From contig CM039002.1 of NCBI GenBank assembly GCA_017499595.2, forward strand, positions 1,178,001 through 1,242,000: 64,000 nt of DNA, read 5' to 3'. Under the pieces are notes generated by a model. It made no database searches, was not told where the DNA came from, and saw nothing but the letters and a program-made list of their open reading frames with translations. Below are positions 1 through 64,000 of this stretch, one piece after another. The translations under genes were made by a program, and so were the position numbers. This DNA is from Psilocybe cubensis. Taxonomy: Eukaryota. Positions within the stretch are counted from its first letter, which is position 1; the number at the start of each line of letters is the position of its first letter.

Positions 1-561
1 AACTTGTTTGGAAGATTTAGAAGTCTGCGGTGGGTTATTTACGTATCAATCTCAAATGCGAGATTATGTGTTCACAATTCGGATATTACAGGTAGCCCGG
101 AATCGCTTGTTTCGGATGCCCTTTACGCAATCGCATCCAATACTAAAGCCTTGAAAATTCTGAAGGTGGAAGCTCGTATTCGTGATGACCCCTTGACAGC
201 CATCTGCGCTGCTTTGGGAAATATAGCGGGCCGAAATCCTATCGAGACACTGACAGTGGAAATTATTGACTGTGATCATATTGTTTGTTGCAACAACGTT
301 GCGTTAGACGGAGGATATAAACTTCTTGAAAACGTTCTTCTTCAGCCTGGATGGAAGCATTTGCAATACTTCAAACTCCGTTTTACGATATGGCCACGGA
401 CCACGGACCGCCACGGCTCCTCAAATCTACCCCGATCAATGAAGCAAGAGCTTGCAAGCAGAATTAAAGGCCAGATCGAACCGAACTTTCAGAGATTAGC
501 CACGAAGAAATCATTTAAATTTGAATATAGAATTCGAGATTACCAGCGTTACCTATGGTGA
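1..561 (+). CDS. F-box-like/LRR-type protein, 3' part only (5' end lies outside the window)
   Basis: Exon ..29 (TCLEDLEVC), intron 30-91 (GTGGGT...TACAG), last exon 92-561. The C-terminus (DDPLTAICAALGNIAGRNPIETLTVEI...FQRLATKKSFKFEY) aligns with the 11237-12604 gene (DDTLSSVCTLLRSIKGRNPIQSLQLDI...FKKLSEKKPFKFDY) and shares its intron position (TACAG|GTAGCC). Confidence 0.75.
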   Translation, partial: NLFGRFRSLRWVIYVSISNARLCVHNSDITGSPESLVSDALYAIASNTKALKILKVEARIRDDPLTAICAALGNIAGRNPIETLTVEIIDCDHIVCCNNVALDGGYKLLENVLLQPGWKHLQYFKLRFTIWPRTTDRHGSSNLPRSMKQELASRIKGQIEPNFQRLATKKSFKFEYRIRDYQRYLW

Positions 562-1077
562 GGACACATTTAATGGCTCTGCCTAGTATATCTGAATTTA
601 CAGTAATCATCGTCTTTGCTACCTGCCGTCCAGATTGGATCTTTCGAAATACTTAGCTTAGTGTCCGGCAGGTTATGCAAGACCCAGGGGCGTTAGTAGA
701 ACATATGTCGCGGTGGTACCGGACGTACTCAAACCTGATATGAAAAAATGTATTATATCTCACAGTTTTTGAAAGAAATTTGCATGCTATCTTCAGCGCG
801 ACTAAAGGAATAACCGACCACTATAGTGATTGTCTTGAGGAGTGCCAAGTGGAATTTTCCACTTGGTGCACACAAACTACTGTAACACCTGGGTAAATAT
901 GCACAAACACAAATTGGCTCCAAACGGCAATATGCAATGTTCGAAAACGTTTGTTTCTGGTACCCTCCACTTGCTTTCGCAAGGTCTTGAAGTTCTCAAG
1001 CAGAATCTAACCACCTCCAAACACTTTACACTTTGTAGTTGATTTGCACTAGGCTTCCCAGCGCTTCAAAAAAGCAT

Positions 1078-2018
1078 ATGCCCCTCGAAATCCTTGAACT
1101 GATCATCGACAATGTGTACGCCCTGTACCCCCGGGACAGTGCTTAAATTTGCAACAGTCGCTTTACACATCTCAGAGCGTGTGCTCTTACCCACCGACGC
1201 TTTATCCATCGTTTTCTCCATCAATGCAGGGTGCACTTGTTCCGTGATATTGACTTTGAAAAAGCAGGCGAATGCATCAAGTTATCGATCCGAAGCTCCT
1301 GCGGAAATCGCCACACCTGTCCCAACACGTTCGATACATCTACTTTGAAATCCACGACTTCATGCTCTACGAAACTGAAGAAGCTGTTTCCTTAGCCTTG
1401 GCCTTGAAAACCGTGACGAGGCTCGAGTATTTGAAACTTGCCATGGAGGTGGATATAAAAGTGACTTTCTGTCCTTCAATGTGTGTATCTTTGTGTCGCC
1501 TTGTGCGCCTACCGACGCTGAACACTCTTGATCTGCTTGGATGCATCCTGCCGGACGGTCTCGTTGGGTGTACTATCAAGAAGCTATATATGGTGGATGT
1601 TCATGATGCTTCCTCAAGTTGCGCAGACCTTTTCAGTGGTCTTGAAGACTGCCGATTGACCGATTGTATGCAAGTAGAGCATCTGTTATTGGATTATAAC
1701 GATGTTAGATTCGCCGTTGACATGTTCAGAACAATTATATCCTGTGGTGGTGTTCCAACATTTGATTGGAAGATGATTAAAAAGATCACCATATCGGATG
1801 GGACGGGAGGCAATACCATAAAGCATGCCATGGCTGTGCACATTCTATGTCCTTTTGGTACGTTGACCATTCAAAAACTGCACACTTTTCCAAACCCGCA
1901 CTCTGATAAGCGCCGGTGCAACGTCCAAAGTTTTCACACCAGTGACGCGACGCACTTAACGAGGAAAAAACCTGCCGGATACAAGAAGTCAAGAACAGAC
2001 GCATATATTATAATTTAG
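1078..2018 (+). pseudogene. F-box-like pseudogene
   Basis: ATG at 1078 reads MPLEILELIIDNVY...LRACALTHRRF..QCRVHLF (F-box-like motif). There is an in-frame TAA at 1144-1146, a frame change near 1285-1295 into KSPHLSQHVRYIYF, and no recognisable C-terminal exon like that of the paralogues. Confidence 0.75.
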
Positions 2019-5000
2019 CATCCCGGAACGACCTCAATACTCCTCCGTCTCCGCGGTCAGCGATAAACCAATCAAGCGTAGGAAAATTGACGCCGAGGTA
2101 TGAGCGATAATGTTAATGATCCACAGCTTGGTTTTTATTAACACTTGACGTAGACTTGTTCTGCTCGAGCCTCGAGCCTCAATCACAGCCCGCCACAATT
2201 CATAATGCCGTGATGATGATGATGATGATTGGCGTCTCGCACGCATCCATCCAGTCCACAGTCAAGTGTCACTGAGCAGTCACCACAATTCCGAGTCAAA
2301 ATCAGGCCCTGAGGCCCTGAAAGATGACGTTGAAAGGTGTACTGTACAGATGAAACCTCAGGCCAAACTGAGCAGACAAATGCCCGGGATCAACGTCAAC
2401 CACCACTCCCATTCACCATTCAACATTCAACAAGATCATCAAACCTCCTCAAAATCAAAGCTCATCAAAAGAAAAATTAAAATTAAACAACTACGATCGG
2501 ATGTATAATTAACTCGAATGTATTATGTGCAGTGACATGATGTACATACATATGTACACATGTACGGCGATTAGACGCTCGCGGTCCCTGTCCGCCCGGC
2601 GCTCGGTGAAAATGAAATAGCGCCGGTGAGAGCAGTGTTGCGGGAGGGGGGGACTCATGCCAGCGCCGCGCCGCGCCGCGGACACCGAGTTGTAAATTGC
2701 GTTTCTTTCTGTTCACACTGACGCACACGGCGCACGCTCACCGGGCGCGCAATGAGCGATACTGGCGGTATCTTGAAACGCGAAAAACAAAGAAAGAAGG
2801 AGCCAACTGGTCGCGGACTCGCAGTGTAAGACTTCAAGCTTCAAGCTTCATACATTGGCGACGCACCCGTTCATAACAGTACTTTAAACATGGACCCACG
2901 CATAACCTATCCGATTCCGATACTCTGCATAATAGATACGAAGTTATTGCATACTACTTGGCGAGTTTAGCGTGCAACGAGCCTGACACAAAACCACAAA
3001 AACACAGAAACACAGAAACGGTTACACCGGTGGTCCAAGTGGGTCCGATGCGCAGCCTGACTAGTGACTCCCGACTTGGAGGCCCTGAGTCGTCATAGAA
3101 AATCAGTCAGCGCGCTAATTTTCGGATGTAGATAATATGCTGCTTGGTCACCGACTCACCGTTCACCGTTAACTTGCTTACTTTACTTACTTTACTCACT
3201 TACTTACTTGCTTGCTTTTACTCACTTGCTTGCTGACTTTTACTTTCTCACTTGCTTACTTTACTCACTCATTTCTTTACTCACCTACTCGAAAAAACAC
3301 GATACCAAACTTTTTAACCTTCAACCTTCAACCTTCAACTCCCAACTCCCAACTCGCTTCTCGCTTCTCACTCTTCGCGCTTTGCGGTATAACCGAAACT
3401 CGAGATGCATGTCTGGATCTGTACACGACCACGAGTCCACGACTGAGGAGGGTAGCCTGTCTTAGCCTGTCTTAGCCTATATTAGCCGCTGGAAAACCAA
3501 ACATGAAACATAAAACAAATTACAAGCTCAAAATTTGAATCGCGAATCACAAAACGCAAACGCAAAACGTACACACGCACCCCTCAAAAAAGAAAAAAAA
3601 TAAAAGGGGGCAAGAGGTAACCTGTAGGCGCTAAGCGCTAACATGAAGCATCTTGAAGCATCTTGCATGAGCGCCGCTAAAGCTGAAAACTGAAAAAGAA
3701 AAAAAGAAGAAAAAAAAAAAGAAAATGACACGAAATCTGAACACACAGCAATTAACTATGACATGACACGGCTTTTCCACCTTGAAATTGAATAAACCAA
3801 AGTATTCAATTTCCCAAATATCCAAATGTCATAATCTACGTTACACGTTACCAATGGATAGATCAAACTTTCTTTCTTACTTTCTTTCTTACTTGAAAGA
3901 ACCAAGGAACGAAGAAATGAATGAACGAAATGAATGATAACGACGTAGCTGATAGAGCATCCAGCGATTCTGATTCTGATTCTGATTTTCTGACTCATTC
4001 AATTACGATTATGATTCCAACTATGACTCTGCCAGTGATTCCGATTCCGCTTCTGTTTCTGATTATGGTGCAGATTAGAGTAGACCGGTATAGCGTAGCA
4101 TAGCATAGTACAGCATATAGTATACCTGAGCCAGAGCGCTGATAAAGTGAAAGTACTCGCCTTCTGAATCGTACATCATACATCGTATGCCTACTGCCAC
4201 GCGCTGACGGCGCTGAGAGAAGTTGAGTTGAGTTGAGTAGAGTAGAGTAGAGTGGGTGATGATCATCGCGTCGCGTGAATCAGAACGCAGGGTCAGGTCA
4301 GAGGAGTCTAAAGCAAGAAGCAAAAATCAAGAATCAAGAATCAAGCAAACGAAAGCAAGAAAGTCAGCGAAAGCAAAGGCAAAAGAAAAAGAAAAAGCAA
4401 TGAAAAAGAAAAAAGAGATATCAAGACGCTGCATTCCCTTTTCTTCTACTTTTACTCCTTCTTCTTCTGATGTTCTCCGCTCTTTGTTTCCGTTTTCCGT
4501 TCCTCGTTCTCCGTTCCTTGTGCCTTGTTCCTTTAATTGCTCTCTGAAGTTGACCTGCATTCAAAACTTCAACTTGACAATCCGTGTCCGAGGGAGCGAG
4601 TGCGAGTCCGTGTCCATGTGCGTGTTCATGTGCGTGTCCGAGTAGATATGTCGCAGGTTTAAATTAACCCTTCAAAAAATGACAATGCAAGTGATGGAAA
4701 TTTTGGATAGGATTGAAATTCAAATTCGGGATTCAAATTCGGATTCGGGATTCGTGGGTGTGTGTGAGGGTGAGGATGTGATAATCTCAATCCGCACTGC
4801 GATGTGGAATGTTTGGTCGGTACGAGGATGCGGGATACGTAGGTGAAGGTGAAGGTGCACGCTGTAAAAGAAAAGAAAAGAAAGATGTATGCGCATTACC
4901 TCCACCCCCGTCCCCATCCCAGTCCCAGTCCGCGGCTTGCCGCTTGTTGGGGGTACATGCCCCATGCGATTACTTATACGCATCCTATACAACAAACCTT

Positions 5001-6348
5001 GCAGTGAGAAAATTCCACAGAGACAGAAAGTGAGTGAGTCTGACTCTGATCTCCTACGAAATGATAAATCCGACGGCCGAGGTGGTGTGAAGACTATGCG
5101 AGGGAGACACGACGATGCCGTAAACTTTGTAACACCTAACGGCATGCACACCTCTTTTTTAGCGTTCACGGCGCACGACTTCTGGGCCATTTCCAAATTC
5201 CGTCAGGGTGCACAATGTACCATGTGGCGCGCACGTTCGGAGAATGGCGTTAGCCTGTTAGTGTTGAGCATGACGTTGGCCGATGACAGTGACGAATGAC
5301 AGCAGATCATAATGATATGATGCGCATTGCGCAATGTGTCTTTTGACTCTTTTTGATCAGTGATCATTATAGAGACTCTGACTCTGACTCCAGAGAGGGT
5401 CTTTTGGAAGGGTGACGGCACGGTAGTGTTGTGTTATGGAATAATAGAAGTGAGCAAGTTGTGCGTGTAAGTAATTGGAGCTATATTTAACGTGGAGGAG
5501 TGTCTAGTCCAGTGTCGACGACGACGTGGTTGTGGGAGGTGGATGGTGTGAGATGAGATGGATGTGAGAATGAGAATGAGAATAGGATTAGAGTTGAGCG
5601 CTGGGGGACCGTGTGTATGCGTGGGAGTCTTTGAAATTCGAAATGCGGGTTTTGCCAGTAGTATTGGAATTTTTGGGAAAAGCACAAACGCGCGAGCCCG
5701 AGGTGCGTTGTTGTTTGTATAGGTATTAGCTCGTCGCGCGGAGGCAGTAGATAGAATTAGAAAATTAGAAGCCCAGCAAGGCAACAGCTACAAAACGCGC
5801 ATATATCCGGGTTTCAAGATATAGCGTCGAATCGAATACTAGGTGGAGCAGGGTGAGAGGGGGTGAATATGCGGGAGCCGTGGATCGACGTAGCGGATAG
5901 GAAAATGATGATGGATTTCATCAAGCGTCAGCAGTTGTGGAGCGAGGAAAGGGTAAGGGCAAGAAGGGTGTGCACTGTGCACTGCGCAGCGGTACCGCAA
6001 GCGCAGAGGATATATGGAGGTGGTGGGGGTTAGGTCCTACTACTACTAGAGAATCCGCTGTTGAAGTAGCGCCTTGGCGGCTGACTGGGGTCATGAGGAT
6101 GATTCGGTCAGGAAGGAAGGAAAAGCTAGAAAGGAGGATCTGTTGATAAAAATAACAGACTTCAGGGGAAATGAATGTGGGGGTGATTTGATTTCTTGAT
6201 TTGAAATGGAAATGGATATCCGGGAAAGACTTCTCGCACTCCGGGGAACTCTCACATGTCTTGTCTCTGATCCCTATTAATGTCCTCCTCTCTCTCTCTT
6301 GTTTCCCCTCTTCCACTATCTACTACCATTCTACCTACCTACCTACCA

Positions 6349-8040
6349 ATGCCCACACCAAACATCCCGTGCGTCTGTCCTTCGCTCTACTAACCACATA
6401 ACATACTCATCTTCTCCAGAGAACGCGATGTCCGCTCTTCCAAGCCCCGCACCCTCATCCGCATGATTTCCACAAAGTTCACCCCGCGCACTGTCTCTGT
6501 ACCCGCACTGCGCTCACCACCCGCTGCCCCCCGCAGCGCATTCTCCAAGGAACAGCGCGACGCTGCCCTAAGAGAGCGCGGCCTCCTGCCCCCACTGCCC
6601 AATAGAGACCTCAGCACCCAGGAGCGAGAACAGGACCGTCACATCCCCATCGTCGAATTGGGACAGGAGGAGAGTCATGGTCATCAGCGCCAGGGCGAGG
6701 GCGAGGGCGAGCCGTCGGCGGCTGACCTAGTCAAAAAGGCATGGGAGGCGAAAAACAGCCAGCCCCGCCTACCAGCAGCAGCAGCACCACCACCACCACC
6801 AGCAGCAGCAGCAGAAGGAGCGGCTGACGTCAACGAAGCAGCGGCGGATCCGCGAACCAGCCTAGCAATAAAAGCAGGACAGCGCGAATCGGCAGAGTCG
6901 AAAAGGCTAAGCGACAGCGACATGCTCCGCCCTTCTTCTCTTCTTGCCGATCTCTCGGATGAGATCCAGGCGTTCATGTTCCCTCTCCCGCCTTCCTTAA
7001 ACACAAACACAAACACAAGCACAAGCACCGACAAGACAGATGCAGATGCGGATGTCTCAGTCCCGCCGCCGTCTACCCCTGCGCCAAGACTACGGCCGCC
7101 CGCCTCCAAAGCAGACCCAGACCCAGACCACGAGACCGATCCGTCCCTCCTCCGCGTGAACAACAGAGACTCATGCGGCGGCGCGCCGACCGAAGAGTCC
7201 CACTCCGACGCGTCCATAATGACGCCCTCCCTCGACAGCACCACCCAGACCCTCTCCTCCTTCTCCCACCGCAGCTCCTCGGGCGTGTCCTCCGCCTCGT
7301 CGTCTGTGAATAAAAAGGGATGTTTGCAGGTCAGGATGGCAGGTGAGGGGCAGTGTGACGAGGCGTTCTCGGGGGATGAGTTGGGTGTGGTGATTGAGGA
7401 GGATAGTGTCCCGCCCTCGCCGTCTCTGCTGTCCAAAGCACTCCCTGCTGCGAATATCAAGTTCAAGCTAGACCCTGCCATGGACAAGGACCGCGCAGAA
7501 AGGGAAACACACGCGGATCAAGATACCGCGCTTTTGTCTCCTGTCAAGGACTCGGCTGTGAAAGCGCCTCCGCAGTCGGTCGAGCGTAAGAAGAGCATGA
7601 ACCCGTTTAAGCGCGCGGCGACTATGTCTGGTGCGCATGGGAAGGACGAGAACGAGGATACGACTGCGACGCCGGCGGGGACACAGACGCCGACGCCGAC
7701 GCCGCGCAGGCGGATAACGATGGCTTCAACCTCCTTCGCAAGCCTCTCGAACCTCCGCCGGTCCGTCGTCGGCACGCTAACCAAAACGCCCGCCAGCGCA
7801 CCGATGAAGAGTCGGGGGAGCACTGTTGTTGATGGGTTGCCTGGTAGTCCTACTAGTCCTACTCCTACGACGGCGAGGGCGATGCAGATGAGCGCAGGGA
7901 AGGGGGAAGGGAAGCCGATCCCGCGCGTGCGTCAGCCGCAGCAGCTTGTGATGTATAATCGCGGGAGCATACTCCTTGAGACGGCGGGTATTGAGGATGA
8001 GGAGACGAGGAGGATGACGGAGCTTGCGTTTTTGGGGTAG
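6349..8040 (+). CDS. Hypothetical low-complexity (P/S/T/A-rich) protein
   Basis: Exon 6349-6368 (MPTPNIP), intron 6369-6419 (GTGCGT..CTAAC..CCAG), then in frame into the 525-aa ORF. Ordered-looking motifs EQRDAALRERGLLPP and C-terminal NRGSILLETAGIEDEETRRMTELAFLG. Confidence 0.75.
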
Positions 8041-9389
8041 TGTGTTTGAGTTGGTTTTGCTGCTCTGCTGCTGGTTGGTGCTGGTGCTGGTGTGTGATGG
8101 GAGAAGGAGGAAGAGGAGGGAGTTGATTGCGGCGCGGATAAGCAGGGGCAGGGGCAGAGTGTGGGCGCTGGTGATGGGATGGGAATTTGCTGCCTGATAG
8201 TGGATGATAGGTGGTGGTGATGGCGGCGGTTGCCTTGGGCGCTATCGCGAGTGTCCTATCGCTATCGTGGAAGGTCGTGGCTGTGGGCCCAACCCCACTT
8301 TGCGCTTATCTTATATGTGGTAAGCGCCGTGCGATTGGCTTGGCTTGGTGGTTTACCTTAGACCTTGAGGTGGACTATGCTTGCTTGGTACTTTGTGCGT
8401 TGACAATGCGCGTCATATCTTTTACTCTTGAGTCGTCTTTCCATCCACCCATCGTTCGCGTGCGCGGTTGTTCACTACGTCCTATCCTTCCATCTATCCC
8501 AACGTCAGCATCGCGTTTCTTTCCTTTCCTCTCAGCCTCTCCTTTTCTCTCCTCTCAGCCTCTCCTCTCCTCTCCTTGCAACACGACACGACACGACGCG
8601 ACGCGGCGTCGATGTCCTGATATATCCTAGCGCCCGCCCCTCTTCGCTTCCTCTTTGCCTCCTCCTATGATCTATCCCGTGCTGATCATTCATCTGCGAT
8701 CCCTGGACTGGACTGGGATCCGGTGCTCCACCTTCCATTCGACATACCACGTACGACATTCGACATTCTATCGCTCCAAGCTCATACATAGCTCAGCAGT
8801 TCAGCAGGCTCAGAAGCTCAGCAGGCTCAGCAGTATACAACAAACAGGTTACAGCCTTGTGCTTGTATGGGGTATGGGGTATGGGTTCATGCGGACTCAC
8901 GCTCCACTTCATTGGGTCACGGTCTTGTTCTGCGGTTCCGCGGTTCTGCTCTTTGTTTCCCTCTTTTTTGATTGTTGGCCATTGGGAACCGCTATTTGAA
9001 TTTTGGTTCGTAGGTATTACATGCACATTCACATTCACATCCACATCCACACACACATACATACATCCACATCGACACGCATACACGTACATACGGACAC
9101 GCGCCGACTGCGATACCTTCCATACCTCTCCGCTTGTTTCTATTTCTCTCTCGTGCGATACGGTCATGATCATGCGACACCTCCATCCTCCACTCTCCAT
9201 CCTCCATCCTCCATCATCCACCCCTTAAAAATGGTTTTCTGTCTTTTAGTTTTTTTTTAGTTTTTTGATACTTTTCTTTTTTTTTTCATTTTCGTCGTGA
9301 TTATTATTCGCTACTGGATACCTTCCTCCTCCTCCTTCATTCTCTCTTTCTCCTTCTGCATCCTCCTCTCTTCCTCATCTTCCTCATAC

Positions 9390-9481
9390 TCTTGCGATCC
9401 CTTTTGCGATTCCTACCTCATCCTCTTGCGATTCCTACCTCATCCTCTTGCGATTCCTCCTTCATCCTCTTGCGATTCCTC
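9390..9481 (+). repeat. ~22-bp minisatellite (CATCCTCTTGCGATTCCTACCT-like), about 4 copies
   Basis: Directly visible tandem copies of TTGCGATTCCT separated by ACCTCATCCTC-like spacers. Confidence 0.8.
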
Positions 9482-10965
9482 TACACCACACCACTCCATT
9501 TGCATTTTTGCATTTTTGCATAACATCTAGATACCCCTACCCCACATACACATACACATACGCATACGCATACGCATTTTGCATTTGAAAAATGTACACT
9601 TTACACTGTACACTTTATATCACCATGGACGACATCTTTAAGTTTTTTTTTTTTTGTTTTCGTTGGTGTGCTGTTTTTCTTTTTTGTTTTCTTTTTTTTT
9701 CGTTTTCTTTTTCTGTTTTCTTTGGTTTTTTCTGTTTTCTGTTCTCTTTGGTTTTTTGCTTCGTGGTGTTCTGTGTCTTTTGGGTTTGGTTTTTGGTTTT
9801 TGGTTTTGGTTTTGGTTTTGGTTTTGCTGCAAGTACTTGAATACCCGTATTATAAGTTATACGGCGTACGGAATACGTTCTTTTTTATGTCTTGTTATAC
9901 GTACATGCTACACGTACACATTCATTCGTTCATTCGTCCAGTCGTTCATTTATAAATACAAGTAGAAGTACATACCCACATTGCTATTGCTATACCTCTC
10001 CCTCATTTGTTCAGTCCACTCATTCATTCATTCATTCGTTCATTCATTCATTCGTTCGTTCATTCGTTCGTTCGTTCATTCGTTGAGTACGTATATAGCA
10101 TGTACATGCACTCTTCAATGAAAAGAAAAAAGAAAACAGAAAGAGAAAAAGAACAATTGCATGATGACTCGGAGTCGCGTGTAATCGATACCTGATACTT
10201 CAACTTTGAATTGCCAGTGCCAACTCAAACTCAGTTTGAAATTCAATGTTTGCTTTTCAGTCATCTGAGACTCGAGTCGGTTCGCTCTTTAATTTTAATT
10301 TTATGTGTGTACTGTACTGTGTACTGTGACTGTGACTGTGCCTAGTAGTGTATAGTGTATGGTGTAAAATACAATTAGCGCCCGGGTGGTTAGCTGGGAG
10401 CTGGGGGCCGGGGAGGCGGGCGGCGGGCGCTAATCAGTCCGACCCCTTTTTGAACTTTGATTTTGGATATTTGATTTGAGACCCTCCTCGCCCCTCCCCC
10501 ACCCCACCCCCCCCAACGGTTCTGAGATTTTGATCTGGGTAGTGGGTAGTTAGTAGGGGACGTCAGAGTGGAGAGTGGACGATTTAGCTATAGATGCCAT
10601 TCTGACATGATTCAGGTTAGGTCAGACCAGGATTCAATATTCAATATTCAATATTCATGCATCATAAGTCATGACTGATTCTGCCAGGATCAAAAATTTG
10701 CTTGAGTCCGAAGTGCGATTCACTTTGTGACCCCCCCTCCCCCTTTGATGAAATTCAATGATGAAAGAAGGGAGGACTCTCCTGATGAATTCAATGATTT
10801 CAACACATAGAGTGGAAGTATCCTTAAGAGGCTTTCAAATTGCTTCGAACATTGCAGATTCTGAGAGGAACAAATTTATTTGAGAATGAATTCATAGAGG
10901 AAGAACAAGGAAGAATCGTGCTTCTGAAGCGTTGAAGCGCCTTCTCGGAGGCCATTCCGCGATTC

Positions 10966-11034
10966 CGATTCTGAGGCGATTCAGCGACGCGATTTCAGGT
11001 CATCAAATCGCGTCGCTGAATCGCCTCTGAATCG
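10966..11034. repeat. 30-bp inverted repeat with 9-nt loop
   Basis: CGATTCTGAGGCGATTCAGCGACGCGATTT-caggtcatc-AAATCGCGTCGCTGAATCGCCTCTGAATCG. One mismatch; 23-bp perfect core 10973-10995/11005-11027. Confidence 0.9.
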
Positions 11035-11236
11035 TCCACTCTGACCTCCCCTAATTTGACTAGAATCTCATTGGTCATTGGAATCGAGTTGCTGAGTCGC
11101 CTCAGAATCATCCACTAGCTTCAACATAATAAGTAGAGGCACGTTGCTTTATCAGAGCACTGCTTTAATTTGCGGATTCAGGGTTGCTCTGGAGGGCGAG
11201 GGCCGCTGTTTAGCGGAGACAGCGAAGACCTATGGG

Positions 11237-12604
11237 CTAAATCTCACTATCCTCGTAATCTTGGAGGTCCTCTATTACATAGTCGAATTTGAACGGTTTC
11301 TTCTCGGACAATTTCTTGAAACATTGGTTTAAGCTGTCCTTGATTTTATCCTCGAGGTCCTGCTTAAACGATAGGGGCAATTGATCTTTGTGATTAAACC
11401 ATGAGGTCAAACCATCTTCAACTCCTTCAGGTATGATGATCTCGAGTGTCAGGTTCGTTATACTGTCCCAACTGGGTTGGAGGAAAATCTCTTCAATCTC
11501 TGATAGCTTTTTGTCCAGCGCGAACTTGAACTTGTGATTGGGGATGTAGTGGTATGAATCGAGGATGTCTAATTGCAACGATTGGATTGGATTCCTGCCT
11601 TTTATCGAGCGAAGGAGGGTGCAGACGCTGGATAACGTGTCGTCTCCCAAAAGATCAAATCCCAGTTGTAGAGTCTTCAGGTTTATATAGGCTAGAGAGT
11701 ATTTCTCGACAAGTTCCGCCGCACTAGATTCGTGGCTACCTGTATATCATATCAGTGAGAACGCGCGCGGGGCCAATGGATCGCAAAGAAAACGAGTTAA
11801 CTTTGACTCACAAGCGATGTGCAGCTTTTCCAGATTTGGCATCTGCATCATCACCTCCTCAGTCGCGTAGAAATCCGTTGGGTTTGTAATGCGGTAGACC
11901 GTGTAGTCCGTCACTTGTTCCAAATCTAGAACCGGATTTCCTTGTGCGTCGCGCGTGTTCAGCATGTCAAGCACAAATTGACTTCCACGGCCCTCGATTT
12001 GCAGCCGTTCTAGCTGAGCTGGTTTACAATCCTGAACTTCCAAAACTGCAGGTTTCCCAGGGCGTCTCAGCAAGACATCGGACAACTCGAGTTCTTTCAA
12101 GTTGGGGCATGGGAAGAGCTCGTAAGGGGCGATATTATAAATGTCTTCTAGGCGAAGATAGCGGATAGACGGGAAACGTATAAGATTGAGAAGAGGGGTC
12201 CGCAGTGCGCGAGGGACATCATGCCATGTTTTAGAGCCCGCCACAAGATTGATCGAGGTAAGTTTCGTGAGGCGTTGGAAGGCAGCTGGAATAAGAGGAT
12301 TCCCGGTATGCGACGGTTCGAACACGTAGTAGAGGAAGCGGACGTAGTGAGCTAGTTCTGGAAAATCGTGTATGAAATTGGCGAATAGATATACATCGAC
12401 ATCATGTATCAACACGAAAGAGTGAAAGATGTGTTTTCTGGCACGAGGTAAAAACGCTTGACAGGTTAGAGAACAGGCTTTTAGACTCTCTGCGTCTATG
12501 TGGGCTCTGCCGTCGGGATCGACATTGTAGTCGGCAAACTGATCAATGATGTGTTCTATGACTTCAAGAGGTAGACGATGCTGTATTGAGAGTCTGGAAG
12601 CCAT
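11237..12604 (-). CDS. F-box-like protein with LRR-like C-terminus
   Basis: N-terminal LPLEVIEHIIDQF...LKACSLTCQAFLPRARKHIF. Intron 11740-11811 (GTGAGT...ATACAG) joins the two ORFs in frame (HIAC|SHESSAAELVEKY). Confidence 0.85.
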
Positions 12605-13539
12605 GGTGTGATTTCGTAGTTGGATGCTTAGTGCATGCGGTTAACACTGACGACAACGTTTAACGAAAGTAAAGAACTCGGCAAACTTCCGGTTCCCGAA
12701 CACGGTATTTGCCTTTATATACTTGTGTGTGTCCAAACTTTTACTTATCCTGTGAGTATTAGTTGGCTTGCCAACTGGTGGATCGTCAGTGTCGTCCTCC
12801 GTCATTTCGACTCTTATGAAGCATGATGATGATGCAATAGCATTTATTATTTCAAAAAGTCTCTCCTTCTTTGGACTTTGTCGTTTTTTCTCTGCTTATC
12901 TCGAGTTTTAAATGCCAGCAGGAAATTCTGCAAGAGGTCTTGTTTTGGCTAGATCTCTCGAATAAAGTAACCAATGTTTGTGTTTCCCGCTTCGCGTTGT
13001 TCTAACTGATCAAAATCGCGCTCGAAGTCGATGAGGCACACATTTACATCTCAGTGGTAGTACAACGGAATCCTCCCGCATGATTAATCCAAAGTAGGCA
13101 TTTGGCACATCGACATATCAGCACTGAAGGCCTTGCAGGTCGAGTTTATAGAGATTTCTTCCATATTTTTGTTATGTAACAGGTCATGAGGCTCAGGTAG
13201 TTCAAGCAACGAAAAGGCTCAGGACATTGTATTGTAGTTGCGTTGCAGGAGATAGCGGTGGTCACATATGTAGCTTTGGTGGTCGAAAGAGAGGGGTAAG
13301 CTGTGCGAATTGGAGAAGGCGAAGGCGAAGGTGAAATCGAAATGCAAAATGGTCTCACGGTATCAAAGTCAACTAATATTTGGCTGAGACTTTTGAACCT
13401 AACATCGCGTATCATCATCGGTCATGGCTCGCGTTGACAAGTTCCCATTCGATTCTTTCACCGTCCCACCGCCATCTTGTCACATATTATCATAGCAATC
13501 ACATTCTTCATGAATATACCTTAATTTTTTTTATTTGCA

Positions 13540-15552
13540 ATGTCTACATCACCTGTTACTCCACGGGCTTCCAAAACAACGTTCACTCCAACCACACCAG
13601 CCACAACGCGCGTCGCGGGGACCAGTGCTATTCAAGCATCACCTCATTATACAACCACACGGCGTCATTCTTTGTACGGTGTAGAAGACAGAGTCGTCAT
13701 TGACCCGGGATCTCGAATATGGAAAGTAGGCTTTAGTGGCGAAGGGAGACCGCGAGATGTCTTTTACGCTGGAGGTCCGAATGGTCCAATCTTCTGGAAT
13801 CTAACCAGGGCTATGGATTCTGCTACAAGGACAGAAGAAGAGAAACTTTTGGAAGCTCGCCTGAAAGGTTGCCTGCGATCTGTTTTCCACGAGTAAGTAT
13901 GCTAGTCTTTCGCTGTTCTCTACTGTTGATGGACCTATGAAGCTCTCTTTTGGCAGACCCAAAAGCTCGTAAAGTGATCGTGGTAGAGCATCCACTTCTG
14001 CCGCTATATATAAAGCATATTATTGTAAAAATATTGTTTGAGAATCAGGTATTTTATCCCATGAACCTTGTTGGATTGCCCTTAACCGATTGTCCACACA
14101 GGTTCCTTCAGTGTCTTTTGCTTGTAGCCATCTTTTATCACTATTTGCTGTGGGCCGAATCACAGGGCTTGTTCTAGAATGTGGTCATCTCGAGTCCGTT
14201 GCCCTTCCTGTAAATCTCTCCCCTTAAATGCTAAGTCTTTCTTACTTATTGCGTCATAGATTTTCGCTGCCAGACCAATGTTCCCGCAAATGCAAACGAC
14301 TCCTAATGCTGGTGCCCGGCTTACATCCCATCTTCGAGCCCTTTTGCTGATGTTCGGAACATATCTCCCACCACCTTCGTCACTAAGTGCGGCCACCAGT
14401 GTTCCTGCAGCAAACCGATCTACCAGAGTACCACAAGAGGTATTGACAGACGCCGTCATAGAGGAGATCAAAACGCGCTGCTGCTTTGTTGGAGAAGTCT
14501 TTGGCACCTCTAGAGATCCTGCACGTGGCGAAACACCTGCTGCAGAAGACGAACTGCCTTCGGAAATGGATATCCCCCCGAGTGAACCCGACTCTGAAAT
14601 TTCGTACACCGGAATGTCGCAGCAAGATTCCGAATTTTCAGTCGTCTCAAGCGCAGGTCCCAATATAGAAAATCCTGTTATTGAAGGACACCTACAGGCA
14701 TTGGCCAGGATGTACCAGCGGCATTCGACGGCCACGGATCTTCAGATGCGAGTGATGCCCCCGTCTTCCCAGGCAACTGGTACAGGGAGAGGCACCCTAA
14801 TCATCCCTGGCTGGATAAGAGAGCGTGCCGCCGAGGTGCTGTTTGAAGGCGGCGACGTGGATGAGAATAGTTTAGCAGAGTGTATTCTCAACGTCTTACT
14901 AAAGGCAAACATTCCCTTCTCTCAATAATGCTTCATCTGATGTCATTATTTCAGGCCCCCCGCGACCTCCGCAAAACACTTGCTTCGTCTATTCTGGTCT
15001 CTGGTGGAACTTCCATGCTTCCTGGATTCATACCACGACTGCATGCTGAAATTATCCGCACCCTCGCGCCACCAACGTCCATCAGGCAGCCGACAAGACC
15101 CGACAAATCACCTCCACCGCCATATGACAAATATCTTGCGCTACGGCCACTGCTCCCCTACTTTGCGATTTTGAATAACCCCTCTCCACCGGCTGCGACT
15201 TCCGAAAGAGCAGGCGCAAATGCAGGCAAAGCACCCGCATTCTCCCCTGCCACTTTAAGCTGGGTGGGGGGTTCGTTGGCTGGGTATGTCTACTTTCATT
15301 TTACTTATTATTGTCTTTTTAAATAAGGTGTATGATACATTCAGGGCTCTCAAAATTGGAGGTGTCGAAGTTTCCCGTGAGAAATGGGATGAAGAAGATC
15401 CAAATAGGATGGATGATAGTATGGACGTTTCTGCGGATGCAGGTAATAACCAAGCACAGCGAAGCATTTTGCCAGATTGGACGCGATCGCCTTTACCGAT
15501 GGGTGCACCACCAGCCAACTTGAACGCTCATGCAACTGCTTCAGCTGTTTGA
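13540..15552 (+). CDS. ARP10: Actin-related protein, Arp10/Arp11 (dynactin)-like
   Basis: Actin-fold motifs VVIDPGSRIWKVGFSGEGRPR, GLVLECGHLES, ILVSGGTSMLPGF, SWVGGSLAG across about 6 exons. The subfamily assignment is from recall. Confidence 0.8.
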
Positions 15553-16765
15553 TTGATGCGCTCGCGTTTTGGGACTTTTTTTTTTTGAGGGGGCGGAGAC
15601 CCTTTTGTACTGTTTTTCACTTTGTATGATATATAGCTTTACGATGGACTTAATTGCTAATCGGGATGCTTTTCCTTTTGCAGCTTCTCTAAATACCTCT
15701 ACCTTACCCCTGACTATTGGCTTTACGATATACCAGCAACGATGAACTATACTTACGAGCAATGTCGGGTGGAATGCGGCAATTCGATAGAGAAACTGCG
15801 CCACCACTCAACCAATTTACTATTCAGAGCCACCCACAACGCCACATAATGAATAACGTGTTTCGCCGCTCAATGTCTTTGCAACCCGAAGTTTTACAGG
15901 ATAGAGCCGAAACGCTCATTGTGCCATTGTTAATCGCTGCAAGATTGTCTCTGGTTAGTCGAACCGCATAGAACATAACATAATCGCCTAGATTATCCTT
16001 GCGTACACCTGCAGATGCGCGACGGCGCGCAGTGATACTGATAGTAGGGAACAATCATTGTTCAGCCATAATAGGGAGGACTTTTTTTCGCAATCTCGGG
16101 GGATAAAGTTATAACCATCTAAAATTGTGTTTCTTAATGATGAGCAACTCAATTTGAACACTTAAAAAGATAACCTCGGGTATGATGGGTTTGTCACTTG
16201 GAGTACCCTTTCTATTGTTCTTCTGGAAAGCAATTCGTCCGTGTTGGTGTTTGCATCTGCTCGGTGATTTGTATTGCTTCTCCGATGATAGTGCAAGCGT
16301 TGGTTGTTCGATGCCATGACCACCGACACGGTCCAAGGTATTACATGTTTTGGAAGTCTTGAAGCCTCTAACGATCATGGCGGAATTTTGCTTATCCATA
16401 TCTGCATAACTTACTTGTAGTACCTACCACACGACGCGTATTGATTGCAATTGTTTGTCAGATGTCACATCTAGAACACGGTGTTTTTGAGAGGAGTGCA
16501 GGAAAATCTGTCTGATTGTTTGAACAAAGGTGAGGTGAGATGACACCTCATGGGAAGTCTTTGGTGCACGAAACCAACAAAGCGTGATGAACTTAGAGAG
16601 AGCCCATCAAGACAGGTATATTCCTGAAATGAGAACGTTCCAATTCAGCCATGGGCAAGGGTACGTTGAAAATAAAAGTAAATGTGTTACAGAACGCAAT
16701 GATGGATAGCTGATTAGTACAAATGTCTATGAAAGCTGAAGGGATGCAAGCGAGGCGGGCAGGCG

Positions 16766-17573
16766 TCAAGGAGGAGTATCTAGGATACGCAGTGTTATCT
16801 TGCTTCCATCATTTTTGTCAGCGATCCTGCGCCAATCTACTTCGCGGTCGATGAAACTCATCTCAGTGCAGCACGCGAACGACACCCGTCTGCGTCCTGA
16901 CGCTGATCGTCCCAGATTAGACGATGATGGTGGCGGGAGCGCGAGAAGAACAGAGAAAGAATGTGATAGGAAAATGTTTTCCTGGTGCACGAATTTGTTG
17001 TAGAGCCGTTGCTGGAGCTCTTTGAATGTGATATCGCGAGGTGTCCGGAGCATGATGATCGAAGCGTTGAGAGCGGCTTTGATGTAGATGTGGTCGACTG
17101 CTTTAGGTGATTCAAAGGAAACTGGGCTCGCAGGAGGGCTTTCGACGCGGTGCTGCTGATGAGCAATGGGTGTAATGACTTCGAAGCCCTCTAGCGATGA
17201 TCCTGGTCTGGAAGGAAGTGTTTCTAGAACATATGAGTTCGGATTAAATAGAAGGAACAATAATGTCTTTCCTACCGAAATCAAAGTCGCTCTCTCTATC
17301 ATCTTCAAAATCGGAGCAAATGTCAAAGTCTGAAAGAAAGTCGTGGCGGAATATTCGAGCTTCATCTTCAGTAGAAAATTCCACGTTCGAAAACGGGGTT
17401 GTAGGCCTTTGGGGGCGATAACGGTCCTGTGATGCGAATTTCGAAATCTCAGGCTGTAATTTTCCGCTGGATGTTGTATGGTAGTCGTCGTCAGTGGAAT
17501 CGGAGAGACCTAGAGCAGAAAGAAGGGCGCTAAGTGACGCAGAGGACATGCTCGAGCCAGAGGGTCGTGGCAT
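16766..17573 (-). CDS. Small protein (~251 aa) with C-terminal PB1-like domain; paralogue of the last exon of the neighbouring PX gene
   Basis: Exons 17573-17276 and 17223-16766, intron 17224-17275 (GTAGGA..TTCTAG), in frame. YIKAALNASIIMLRTPRDITFKELQQRLYNKFV...KITLRILD matches SIKAAFNSSIILLRVPRETTLADIRQRLYNKFV...KVNLRIMD. Confidence 0.75.
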
Positions 17574-18658
17574 GGTGGTTCTTGATCTGTGTGGTGTAGA
17601 CGGTCAGTGCCCGGGTAACTTGACAATGGTAGTCTCCTGCTTACTGTTTAGATCGTAATGCGGAGTTGCGACCATTCCAAGAACATGCAACAACCTCCTT
17701 GAAGCGCTGCGGGACCGCCGTAGCCTGGTTTAATGAAACTTGATAGATGAGATAGCTATTGGCAACTCGAGTGTCTGGTTTAAGCCATGGAAGCCCCGGA
17801 ATACACCTGCAGCAGGAAGGTTATCTGGTACTGGATAAATCATATGGTTTCCCCACACTTCCGAAATAGCTCCTCGTGAATCGTGTCCGTACATAGATGC
17901 AAAGGTTTTTCTGCAGTTGGTCATCCAAAGCCGCCGTGCGGTTTGGCTGTGCAAAATGGTGGGACCAAAGCCGGCTGACGCAAGGTTGATGAATTAAATA
18001 GATTGAGATGTCGCAACAGCTGACTTGAGGTGACTTGGCAGTTGAATCACTGATGGCGCCTCACGACAACATCCAGATTGTACCATAGCAAACCATAGCT
18101 CGATACCAACTTAACACAAGCAGGCTAGCAGTCGATAGAGGTTACATGTCTGTCAATAAAAGACAGTGAACCAACGGCCACCGTGTATAATGCCATTGAG
18201 TAGGATAAGTTTACAGAAGCAAGTGGCAAGAGATCAGACGGTCAATTGTGCACAATAGAGAATGATAAAATCAAATGTTGGTTGAGTTGGCTATAGTTTT
18301 CCAGAAGAATAGCCATACACGTGAGCAAATGCGCCACAGTTTCGAGCCGCATTGTTAGTCACTGTTCTCGGCGTTGACAAGCTCTCTGCGCGCATGCCAC
18401 CACATTATTTACAAATCAATCTTATTTGTGAAGTCGATACAATGCATTTACGCAATAATGGTAATGAAAAACAACAATTACCCCAGTAATTTCGAATATC
18501 AGATCGCAAAGGGTAAAAAAACCGGGGATCAAACGTCCGAAAGAGGTGCTGGAAAAAATGAGTGTAGGAATGTGAGTTGAAGCAAAAAAAAAAGTTAAAG
18601 AGTGAAGATCAGAATGCTATGCTAGGCGTGGAACCGCAGTTCGCACAAAGATGTGTAA

Positions 18659-20780
18659 CTATTTGCAAGAATCCATGATACGAAGGTTGACTTTACTTCC
18701 AGAAGTAGTGGAAACAATTTCTTGCCACTCATCATCTGAGTGGATGAAGAAAAAGTCCATGAGATCATTGGGCGATAAAGAGTGAGAGCTCGACTGGTCC
18801 TTTGTGGGCGATGATTGGGAAGGAGGGACGAAGATTATGTCGAAAGACTTGGATAGGGGGACACCCTCTTGTCCGACAAATTTATTGTACAATCGCTGCC
18901 TGATGTCAGCTAGGGTAGTTTCTCTAGGAACCCGCAGCAGGATGATAGAGGAATTGAAGGCGGCCTTGATGGAGATACTGGTACCGGGAGATATTGTGCT
19001 AGAGGTGGTGGAAACTGAAAAAGCGGTGGAAACCGTGGATGGCGCGGTAGATGGTACTGGAGAGGGAGGGCGATCAAATGTAGTTCGGATGGAATCAGGA
19101 GTACTGGGAGTACTTGGTGTCTCGGAAGAGGAGTAATGTAATGTGGGGGTAGCTGGTCGGTCATCGTGTTGCTCGTAGGAGTGGGGGTGAGGGAATGCAT
19201 CTAGGATAGACGTACAGTCATCGTCGGCATCTCCATCGTCGGAGTAAATTTCAAAATCTGAAAGAGATAGAGGAGTAGATATGCGAAGTCTAGACTGATT
19301 GGACCGCCGCCTTTCGGAGGGTATCACTGCCTCGGCTGAGTCGGTGGTCATAAACGTAGAGATGCTGGCGATAGAAGCTCGGAACTTTTGCTCTTTAATT
19401 TTATGTGGAAGTACGAGATTTATTCCCTCCAAAAGAGCGTCGGCATTGGAATCCATGGAAGAGGTGGTCTGCCATGATTCCCTGATTGAGTGGGATTCTA
19501 ATGTAATTAGATAAGCCACAGAGAATTAAAACGGTATATGTTATAAACTTACTGCTCTCGCTTTCTTCGCGTCTATCCACAGGATGTCCCACTATGGAGA
19601 AGCAGCGATTAGCTTTGCGTTCCATCAATGAAGCCTTTGTGCGTCGGGGGATAGGAGCAGGGAGATATCCTTCACTGGATTTCGATAGTAACTCTCGTTC
19701 CTCTGGTAAAATTTCCAGAATGGAGCTTGGGCGATCATTAGACTCTGGGTTATGCCCAAAGCCAATGGAGGCTTCGGCGGCGATGGCTGGATTCGTGGAT
19801 GCCGTCGAGCATGATTCTAAGCTGCCGTCTGAGTGTATTGAGGATGAGTCTGAAGCCGAAGATGTCGAAGACAATGGACGTCGACGTGGCCGGTGGGTTA
19901 AAGCAGTCTCGTTGCTACGGATACTTGTCCGCTTCGACGAATGGCATACAGAGGAGCCATCGCTAGGTAGATCAGATGAAAACGTGGAGGTCGAAGAGGC
20001 GCTTGACGATACACGTTTTCTCGGGGAAGAAGCCGTAGTAGTTGACCTCCCTGACAGAGAAGGACTTGATGCCGAGAAATAAGATGAAAAAACGCTACTC
20101 GTCAGAGAGTTTCGCTGTCCTTGTCTGGAAGATTCGAGGAGATCATAGTCCCGTCTCCAGAGACCGAAAAAGTCAGTGACGATTGTGCTTGCTCGAATCT
20201 CCTGAACCAGAGCAGGCATGTCGTCAGAAAAAAGTGTTTCAACCAGGTTGCGGAATTCCTTCTGGCGGTTCTCAATGGTGGCCTGACTCGCACGGAACAA
20301 TGTTCCCTTCTTACTGAGCTTTGGGAGATAGCCATGGATATCTTGAGCGACGGAGTTAGGGTCTGGGCCAGGAGGAAGGGATTCCCAAGATGATGCCATG
20401 TCCTGCTTATACATCCCGTTGAATGACTTTACTCCCTTCCCTTGCTGGAGACGAATCTTTTTCTCTCTCGCAGATCGGCGGTACTCCTGCTCTAGTGTTT
20501 CTTGAAGCCATAGACAGTCTTCCCATCGGCGCCAGATGTCGTATTCCACCTGGCGACCACGAGATGACACAGATATATCGTCGTCGAACATGATAGGAGA
20601 GATGTGCATCCCATGATTATAGCTTCCACCTGACATCCAACAAATGAGCCGGCCTCCACTTGTGAATGACAGTAATGTACGTACTGGACTTTGTCGTCGG
20701 CAGAAACTCCACTGAGAATCGAGACGGAGGAGCGCGGAGGACTGCTCTCTTGTATTGCTGCACAAATGGTGAGCTCTGAC
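18659..20780 (-). CDS. PX-domain protein with Ser-rich linker and C-terminal PB1-like domain (true start uncertain, may extend to ~20926 or beyond)
   Basis: PX-like YDIWRRWEDCLWLQETLE...LPKLSKKGTLF...IENRQKEFRNLVETL. Intron 19498-19552 joins the 465-aa and 286-aa ORFs. An upstream exon reads FVQQYKRAVLRAPPSRFSVEFLPTTKS. Confidence 0.75.
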
Positions 20781-22771
20781 ATAGAATTGGACAAACAAAA
20801 ATTATCTCACATCCGACGGTAGTCCTGTATCAGTGGCGGATTGGGAATTCTACCGTGGTCAAACATTATTTGACGGCACTTCAAAAGATAAGATTATATA
20901 GAAACATACGAATTCAACAAGCAACATATCGAGGGTTGTGTGTAGTTGTGGATTGGGGTATGATGAATGTGGGTATCCTAGAAAAATTGTACACCGTTAC
21001 TTCAGATTGAGTTATAAACAGGATAGCCTAATGATACCTACGCTGCACTTCGGTTTACGCAAGACTGTCTGAACAATGCGTATACCAATCGAGAGGTGAG
21101 CACTGTTCAGTCAACCTATCGTTGCCAGTGTCGTTGGGAGTGGAGAGCGGGTTTCCAGAGAGATGTGGTGGGGGGTGAAAAAGAGTAAATTGGGGCAAGA
21201 AAGATGTCCGACATTTTGCGGGACAGAGTCTTATTGTCTTCGACGATTTGGACCATCTCAAGCTTTCGGAGTCGGAGGTCAAGGTAAATACGGAAACGCG
21301 AACCAGTTTGGCTTGGCTTGAAGTCACGTTTTTTCTTTAAATGGTAATCCCGGTCCTTTGCCGCTCGACGCCGTGTACCTTTCTTATTGTCTTTTTGCTC
21401 AAGTCATTTCCATCGTTCATCCGTTGGACCACACGCCGACTATTTCAATAGGCGCGTTTACCGTATATCACACGCATGCAACTCTATCGATGGCCATTTC
21501 TTCACATCGTCACGATCCATGACTCGGCGAATAACCCTAAAATCTGGCGTGGCCTCGAAAACCATCCCACTCGATGATGGATATGACCCGAGGCAGCTAG
21601 TGAAGGCAATTTCGGAGACTATATTATGCTCCGTCGACTAGCACAACACAAGTTATACAGGACTGTCGGGAAATGAACCCCTATGTACTGCCACCATCAA
21701 TGCGATCGTTGTTGGGCGGACATTGTTTTATTGTGTTGTACGTTCACGCGGCATCTCGTCCTGGCACCCTGGCCCGCCATGGCTTTCTTTTATGCATGCA
21801 CCAAGTTTTTTTACGTTGCCTTTTGGAGACATGCAGGATTTATGACGTTCCTCACGTCCTAGCACGGAATCACCGGCGCGCTGGCCTCGTATAATTAACA
21901 AAATCCCAGATCAAAGTTCAAAGGCGCAGTTAACATATCATATCACGCTCATATCTTCATAAACTAAAGCTATCTTAACTTGCTCGTATTTGCTAATGAC
22001 CCGCTGAATTTCTGCTTGGGAGGTCCCGTACGAGGCACGAAATACCTAAACAACCATGACGAATTGCTAGTAACGTCCCCTCCGATGATGCTACGGGGGT
22101 TCGCCTTTCCAAGCTCTAGGCACGCCAATCCTCCATAACGCTGGTAAACGGCTTGAAGAACAGAATTCACCGCTTCAATCTCTTTAGAAGGGCCCCGGAT
22201 TCCATCCACGGTATTTTCGCATTTATGATTGTATCACAACGTGATATTTTTTGAAACGCTATGTTTTAACTCTAGCTATGGTGGTTGACATAGTTCAAGC
22301 GGTAATGTGCCGGCCAATGTGTGCCCCAATGTGTGCTATTTCTATTCTCAGCTACAATCGCTGGCGAGGAGCCGAGCTCCATAATTCATTCCTTACACCT
22401 CTCCATCTTCTCACAGCTGTTGTGCTGGCATAGGCATTGGGCACTTACCCCAATCAACGGGAGCACTCACATGCACGGGCGTCTGGTTGCCGTTAAAATG
22501 CATCATAAGCTTCCTATTATGGTTTCTGCTCGCCGATAATTATCTGCGTGCCCGAAAATCCTTGCGGTACATTGTGCATGATTCCAAATTTACTCTCGAA
22601 ATGACGGGTAGTATTTTTAGGATCTCTCCTTCGCCATGCTTCCCTCAGGGACCTTGTGTGCAAAAACATGCTTATCGCCCTACGAGACTTCCCGGACTCG
22701 GCTCAAAATAATGTCGTAGTCCAGTATATATTAACTGTCACTCTGAGTGGTTCTTCTTCGTTGGACTCACC

Positions 22772-25700
22772 ATGGCCACACCAAACGCTGATGTTGACCA
22801 TGAAAAACAGCAAGCACATCTGGGGGACTCCAAGGACATCGAGGTGATCAGTGACCAAGACAGTGGGTTTGGCGTCCTCGAGGACGAACGGGACATCGCA
22901 ACCCATGTCATCACCGTCGCGGACGACCCGTCATTGAATCCTTGGACCTTCCGAGCTTTCATCGTTGGCATTGGCCTTTCAGCCTTCGGTGGTGTTCTGG
23001 GTATGTTATCCTCTGTATCTAAGCTCTTTGACTCTTCTGATACCCTGCGCACAGCTGAAATCTACTACTTCAAACCGGTAAAAGTTCAACCGTCCCACTT
23101 TTTTTCCGTCGCTCACCATCTTCTAGCAAACGGTTTTGGTGTCGACTATGTTCTTGGCCATCATATCCTACGTGCTGGGGATTGCAATGGAAGCTGTCAT
23201 TCCCACCAAAGGACTTTTCCGATACCTCAACCCTGTTAGAAAACTGCTAGTATTTACTCTTTGTTCCTTCGCTAATCACCCTTTTCGACTAGCATCCTTT
23301 CAACAAGAAGGAGAATGCCTTTATTGTCATCATGGCCAGCGCTGCGGCCAATTCGGCCCTTGGGACTGAGGTTCTCGCCGTCCAGCGGCTATACTACAAC
23401 ATTACGCCTAACCCTGCGGCAAGCATATTGTATGTGATCGTTTTCAGCTACTGTACTAAATGAAACACTTTCTTACTGGCATTCCAGCCTTCTTTTCTCC
23501 AGTCAACTACTTGGTATGATATGACATAACAACATATTGTAGAGATTTCTTGGGCTGATATTATTCGTTTGACAGGTTACGGAATCGGAGGATTGTTCAG
23601 AAGTAGGTCACGACCGAGTACCTCCATGTCTACACACTCACTGTAACAAACATTAGATGTTCTTCTTTACCCCTCCAAGATGCTATATCCTGGAGTCCTA
23701 CCCCTTGTGTCCATGTTTGATGCCCTATTTAAAGATGTAGCTGGATCTCAGAAAAAACTCCGTTTGTTCTGGATAGCTTTTGGAGCGTGGGTTATTCCTC
23801 TTTATAGTCATATCCTTATCAGTTGACAACCATTCAGAATCTTCATTTGGGAACTCTTCCCTGAGTGGATTTTCCCGCTCCTGACTGGTCTATCAATTTT
23901 CTGTCTCGCAAACCAAAAGAATGCAGATTTCACACGCGTCTTCGGCGGATCGAATGGAAATGAGGGTCTTGGGCTGCTTTCTATCTGTTTCGACTGGCAA
24001 TACATATCTGGAGGTAAGATGCAATTTAATATGTCCTGGTTAGATGGGAGTATTGAAGTATTATAGGCTACAATCCCATGGCGATTCCACTCCGTGCGCA
24101 GTTTTCGAATTTGTTGGGATACATTCTGTGCATGTGGGTGCCACACTGCCTTTTCGTACACATCAATCTAATATTGTATACCAGAGTCGTATTTGTTGGA
24201 GTCTATTATAAGGACATCTGGTCCTCAAAGAGTTTCCCTTTCGTAAGTGGACTTTGATGTCATCCATTGACCTTGTCTTCTCATATAGGTATTAGCTGTC
24301 TCAAGAGTTATTCTACCCTGATGGCACGGTATATAATCAGACCCTCATTTTAAACGATAAGTTTGAAGTAGATCCCAAATTGCTTGCCGAGCAAGGACTG
24401 GTACGTAAAAGTTTGTATCTCAGAAACCACCATAACTAAGAAAAGATTGTCAGCCATTTTACGCCGGGACATGGGTTGTACAATTGCTCTCCACTAATCT
24501 TGGGATGGGTGCCACATTTGCCCATCTCCTCATTTGGAACTTTGACGACATGAAGCAAGCATGGGAGTGGATGACTCCATCTGGAATCAGAAAAATGTTT
24601 GGCAACTTTAATTGGAGATTCTGGAAGGACTCCGGTATGCGCGAGCAACAACAACAGGATGAGACGCTTGATCCCCATTATCGCGAGATGCTGAAGGTTA
24701 GCAAGCCTAAACATCACTCTTCTCCACTTCTGACGCGGTCTCAAAAGTACCCTGACGCACCCAATAGTTGGTACCTGGTGACCCTAATCATCTCTATCAT
24801 CATGGGCCTCGTTATCATCTACAAGACCAATTCAACTCTCCCATGGTAAGCATTTTAATTTAATCGAGTGCTGTGCATTTATGCTTTGTTATCTAGGTGG
24901 GGTTTCCTTATCAGCATCATCCTGGCCACACTGTCTATTCTTTTCTTCGGAACATTGTATGCCATCACTGGGCTTCAATTTATCATTCAGCCGTTCATTC
25001 AGGTGAATGGAACGACGAAATCTATAATAAAACTATTACTGACATCTGTGTAGATGATCGGTGGCTTCATTCATCCAGGAAAGCCCATGGCCAACATGTA
25101 CTTTGTTCTTTTTGGCTACAGTCAGTGTCACGTTTTTGTAGTTAGAATATTTTACTGAACCACCTTAGACTCCGTTTCACAAGCCCAGTTGTTGTTGCGT
25201 GACCTTAAAATCGCACAATGTAGGATATAAACGATTTCTTCGTCATGGTTGATATCTGACGGTACCATCAACATGATAATCAGACACCAAACTACCTCCC
25301 CGTGCAGCGTTTACCGCCCAGATTGTTGGCACATTGTTTGGAAGCGTGTTGAATTTCAGTATGTGTTTGATTACTTGGCGCGCTTGGCGTAGATTTAAGC
25401 GCCTGCATGCTGACTTTTGGTTTAGTCTTGATGAATTCCATTATCGACAACCAACGAGAGATTCTTTTGTCTGTTGAAGGTACCAATATTTGGTCAGGGC
25501 AGCAGCCACAACAATACAACTCTCAAGCAATTGCGTGGGGTGCCTTAAGGTAAATGCTATTGTTATACGCTGACCAAAAATACCTTTTGGCTAATTGCTC
25601 CCGACTCGATCCCAGCCACCAACTATTCGCAATCGGAAAACGTTACCAGTTCGTCGCTTGGGCGTACCTGATCGGATTCCTTGTCCCCATTCCCTTCTGG

Positions 25701-26274
25701 ATCTGCCATAAGTTATGGCCCAAGTTAAGAGCCGATTATCTGTACACACCTGTGATTTGGTGAGCAGTGGTTGCCATTTATCTGTGGAGAATTAATTTCA
25801 TGGGAAATCGGTTTCATTTAGCTATTACATCGGCTGGCTGTGCGTCGGTATAAACTCTTCTATCCTGTCGTACTTCGCTATTGCATGGGCATCGCAATGG
25901 TGGTTGCGAACACGCTATCCTCGGTGGTTTACCAAGTACAATTACATTCTTGCCGCTGCTTTGGACGGGGGAACCCAGGTGAGTATCTCAAGGACCTAAA
26001 AATTGTCCAAGTATCAATAGAACACCTTCCGTTTAAAGGTAATGGTTTTCATCCTATCATTTGCCGTTGCTGGTGCTTCAGGCGAATCCCATCTCTTCCC
26101 ACAATGGTTCGTCTCTGTTCACTCTATGCATTCTCACATTTTCTAATCAATGTCCTAATTCAGGTGGGGCGCCAACCAAAACGGTATGTCTAATACCCCC
26201 TCTTTTTTATCCGTCAAATTTACCATTGGTCGTCTGCAGGAAACTACGACAGGTGCCAGTTCATCGATACCTAA
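22772..26274 (+). CDS. OPT-family oligopeptide transporter
   Basis: Motifs DDPSLNPWTFRAF, PFNKKENAFIVIMA, FGGSNGNEGLG, DPHYREM, PGKPMANMYF, LLRDLKIAQY, KYNYILAAALDGGTQ. Many short introns and several 20-27 nt exons. Ends GNYDRCQFIDT-TAA. Confidence 0.93.
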
Positions 26275-26993
26275 TTTCAACTGTGGTGGTTGCCTATCTT
26301 TCTCCCGTTTTAAATTTTTTGCGATGCCTTCTTGTAACTTGAAGACGTTGTACTCTTTGGCGTTTTTTCGATATAATCTTTCACAATAGTTGATTAAAGG
26401 TTCATAACTTTGAAATATTCGACGTAAATATCATGATTTTGGGCAAATTTTGGGAACTACATATTTCTGCAAACAGCTCCTTAGTTAAATATCATAACCA
26501 AATCTGAGACACCGAAATTTCACACTGCAAGTACTTATAACCCCGATGGCTTTCCAAAGTTCAACGTGATGGTGTGTCACTTGTCAGATTATGATGATGT
26601 TGAGTTGCAGTGTTGAGTCATTTCTCTGGGTGTCGTGATTAGATGTATGGAATTGTTCGATCGGCGCCCTGCTGTAATCAAAAGGGATGCTAAGCGCTCA
26701 GTATTAAGCATAATGCTAACTTCCGCTTTTAACGGTGGAGAGCGGGGCTCAGAAATCAGGACTCAGAGCGCGTGACCGCAGTCGCGTTCTACCACGTGAC
26801 TAGACTTCTCGATCAGGGGGTTTAAGAGAGTATTAGCTCCATGTTCCCAGCCTCGTTGTACTACTTGATCGTTTCTGTGCTCTAACTCATGCTAGGACAA
26901 TCTTAATCGAAGCAAACAACCCCACAAAACTTTATCAAAGCCTCATCACATATATATAAGTGACTTCATTCCCATCGTCAACAAAGGAACCCC

Positions 26994-28502
26994 ATGGTCC
27001 AACACCCCAAACCGAAATTAAAACCGAACAGGACAGACCCAGTGACTAATCATCAGCAGAAAGAGGAACACTTCGCCACGGAGGGATACGAAAGCAATGG
27101 TTCGGATGATGATAACGCTGAATGGGAGGACGAAGAGATCCACACCTCACAGTACCAGAAAACTCCACTTGTAGCATCAAAGAGCCCACGAACAGGTGGC
27201 GCCGTGAAGACGAGCCTCCGTAAACGCAAGAAAGCAATCCAAACTATCCGTTCTAACAAAGAAACAAACCTCCCATCTACCTCACCGTCACCCAAATCTG
27301 AACTCGATCAACAAGATGCTAAAGAAGAAAACACGTTCATTTCTTACAAAGATATGCAAAATGCAGCAAAAGTGGGCCTTTTCTCCACAGGAAAATACCT
27401 ATATGAGATCTCCGCAACTGTGTTTCGCCTCCTCCGCCCTCTATTTTCACTCCTTGTAGTCCTTCTGGTACTCTCTTTCATCATCGGACGTATCTCGAGC
27501 ACTCTTTATTCCACGTTCTATCCGATCTGCTATATCCCAGGCATCTCAAGTAGTCCTATCTGCCGTCCTTTGGAACCCGTTATCCCGACAGCCAAAAAGC
27601 AAGCTAAATGGCCAGACTTTCCGAAACTGGTCGAGGTTCAGAGTAAAACATTTGAACAGTTGCTAAGTGAGTCTATTGGAGGACCGGCGCTCTCGATGGA
27701 ACTGCAGAGTGCACAAATGGCTACGAAGGACTTGGCGGTCTTGGTGAAGCATAGCTCATTGTCAAGCAAGGACAAACTTGTGGGGATCTTGAAAGATATA
27801 GCTAGTGACGCCAAAGTCGCAGCAGACCAATTGGGAAGGTTGACTGCGAAAGTTGGGGGGTCTGTCGATAACATTATGGCGGCAAATGATTGGGCTTTAT
27901 CGCGAATTGAGGAGGCTAGAGCAAACGAGCCGTCTCCATGGTCTCTTCGTGGGACAGTTCCTTGGATGAAGCCAAAATACACTCTCCATGAGGTGATCAC
28001 AACAACCTTCGACGATGCCATGGACGTAATGTCTCGCCAAATGGAACGACTGATCACTGAAGCCGGGAGTAACCTCCAAAATCTAAACGTCCTCGAAGAA
28101 CGCTTGACAACTTTTTATGATGTCTATCACCGCGAGAACATTGAACAATCGGCTGCTAAAGAGGAGGTCCTTGCCGAGCTCTGGACAATTTTAGGAGGAA
28201 ATCGAGACAGAATACGAAATTTCAATGATAATCTGGAGTTGTTGAAAGGTTTGGCGACGTACAAAAAGGAGGCCATGGCGCATGTTGTCGCGACTTTGAT
28301 GGCATTGCGTGATATGAGGGATGAGATGGAAGATATGAGAGAGCGAGTCGCCGCTCCGCATCTACTTGGAGAAAACGTCCCAGTAGAAGTCCACATAAAG
28401 AGTATTAAATTAGGGCTCGAAAGGCTGAAAGTGGGAAGAATTGAAGCGAGGGAACAGGAGAAAATGAAATCCCACGAAGTGGCTTCGAAACGCGGTTTGT
28501 AG
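26994..28502 (+). CDS. Hypothetical single-pass membrane protein with long helical/coiled-coil C-terminus
   Basis: Intronless 502-aa ORF with a hydrophobic segment (PLFSLLVVLLVLSFIIG), a C-x8-C pair after it and a heptad-like helical tail. Confidence 0.8.
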   Translation: MVQHPKPKLKPNRTDPVTNHQQKEEHFATEGYESNGSDDDNAEWEDEEIHTSQYQKTPLVASKSPRTGGAVKTSLRKRKKAIQTIRSNKETNLPSTSPSPKSELDQQDAKEENTFISYKDMQNAAKVGLFSTGKYLYEISATVFRLLRPLFSLLVVLLVLSFIIGRISSTLYSTFYPICYIPGISSSPICRPLEPVIPTAKKQAKWPDFPKLVEVQSKTFEQLLSESIGGPALSMELQSAQMATKDLAVLVKHSSLSSKDKLVGILKDIASDAKVAADQLGRLTAKVGGSVDNIMAANDWALSRIEEARANEPSPWSLRGTVPWMKPKYTLHEVITTTFDDAMDVMSRQMERLITEAGSNLQNLNVLEERLTTFYDVYHRENIEQSAAKEEVLAELWTILGGNRDRIRNFNDNLELLKGLATYKKEAMAHVVATLMALRDMRDEMEDMRERVAAPHLLGENVPVEVHIKSIKLGLERLKVGRIEAREQEKMKSHEVASKRGL

Positions 28503-28644
28503 AATCGTATCTGGTTATTTAGACAGCCACTGTAGACTGGTTCTGTGTTGGCACAATCATTTATAACCTGCGATATGTTAGCTTAGAGCCTGAGAGGAAG
28601 TATACTTGTCACATACGTATTCCCTTCAGCCTTTACAAAAGATC

Positions 28645-29278
28645 TTATGAGACTTGAGTATCCTTAAACGCTTCAGGGGCACCGTCTCCAGGTTGTTGAG
28701 TTGAACCACTTGGTTTTTTCAATAGTTCATTCAAAATTTGTTCCACTTGCTTTTTGGCCTCGTCTCTTTCTTCCTGTACGACCTTCATCTCAGCGTCTCG
28801 GCGGTGGGCTATCTGCGCTTCATCCGAAAGAAGGAGAAGAAGTTTCATAGAGTGTGTAATGGATAACAACGAGTTTGCCGCGCGTATCTGCAAATATCAG
28901 TGAGTATTCTATCATTTCATATTCCTGCTGAGCGTTTTTTTATACCATTGATTCTGCGCGAGATTCCGTCTGAAACGACTCTTGCGCGATACGAAACTTA
29001 TCTTTGTCGCCAATCTTTCACTCTTGAATCAGCTAATAAGAAGGTGAAATGGAATATGAGCGACGTACTGAAGCTATTCCCACAAGATCCACCATACCGT
29101 CGACGAGGATGTCGACCTCCGCGTCGACTTTCTTATTCCATTCTTCCTCAATCGCGTCAAGATATTCAACGGAATTTTGTTCGACTAAAGCAGGTGGAAC
29201 GCCTCCGCGCTGCGAAAGATTTGCAGTGGGAAGAGCAGAGGGACGAGAAACATCTGTTTGGGGGATGGCGTCCGCCAT
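28645..29278 (-). CDS. MED22: Mediator subunit Med22 (Srb6/Surf5)-like
   Basis: Three exons. LVDGMVDLVGIAS...IRAANSLLSITHSMKLLLLLSDE resembles the Med22 core helices. Confidence 0.7.
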
Positions 29279-29594
29279 GTTCGTTGAATGATGAGTTCTG
29301 GTCCGTGAGTTATCGGTATCAGTCGCGTAATGCCTGTGAAAAAATCAAAATGTTAATGAGTCCTGTTTTAGGTCGATCATTGAGCCTTTATTGATCAAGC
29401 TTCCTGCTTGAGGTTTCTTCATTGCTTCACACTCTGACTTCGGCTTCTCATCGACTGCATCATAGCAACTAAACTATTGGTTGGGATAAAATTTTGTATA
29501 TAATATAAATAATAGATGAATGAGGCAATACATTTAATTGAAATCCATGTGGGTCAGCGAATTTGTGATCGGTGGTAATCCATGTCGTTGTAGC

Positions 29595-31295
29595 TCATTT
29601 AGCTTTTGGATATTTCTGACTGCATACCTTCTTGTGAATGGATTTCCAATGACTCTGAAAACAACAAGTTAACGTCAACGGAAGCACGCTGGGAGATGAA
29701 TTGCACCGACCTTTTGATGTTCACGAGAACAATACCTGAGATAAAAAATCAATTTGGTGATACAAAAAATGCGCATATATTCCATACATCACTTGCTGGC
29801 AACCAGCGCAAGCCTTTAGCTGCACCTCGGAGGATGCGGGCTTTCCGCAAAAGCCACATACAGCTTCCTTGCGGGCGTCTCTCTTCGTGGAGACAGTCTC
29901 ATTCCAAAATCCATAATTTTCCATGTCGTGCGAATTGACAATTGTCTGACCTTTCTTCAGATGTTGTTGATCCATTTGGTTGATAATGTGCTCAGCGCCT
30001 GGCATGATAGGCATATGGAACTTCTTAGCTCCAGAACGAACAGAGGTTGTGCTGCTCAAAGCTTCTGCGACTCTTGCCTTTGCAGCATCGAGGTCAAAGA
30101 CCGCAGGGTCGACCAATGAGGGTGGCTTTCCAAATGAATTGTAGTTGGGAGTGGCAAGGATCTCCCTTTTCATTTCTGCTCTGACAGATATTCAGTTTTG
30201 CGTCAGTCAGTTAAAAGGATGGACCTTACTGTCTGCTATACGACGCAGAGTCGAATTCATCCAGAAAGTCAGCATACTGTAAATTTCCATGCAAATTTTC
30301 TGGACCAAGCATTTAGAGTAATGTCACACTTATTGATTAAACAGTACACCATACCTCCTGGGCACATTCCTTTACCTTCAATCACTTCTACAGATCCAGA
30401 AGATTCTTCTTGAGGTATAATTTTGACAATCTAAGTCGGATTAATTTAATTGTCGTTAGGCCATACAAAATTGTCTGTGCACCTCAATTCTGTGATACCA
30501 TTTATCGCCGTAGTCATAGAGGTAGCCTATTTGATCGCCTGCTTTTCCAAATAGGTGTGCAAGCTTGTACCTGGGAAATATGTGAAGACATTGCGACAAA
30601 GAAATCAAAATACAAAATAGTGACTCACATATTGTCGGACAAGTATTTGTAACCAACCTATGAAAATGCATATAAGTAGCTATTTTGGCAAGTGATGAAG
30701 TATATAATACTTGAGCTATGTGGACTTGATCGATTGAACCCGAGCCCTGGTATTTCGATGTAAAAAAAGCATGGCATTGAAAGCGATCTCGACACGAAAC
30801 ACACCTCTGGACCAAACATTGCCCCATCTCTGAAGTCCGTCAACGTATAGGAATGGAAATTTCTAACCCTGTGCCAATTACGGATATTACTTCGAGAATG
30901 ACAGAAAAGATTACATACCACCCCATGACTGGCGCGATGACTTTGTCCTGAAAGACGCTGAGGCTTATCCCAGCCGAAACCTTGAATAGACGCCACACAC
31001 GATGCTCCCCGTTTCGATCAATCAAACCTCTAGGTTGAAGAAATCAGTGGTTGATGCAGCAGAGCAACCTTAAGCGGAAACTTGGACTTACGGGAGGTAT
31101 ATACGACAAAGGACATCACATCTGTCAAGTCCCTTGAGATCCAGACTTTCCAATTGTTTCTTCTGTTTGTTGTATGAAGCGCAGCTTTTGAATTTGCAAA
31201 AGTAGAAGATAACATACCTTTCTTTCAAGGAGAATGTCCATGAATTGATTTTCAGGGCTTTTGTTATCCCCCCAGTAAAATGTCTGATAAGTCAT
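29595..31295 (-). CDS. pRiA4b ORF3-like (MM3350-like) domain protein with C-terminal zf-MYND
   Basis: Spliced reading MTYQTFYWGD...VWRLFKVSAGISLSVFQDKVIAPVMGW..HSYTLTD...YLYDYGDKWYHRIEV...EGKGMCPG, then CGFCGK...LKACAGCQQVMYC...HWKSIHKKVC. Stop TGA at 29597-29595. Confidence 0.8.
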
Positions 31296-32301
31296 CTATG
31301 CGCGCGACGCACGGTGCGTCAAACCAACTTTTGTAAATAGTAAATTATTATTGCTGACCTGACGCATTGCTGCCTGCATTCCGTCGACTGGTAAGCCAGA
31401 ATCAGTCACCAACTTTGAATGAAGCGCTAGGGAACTGGATACAAAACTCACAATCTGGCCAATTATTCTCCTCAGCCGATCCTTTCAAGTCAAGGTCATC
31501 TACAGAAGTATACTGCAGTGTTGGTTTTTAGAGGTATAAGCTTGCTTGAGGACAGACACCTATTTCATTTACTTACGGGGTATAAACCCCATGCATGAAT
31601 GTGGCCCATCGGTCCTGGCTTTGGAGAAAAAGTACGCGGGTCTATGTTTGATACATGTAGTTATTTTCTCAAAGTAAAGGTGATTTCACACACCTTCAAA
31701 AAAGACATCTGGAAGGTACTCCCCTTCGTCTCCAGGCGCAAAAGTGACATATTTTGGTCGACGACTTGAAGCATTATTCTCAGACTGTCGACCAGTGGGA
31801 GCCATCAACCCCATTGAGCGAAACATTGCTGATATATCAAAGCTCATGATTTATAGACGCCAAACACGAGCGCTAGTGACGATGAAGCTAGAGAAACGAT
31901 AGTAAAACGTTGACGAAAGGCACGGCTGCAAAACTGAGCCAAGCCGAACAAAGGCTCCCCAAAACTGCCCAGATCAATACATGATCGGATTATCTAACAT
32001 GAAGAAGTTAATAGGCATACATAGGGGCGTTGGTAGTTACTATGGTGTATTTCAGTATTCACTACATTTTTATAGAAAGTTGGAACTTATTACGCGTTTA
32101 TTGTGTATTCTTCGCGTGAAGTCGCGTCGAGACTCGAGGATAGGGTTGTGATATGGACGATGAATGAAGTGAACCCTTGTCACAGTCACAGAGGCTCGCC
32201 CCTATTTAAACTGATCGTTTGGAAATCTTCTCCAACCCTTCATTTCTTCCACCAACCACCACCACGACCATAACCAAGTGCTTAATACACGAACCTACAT
32301 T

Positions 32302-32671
32302 ATGTCTGGAAAAGGATATACCTACACTGGTAGTGGCACCAACAGCCAGGTACGTATCTTTGACAGTTTTGTCGCCTCGCCGGCTTTACCATCGACTAAC
32401 AAAGGGTCGTCATTTTTTTCAAAGGGAAATCATTACTGCAGCCGTCAGGGAAACGATGGAGGCAGCGGATATCACTACTCGAACACGTATGTGCGCATTC
32501 TCGAGACCTCTGAGCTTTTTTTGACCATCACTTGTGAAACTACATTATATTAGTAATGGTAGCTACTACTACGCGAACACCAACGGGTCTACCTACTATA
32601 ACAGTGGTAAAGGCAGCTCCACCTATACCTCTCCTAGTGGATACACGGTTTCCAAGTCTTCCGGAAAGTAA
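32302..32671 (+). CDS. Small (75 aa) G/S/Y/N-rich uncharacterised fungal protein
   Basis: Exons 32302-32349, 32425-32486, 32554-32671 give MSGKGYTYTGSGTNSQGNHYCSRQGNDGGSGYHYSNTNGSYYYANTNGSTYYNSGKGSSTYTSPSGYTVSKSSGK. Supported by the paralogue next door with identical exon 1 and 2 lengths. Confidence 0.85.
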
Positions 32672-33133
32672 ATATATGCAGGTAAGGTTCATATGTTAGA
32701 GCTGCAAAATCAATCACTCACAAAATACATCTTAATTGAATTGGCATAGTATAGCAGTTTTGTTCTCGAGCTACGGGACAGACATTGAGACAATTGTGAA
32801 AGCATAGGCAAATGGAAATTAATTCTGAATAATCATGTACTTTGAATAATCCACAACGAAATGTGAATGACCTTTTGTGTACTTTTTGCCATGAATTGAC
32901 AGATGTCCCTGATCGCCCGTTTTATCGTGTTTACATGGACAGGTGACCCACAATTTGCCGTACGCAAACTACACCATGTCAACCAGTTTGCTCATATTTA
33001 TGACAGGAACGGACCATGTGTACCGCTAACTATCGCTATATAAACAAGGAGATTCAGCTTTCTACTCAGCCAACATCATTGCTGCTCTGCCTATCAACTT
33101 CACAATGCCTGGAGACGATTTTGTTTACACTGG

Positions 33134-33392
33134 TGTGACGGGGCGCGTTATTCACACGGGTCCCGGCACACTGTCGAAGCTCAAATGACTGGATAAAGTG
33201 GTCTATTCAAGCTCCGTCCTTCTACCTACTCTACCTACTGCTTATATACCTTACTGTAGTACATACGTCATAGATAGAATAATGAGAGAAATATCAAATA
33301 CGAAACTTGTGGAAAGCGATAGAAAACTGTGTCGCTCCGGCACGTCCATGCCGGATATGCTCGGCATTCCCTATTAGGATGCCGCCGTCACA
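33134..33392 (-). repeat. 3' LTR (259 bp)
   Basis: Identical by eye to 35712-35970. TG...CA termini with an 8-bp terminal inverted repeat; TATATAA on the minus strand. Confidence 0.95.
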
Positions 33393-35544
33393 TACGCCCT
33401 CCAGGCATTCCAAAGGAATGACTTATGTCGCCGCTTTCATGGGTGAACTCGATAGGGCAAGATTTCTGACACTCGATACCTTGTTTAACCAAAGAATCTG
33501 CATCAAAAAGGGATGTAGCAATTTTCTCCGGCTCGAGGTCAACATCTTCATCCTGAAGTTGGGCTGTCACGGTTTGTGCAAGTTGTGTCCACCCGCCCTC
33601 CAAATCTTCGGATACGAGGATTTGATTAACGTGTAATTCGCTCAGTTCAACATTAGTTCCTTGTGAGGCCGTAGTATCAATAGCAGAGTGGTCACTGTAA
33701 CTGTAAATATCTGTGTTCAACCCTGTGTCTGCAATGTCACACATAGCCACTTCAACTTCCATGAAATATGATCCCAAACCACTGGCAGTCTGGTCTGTTG
33801 CTCCATGGTGCTCATTCTCGCTATTACTATCGAGCTCACGGTCACGGTTGCTTACACTCGGTGACTCGTTATATGTAGACGAGATGTTTCGGCGAACATT
33901 CCTGCAGTGACGTCCGATATGCCCAGTTTTCCCGCATCTGTAGCATTTAATTTGGGCATTTCGGACATATCCGCTAGCTTTCACATTTGAATCCTGAGGT
34001 AAAGCTAACACCTTGTCTTCCTTGTCTTGATCTGAGTCATCATCTGTTCCCCCCGATGAAAGTTGACCATGATCACTGTCACTCGGCTCGTCGTCATTAT
34101 TTACACCATAGTTGTTATCATGTGTCTTGTAGTCATATTTACCAGAAACATAGTATTGCTTATTGTATTTTATATATTGTCGTTGATTTCTTTCAATTTC
34201 ATGCGCAACTTCATAGCGAGTAGCAATTCTAATGACTTCATCCCATGTATTTTGCTCGTAGTCGAGTCCTTCCTTCCAAAGGGCGGATTGTAATTCAGGT
34301 TTCAATCCGTTCCACAAACGATCTACGCGTTGCGAAGGAGTAGACTTTCCCACAATGCGGAATAAAATCAATAATTCGGCAGCATACTCAGCCACAGTCA
34401 TTGATCCTTGAGAAAACTTCTCGAGTTTCTTTCTTTGTTTCAGTCTGTAATCGGGTGGGAAGCAATAATTATAAAGTTCAGTAAAGAATCGTTGCCTGTC
34501 CCAGGAGTCTACACTTATGGACACCATTGTAGAGTAGAATTTGTATGCTTTTCCGGCGAGGTAATCAGCACATTTCACTACTTGATCCTGGGGAGGTAAT
34601 GCAGCCTCTTTACAAAATCTGTCACACTGAGTAATGTATTTGTAAAATTTCATAAAGTCTGCATCGCCATGATACTTATCCGGGGCTGTAGGCGGTAACG
34701 GTTTGAATCTCGCGGGATTTATTATGTGTCCCTCGGTGTCCAACGGTCCCAGTGCTCGGGCGCTTAACTCGGCATGCTCCTTGCCGCTATTACCTTTCGG
34801 GTTGGCCAGAAGCTGTCCGAGTAAACTTTCCGCGGGTAACTGGTTGCTAGGCTTAATAGCCTCTGTCCGTCTAGCCTGCGTTTGTTGACGCGCCGCTTGC
34901 GTGATAAGATCTTCGACATCATGAGACATGGGAGTGGTGGATATACCACGTCTCTCAGTTTTCGGTTGAACTTCAATGGATTGATATCGTCTCGTATATG
35001 CCTTCTTCATTTCAGTGAGTTTCCTTTCCATTTCCTGAATTTGTAAGTAATCATTATCAATTGCAATTTCCTGCGATTCTTCGCGACCGTGACTGTTATC
35101 GGAGTCCTCTGGTGCACGGGAAACCTCAAAAATGCTACCATTCATATTAATGGCATTCTCAATTCTACTTAACCTATCCATCAAGGATGTAATGAGTTCC
35201 TTAGTTTCAGTAACAACAGTCTGTGCATCATTCACAGAGCTTCTATAGACACTATTAATCTCAGTGTCTACCATATACCTATTAAAACTATTCAAGCTTA
35301 AGCTTCTACGAGCGCGCCTGGCTGCAGCGGCTGCGCTCCCGGTGTTGTTTGGATTATTCCCGCGGTGGTCATCCCGACCACGCGCGCCGCCTTCCTCCAT
35401 TCCGGTAGGCAAGGCTTCCTGCTTGGGGTCGTCACCTCTCGAAGCAGGGGGATCCCGGTCAGACCCCGTGGTTGGCACGTCCCTGGCGGCCGTATGACCC
35501 CTCGGTGCTCGACCACTCCTCAACGTGGCTCCTCTAGTAGCCAT
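33388..35544 (-). CDS. gag: Gag polyprotein (718 aa from first ATG)
   Basis: Capsid/retrotransposon-gag-like PDKYHGDAD...YLAGKAYKFY...FSQGSMTVAEY...LWNGLKPELQ and a CCHC knuckle CYRCGKTGHIGRHC. No RT (YxDD), RNase H or integrase. The stop falls within the first 5 nt of the 3' LTR. Confidence 0.9.
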   Translation of the reverse strand: MATRGATLRSGRAPRGHTAARDVPTTGSDRDPPASRGDDPKQEALPTGMEEGGARGRDDHRGNNPNNTGSAAAAARRARRSLSLNSFNRYMVDTEINSVYRSSVNDAQTVVTETKELITSLMDRLSRIENAINMNGSIFEVSRAPEDSDNSHGREESQEIAIDNDYLQIQEMERKLTEMKKAYTRRYQSIEVQPKTERRGISTTPMSHDVEDLITQAARQQTQARRTEAIKPSNQLPAESLLGQLLANPKGNSGKEHAELSARALGPLDTEGHIINPARFKPLPPTAPDKYHGDADFMKFYKYITQCDRFCKEAALPPQDQVVKCADYLAGKAYKFYSTMVSISVDSWDRQRFFTELYNYCFPPDYRLKQRKKLEKFSQGSMTVAEYAAELLILFRIVGKSTPSQRVDRLWNGLKPELQSALWKEGLDYEQNTWDEVIRIATRYEVAHEIERNQRQYIKYNKQYYVSGKYDYKTHDNNYGVNNDDEPSDSDHGQLSSGGTDDDSDQDKEDKVLALPQDSNVKASGYVRNAQIKCYRCGKTGHIGRHCRNVRRNISSTYNESPSVSNRDRELDSNSENEHHGATDQTASGLGSYFMEVEVAMCDIADTGLNTDIYSYSDHSAIDTTASQGTNVELSELHVNQILVSEDLEGGWTQLAQTVTAQLQDEDVDLEPEKIATSLFDADSLVKQGIECQKSCPIEFTHESGDISHSFGMPGGRM

Positions 35545-35711
35545 GGTCTGAACTAATAGCAAAGTTAATACACAAAGAAAGTCCGTCACGACGTACCTGG
35601 TATCCTCGGGTGATCAAGCCGAGGGGGAACGCAATGGTAGATGTCGGCGACGGCGAACGCGAGTTAGAGAGAGTAGAGTAGTGCGATGAGAATAGACGAG
35701 AGTCAAAAATA

Positions 35712-35970
35712 TGTGACGGGGCGCGTTATTCACACGGGTCCCGGCACACTGTCGAAGCTCAAATGACTGGATAAAGTGGTCTATTCAAGCTCCGTCCTTC
35801 TACCTACTCTACCTACTGCTTATATACCTTACTGTAGTACATACGTCATAGATAGAATAATGAGAGAAATATCAAATACGAAACTTGTGGAAAGCGATAG
35901 AAAACTGTGTCGCTCCGGCACGTCCATGCCGGATATGCTCGGCATTCCCTATTAGGATGCCGCCGTCACA
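35712..35970 (-). repeat. 5' LTR (259 bp)
   Basis: Direct repeat of 33134-33392, located upstream of gag on the minus strand. Confidence 0.95.
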
Positions 35971-36899
35971 ACTGGATCTGGTACCAATAATCAGGTATGA
36001 TTCTTTATCTATTCATCTATCGAAGGCACTGGCCTGCATTGGCTTCAGGGCAATCATTGGTGCAGCCGTCAAGGAACTGACGGCGGAAGTGGGTATCATT
36101 ATTCCAACAAGTATGTTCACTACAATGCATTGCTATTTTATTCTCTAAAAATTGGGGTTTACACAGGGATGGAAGCTACTACTACAAAAATACAAACGGT
36201 TCTACTTATTATAACGATGGGAACGGCAACTACAAGTACACATCTCCAAGCGGAGATGTCAAGACCTCCTCCTCCACTACTACCAACAAGTAATCAGAAA
36301 GAACTCAGTGTTATCTAGCACAGATAGTATTGGGAAGATTGGGTACGATGTGAGCTGTCAGTGAATCCAATGTTTTTAGTTCAATTGGATATCATACCTG
36401 CGCGTGCTCTTCGCCTATCTCTTCTCAAATAAAGTGCTTTTGTAAGCTACGCTGAAAGATTATGTTATCTTCCAGGAATAGTATTGAATATGAATGACTC
36501 GAAACTCTTTTCGATTGTTAGGTTTAATTAATATCGAATTAAGCTTCCCAAGTACTTGAAAGATCAGGCGGATGTATCTGAGATATATCTTAACTCGCTT
36601 AAACATGGTATATATTCACTGAGGTATAATTGAATCCTCATTAACGAATTGAAAGAGATTGAAAGCTAATGAAAGTCGATTGGGAAGTTGAGGAAGCAAG
36701 GCAACGCCAAATCAAGATTGTCGTGGCTCCATCTCCATTTGTCCAAGTCCTCGGAAGAATTGGGCGTCTGTGCCGTGGCGTACCACCACGTGATGTGAGT
36801 ATCACTCGAGGTCACAGGCGTGACTTGAACCCCACTCCGCCAACTTGCAAATTGCCATAGGGCAATAGACCACCATTTAATACCACATTTCGATTCGAC

Positions 36900-37268
36900 A
36901 TGGCCACACCCGTCATCCTTGGAGTTAGCGCCATTGCAGCTGCAGTGCTAGGGCGTTCTATTGTCAAGAAAGGACTATTTGTGGGGAAAGGAGCTGCTGA
37001 ACAATGGGTAAAAGGTGGCTTCAGAGCAAAAATGGACCGTAAAGAAGCTATTGCAATCTTGGGTTTGAAGTGAGTATTAAATTACGGAAAGTTCGTCGTG
37101 GCTGACCTCTACTACAGGGATGGCCCCAAATTACGCTCCCAACTGAAAGATGCGCACCGCCATATCATGCTTGCAAACCATCCCGATCGTGGAGGTTCAC
37201 CGTACCTCGCCAGTAAAATCAACGAGGCAAAAGATTTGCTAGATAAAACGGACGGAAGGGGTCGGTAA
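36900..37268 (+). CDS. PAM18: Mitochondrial import motor J-protein Pam18/Tim14
   Basis: Missed by the ORF track. Exons 36900-37069 and 37118-37268 give ...[61 protein letters not shown]. Confidence 0.95.
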
Positions 37269-39052
37269 CACACGCTCTCTGCATTGCTATAGTACGTCCC
37301 GTCTTTTGACCGACTAAACCTCGCCTGCGCTTACTCTTCCTGTAGTTCAACACTTCTATGTATATTATGTCCCCCCACTTATAATCGGTATCTATCATAA
37401 CAACACTTCCACGGAACCACTTTACAACTGCTCGTTTGAAGTATCAAATTATGAGGTCTGATAAAGTCGTCAGAATCACCCTCCAAGGACCATAGAGAGA
37501 CGTTGCTGGTTCACAAATGTATCTACCGAGCAATATCTGCCGAACGAACTGAATTTGAAGTACGTTTTCGGATTGCGGAAATTCATGCAGATCTTTTGTT
37601 TGTGCAGATTTACGATTCTTTATACCCCTACTAATCAAGACGACCTCGATAACAGCAACAGCCTGTGACCTCGAACCATGCGTACAGGTACAAAGGAACT
37701 TCGTCCACCTGGATTGTCCTCATTCTTCGAACAGTGGTCGTCCTTTCTACCTAGGAAATACCGACCTATATCATGGGCATGGCCAATGCTATAGCTCTCC
37801 AATTACGCGTCTGTTTTGAATAACGTCTAGGCGTCAGGAATTTAATTGAGCGCAACTTAATTTTGGTAATGAGAGCCTGGGGTAAGATACCGTGCGGTGG
37901 AACACACTCAATATGAGACAAGCCTCTTTCCAGTTTCGGCGATGGCATTTAATCTTTGTGAACCATTTGTGCAATAAAACATTGGATATGGGTAGTAAGT
38001 GGATGTCCACCAAACAAGACTTGTTGCGGCTTCCCGTATGCATAGTAATAAGCAAACGACAGTGGATATGAGAGGTACTATCTCCGATATTTGGAGGCTA
38101 CCAATGGATTCCATTCCCCAAAAGAAACGAACGGTCTAACTGTAAAACTGTGTATCAAGTCTGGTCGGTGCGATTGATCGACGCTACCCATGCAGAGAAC
38201 TCTGATGGTATGTTCACCGTTTTTTTTTTGTTCATGAGTTCCGCACTATCGCATTTCACTATTACTCCCTTTAATCTCGTCTCAATGCGAATGTTTGGGT
38301 CATCTGATGACTTCTCTCTTCTATTTTATCTTTACAAACCCAATTTTCTAGATCACTGAGTTGAGTTGTCCGCATTGCGCAAGAAATAACTTACGTGACA
38401 ATGATCCAGACCGGAATATGCACGCAACAGCGTTGATTGTGCGCGATGAAAAAGAAAAAGTCCGAGAATCCACACAGTTTGTTTTCGAAAATATACCGAC
38501 CACATTCTGTTTGCTAGATTCCAGAAAGCATTGAGATGTATACCACGAAGGGCCAAGCAGCATTTTTTATGGAAAACACGCCATTTAAAATACAGAGCAT
38601 ATCATCGCGATGATAAGAGCTAAACCTATGACCAAACTTCAAAAATGCAGACATCTGAACGCGACAAGGACGTGAAGAAGAAGCCAGGATAATAAGAGTT
38701 TTGTTAACTTGATCATGTCGATCAATTCCCAAGCTTCTTGTTCAGGGTCTCTCCTGACCTTGATGCAGGGTCACCATGCGTCGTGCGGGGTTTAACCTGA
38801 CTTACAGGCAAATTCTACCAAAAATATACGAAATAATCGCCGATTATCTTGCTTCGGAAAAAAACATCGACGTTGTTGCTTAAGAAAACCACTAGATACA
38901 TGGTTTTGACTTCGCCTTGGTGGAATAATTGCTTCCAGCTTCGACTTGGAAATCGACTTGAATGCAAGCATATCCGAAGCCCGAGTTCCATAAATTGACC
39001 CAATTCTAAAACTCAGAGGTCCGCATCTTCTAAGAAGTCCTCAATTCTCAAG

Positions 39053-40235
39053 ATGCTCCAATTCATTGCTTCAGCTACCACGCTTCTTACATTTATTCTC
39101 GCCGCTTCTGCGATCCCCCAGAGGAGTCCCCTGACTTCTCTTCCCGTCATCACCGACCCTCCCCCGGGCTTCAACATGTACGTGGCCATTGTAGCCTATC
39201 GAATCATTACCGAGAATATCTCGCTAATATATTATCTTCTTTGTGGATCTTAGCACAAGCCTCGGTGTCAACGGATCAGGCTGCCCTCCGGGCTCAACCT
39301 ATTACCTTTTGAGTCGTACGTATGCAAGCTGGTTCCGAGTCGACGCTATTTGCCTAAAAAATATCCAGAGGACAAGAGTTCAGTCACCGTTACCTTCAGT
39401 AAATACTATGCCGAAGTTGGGCCTGGAATCCCAATCAGCGCCAATCGTAAGAATTGCCAACTTACCTTCGGTGTACAGTGAGTATGTCTCCTCGACCACG
39501 ATCAGCATACACTAATATTTTACTTCGAAAATAAGAGTTCCAGGAGGCTTTTCTTTCGGACTTGCAACGGTTGACTATGTAGGTGAACGATATCAAACAT
39601 ACAACACGGTTTAACGAAAGTTCCTCAGAGGGGATACTACCAATTGGACGACAAAGTAACGGCTTCACAACAGTCTATTTACTACTGTGAGCGTCTATGT
39701 TTTTCGTGCTCTCAGAATGACCATACTTACTATCTATATTTTTAGTCCAAGGACAAATTCAACAAGGTTTTTCATAATATATAACACATCCTTTGCGTAT
39801 TATTTGGCATCTAACTACGAGCTTCTAGCTACCGCCAGATCAGATCTCGTTGGCCCCGTAGATGGTATGAGATTTACAGAAATGTTTACCGTATATGTAC
39901 GCTAACCTTTCGCCAAAGGTGCCGACTACACCTATCGTGATTCATTTGACCTTGTTTCAACCGTCCTCTCCCCTTGCGGAGCCAGCACAGTACTCAACGT
40001 CGTGAGCGATGTAAGGGCCAGCAACACCCGAAACACTAAAGGAAGCGGATACATCGCCACGGATTCGGTCAGTATTTTTTGTCAATCTCACGAGATACTC
40101 TGATAAAACTAACCAAATACCCGTTCACCTAGATCGATACCGCACTCAAGCAGGTATGAGAAGCATTTACAGATATGTCTCTCAAGATGCTGATGATGTT
40201 TCTAGACGTATGGATTCCAATGGCAAAAGTGCTAA
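39053..40235 (+). CDS. Secreted DUF4360-family protein (copy 1)
   Basis: Signal peptide MLQFIASATTLLTFILAASA; motifs NGSGCPPGS, RKNCQLTFGV, YRGYYQLD, C-terminal FQWQKC; many short exons. Confidence 0.85.
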
Positions 40236-41054
40236 TTGCTTAAGCGCCCAACCCTGAACCCTGATAAATCTGTTGGTTCATTTAGTATTTTTTCGTTCTC
40301 GATTACGTTTTTTCCAATGTCTGTGTTCTTGTATTAGATACCTCTTGATACACATGTGCCTCTACCCTAAGAGTCGCATTGAATGTATGATCAGCCTAGC
40401 CATCCTATGTTTGAGAGTTCAAGAGCCCAGTGGTCTAAAAATAGAATTACCGCGGATACTTTTGTTCAACATTGGTTTCCGGACAAGGGACCTTGAAATC
40501 AGGTAGTTAGCATACAGCCTATACCCTACTTCCTTTTCTTAAGTTTTAACTGTATCGTGTTGTTCTTTACAACGGTCTGGTACAACATCTACTCGTCTTT
40601 GAGAGGAGAGACACGTCGTTTTCATTCAAATGATCGATTTTTAATGTTCATTTCAATAGAGGACATTAGACGGTATTGGGGAAGCGGATAAAATCAGACA
40701 AAAGGTGTGTATCATAACGGTTTGTTGTGCTGTAGAAGATCCTTCGGCAAAATCTACGGGCACTCGGTTTCAAAGGTGCTTCTTTTTTGTGCCTCGCGGG
40801 TACCAAGATTTTGTTTCCTTAAAATGTTGACTTAATGGAGCTATCAGGCCTACTAAGCAGAATTTCCGAAGTAACACAGATGAGGTCGAGATCTGGCATA
40901 ATCTGTTGCACCTGCTTGTCAAGTCCAATAATCATACTATTGGTGGCAATAGCATGACTTGCTGTTTGTCCTCTCGGACACGATCATTTTTCGGGTATAA
41001 AAAGATGGTCATTCCTCACGATTTCTTTAGTTCTCTTCTCCTCACCTCTTTACA

Positions 41055-42124
41055 ATGGTCAAAACCACATTCACATCTATAATTGCCTTGGCCTTGGGCG
41101 TTACCTCTGTTTTCTCTGCCCCTGCGTCCTCGGTCGCACCTCCTCCGGATTTTGCCGTGTAAGCTTCTTACCTCTCGCTGAATCAATCTGGTGAACTGTC
41201 TAACTCGGATACAGTACTAGCTTTGGCATTAACGGCTCCGGTTGCCCTCCTGGATCCGCTAGCTATTATATTGACGGTTAGAAAGTGCCTTGAGGAGCAT
41301 CTTCATCGTGATAATCCTTCCTCACAGACAACGCCGCCCTCAACGTCGTCTACAGCAGTTTCTACGCAGAGGCGGGTCCTGGAATCCCCATATCTGAAAA
41401 CAGAAAAAATTGCCAGTTGACGCTGGGGGTTCGGTTAGTTAATTCATTTTGGCGATAAATTCCATTTCTTTTATTTAGTAACCGCCTTCCTACTTTACAG
41501 TGTCCCGCAAGGATTCTCGTTTGCACTTGCATCCACTCAAGTTGTAAGTTTATTTCCCTTTGCGCAACCATATGAACCTTTAATGATGATGTACAGAACG
41601 GCTATTATTATCTCGATCAAGGCGTCACGGCTGCCCAAGATACCCTGTATTACTGTGAGTGTTGTTTTATCTAAAATGCATCCTGTTTTAACGTAATGTT
41701 CAGTCCAAGGATCTCTGAGTCAAGGTAATGGCGGTACACATTTTCAGGTGTAATATAGCTCTAAGAAATTACTCAGGCAATGCAACCCATAGAGTAACCG
41801 GCCCGATCCCAGGTATGGGCAAAGCAAAACTTCATGCCTCTCGCGCCTCTTATTAAAAGATAAAACGTCGTTCCAGGGGCCTATTACAGCTACGATTCTT
41901 ACTTTCCCTACACCACCTTCTCTGCATGCGGCACAAGCACTGTTCTAAACATTGGAACTAGCATCAGAGCCAACAACGCCCAAAATTCCAAAGGTAGCGG
42001 ATATATTGCAGCTGACGACTCCAAGGTCAAGCTAACGCAGGTAATAAAAACCATCTTATTGCTCCGATAACTCATACTAATGATTTGCCACAAGCTATTT
42101 AATATTGTATGGAAAACCTGCTAG
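41055..42124 (+). CDS. Secreted DUF4360-family protein (copy 2)
   Basis: Signal peptide MVKTTFTSIIALALGVTSVFS; NGSGCPPGS, RKNCQLTLGV, GYYYLD, C-terminal IVWKTC. Exon structure parallels copy 1. Confidence 0.85.
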
Positions 42125-42479
42125 TGGATTATTTTCGGGTGTATGTCGGGCTTGAATTGCCTCTAGGAGTCGCCTCTGAGTCTCCTCTGCCTTACAACTA
42201 CACTACTATATACACGCACAATTTATTACTGTTCATGAAAATTGTACTTTTAACAACGGAAGAATGATGATTTTTCACTTTTTTCTGCTATAATTGAAAA
42301 TTTCAGCTAAGAGCACATATTTCCATGATTGAACGACTCGGATTTACAACATGCTGTCACCTATCAAGGTCTCTTTTTGACCTAAAAATAGGAACCGATC
42401 GCCTTTTGATTTGATCACGGCTGACACTTGATCTTATCAAGCCAACTTTCAATTCCAACTTTTCATCAACTCGACCCAA

Positions 42480-43398
42480 ATGACCACATACGACGCTCTA
42501 CAACCGTCGAAACTCGGCACCAAAGAGCAGTACGCGCGTTCATATGGTCACATATGCTTAACCTTAGTATCTCTAATACAGCTGGGACAATGTCTATCAG
42601 CAAGAACTTGAAAATTTCGAAGAAATCGGGGATGAAGGGGAAATCTGGTCAGCTGTTATGCGTTCTTGGTTCCATTTTGTGCCATTGCTTATGGGTGAAG
42701 TTAGGTTTGGGGAGGACAGCGTGGAGAAAATGGTAGACTGGGTTTCCGAACATGTTCCCCCCTCAAATAACGCGTCAATTCTTGAGGTAGGTAGTGGCAA
42801 TGGAACCCTGTTGTTCGGGCTTCTTGAGGCAAGCTACGACCCTGCGACACTATACGGAATCGATTATAGCGCAGGTGCAGTAAAACTGGCTGCTGGAATT
42901 GCGGAATCTAGGGGAGCTTCCAGAATCACCTTCTCTGAATGCGATTTTCTGAACGAGGATCCCATTTTACCAAAGAATGTGGATAGTTCTGCTGAAGGGA
43001 TCCAAGTGTGGGACCTTCTGCTTGACAAGGGAACATACGATGCAATTGCCTTGGGAGAAAAGAACGAACAGGGGTATTCTCCCGCTGTAAAATATCCCAA
43101 TCGTGTCTCCCGTTTGTTGAAACCGGGGGGTTTCTTTTTGATCACATGTTAGTTTTTCCGTGCTACACGACGTTGAATTACTGACAATGTGCAGCGTGCA
43201 ACTTCACCGAAGAGGAATTGAAAGTCAACTTCTCCACTGAGGACACCGGTCTAATCTATCAGTATGCATAAATTTTGAGTCGAATATCCTATTACTCATG
43301 CCGCGTTCTTCCCCAGTTCACGAATACAGCACCCGACATTTACCTTTGGGGGACAGAAAGGAAGTGCTGTATCAAGTGTAGCGTTCCAGAAAATCTGA
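42480..43398 (+). CDS. EFM4: Protein-lysine N-methyltransferase Efm4/See1 (eEF1A KMT)
   Basis: [36 protein letters not shown], SAM motif LEVGSGNG, LDKGTYDAI, C-terminal PTFTFGGQKGS. Confidence 0.9.
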
Positions 43399-43442
43399 TT
43401 ACAGTGACACTAACACGAGGGATCAACATGCAAGACAAAATA

Positions 43443-46400
43443 TCACAATGTGGGTATTAGGTCGACACCAGTCCGCAGAGTTTCCTTTGCAACGCCGATC
43501 GCCCAGTTAAGAAATTTGGGCAAGTCTTGATCAGAGCTGGATTTGTCTCTAAAAGATTCCGAGAGGAAGTATACGAGTCCCATGGCCAAAGCCTGTACTC
43601 GGGATGCCTTGATAAAAATCTCCTCGATCACATTTCGATTACGCGTGAAGGTTATATTCTGGGTATCGGTGGTAAGCAGAGGGGTGGCTCGCTGGCTGTT
43701 GATAAAAACTTGTGTGAAAAGCTCTTTTAGGAACCCGTGCGCTCTGGGCTTGAGCATAGTAAAGTCCACAGGCTAAAATTTACACAACCAGATTTTAATC
43801 AGATGATTGGAGGATGAAAATTGAGATATGTTACCTTAAAAATCATCAAAGTCAGGCAGTCCTTGGCAATCCACCACGCATAAGCTTTGGCCACGTTTTG
43901 CAAGCGAACATCTGATACACTTTTGAGATTGAACCCGTCGTCTTCTTTGATGTTCTTGATCACAGCGGCCCCGCCCACTGTTGTTTCGCCAAGGTCTCGC
44001 AGAAAGTCCCACAAGCTAAATTGTAACGTTATTCTGTAGGCGTGTGATGTTCGACATAACTGCTGGCAGACAAGGGTGTAATACGGATTATAAGATCTTT
44101 CCTGTAATCGCCAGGTAAGTTCATGCAGATACAGTAGATGATCAGACCTGTACATTGCCACAACAGTGCAGGATGACCCGAATGATTTCGCGTTGCTGAA
44201 TCTCTGTAAGGTTAAGTTGAGACAGGCGTTCACATGCATCCACGTAATCCTAATTGACCGGCACCTTTAGCACGAAAGACAATGCTGGGGGACTTGTGCG
44301 GACTCACATCGCTGCTCATTAGAACCACGAAGATGCCCCGACGAATATCAGTATTCATTCCTTGAGATCGAGCGAGTTTGATAAGATCAGCCGATTCACT
44401 GCTCATCTCGATTGCTTCCTGTGCCTGTGCTGCAGTGGATTTTGCGAATTCATCGTGTTTTTCAACTAAAGGGTCCCCTTGCCACGCAGCACCAACCAGC
44501 CACCATTTGCCTTTTGTTTCAGAAGAATGAAGGTCTTCAAGTGACACGCGTAGAGGTTCATGCGCCAGGACTATGATTTACACCGATTGAGAGTCAGGAA
44601 CAATGGACGATAACTTGCCAGAAACATACCGTGCTTCGTTTTGCTGAGACCCGAGAGAAACTTTTTCATCCTTTCAACAGCCGCACTGCCCTGGTTCTGG
44701 GTAGTGTTCCTTTTAAGTTTGTTGTTCTTGAGGTTTGTCAGAGTCTCAACCATGAAACGGGTACGGGAGCTGCTAAGGATTAAGCATAATAGTAAAAGGA
44801 AGATGATAAATTGTCTTTCCTAACGGAGTCGTCTTTCGACGTTATTTTGCCTTGAACAATATCAATAATGTCTTTCAGGGCGGAAGGATCATCCTGCCTG
44901 AGTTGCTGTCCGGAATCTAGAGGATTACTTCAGCCACCATGTCAATGCGATGTCGAAATATGAATACACACTCCGCACAATCTTCAATAGCAATTCAACT
45001 GAAACTTCGGTTAATTCGTCTGCGAGAAGGGCTCGGATAATATCGAAGACAAGCACAGCAGAGACAACCTGAAAGTTGTACAACTCCGAGATCAATACAA
45101 GGAGATTGGAACATTCTTTCCCATTATTTTCGATGTCGGTTGAAACAGAGGAACGTAGTTCTTTATATCGTTGTTCGTAAGAAGACACAGTAGCCTGGAC
45201 GAAATGGGCAGCTGCATACAATCAGTAATACGACCAAGATGATTTGTAATGAGTTTGTACCGAATTCGATCCCTACGACCTTGTACAAGGATGAAACAAA
45301 TGCTGCGTAAATAACGACGTACGAGTCAAGGAGAGAAGAATGAGAAGATATTCCGTTGATAATAAGTGTTGTTGTGGTCGAGGTCACGTCTGATATTCAA
45401 TGGACTTTTTTATTACTTGAGAAAAAGGGTGCTGAATCAAGTCTTACCATTCCTACGGTGTTCCCTATAAACGCCCTCAAAACTATCCACAATCGATGCA
45501 ATGTTTTGTTCAGTCATCCTAAAATGAGTGAGTATATTAAATAGACCAGATACACAAATCCATACCTATTTAGAAGACCTTTAAGCTGCCTCGTCAGTTT
45601 TTGAATCTCCTCTGAGTCAGCTTTTTGTGCGGGTTGGGTGTTACGTAGGTGCGGAGGTATATATGCGCCTTTTCGTAATATTTGTCACTAGAGAACGATG
45701 ATAGAAATAGTTAGCAATGCGGACCTTTTGGGGGTGGAGTCGGTGCAGGTGGAGCGGTGGTTTCTCCTTCTGATTCTGTTACAGATTCTTCGTCGCTATC
45801 ATCGTGGCCGACACCATGCCACTCCTCTTCTTCAAAATCATTTCCTTCGGATTCATTTAAGTATTCCGATTCTGGTGTTTCGTCCTCTTCGTCTTCGCTA
45901 TCGCTTTCGTCTTTCTCGTCAATGGCTTTTGACTGATATTTATTTTAACGACTGGAATGGAATAGGAATGAAATGTTATAGTTACCACTTACCTCAGAGT
46001 GCGATGGCAGGAAAGAATCAGCCCAATCCATTAGATCTAGATGAAAGCATAAGCAACGAAGCATGGATCAAGACGGTTTGGACAGATACCGTCGAGTCCG
46101 TCATCTTCTTCAGCACTTTTGATCTTTCGCTTTGCACCTCTTTTGATACCGAGCTTAGACTCTAAAAACGCGATATATTTGTCTTCCTTATCCTCTGCAA
46201 GTGTTTTTTGGACCAGCACTTTTTTTGGCACTTTTGGAACAGCTGAGGTTTTCGGAAGTTTGGAAGGAAGAGGTTCAACGACAGGTTTTGAATGGGAAGG
46301 ATCGAGTTTCTGAGTTGAAAGAGGCAAGACAGAAGGTGTTTTTTCCACTTTGCGGTTGGAGTGATTTTGAGGGCCGGTCTGGCGGACTTTTTTATGCTGA

Positions 46401-46683
46401 GGTGATTCCGCGTGCTCTTCCTCAGCGGCTCTTTTCCTCAAATTTTTTGCTTGAGCAAAGTATTCTGCTCGTTTTTGCTTTTCAATAGCACGCCCTTTCT
46501 TCCTAGCTTCCTTGCGAGAACTATGGGAGAAGCGCCAATTCTGTGGCTGATCATTTGCTGAATGGCATTGAGGACTTCCAAAAGTTGCATCCTGACATCG
46601 AAAAACTTACCAGTAATTCCTTCTAGTTGCTGCTGTAAGATTTGGGGCAGCTTTGTAGTCGAAGTTTTCTTCCGAATAGGCAT
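43443..46683 (-). CDS. SGD1: Nucleolar MIF4G/MA3 protein Sgd1/NOM1
   Basis: Acidic/basic N-terminus, QLKGLLNRM, ELYNFQVV, RFMVETLTNLKNNK, KGKWWLVGAAW, MNTDIRRGIFVVLMSS, YNPYY, TLQFSLWDF. Confidence 0.92.
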
Positions 46684-46857
46684 AGCGCTTGAGCTAATCC
46701 CAATAATTGAGATTTACTAGTACACGGAGAACGATGGGCGAGAGTGAAGAGGTTACGAGAGATGGAAGGGAAGCTAAAATTAGGGTTCACATTGATTCCG
46801 CTTTTGTGGAACTAGCATCCCGGTGCTTCTGAGGCCTCGGTTGGAAGGGCATTCATC

Positions 46858-46957
46858 GGCCTAATGGTCTAGTAGTATGATACGCGCTTCGGGTTCTACC
46901 CGCATCGTCATGGTGCTTAGATGTGCGTGGTCCCGGGTTCAATTCCCGGTTGGGCCC
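46858..46957 (+). tRNA. tRNA-Pro(CGG) with 28-nt intron (46894-46921)
   Basis: Acceptor GGCCTAA/TTGGGCC, anticodon stem CGCGC/GTGCG around TT-CGG-G, T-arm CCGGGTTCAATTCCCGG, downstream T run. Confidence 0.9.
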
Positions 46958-47032
46958 TCTTTTTCTACATGTTACCAAAAACCCTCCACCCTACGTGTGT
47001 CTATAATAACACAAAGATCAAGCCTTCATGAA

Positions 47033-47103
47033 GCATTGGTGGTGTAGCGGTAACATTGGGTCTTCCCATGGCCTAGCTCCGGGTTCGACTCCCGGCCAAT
47101 GCA
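47033..47103 (+). tRNA. tRNA-Gly(CCC), intact
   Basis: Acceptor GCATTGG/CCAATGC, A box TGGTGTAGCGG, anticodon loop TTCCCAT, T-arm CCGGGTTCGACTCCCGG, TTTTT terminator directly after. Confidence 0.92.
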
Positions 47104-47192
47104 TTTTTGGGCTGCCATTCTGGGCATTCTGGAGCCAGTTTTCCGGGAGCTCACAACTAAAATTCAAAACCGAGTTTACCCAGCCTTCGTAT

Positions 47193-47855
47193 GCATTGAT
47201 GGTGTAAGATTGGGCTCATCAGGAACCAGCACCCCCTTAGGTAAGCAAAAGTTGGCTTACCTCCGAACCTTTTCAGCCCTTCTGCACTCACACTATTCTA
47301 CATTTTTGAACCACAGATATGTAGATTATGCTTTTTTGAACACATCTGTGGTTTTTTTTTCAAAAAAATTTTGATTTCAAGAAGTTATAAAGATTTTAAT
47401 TTTTTTCCCTTTTTTTTACTCTAACACATCAGAAATGGTGTTTTCTCGAGTTTGGGAGATTTTCGAAAATTTGACAATGTTCTTTTGGCCGCTTATATAA
47501 TGATGCACGTGACTACACGTGACAGTAAGTCACGCCTAAGTAATACCTCTCAGACTCATTATAGACTTGCAGAGAATACAATTTGACCTCTGAGGTTTAT
47601 TTCTATTATTGTGGGCATAAAGGCTAGTAGTAAGGAATGTATATGCACATTTATGAAATTTTTTTTCAAAAATTTTTTGTCTGAAAACATTTTCCGTCAA
47701 CATAACTTTTGATTTTTTTTCGAGCTGGATTTTGGCCGCTCTTGGCGCCAAGCCCGTTGATTACGTAAGGGTGCTGGTTCCTGATGAGCCCAATCTTAGC
47801 GGTAACATTGGGTCTTCCCATGGCCTAGCTCCGGGTTCGACTCCCGGTCAATGCA
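47193..47855 (+). pseudogene. tRNA-Gly(CCC) second copy, split by a TIR element
   Basis: 5' piece GCATTGATGGTGTA (47193-47206) and 3' piece (TA)GCGGTAACATTGGGTCTTCCCATGG...CCGGTCAATGCA (47797-47855) rejoin to a full cloverleaf. Confidence 0.92.
47207..47796. mobile_element. 590-bp MITE-like non-autonomous DNA transposon
   Basis: Perfect 28-bp TIRs AGATTGGGCTCATCAGGAACCAGCACCC (47207-47234 / 47769-47796), extending imperfectly to about 42 bp. TA duplicated on both sides; AT-rich non-coding interior. Confidence 0.92.
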
Positions 47856-48299
47856 GACGTTTGTTTTGTTTTTGTGGCAAGAAGTCCTCTTCGAACGATC
47901 CGTAAGGCCTTCCTTCCCTTCCAATATTTTTAAAACATGTATAGAGTTCTTAGCCAACCCAATGTCTTTAAGTTTAAATTACAACGGCAGTAGTACGCTC
48001 CAAAACGAGTGATAAAAGAATGTCATGAAACAAACTAGCAAGAAATAAGTCAGAACAAAAGAGAGCTGAGCAGTACTACGGTAAGTTGCGATAAATCCTA
48101 GGTAAAATTGTATAAATAAGCGTTGGCTAACTTCAAACTTAAGACGGTGAAAAGTCTTTTTCTTGAAGAGACACGGGCAATGATTGTCCGATGATTGGAA
48201 ATGTGGATAGGGAGGGATTCGGTATTTTGGATGATATGTGGGTAGAGGGGGATGTAGATATGACTCCAACGTTGTACTCTGTACTAATCAGTGAAGTAA

Positions 48300-50697
48300 T
48301 CAGGGAGACTGGCAGTTTGGGATTTTTATTCCGTTCTTCAGGGTTCGGCTGTCGTGGATCTGGTAAGCAAAGTAGTTATACATTCACAACACCAGAAAGA
48401 CTCACTCTTGATTGAAAAGTCCCCACCATCCTTCGACACCGCCGAATTGCTTGTCCTAGACAGGAAGGTACCGTCAGTACGGGATATCACTACAGAACCG
48501 TATAGCATCAGTCAACTGACTTTCCAGTCCTCATCAGCGAACTAAATACACAAAGGTCAGCTTAGTTCTCGCCAGACAGTGTCAAAAACCCACTTCGAAG
48601 AAGAAGTATTGTGTACCATTCGCGTTAGCCTGGCATACAAAGGTGTCAAGGAATGTCTACCATTCAAAAATAGATTAGCATTTCGATCAAACGGCGGGCT
48701 TGAACGACCGACCTGGAGACCGGCAACAGATGCGGGTGATCCTCCCAGTGAATTGGCGTGAGCAGCATCCGATGATTTCTGCGCAACCAAAGTAAAACAA
48801 AATCAGAATCATCGGAAAAAATGAAATTCAAACTCACAGTTGGCCATCCAGTCTCAGCGATATACATCTGCGGCCTGTTAGGCAAGGTGTTAGCTAAATC
48901 CACATCCTGGTTCTGGAAGAAGTCAGCTGTCCAAGCAGCAGATGCGTCAACAGTAACACCATCTGCAAACCAAGGATGCACATTTGCCATCTAATATGGA
49001 GTAGGTAAACGCTGCATATCGTTTGATAAAAGGAAAAGCGCACTCCGTAGTCAACAGCCTCCAAGATTTTATTATTAAAGTAGCTACCAGCATCGGAGTT
49101 ACCCACGGGGATGCTGACACCTAATGATTGAAGCATGGCTCGAGTATCCTGAATATCAGGAACCAAGATGGCAGCGGCCTGGTCACCCTGTGCGCTGTTG
49201 GGGTCTTGATTACCGTTTGTTAGGAAGCTTAAGCGAAAGGTTAATTTGTCAGTATAAGATAGAAACACACGGGAGTGCGACTCACTTGAGAACAAATTCG
49301 TTTCCAACAGTGATTCCTCCGATGTTGTCCGTGCCATACGTTTGAATGGCTTGTTTGATGGTGTCTCGTTGGCGGTTGTATGCCGCATTGTTATCCGTCG
49401 CAATTACATAGTTTCCTAACCAAACTTTCATGTTGACCTTGGTTTGCTTAATCGCTTCAAGCTGTAGTCAAATATCAGTTATGATGGGGTCAACGGTAGA
49501 TGCCCCAAGATGCACATACCACCAAAGCAGATTGATTGCAGTCAGCACCATAAAGGCGGATACGCTGAAAGACAAAAAATGCATAAAGATTGGAAGTTGA
49601 GCATAATCTTGAAATAAATGTACGCACAGTAGTTAATTGCGACATGATCTTGAGCACGATTGAGTTGGTGATCTAAAAATAGACGCTGGTAACACACCTG
49701 GATGTCTTGGATCACGGCAGCTGTTTATGTACAAAATCATTTCGTTTAGTCACTTTGAACAAATCCTGATACAGCAACGCCCGCGATGCCCACCTAAAGA
49801 GTTTCCACAGTCCGGCGTCTGCGAACCAACCGGAGTGTATGCCATCCCCCAGAATGCTTGATGGAAATTTGGGTCTTTGGTGAACTTGCTCGGATCGCCA
49901 GGATCTGTCTGTTGCACAGTAGAGTTTGACGAGACTCCAGAGACAGACGAAGACAAGTTGTTGTTGTTTTTCTTGTTGTGGGACACAACAATCCCAACTG
50001 CAATGGCAATGACAGCAATACCTATCAAACCGACAATGGTCCCCATAATCTATGGTTAAAGAAATACTTGAGACCCCCGCTATGACTGTAACCGGAAGAC
50101 GACGCTTACGATCCACATTTTACGCTTTCCCTTCGGGGGCTGAGGCTCCATCCACCTTGACCCTGGGGTGTAGGCTCCTAGTTTGGGCTCGCTGCTTCCT
50201 ACATGGTTCACTGAATTCAAGTCACTGTACCCTCCCGGTGCAGCCATGCCTTGCCTACTCGGCGGAGGGGTTCCGAATGGATTTTGGGACGCCAGATTGT
50301 CGGTGGATTCTGCAGAGAAAGGTTGATTTGCACCCAACGGTGTATAGGTCCCAGAACCTGAGGCAGCCGTGGGTCTCAGTGGGATGTTGTTGAAGCCTGC
50401 TTGAGATCGCCCTGCGTTGGAAGGTGACCGACTGGTCTGTAAAAGAGGGTGGGAGAGGTTAGAAACAAGGCTCCGAAGAGGGAAGGCAACTTGAAAAGCT
50501 ATGACGATCGGTCAGCCGGCCGCACGCAATAGTGTGGCCTCAAATGGCCGTGTAGTTGAACAAAGCGGCACGTTATGGATTCAAAATGAAAGCTCCAAGT
50601 ACTCAAATAGCCACGACAGGACACTGACTTGGTAGTATTCGTTGAGATCTGATGAACTTTGATTTGGTTCAAACGGATTGTCGCGATATGCCTGCAT
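48300..50697 (-). CDS. Membrane-anchored GH17 beta-1,3-glucanase/transglucosylase (BtgC-like)
   Basis: Disordered N-terminus, TM GTIVGLIGIAVIAIAVGIVV, FWGMAYTP, RLYGADCNQ, ITVGNE, MANVHPWF, IAETGWPT, GVEGWWGLF. Confidence 0.9.
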
Positions 50698-51218
50698 GAT
50701 GGGGACAGAAGTTCAAGAAAAAGGGTAGGGAGGGGGTGATAGAAGGGAAAGCGGAGGGGGAAAAGGGTGTAGATTGGCAATGGAGGTAAGAGAGAACAAC
50801 AGAGGACACCTGCATGCGAGTGTTATGCCGCAGGTCATCCCAAAATAATCCCCGTTGTTCCTTTGCCACAGCGGTCTGCCTAGCCGCAGTCATCGGACAC
50901 GTTCTATTTATAGCCAATAGCCTAGTTTATACTTGGTCCAGTACAACGTAGAGAGCACCAACGAAATACACGCCTACTCCATTATATGAGACTGAAATAC
51001 CGAAAATAAACGAACTATGTACATGATAAAATAGACAGCATGATAAAAGTGTGGTTGTGGTAGTATGGTAATATGATACAACACGAGAGCAAAAGCATTG
51101 ACAGCAGAGCGCTAAGCAACTGTCGTACAGCCCACTCAGCATTTAGGCGGTAAAAAGAGGCAGATAGTCAAAGATGGTGGATCGGTAGATCGACATTATG
51201 TCGGCGACAGTCATTCAA

Positions 51219-54200
51219 CTATCTTTGCCCGGCCCTTTCTTCGTTATATCGCCTTAATGCATCTATTTCGTATGCCATATGCCCTGGGTGAGCAAGGCCT
51301 GGGGCAGCCAACTGAACTGGGACCCGACGGGCGGCAGCCATTCGTTGTTGTTCCGCTTGTTGTGGTTCATGAGCAAGAATCATCGCTTCTGCGCGCTGGA
51401 GAAAATTATCCGCTGCCGGCTCAACCACCTCCATACGCTGCTGTATACCACCCTGTGGGCCTGCCAAGATTTGTGGAAAATTATTATAGTTAATACCTTG
51501 TAGAGCCCCCATACCCGCTGGTGGCACCACAAAACGATCCTGGCGTTGTTGTTGCTGTAACCCAAGCGCCCGCTGTTGCGCGAGTTGTCGTTCCTGGACA
51601 ATCCGTTCTGCCAGCTGCTGCTGCAAAGCTACGCGTTGTTGTTCCAGTTGCGCATACTGCACAGCAAAATTTCCGACTGCGTTTCTGTGCTCTTGGACAG
51701 GCTGAATGCGCGCCTGCGCCTCTTGTTGCTGTTGTTGTATCTGTTGTTGTTGTTGCTGCTGCTGCTGTTGCTCCGCGAGCCTCAGTTGGTATTCTCTGTG
51801 TTGTTGGGCAATTCTGGCAAGTCGTGTCTGGCGAGCAGCTGGGTTTTCCACACGTGCTGGAAACACTTGAATGCCTGGGTGTACCATGGGTCGTGCGACT
51901 TCGTTGCCAACTTGCTGCCCTGGCAATGCACCCATTAAAATGGGCCCGCGCACTGCTGCTTGCGGTGCAATCCCTCTCAACAATGCATCATGTGGCAAAT
52001 GAGGCGCATGATTTAGGCGAACAATTTGTGGGGCAGGGGCAGGAGGAGGAACAGCAGGAAGATCAATTTTAATGCCTTCATCGCTGACTTCAGGATGGTC
52101 TCGCTTATACTCTGCCGCTGCTTTCTCCGCCGCCGCTCTGACCTAATCACAAAGTTGACTCCATTTGTTCACTTTAGCAATTTAGATTAAAACTAAAAAG
52201 ACATACCTCGAGTGCATGACGTTCTTCCACATTATCCCACAATCGACATTTTCCTGCTGACTTCGAAGTGGACGGTTGGCCTGGCATCTAGAAATGAAGT
52301 AGCCACATTTTAGTTTGGGTACTAACCAGATCACCTCCGGGATAACAAAGATACTTACCTGATCGAAGTGTTGGTATCCATCGATGACCTTTCGACATAC
52401 ATAGCACGAAAGAGTTCGGCAATGTGGGCAGGTCATTTTATTACACTGTCGAAGTAGTTGAGTTATTACAACAGTCATAACGATCATAAGTATATTGCCT
52501 ACCCCTGTTTCCTTAACAAAGGCTAGTGAAATGGTCAATAACATAAGAACATCTGGAGGATATTAAACGACCACAAACCTTTATTGCATTTAGGACAGTT
52601 TCGCATCAATGCCCGAGCTACGCCCAAAATAATCAGAAAATATTTCAAATAATATAAGGACATCATACTCATTGCCTCCTCAATCGCGTGCCTTCCGTCG
52701 AGCACTTTGTCCTCTTCGGCCTCTAAAACAAGGATGTGTAAGTGATACATATACCAGAGTGCAGAAAAAACTCGAACCTTTGCAGCTTTTGGGAAGATGA
52801 TCCTGTGCAGAAAAAACAGAAGATTATGTGGTAGTAATGAATATGGTTTCCATAATCCGTTTGATAACAATGGCAGACCTTCTTTTTACAACTTCTGCAA
52901 CTAACCACTCCACACCCGCCCTCCTCGTTGCCACACCGGAACAGTTTTTCTTCCTCATTGGAAGCTTCCAAAACGCATTTCCATTCACAAAAAGGACACT
53001 CTTCCAAACCTTCCAAACCTGCCGCCTCGATTTCCTTTTGCTGCTTGACGCGCTCATACAAGCTCATCAATTTGGGTGAAAGGATGCGGCGTAGCTCAGA
53101 CTCAGTGAAAGGGAGCGAACATCCAGAAGCATGCATGCATAGTATAAGGTGATTATGTTCCCCAAGTTTCGTGGCGGCATATTGGGAAACACAACTGCTG
53201 CAGAACAGGTGGGCTTCTGGACACTGCACCATTCTATCCTACAAGTTGAGAGAATAGATAAAATAAATAAATAAAAAAGAAAGCGTACACAATGACATCA
53301 CTTACGAAAGCGTATTCTGAAAAGCAGCATTGACATTCGATGCCAGTGCCATCTTCCAAAGGAATATCTTCTATTTCCCCTTCATCTTTTTCCTTTCCCT
53401 TTCCCTTTCCTGACAACCCCGCCTCGTCTGAAATGGCAGTTCCAACAACCCCCAGCTTGGTCTCAGTCGGATCTTGCAGATGTTCAATTAACCATTTCCT
53501 TTCCTCGGCAAACTCTTTGTCAGATCGGCGTCCATGAATTCGAAGGTCTTTTGAAGGATTATAACGCATGGTTTTTGGGATATACGGAAGGAATCGATGG
53601 GGATTGTGGGCGTCATCTGCGTAAGCTTTGTGCAATGCTGCCACTGCAAAATGGGTCGGAGCATATAAACCATTGTTTTGCTCGAGAGTGCGACGTAAAA
53701 AAGGTTTCGGTACAAGAGGAAAGCTCAGTTGGAGGTGAATCTACATAAAAAGGTTTGTTAGTGTTGGCTCTTATACCAATGAAGTCAGATTTAGAACGTG
53801 AATGGTATAGGAGAAGATGAGGTGGACAGAAACGCGACTAACCAGTGCAAATTCATGATACACAGGGCTGTTGACGTTTCTTTCTTTACTAGCATAATCA
53901 ACTTTCATCTTTTTCTGAGGATTCTCAGAATCATGATGTACCGTGGCCTTTCTTTTTCCCTTACTCCTATCGACACGAGGGTATCCACCATTTTCGAAAA
54001 GTAAGCCTAGGATGTGCTCTGTAGTCTGAGCACCAAAATTGGGTAGGTGAGTTTCGACCAGCCCACGGAGATAGTCCGGGTCCACATCAGGCATTATCTC
54101 AAGAACTTGAGCGATGACTTTAACCATAGGATCTCCTTGTGATTGGGGTCCATGTTCAGGCTGGACTTGGACAACAGGCTCGGCTATATGACGAGGGAGG

Positions 54201-54997
54201 TTCTGTGGAGGAGGTACAGCAGGAATGGGCTGATGAACTGGCACAGGAATGGGTGGCACAATTTGGTGAACTTCAGGCATATGTGGGTGTGGCACAGGTG
54301 CTGCAACGGGCGCAACGCCTGCAAGAGGAGCTTCTAGTCGCTGCCTTGCACGTTTGTCTTCTTCATGAAACTGTTGGAGATATTGATCCATTTCTAAATC
54401 CAAATTATCGTCCAAAACCAGCGCATTCATGCCTGGTTCTACAATTTCCGCCCTATTATTAGGGATAGTATCGACATCTACCACAGGCGGTTTGTTTTCT
54501 TCGTCGCTCTGGGATGGAAGAAAAAGCGTAGGCTGCGGCGCTTTCCTTTTTTTCTGCGAACCTGAAGTTGAACCTGAACCAGACGCGACGGGGATATTCT
54601 CCAACGATGCTGCCACAGGCAATGCAGCAAGTGCAGAATTTGATCGTTGGGGTGATACTATAGGGAAAGGTTTGGGTCTGGGACGCGATGGACCTGCCTG
54701 AGCTTGGTCGTTTGTCTGAATTTGACTTTGCGGTACGCTGGGACCTGGCTGCTCAGAATCCGACTCGGAATCCGTCAGTTCAATAACAGGTCCCATTATC
54801 ACCTTACCAGTCTTTTTATTAGACTTTGCCTTTGCCTTCCCCTTTCCTTTTCCTGATACATTCGCCTGACCAGAAGTTGTTCGTGACCTGGAAGCTGACT
54901 TAACAAACCCAGGTTCAGTAGGCTCCGGAGAAGAGCCAATGTCAATGACTATTTGAGCACCACGTTTTGCGCCAACAGGCTTCGCTTGAATTGACAT
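51219..54997 (-). CDS. RBR-type E3 ubiquitin ligase (RNF216/TRIAD3-like) with Q-rich tail
   Basis: CUE-like VLEIMPDVDPDYL; RING1 CQCC..CPEAHLFCSSC; IBR CPFC..CGVVSCRSC..HLPKSC; RING2 CPKC..CNKMTCPHCRTLSCYVC; poly-Q near 51720-51770. Confidence 0.88.
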
Positions 54998-56288
54998 GTT
55001 TAACCAAACGATAAAGTCGTTGGTCGCACAAGGGACAGTGTGCTTGATTCAGGAGGGACGACTGACTCGTGCAAAGTCTCAAATTAGAGTGGCACCTTCA
55101 ATAATGGGGGCAGGCAAGCACGAGGATATGAGTGAATGGTGACGATTACAACGAGTCTTCAATTCGATATGATATCTGGAGCAAAATAATTGGATATGAA
55201 ATATAAAGAGAGTAGGAGCGACTGCCGAGCAAAAACAAGATATTTAGCGAGAGGTAATACTTGAAGTGAACAAAAAGTCATTCACCAGCCAGACATGCGA
55301 TAATAAACAGTGAATCTTGAAGTCTTCAAAATTATCTGCTCCGTCTTCTTATCTGATAACTAGAAAAGCAGAAAATCCAGTGAAAGCAGGTAAAAAAAGA
55401 AGTGGTGGCGTGTGTGCAACTATGAAGCGCTGGTCATCATGGTAAGTGCTCAAAATAGGGATTTGCCGACCGGTGCTGGACCCTGGCTAGACCGGTGCCG
55501 GTATCCCGATTTCTCACCCATGGGCACCAGAGCCTCCAATTAAATATGCCACCCGAGTCCGAGCTTTACGCTACCATCTCCAATTCACATATGGTAAATA
55601 ATCACAGACGCTCTCTCAAAGCATTTATACGTTGGGAGAATACTCTTCGACATTTCGATTATCTACGAAATTAAATTCAACGTAAAAATCATATACATAA
55701 ACAAATCGTCAAAATGCATGGGTGCTACGAAACACTGTAGTAGGTAAGGCAGACAAGTAGGTAATATGTAGTATGATAAATAGTAATCATCCGTGTAATG
55801 ATCGTAACCATGAAAATGCGTGGCGCTAACCAATGAAGTAAAGTACGAGCAGAAACCATTAACAAAGTATACCAAAAATCATTAAGAGAAAGACAAAAAG
55901 AGAAAAAAATATAACTGTTCACGTATTGGCATACTATAATACAGTAAGGCAGGGTAAAAAGTATACGTCCAGCAGATGGGTATGAATCGTTTCAAGGTCT
56001 TAAGAATCGTCATATATGTAGTGCTACAGCATGTTAAGAAGGATCGGTGCATCCGACAACCATGAAGTGTCAAATGATCCTCTTCGATTGTCCAGAAAAC
56101 AAAAAATGATGACTCAAAGAAAGGAAAAGAAAGGTTTGCGAAAAAAAACACTGACTCAGAAATATCAGATGATTCAGATCCGGAGCCTGAAAAATACGGT
56201 GGACATCCACACAAGAGCAAGGCAAGGCTGTCGCAGTAGAGGGCCTGAAATACTGAATAGCAATCTTTCGCGAGTCGCCGTTGGGTTT

Positions 56289-59140
56289 TCAAATATTTGC
56301 TGTGATTGCCACGGCTTGGTGGGGGGGAATGGGAGAAATGCCAGAGCCAGAGCCTCTTCTCTGCTTCTTCAAGACTCTCTTTGTCCTGGAATCATTGCCC
56401 TCTCTTGTCCCTTCTTGCTCCAGGACACCGTGGCTGGCCTTTGCAAAGCTTGATGGTGGGATTCCTTGCGACATGACCGCCGTGTCTGTATCGGTAGCAC
56501 TTCCTTTTTTTCTCGAAGGAAGTGTTTTACTTCGCATGACTGTTGCACCTCCGGAAGTTTTATCACAGTCCTGTTCAGTTGAGGCACCCCCTCTAGCAAT
56601 GAGTTCTTAAGGAACAGTTCCATAAGTAACGATTGAAAAAAATACATATTGATAGTACTCACCACTGGGATCAACAGCCGTTCGCCGCCTGATCATTTTC
56701 AATGTTGCACCTTTATCCTTCTTTCCCAATACCATAAACCCTGTCCCTGTAGAACCCTGAGAACGCCCATTAGCAGGCACCGCTGCAAACCCTTTCGAAA
56801 CTAACTTCCATCCACCTCCAACCCCTGAAACCTCTTCCCCAGACGAAGGAATGACCATAAATTCATCGACGTCAGATGACCCCGATCCAAGTGGTGAAGA
56901 AGGTATGGGTGGAAGACTGCTAGATATTGGTGGCTCATAAGGGTGTGTTTGTGTATGCGAGAAGCGGGCGTGGATGGGGGCATTAAAAGTAACATGGTTA
57001 GCAGTGTTGAACGCAAGAGGAGACGGATAAGCGGGTGTCTTGGAAGATGGGCGTGGGTGTGATGATGATTTCGTAGGTGCTTGGTCCGCTGAGGTCGACC
57101 TTGTATGCGGCTGACGGTGATGGGGAATAATGGGAAACACGGGTGATGATGGAGACGGGGGTTGTGAAGAATGAGGACTCGATGGTTGCGAAGACATATT
57201 TTCTGTCAAATAACCTTTCGCGGTGGCTTTCTGCGATACTGGCTGAGATTGTGAATGCTGCTGCATCGGTGGTCTCGAAGCCCAGTTAGGATTTATATTT
57301 TCATTGGATATAGGGCTTGGAGGTGAGTGGGATAACGATCTTTGCCGCTGATGCCACTGGGTTGGCTGGTTTGGCGGTGACTTCGTTGTGCTTCCTAGCC
57401 ACGGTGTGATTAAAGGAGAGACTGGGGTTATTGAAGGGAGCGGCCCACTGGGTCCGCTCACTACACGGTGTCGTCCAACCGACTCCATTTGGGGTGAACT
57501 TGATTTCGAAGGCCCTGCCTCAGCATTAGTATACGCGTTTGCTTGTCGTGTCACCTGATTTGACCCTGCATTCTGTCCAGCTAGTGGGGTACTGTTATTG
57601 TCCATAGAAGCACCAGTCCCTCGTCTACTAGGCCCAGGGGTATTGGAACCTTCATGCCATTTGCCTCCGGGTCCTGACCCACCTTGCCCTCCACTACCGC
57701 TCGGACCCGCACCTCCACCTTCGAAAGTGGTGACACTGCTGCTCGGAGGAGGAGATATATCCAGCATGAACCAATCTTGCTGGGCAATGAGGAACTCCAG
57801 CACTCGCTGGCTGAGAGCGTGTTCTTGGGGTGACATTTCGTGCTGAGGGTGGGAAAGAATTCCGGGACGGAAGATGACTGCCAGATCTAACAAGGGAGAT
57901 TGATAATGAAAAGTTTGAATAGTGATGCAACTGGTAAATACACACTGGTAGCCGTCATCAGGTTCTTGTCACTTTTCCTAGCAAAAACAGATAACAAGTC
58001 AAGGACATAGAGCAGTAGGTATTGGTTGGGCCGAGGCATTTTCCGAATAAGGGACTTGTAGGTGGAAATGACTTCTTCTTGATTGAAAGGTTTTTTCGCT
58101 TTCAACGATATAATATAAGATTTAACACGAGACGAAAAAGCAACTACTCACAAAGAGCATCGCGAAACTGTCATGGACATGTTTATCAGTTGCTTGCACT
58201 TGATACAAAAAATAAACGAACAAGATGGTACATATCGTAAGGTATCACTGGTTCCTAAGGGCAGAAATTAATTAAGCTCGTGTTGAGAACTCTCGGAAGA
58301 ATCAAGCTTACCGGCATTTGAGTCAGGTATCTCCGAAAAACACTGGCAACATCATGGGTAGTATATGTTTCCTGTTTCCAATCTAGGGATTTGCCGTACT
58401 AAACAGGAACATCAATGTCGACGTATAAACTCGAAAGGAAAGAAGGAATGGCTTGCTGAACACGGTGCATCCGATACGGATGCCCGGAAGTTTATCGAAC
58501 AGAATGACGAGCATGGGCAAAGGGGATGGGAGCAGCTAGAAGCATGTATGAATCAAACTTACGCGAGGTGGGGATTCGAATATAGCTTGAAGATCCCGCA
58601 TACGTTTGTTGGAGCCATTGACGCGGAACGTCCCTGGTACTTCGGTGGCTATATGGATGGGGAAACAAAGAGGAAGGAACAGAATTGAGATCATGGAACG
58701 AAACAGAAAAAGGTGTTATCGACAGACCATTTTCCTTGAGATACAGACCGCTACTCGCTTTGTGAGGACGAACAGGGGGATCAAAGAAGTGGCGAACTCA
58801 CCATTTAGCAACGACCACTGGGATATAACCCCATACATATAGATCGCCATTCGCATTCGCTGTCGAGATCTGCACACTGGCATAGCGGAGACTCTCCTTG
58901 AGGGGCTTTCCAAAGACAGGATGATCCGCAGTGTCATGAGCTGGAAACAAACATACGACATGCGGAGAGATTGGTGGAATGTTTATGTGGAATCAAATAG
59001 AGCGGCGGACCTTTATAGGGAGCAGTCATAGCACTAAGGTCCTTCTTCGGCTTCGAAATGAGGGCGAAATGGTTCCACCAAGACTTGTGATTCTGCTTAT
59101 TCTGGGCTGGCTGACGAAACTGGGACTGTGGTTGGAGCAT
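56289..59140 (-). CDS. Rho GTPase-activating protein (Sac7/Bag7-like); start may lie up to ~59518
   Basis: GYIPVVVAKCGLYLKEN, GTFRVNGSNKRMRDLQ, HDVASVFRRYLTQMPEPVIP, NQYLLLYVLDLLSVFARKSDKNLMTA, LAVIFRPGIL. Long S/P-rich tail; a 16-nt exon at 58152-58167. Confidence 0.88.
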
Positions 59141-59631
59141 GGCGGGATCGTGGTTGGACTGAAGAGAGAGCAGGGGCGGAGGAGAGTGGTGTGTTGTTGA
59201 TTCTTGTTGATGTTGTTGCTGTGACGGCAGCGGGGCAAGTGAGGAGACAGGCGTGCTGGAAGGCGAGGCAGTTATAACTGGAATTGGCGGTATATTTATC
59301 GTTGCTCTTTCGTCCTGGTGCGGCTCGCGGTGACCTGACTCGCTCTGCTCGAGCTGCACGGACCCTGGATCTGTGTTTCTGCGCACCGGACGCTTCAGTC
59401 GAATCAAGGCGCCGACCTTTGCAGCAAGCCCAGATCTGGGGGCCTTTGGAGGAGTATTGAACGCCAGGATGAGTGGGAGAACAGAAGGAAGAAATGCACG
59501 GCCACAGCTCTCCTCCATCCTCACTCCAGTCGTGACTTCCCCGCTCCACAGCCACAATATCACTTTTGTTTCCGCTGCGCTTGGCGCGAATTCAACTTTG
59601 CCATTCCGTTAACTCTACATAAGCATACAAT

Positions 59632-62319
59632 TTATTTACTGCCTCCATATTCTCCCTTCATCTCCTCCGCAAGTTTCTCTGCTATCGCAAAGCATCCCCC
59701 AGCCTGGTTCATTTCTCCGTTGAGACAGCTGTCCATATGTCCAAGTAATCGCAAACTCACTGTATGTCCAGAAATAATCCATGGAAACACGCTGGCGTCG
59801 CACACCCTTAGTCCATCAACACCGTACACCCTCAGTTTCCCGTCAACCACCCCGCCGTCTTCTTTTGGTGCCATGCGGCATGTCGAAGCCGGGTGGTAAA
59901 CAGTCTCAACTCGTTCACGGACCAATGCGTTGATCTCATCGTCGGAACGTAGGTGCAGCTGGTGGTCAAAGTCGGTCCTCGTGAATGTGCTATCGAGGTG
60001 AGATGCAAGCGGGTCAGCTTGAGCGATACGAAGTGCGAGTTTCACCCCTCGAGCGAGTTTTGCCACGTCTTCGGGTGCCGAGAGGTAGCTGAGCGTTAGA
60101 TTTAGTATGCAGAAAGACAAGAATAGGTGCGCGTGCTATACTTGGGATTGACGCTGGGCAGAGCCCATGGGCTTCTCGATTTTAAAAGCACTTCTCCGTG
60201 ACTCATGGGCCTATGAGCCGCGCTTCAGTTTATTTTAATCATCGGTTTGCAACGGCGTCGCCTACCGTAATAAATAGATATGCAGGCCATATGTATGGAC
60301 GTCGAAAAAGGCTTGTCCGTGTTCCTGTATGAACTATTTGGCATTCTGGAGGTCGCAATAAATAAGATAGACATCTACCTTGTAGGCGAATGGGGTCGAG
60401 AAAATCTCCAAGTCAGGACTGTCCGCCGCCGATGTACTGTCGACCAATTTGTCTGGAAATTCGGCCTTAGGGAATAGACGCGGGTCGTCCGAGCGAACAA
60501 ACGCCGCCGATTCCCCAAACTAGATGATAATGTTAGACTAGACTTCGGACGCCAGTACAAATATACAATGCACATTCATAGCCAGTGGACCACCCTTGCC
60601 TAACTTGTATTGTACCACGGCGTTCAAGACTTTCCAGAAATCCTTAAGAGAGCGAGGTTTGAGGTATTTAGCAGAAACATTGTGTTTGTCTTTGAAGAAC
60701 AAATCCACCACGGGATGGTCAACGAGGCGTTTGCCAACTCCAGGCAAATCCAGGATAGGTGTGATGCCGTGTTTCTTCAGGTCTGTAGACGCTCCGATGC
60801 CCGAAAGAAGTAAAATCTAAGTACGTTCCCAGTCAGGTAAAGGACGCGTAGAAAAGACATTAGCCTACGTGAGGTGAGTGAACGGCACCTCCGCTGACAT
60901 ATTGGTCAGCCGAATATAACAAAAGAAGGCTAAGTCGACTTACGAGAGGACCACTTCCTTGCTAGCGAAAGCTTGCCATGTTTGTCCGCCCTCTTTCCGT
61001 CCAAATTCAACACCGATAGCTCTAGGTCTAGGATTTGTTGATTTATCGAATAAGATTCGCGTGACAGTGGCATTGATTGCCACTGTTAGATTAGGTCGCG
61101 CGAGCACCTCCGGTGTCAGATAAGCAGTCTCGGCAGAAACGCGCTTGTAATTTTTGTCTACATAGGTCACTAGAAAATTTTGTTAAAATATGAGTGCTTC
61201 ATGTCGTAAGCAATCACTCACTGATACGACCAGCACCGATCGTCCCATTCTTTCCGTTGAAATCAGCGGTGAAAGGGATCCCAACGGCCACGCAAGATTT
61301 GATGAAAGCATGACTAGCTTTGGTGACGGTGTTGTAAAATCCGACATGAACAGGCCCAGAAAGCCCTCGTGCAGATGCGTCAACTTCTGGATAGTCTGGA
61401 TGAGGTTGGAATGCTTCAAATCTACGGAAATATTGAGAGATGTTTTTCCAAGACCATGAATCGTCCTCAATATAAGTTGCCCACTCGTCGAAGTCTCCGA
61501 ATGCGCCATATTGCGCCCTGTTATTTAAAATGAACAGATGACATCAATTAAAATTAAGAGCATACGTACATCTGGGCGTTGATGGACGAGCCTATACATT
61601 AAGGTTATTAAAGTGTCAAATCGCCATTTGGTAGTAAATAGGAAGGATGATTGATGCTTTCACTTACAACCTCCCAGCATCTTGGCTGACAGCAATCATT
61701 GTTTAAGTATAAAGGACAGTTCAACCTGACATGAGAGCACCTACCCCGAGGCCAAAAGTTTACTTTTCCACCAGCAGCAACTTGCGATTCAGTCCGTAGT
61801 TGATGAACATGCTTCGCGTTGTATAGTAGACGTCCAAATCCTGCTGGAGTACTGCTATCACTCAGTGCCTTGCCGCTAAATAAGGAACGTTAGGCAGGTG
61901 TTGCGGTCAAGATTCAGGCATCAAACGTCACCTTCCACCAGCTTCGAGCAACAAAACGCGAAGATTTGGGTCTTCCGAGAGACGTGCAGCTAGCGCACAC
62001 CCCGACGTTCCTATATTGAGGTTCCAATTAGTTAACCATACGTCAGTAAATGGTACTTCAACATACCTCCACCAACAACGATAATATCATATTGTCCACC
62101 GGGGCCCGATTGACTAGCTACTTCAGTTCGTTGGCCAACCTTGTCGAGATTAGATGTATATCCTTTCGACTTCTTTCCCTGAAAGCACAGACGAAGAAAG
62201 ATGGCTAGTGCTACTCCTGATAAAAATACGTTTTTTGCTCCTGAATACGCATTAAGCTTCTGAAGAATTAGCTGGAGAGCATCTGGGGCAGGTGCAAGAG
62301 TATTAGACGGTGTCGACAT
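59632..62319 (-). CDS. GMC oxidoreductase (AA3 family)
   Basis: FAD-binding YDIIVVGGG..GCALAARLSED..VLLLEAG, WPR-KMLGG-SSINA, ETVYHP, GVVDGKLRVYGVDGLRVCDASVFP, SGHT. N-terminal hydrophobic stretch. Confidence 0.93.
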
Positions 62320-63027
62320 AGTGTACGGGGCCAATGATAATGTTGGGACCGTGGATATTGGTCTTCTAATATATGAGAAATCGGATAAAATCATATGCAT
62401 TTTTGATGGTAATCCAGTCCCTAGATATGTTCTTAATTCATGTTGTGGGAAAGATGCGGGCGCCGTTCAAGGAAAAGCGTTATTAGGATGATGATCATGG
62501 GGTAAAGCAAAATGATATCTTTGCATAATAGTTACTGGCTAGGCCTCCGTGCCTAGAAGGGAATAAATTCCAGGAGGATATTAGACAGCAATCACACTTG
62601 AATAAAATGTAGGCCGAAGAAACATCTCTTTCTTGCTCAGGCGTCAACTGGATAATTTGAAATCGTGTTCTTGAAAGCTTTCATAGATTGTCACTTGACG
62701 CCCTTGTATCACACGGCCAGTTTTGAAAAGAATTACGTCAAATTGGTATGTATGGTGACCAGCAAGGCAGTATTGGGAATCCGAAGGATGATGGACGTGC
62801 TTGGAGGCGTGGACGGTGGAACGGAAACAGAGGAGCCTGGGAACTTTGACGGACCAATGAAGCAAATGGTGTTAACCACGTGCTATCGCGGTGACCCTTA
62901 ATCGCACCAAAAGAGTCATTTTTGTAACCTTTCCGTTGTTTCGAGTCTTTCTTTGTCTGCTCACTTATTCTTCTCTAACGAGCTCAGGCTCAGATATACG
63001 CGCTGTGGGTTGCAATCGCTCTTAAGC

Positions 63028-64000
63028 ATGGAGCAGCAAATAGATCAGGTCGTTCAAGCTATCGCTATTGCTTTTGATCAGAGTCAGATTTCATTGCACC
63101 AACAAGCCCTTGCGTATGTCTCGACATTCCAACAAAATGCAAACGAAACGTGGAGGCTCGCGTTGAGGCTTTTCGTAGATCAGAATGCAGATGGAACCAG
63201 GAAATATCCTCCACAGGTTAGATTCTTTGGCCTTCGTGTGTTAGATGAATTTTTGGATAACCGGTGAGTATTTTACCTGTCCTGGGGATGTGTGCTTCTA
63301 CATGTTGTGGCTCTTCACATCTTCTATATAATATTGTGTTTATCCCCTCATTTAATTCAAGGCATTGGTGATAATTGCGATCTTTATTCACCAAGTTGTC
63401 CCTGCACTGTAGATTCGAAAGATTCGATGACGAGTCATTCCAAACTCTCCAACAAGCCTTAGTCGCATATATCGAATCCGAATATGTTCGTGGTCCCGCT
63501 GAAGCAGATGCTACTTGTGAGATCAAATACTTTACGATCGATGTCAATGAATACTCACGCAACCTGATCTTCACAGTTCTGCGGAACAAGTTTTCACATA
63601 CCCTCACGCTCTTCTTCCTGTGCACCTATCAAGATCAATGGCCCAATTTCTTTACCGATCTCTTTACGCTCATTCACCCCACCGAACAGAGTCCCTCCAG
63701 AGGATTTAACAGACATGTATCCCTGCTTTTTTTCCATATCGTCCTCGAGATTTCGGGCGAGGTTGCCGACCAGATTATAAAGTCGGCGAGATCGTTCAAT
63801 GCTGCACGTCATGCGCGCGACGCCAAAGTTCGGGATGGTGTTCGCGAACGAGATGCAGCAAGAATTAATGAAGCTGTTCTCACCATTGTGGCAGAACGCA
63901 CCGAACGCATGAACGAACTACGCAAAAATCCAGGTTCCGCTACAGAGCCAAAAGAGCTTGACAATGCAGTAGAAGTAGTGGACTGGGGTGTTCGAACCTT
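63028..64000 (+). CDS. LOS1: Exportin-T (Los1), 5' part
   Basis: MEQQIDQVVQAIAIAFD..LHQQALAYV, VRFFGLRVL, FLRNKFSHTLTLFF..YQDQWPNFFTDL, RDAKVRDGVRERD match importin-beta-like Xpo-t N-terminal repeats. Confidence 0.85.

Follow-up and report, generated by a model that had tools for sequence, protein, structure and literature searches.

A TA-specific target duplication is the hallmark of the IS630/Tc1/mariner elements, and many Tc1 and pogo elements carry CAGT-type ends. Short relatives include the mimp elements of Fusarium, which are mobilised by impala, and the plant MITE Stowaway. Among the mobile elements associated with tRNA genes, the retroelements Ty3 and Ty1 of yeast and TRE5-A and DGLT-A of Dictyostelium insert at set distances upstream or downstream of the gene, which is left working. 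Of DNA transposons, only Dada elements are known to us to target tRNA genes. As described by Kojima and Jurka (2013; PMC3706591), these make 6-7 bp duplications and possess no TIRs, only short sub-terminal inverted repeats, and the copies of a family all occupy one site in one and the same small-RNA gene.

Here we describe a 590-bp element inside a tRNA-Gly(CCC) gene of Psilocybe cubensis, within a 64,000-nucleotide stretch of DNA (the window) that was analysed as a whole. The element resembles the Tc1/mariner-derived MITEs mimp and Stowaway in its short non-coding body, TIRs of a similar length (~27-30 bp in this group) and TA duplication, and also in having several near-identical copies and a presence/absence polymorphism between strains. 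It differs in its greater length (mimp elements are ~200 bp), its low copy number (~8) and its end sequence. An association with a tRNA gene is shared with Ty3, Ty1, TRE5-A and DGLT-A, but in this case a TIR DNA element has broken the gene that it entered, and no second case near a tRNA gene was seen. As with Dada, a DNA transposon sits inside a tRNA gene; in contrast to Dada, the duplication is the 2-bp TA, the inverted ends are perfect over 30 nt, and the other copies lie in unrelated flanks. Membership of a Dada family was therefore considered and rejected, as neither the longer duplication, nor the lack of TIRs, nor the one fixed site given for Dada in PMC3706591 is found here. The original prediction had set Dada apart on the first two of these features, in agreement with that paper. 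Our preferred reading, to which we give a probability of roughly 0.78, is that a low-copy, non-autonomous Tc1/mariner-type MITE recently inserted by chance into the downstream member of a tandem pair of tRNA-Gly(CCC) genes.

The affected gene belongs to a small tRNA cluster on the + strand (46858-47855), in which a tRNA-Pro(CGG) gene is followed by one intact and one split tRNA-Gly(CCC) gene. The features of the cluster are as follows:

46858..46957, + strand: tRNA-Pro(CGG) gene with a 28-nt intron, first in the cluster (Rfam RF00005, 42.4 bits; ARAGORN with introns allowed)
47033..47103, + strand: intact tRNA-Gly(CCC) copy 1, with G7-C66 and a TTTTT terminator after it (ARAGORN; Rfam, 52.2 bits)
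47193..47206, + strand: 5' piece of tRNA-Gly(CCC) copy 2, comprising the acceptor 5' strand with A7 and the start of the A box through T13-A14 (sequence, ARAGORN and empty-site joint)
47797..47855, + strand: 3' piece of tRNA-Gly(CCC) copy 2, comprising the remainder of the A box, the anticodon arm, the B box (47834-47844) and T66 (repeat comparison, ARAGORN and empty-site joint)
47864..47873, + strand: T runs (TTTT, TTTTT) 3' of copy 2, the terminator to be expected from general knowledge of Pol III

The 5' piece of copy 2 is 14 nt long and has one mismatch to copy 1, while the 3' piece, at 59 nt, is 98% identical to it. The element entered at the TA of tRNA positions 13-14, which belongs to the A box (TGGTG-TA-GCGG); of the duplicated TAs, the left one lies at 47205-47206 and the right one at 47797-47798. 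When the two pieces are joined as in the natural empty allele described below, they form a 71-nt gene that ARAGORN calls as tRNA-Gly(ccc), with an A7-T66 pair, which upholds the original prediction that a formerly functional tRNA-Gly(CCC) gene had been split. The prediction had also pointed to a compensatory pair in the acceptor stem, and the only differences between the two copies are indeed at positions 7 (G/A) and 66 (C/T), which are acceptor-stem partners, so that G7-C66 in copy 1 corresponds to A7-T66 in copy 2. Two random differences in 71 positions would share one of the 21 stem pairs in ~0.85% of cases (21/2485), and would restore pairing even less often. Because the only two differences fall on these pairing positions, which is rare by chance, it is a reasonable inference that both copies were kept foldable.

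The element that separates the two pieces was delimited by comparison of inverted repeats and has the following parts:

47207..47796, no strand assigned: 590-bp non-coding TIR element (MITE), 36% G+C, with many T runs (inverted-repeat comparison; limits from the empty site)
47207..47234, + strand: left TIR, perfect over 28 nt and imperfect to ~42 nt (inverted-repeat and motif searches)
47769..47796, - strand: right TIR (inverted-repeat and motif searches)

Counting the TA, the inverted arms (47205-47234 and 47769-47798) are 100% complementary over 30 nt, that is, the 28-bp TIR plus TA, and they extend imperfectly to ~42 nt at 90%. With up to three mismatches allowed, the TIR 28-mer occurs at exactly two sites in the 64-kb window, where 100 shuffles gave an expectation of 0, and, low-complexity sequence aside, no long inverted repeat of the window other than the arms of 47207-47796 is perfect. 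The element as a whole folds into a long hairpin (z = -7.9). No Pfam family was found in the three stop-free frames of at least 65 aa that overlap it. A match of the element to the Rfam family ARRPOF reached 24 bits where the gathering score is 127.2, and was rejected as chance. Midway along the element (47505-47535), two CACGTG palindromes lie 8 bases apart and are followed by a related GTCACG; the group may represent a binding-site-like motif.

Independent evidence for the limits of the element came from other sequenced samples. A search of sequencing runs gave, among the matches listed, ten runs from three studies that contain the stretch wholly or partly, nine of them with at least half of the sampled words. 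Four of these runs, which carry three coded species labels, were aligned to positions 46300-48700, using the contigs of X1, X5 and X6 (contig sets of 41-46 million letters) and the raw reads of X11. In all four, position 47204 is joined directly to 47797, skipping 592 bases, with TA..CT at the ends and two ambiguous letters. At this joint the locus is seen devoid of the element, with just one TA. The contigs that carry it have depths of 24.4, 39.4 and 5.3, with flanks at 25-27, 37-42 and 10-12, respectively, and in X11 the joint is crossed by 18 raw reads at a flank depth of ~22-43. The empty site thus proves both the 2-bp duplication and the 590-bp limits independently. Together with the repeat search, it confirms the original description of a 590-bp element with 28-bp perfect TIRs and a TA duplication at the TA of the A box; the prediction had further proposed a search for an empty site in other strains, and one was found in four of four runs.

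Two letters of the window copy allowed this insertion to be told apart from other copies of the element. The T at 47376 was seen in 0 of 231 X11 reads and the T at 47597 in 0 of 195, and neither occurs in any contig of X1, X5 or X6. As these letters are absent from all four runs, none of the sampled runs has this insertion. The flanks in the four runs nevertheless match the window at ~99.7% (2 differences in 770 letters; 2-3 differences and one gap in 883). With an empty site in every run and flanks that are nearly identical, the insertion is real and recent, and is either polymorphic or confined to the strain that was sequenced or to its lineage. Copy 2 of tRNA-Gly(CCC) was intact before the insertion, and it is still intact in the four other sequenced samples.

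The same runs gave a view of the rest of the family. Although the site is empty in X11, depth over full element bins (counted at at least 85% likeness) reaches 215-281 in this run, which is ~8-fold above its flanks. Loose ends in X11 fall at 47204/47205 on the left (72 and 102 reads) and at 47798/47799 on the right (97 and 43 reads), and their consensus agreement of 0.44-0.57 at both boundaries, which approaches noise, indicates a mixture of different flanks. Alignments run through the TA and the loose ends start outside it, so the other copies are flanked by TA at both ends. Several distinct strings flanking the element are likewise present in the contigs of X1, X5 and X6. Given an ~8-fold depth in a genome without this insertion, and flanks that are mixed but keep the TA, the family comprises about eight copies per genome at other TA sites.

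These copies are not uniform. Many positions of the element are polymorphic among them, and the family has therefore been diversifying for some time; the window copy departs from the majority at ~8 places, two of which are private. The ends or the middle of the element also occur in some contigs of X1, X5 and X6 that diverge after 47275 or before 47352/47356, one such contig of X5 being 950 nt long. The contigs that share ends are candidates for related subfamilies or for longer, possibly autonomous, relatives.

The original prediction left two explanations for the position of the element, a preference for Pol III genes and a chance hit at a TA, and it is the second that fits best with the heterogeneous flanks of the other copies. 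We consider a chance hit among TA sites most likely, perhaps aided by open Pol III chromatin. The best-surviving alternative, which we nonetheless regard as unlikely, is that the family prefers Pol III genes or their surroundings, with a transposase that reads the A box or tethers to TFIIIC/TFIIIB. In its favour, the TA that was hit is precisely the most conserved one of the A box, and a hit in a tRNA gene would be rare if TA sites were chosen uniformly: at least one would be expected in ~0.15-1% of genomes, for 8-20 copies in a 45-Mb genome with, by assumption, 150-400 tRNA genes (the window contains 3411 TA sites, and each tRNA-Gly gene contains three). This figure is no strong argument for targeting, because the window was picked as striking from a very large scan of windows and insertions; it argues weakly in that direction and would allow for a soft bias of insertion to Pol III genes, which are poor in nucleosomes. 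Loose ends in X11 that start one letter (G) into the window flank, 72 of 174 on the left and 43 of 140 on the right, are slightly more frequent than one in four, which also leans towards a preference.

Set against this, the flanks of the ~8 copies in X11 resemble neither this locus nor one another. The letters of an A box (T-R-G-C-N before the TA and G-T/C-G-G after it) were absent by eye from both the left and the right flanks that could be read from single contigs, none of two on either side carrying them; the flank strings number ~8, are 30 letters each and include several two-contig mixtures, and are not enough to judge nearness to Pol III genes. Depth over the bodies of the two tRNA-Gly genes is not raised. 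Adapted Pol III-targeting elements such as Ty3, Ty1, TRE5-A and DGLT-A, moreover, land beside the gene and are not known to destroy it. The thin evidence thus points against the Pol III preference raised in the original prediction, the flanks being heterogeneous and those shown lacking an A-box context, and dedicated tRNA/Pol III targeting is not supported. The more far-reaching form of this proposal, that the element stands for an undescribed TIR family of the Agaricales with a transposase attracted to Pol III units through the A box or TFIIIC/TFIIIB, with other copies beside tRNA or 5S genes, appears less likely again. If it were true, and the copies clustered at Pol III genes, this would be the first TA-duplicating TIR DNA transposon with a preference for tRNA genes, and would bear on safe-haven integration.

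Setting Pol III preference aside, we return to the chance insertion of a Tc1/mariner-type MITE and to the placing of the element in that superfamily. A TA duplication and TIRs are found on a short, non-coding sequence present in multiple copies at different sites. Because it combines the TA duplication and ~30-bp TIRs with a non-coding, AT-rich, hairpin-forming body and a few near-identical copies, the element is probably a Tc1/mariner-type (IS630/Tc1/mariner) MITE, the superfamily being assigned from the TA duplication and the TIRs by themselves. ISL2EU/IS4EU-type elements of the Repbase scheme also make 2-bp duplications, and a non-autonomous element of such another superfamily is an improbable alternative. 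Its case is that no transposase was seen and that the terminal letters of the element, AGATTGGG, are unlike the CAGT-type start of many Tc1 and pogo elements. The duplication is TA-specific, however, and is kept at the other copies, as is the hallmark of IS630/Tc1/mariner, and the length of the TIRs and the AT-rich, hairpin-forming body suit Tc1/mariner-derived MITEs.

Relatives of the element were sought in several ways. The 64-kb window contains no second TIR pair and no long copy, and no Pfam transposase was found in the window frames that were scanned, which comprised 48 of the 82 frames of at least 110 aa and 143 of the 293 frames of 65-109 aa, the latter being those outside 1-34.7 kb, where the other 150 lie. 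A metagenome scan with a 23-letter TIR pattern gave 0 loci. With a 19-letter pattern, three loci (L001-L003) were returned and rejected as chance, each having a single arm with neither an inverted partner nor further similarity to the element. An exact string search of the literature did not find a 17-letter TIR string, and the literature titles among the matches listed included the Dada papers but named no TA-duplicating DNA transposon with a tRNA preference and no MITEs of the Agaricales.

There is next to no chance that the inserted stretch is a non-canonical tRNA intron or an assembly artefact with no transposon involved: it does lie inside a tRNA gene and occurs once in the window, but its place is in the D-arm and not at 37/38, it has perfect 30-nt inverted ends and a duplicated TA, it is present ~8-fold elsewhere with other flanks while the locus lacks it in four of four runs, and its many runs of at least four T would be expected to stop Pol III.

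Several features of the surroundings were also recorded. The tRNA-Pro(CGG) gene at 46858-46957 was not called by ARAGORN with default settings. In two of the four runs a joint steps back by 101 from 46958 to 46858 (one contig in X6, eight reads in X11), which suggests that other strains have a tandem duplicate of this gene; from consistent loose ends at 46929 and 46964, a further gene at a different place seems to have its 3' part in common with this one. A gene with MIF4G/MA3 domains lies on the - strand upstream of the tRNA cluster. Further away, ~12 kb from the cluster, a 741-aa frame at 33391-35613 (- strand) matches Retrotrans_gag (E = 6.3e-06) and probably belongs to an LTR retrotransposon. 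Three frames at 39254-42067 (+ strand) match DUF4360 (E = 4e-09 to 2e-10), which suggests two adjoining paralogous genes with introns. A 127-aa frame at 30459-30839 (- strand) matches PRiA4_ORF3 weakly, though above threshold (PF07929, 29.3 bits, E = 8.5e-07), and the best named relatives of a 512-aa frame at 26964-28499 are from the Agaricales (Psilocybe cyanescens, 61%; Galerina, Flammula and Cyclocybe, ~50%). An Atlas search likewise indicates Basidiomycota, and the contig to which the window belongs measures 3.68 Mb. At 10966-11109 there is a short structured repeat, a hairpin with 30-nt arms, 97% complementary, around a 9-nt loop; a third arm related to these follows after 81 nt.

In the preferred reading of a recent chance insertion, a transposase encoded elsewhere would have cut at the TA formed by T13-A14 of the A box, and the filling of the staggered ends would have duplicated it, as is known for the superfamily. 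The 14 nt at the 5' end of copy 2 are now separated from the remainder of the gene by 592 bp rich in T runs, and the tRNA of this copy would be lost. Because of this separation, and of the 17 runs of at least four T on the + strand of the element, normal TFIIIC-directed transcription of the full copy 2 tRNA should be impossible. TFIIIC might still be able to bind the 3' piece, which retains the B box and has a junction that partly resembles an A box; the 5' acceptor strand is missing from this piece. Copy 1, together with tRNA-Gly isoacceptors elsewhere, would cover the loss. With an intact copy 90 bp upstream, the loss is probably nearly neutral, and the insertion could for this reason persist.

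The insertion alone reveals no new targeting mechanism. What it provides is a clean and dated knockout of a tRNA gene by a transposon, documented by the filled and the empty allele, by the exact duplication of the TA and by a sister copy that is still intact. Recent activity of a DNA transposon family in this group of mushroom-forming fungi is also evident from it, and the insertion can serve as a presence/absence marker between strains.
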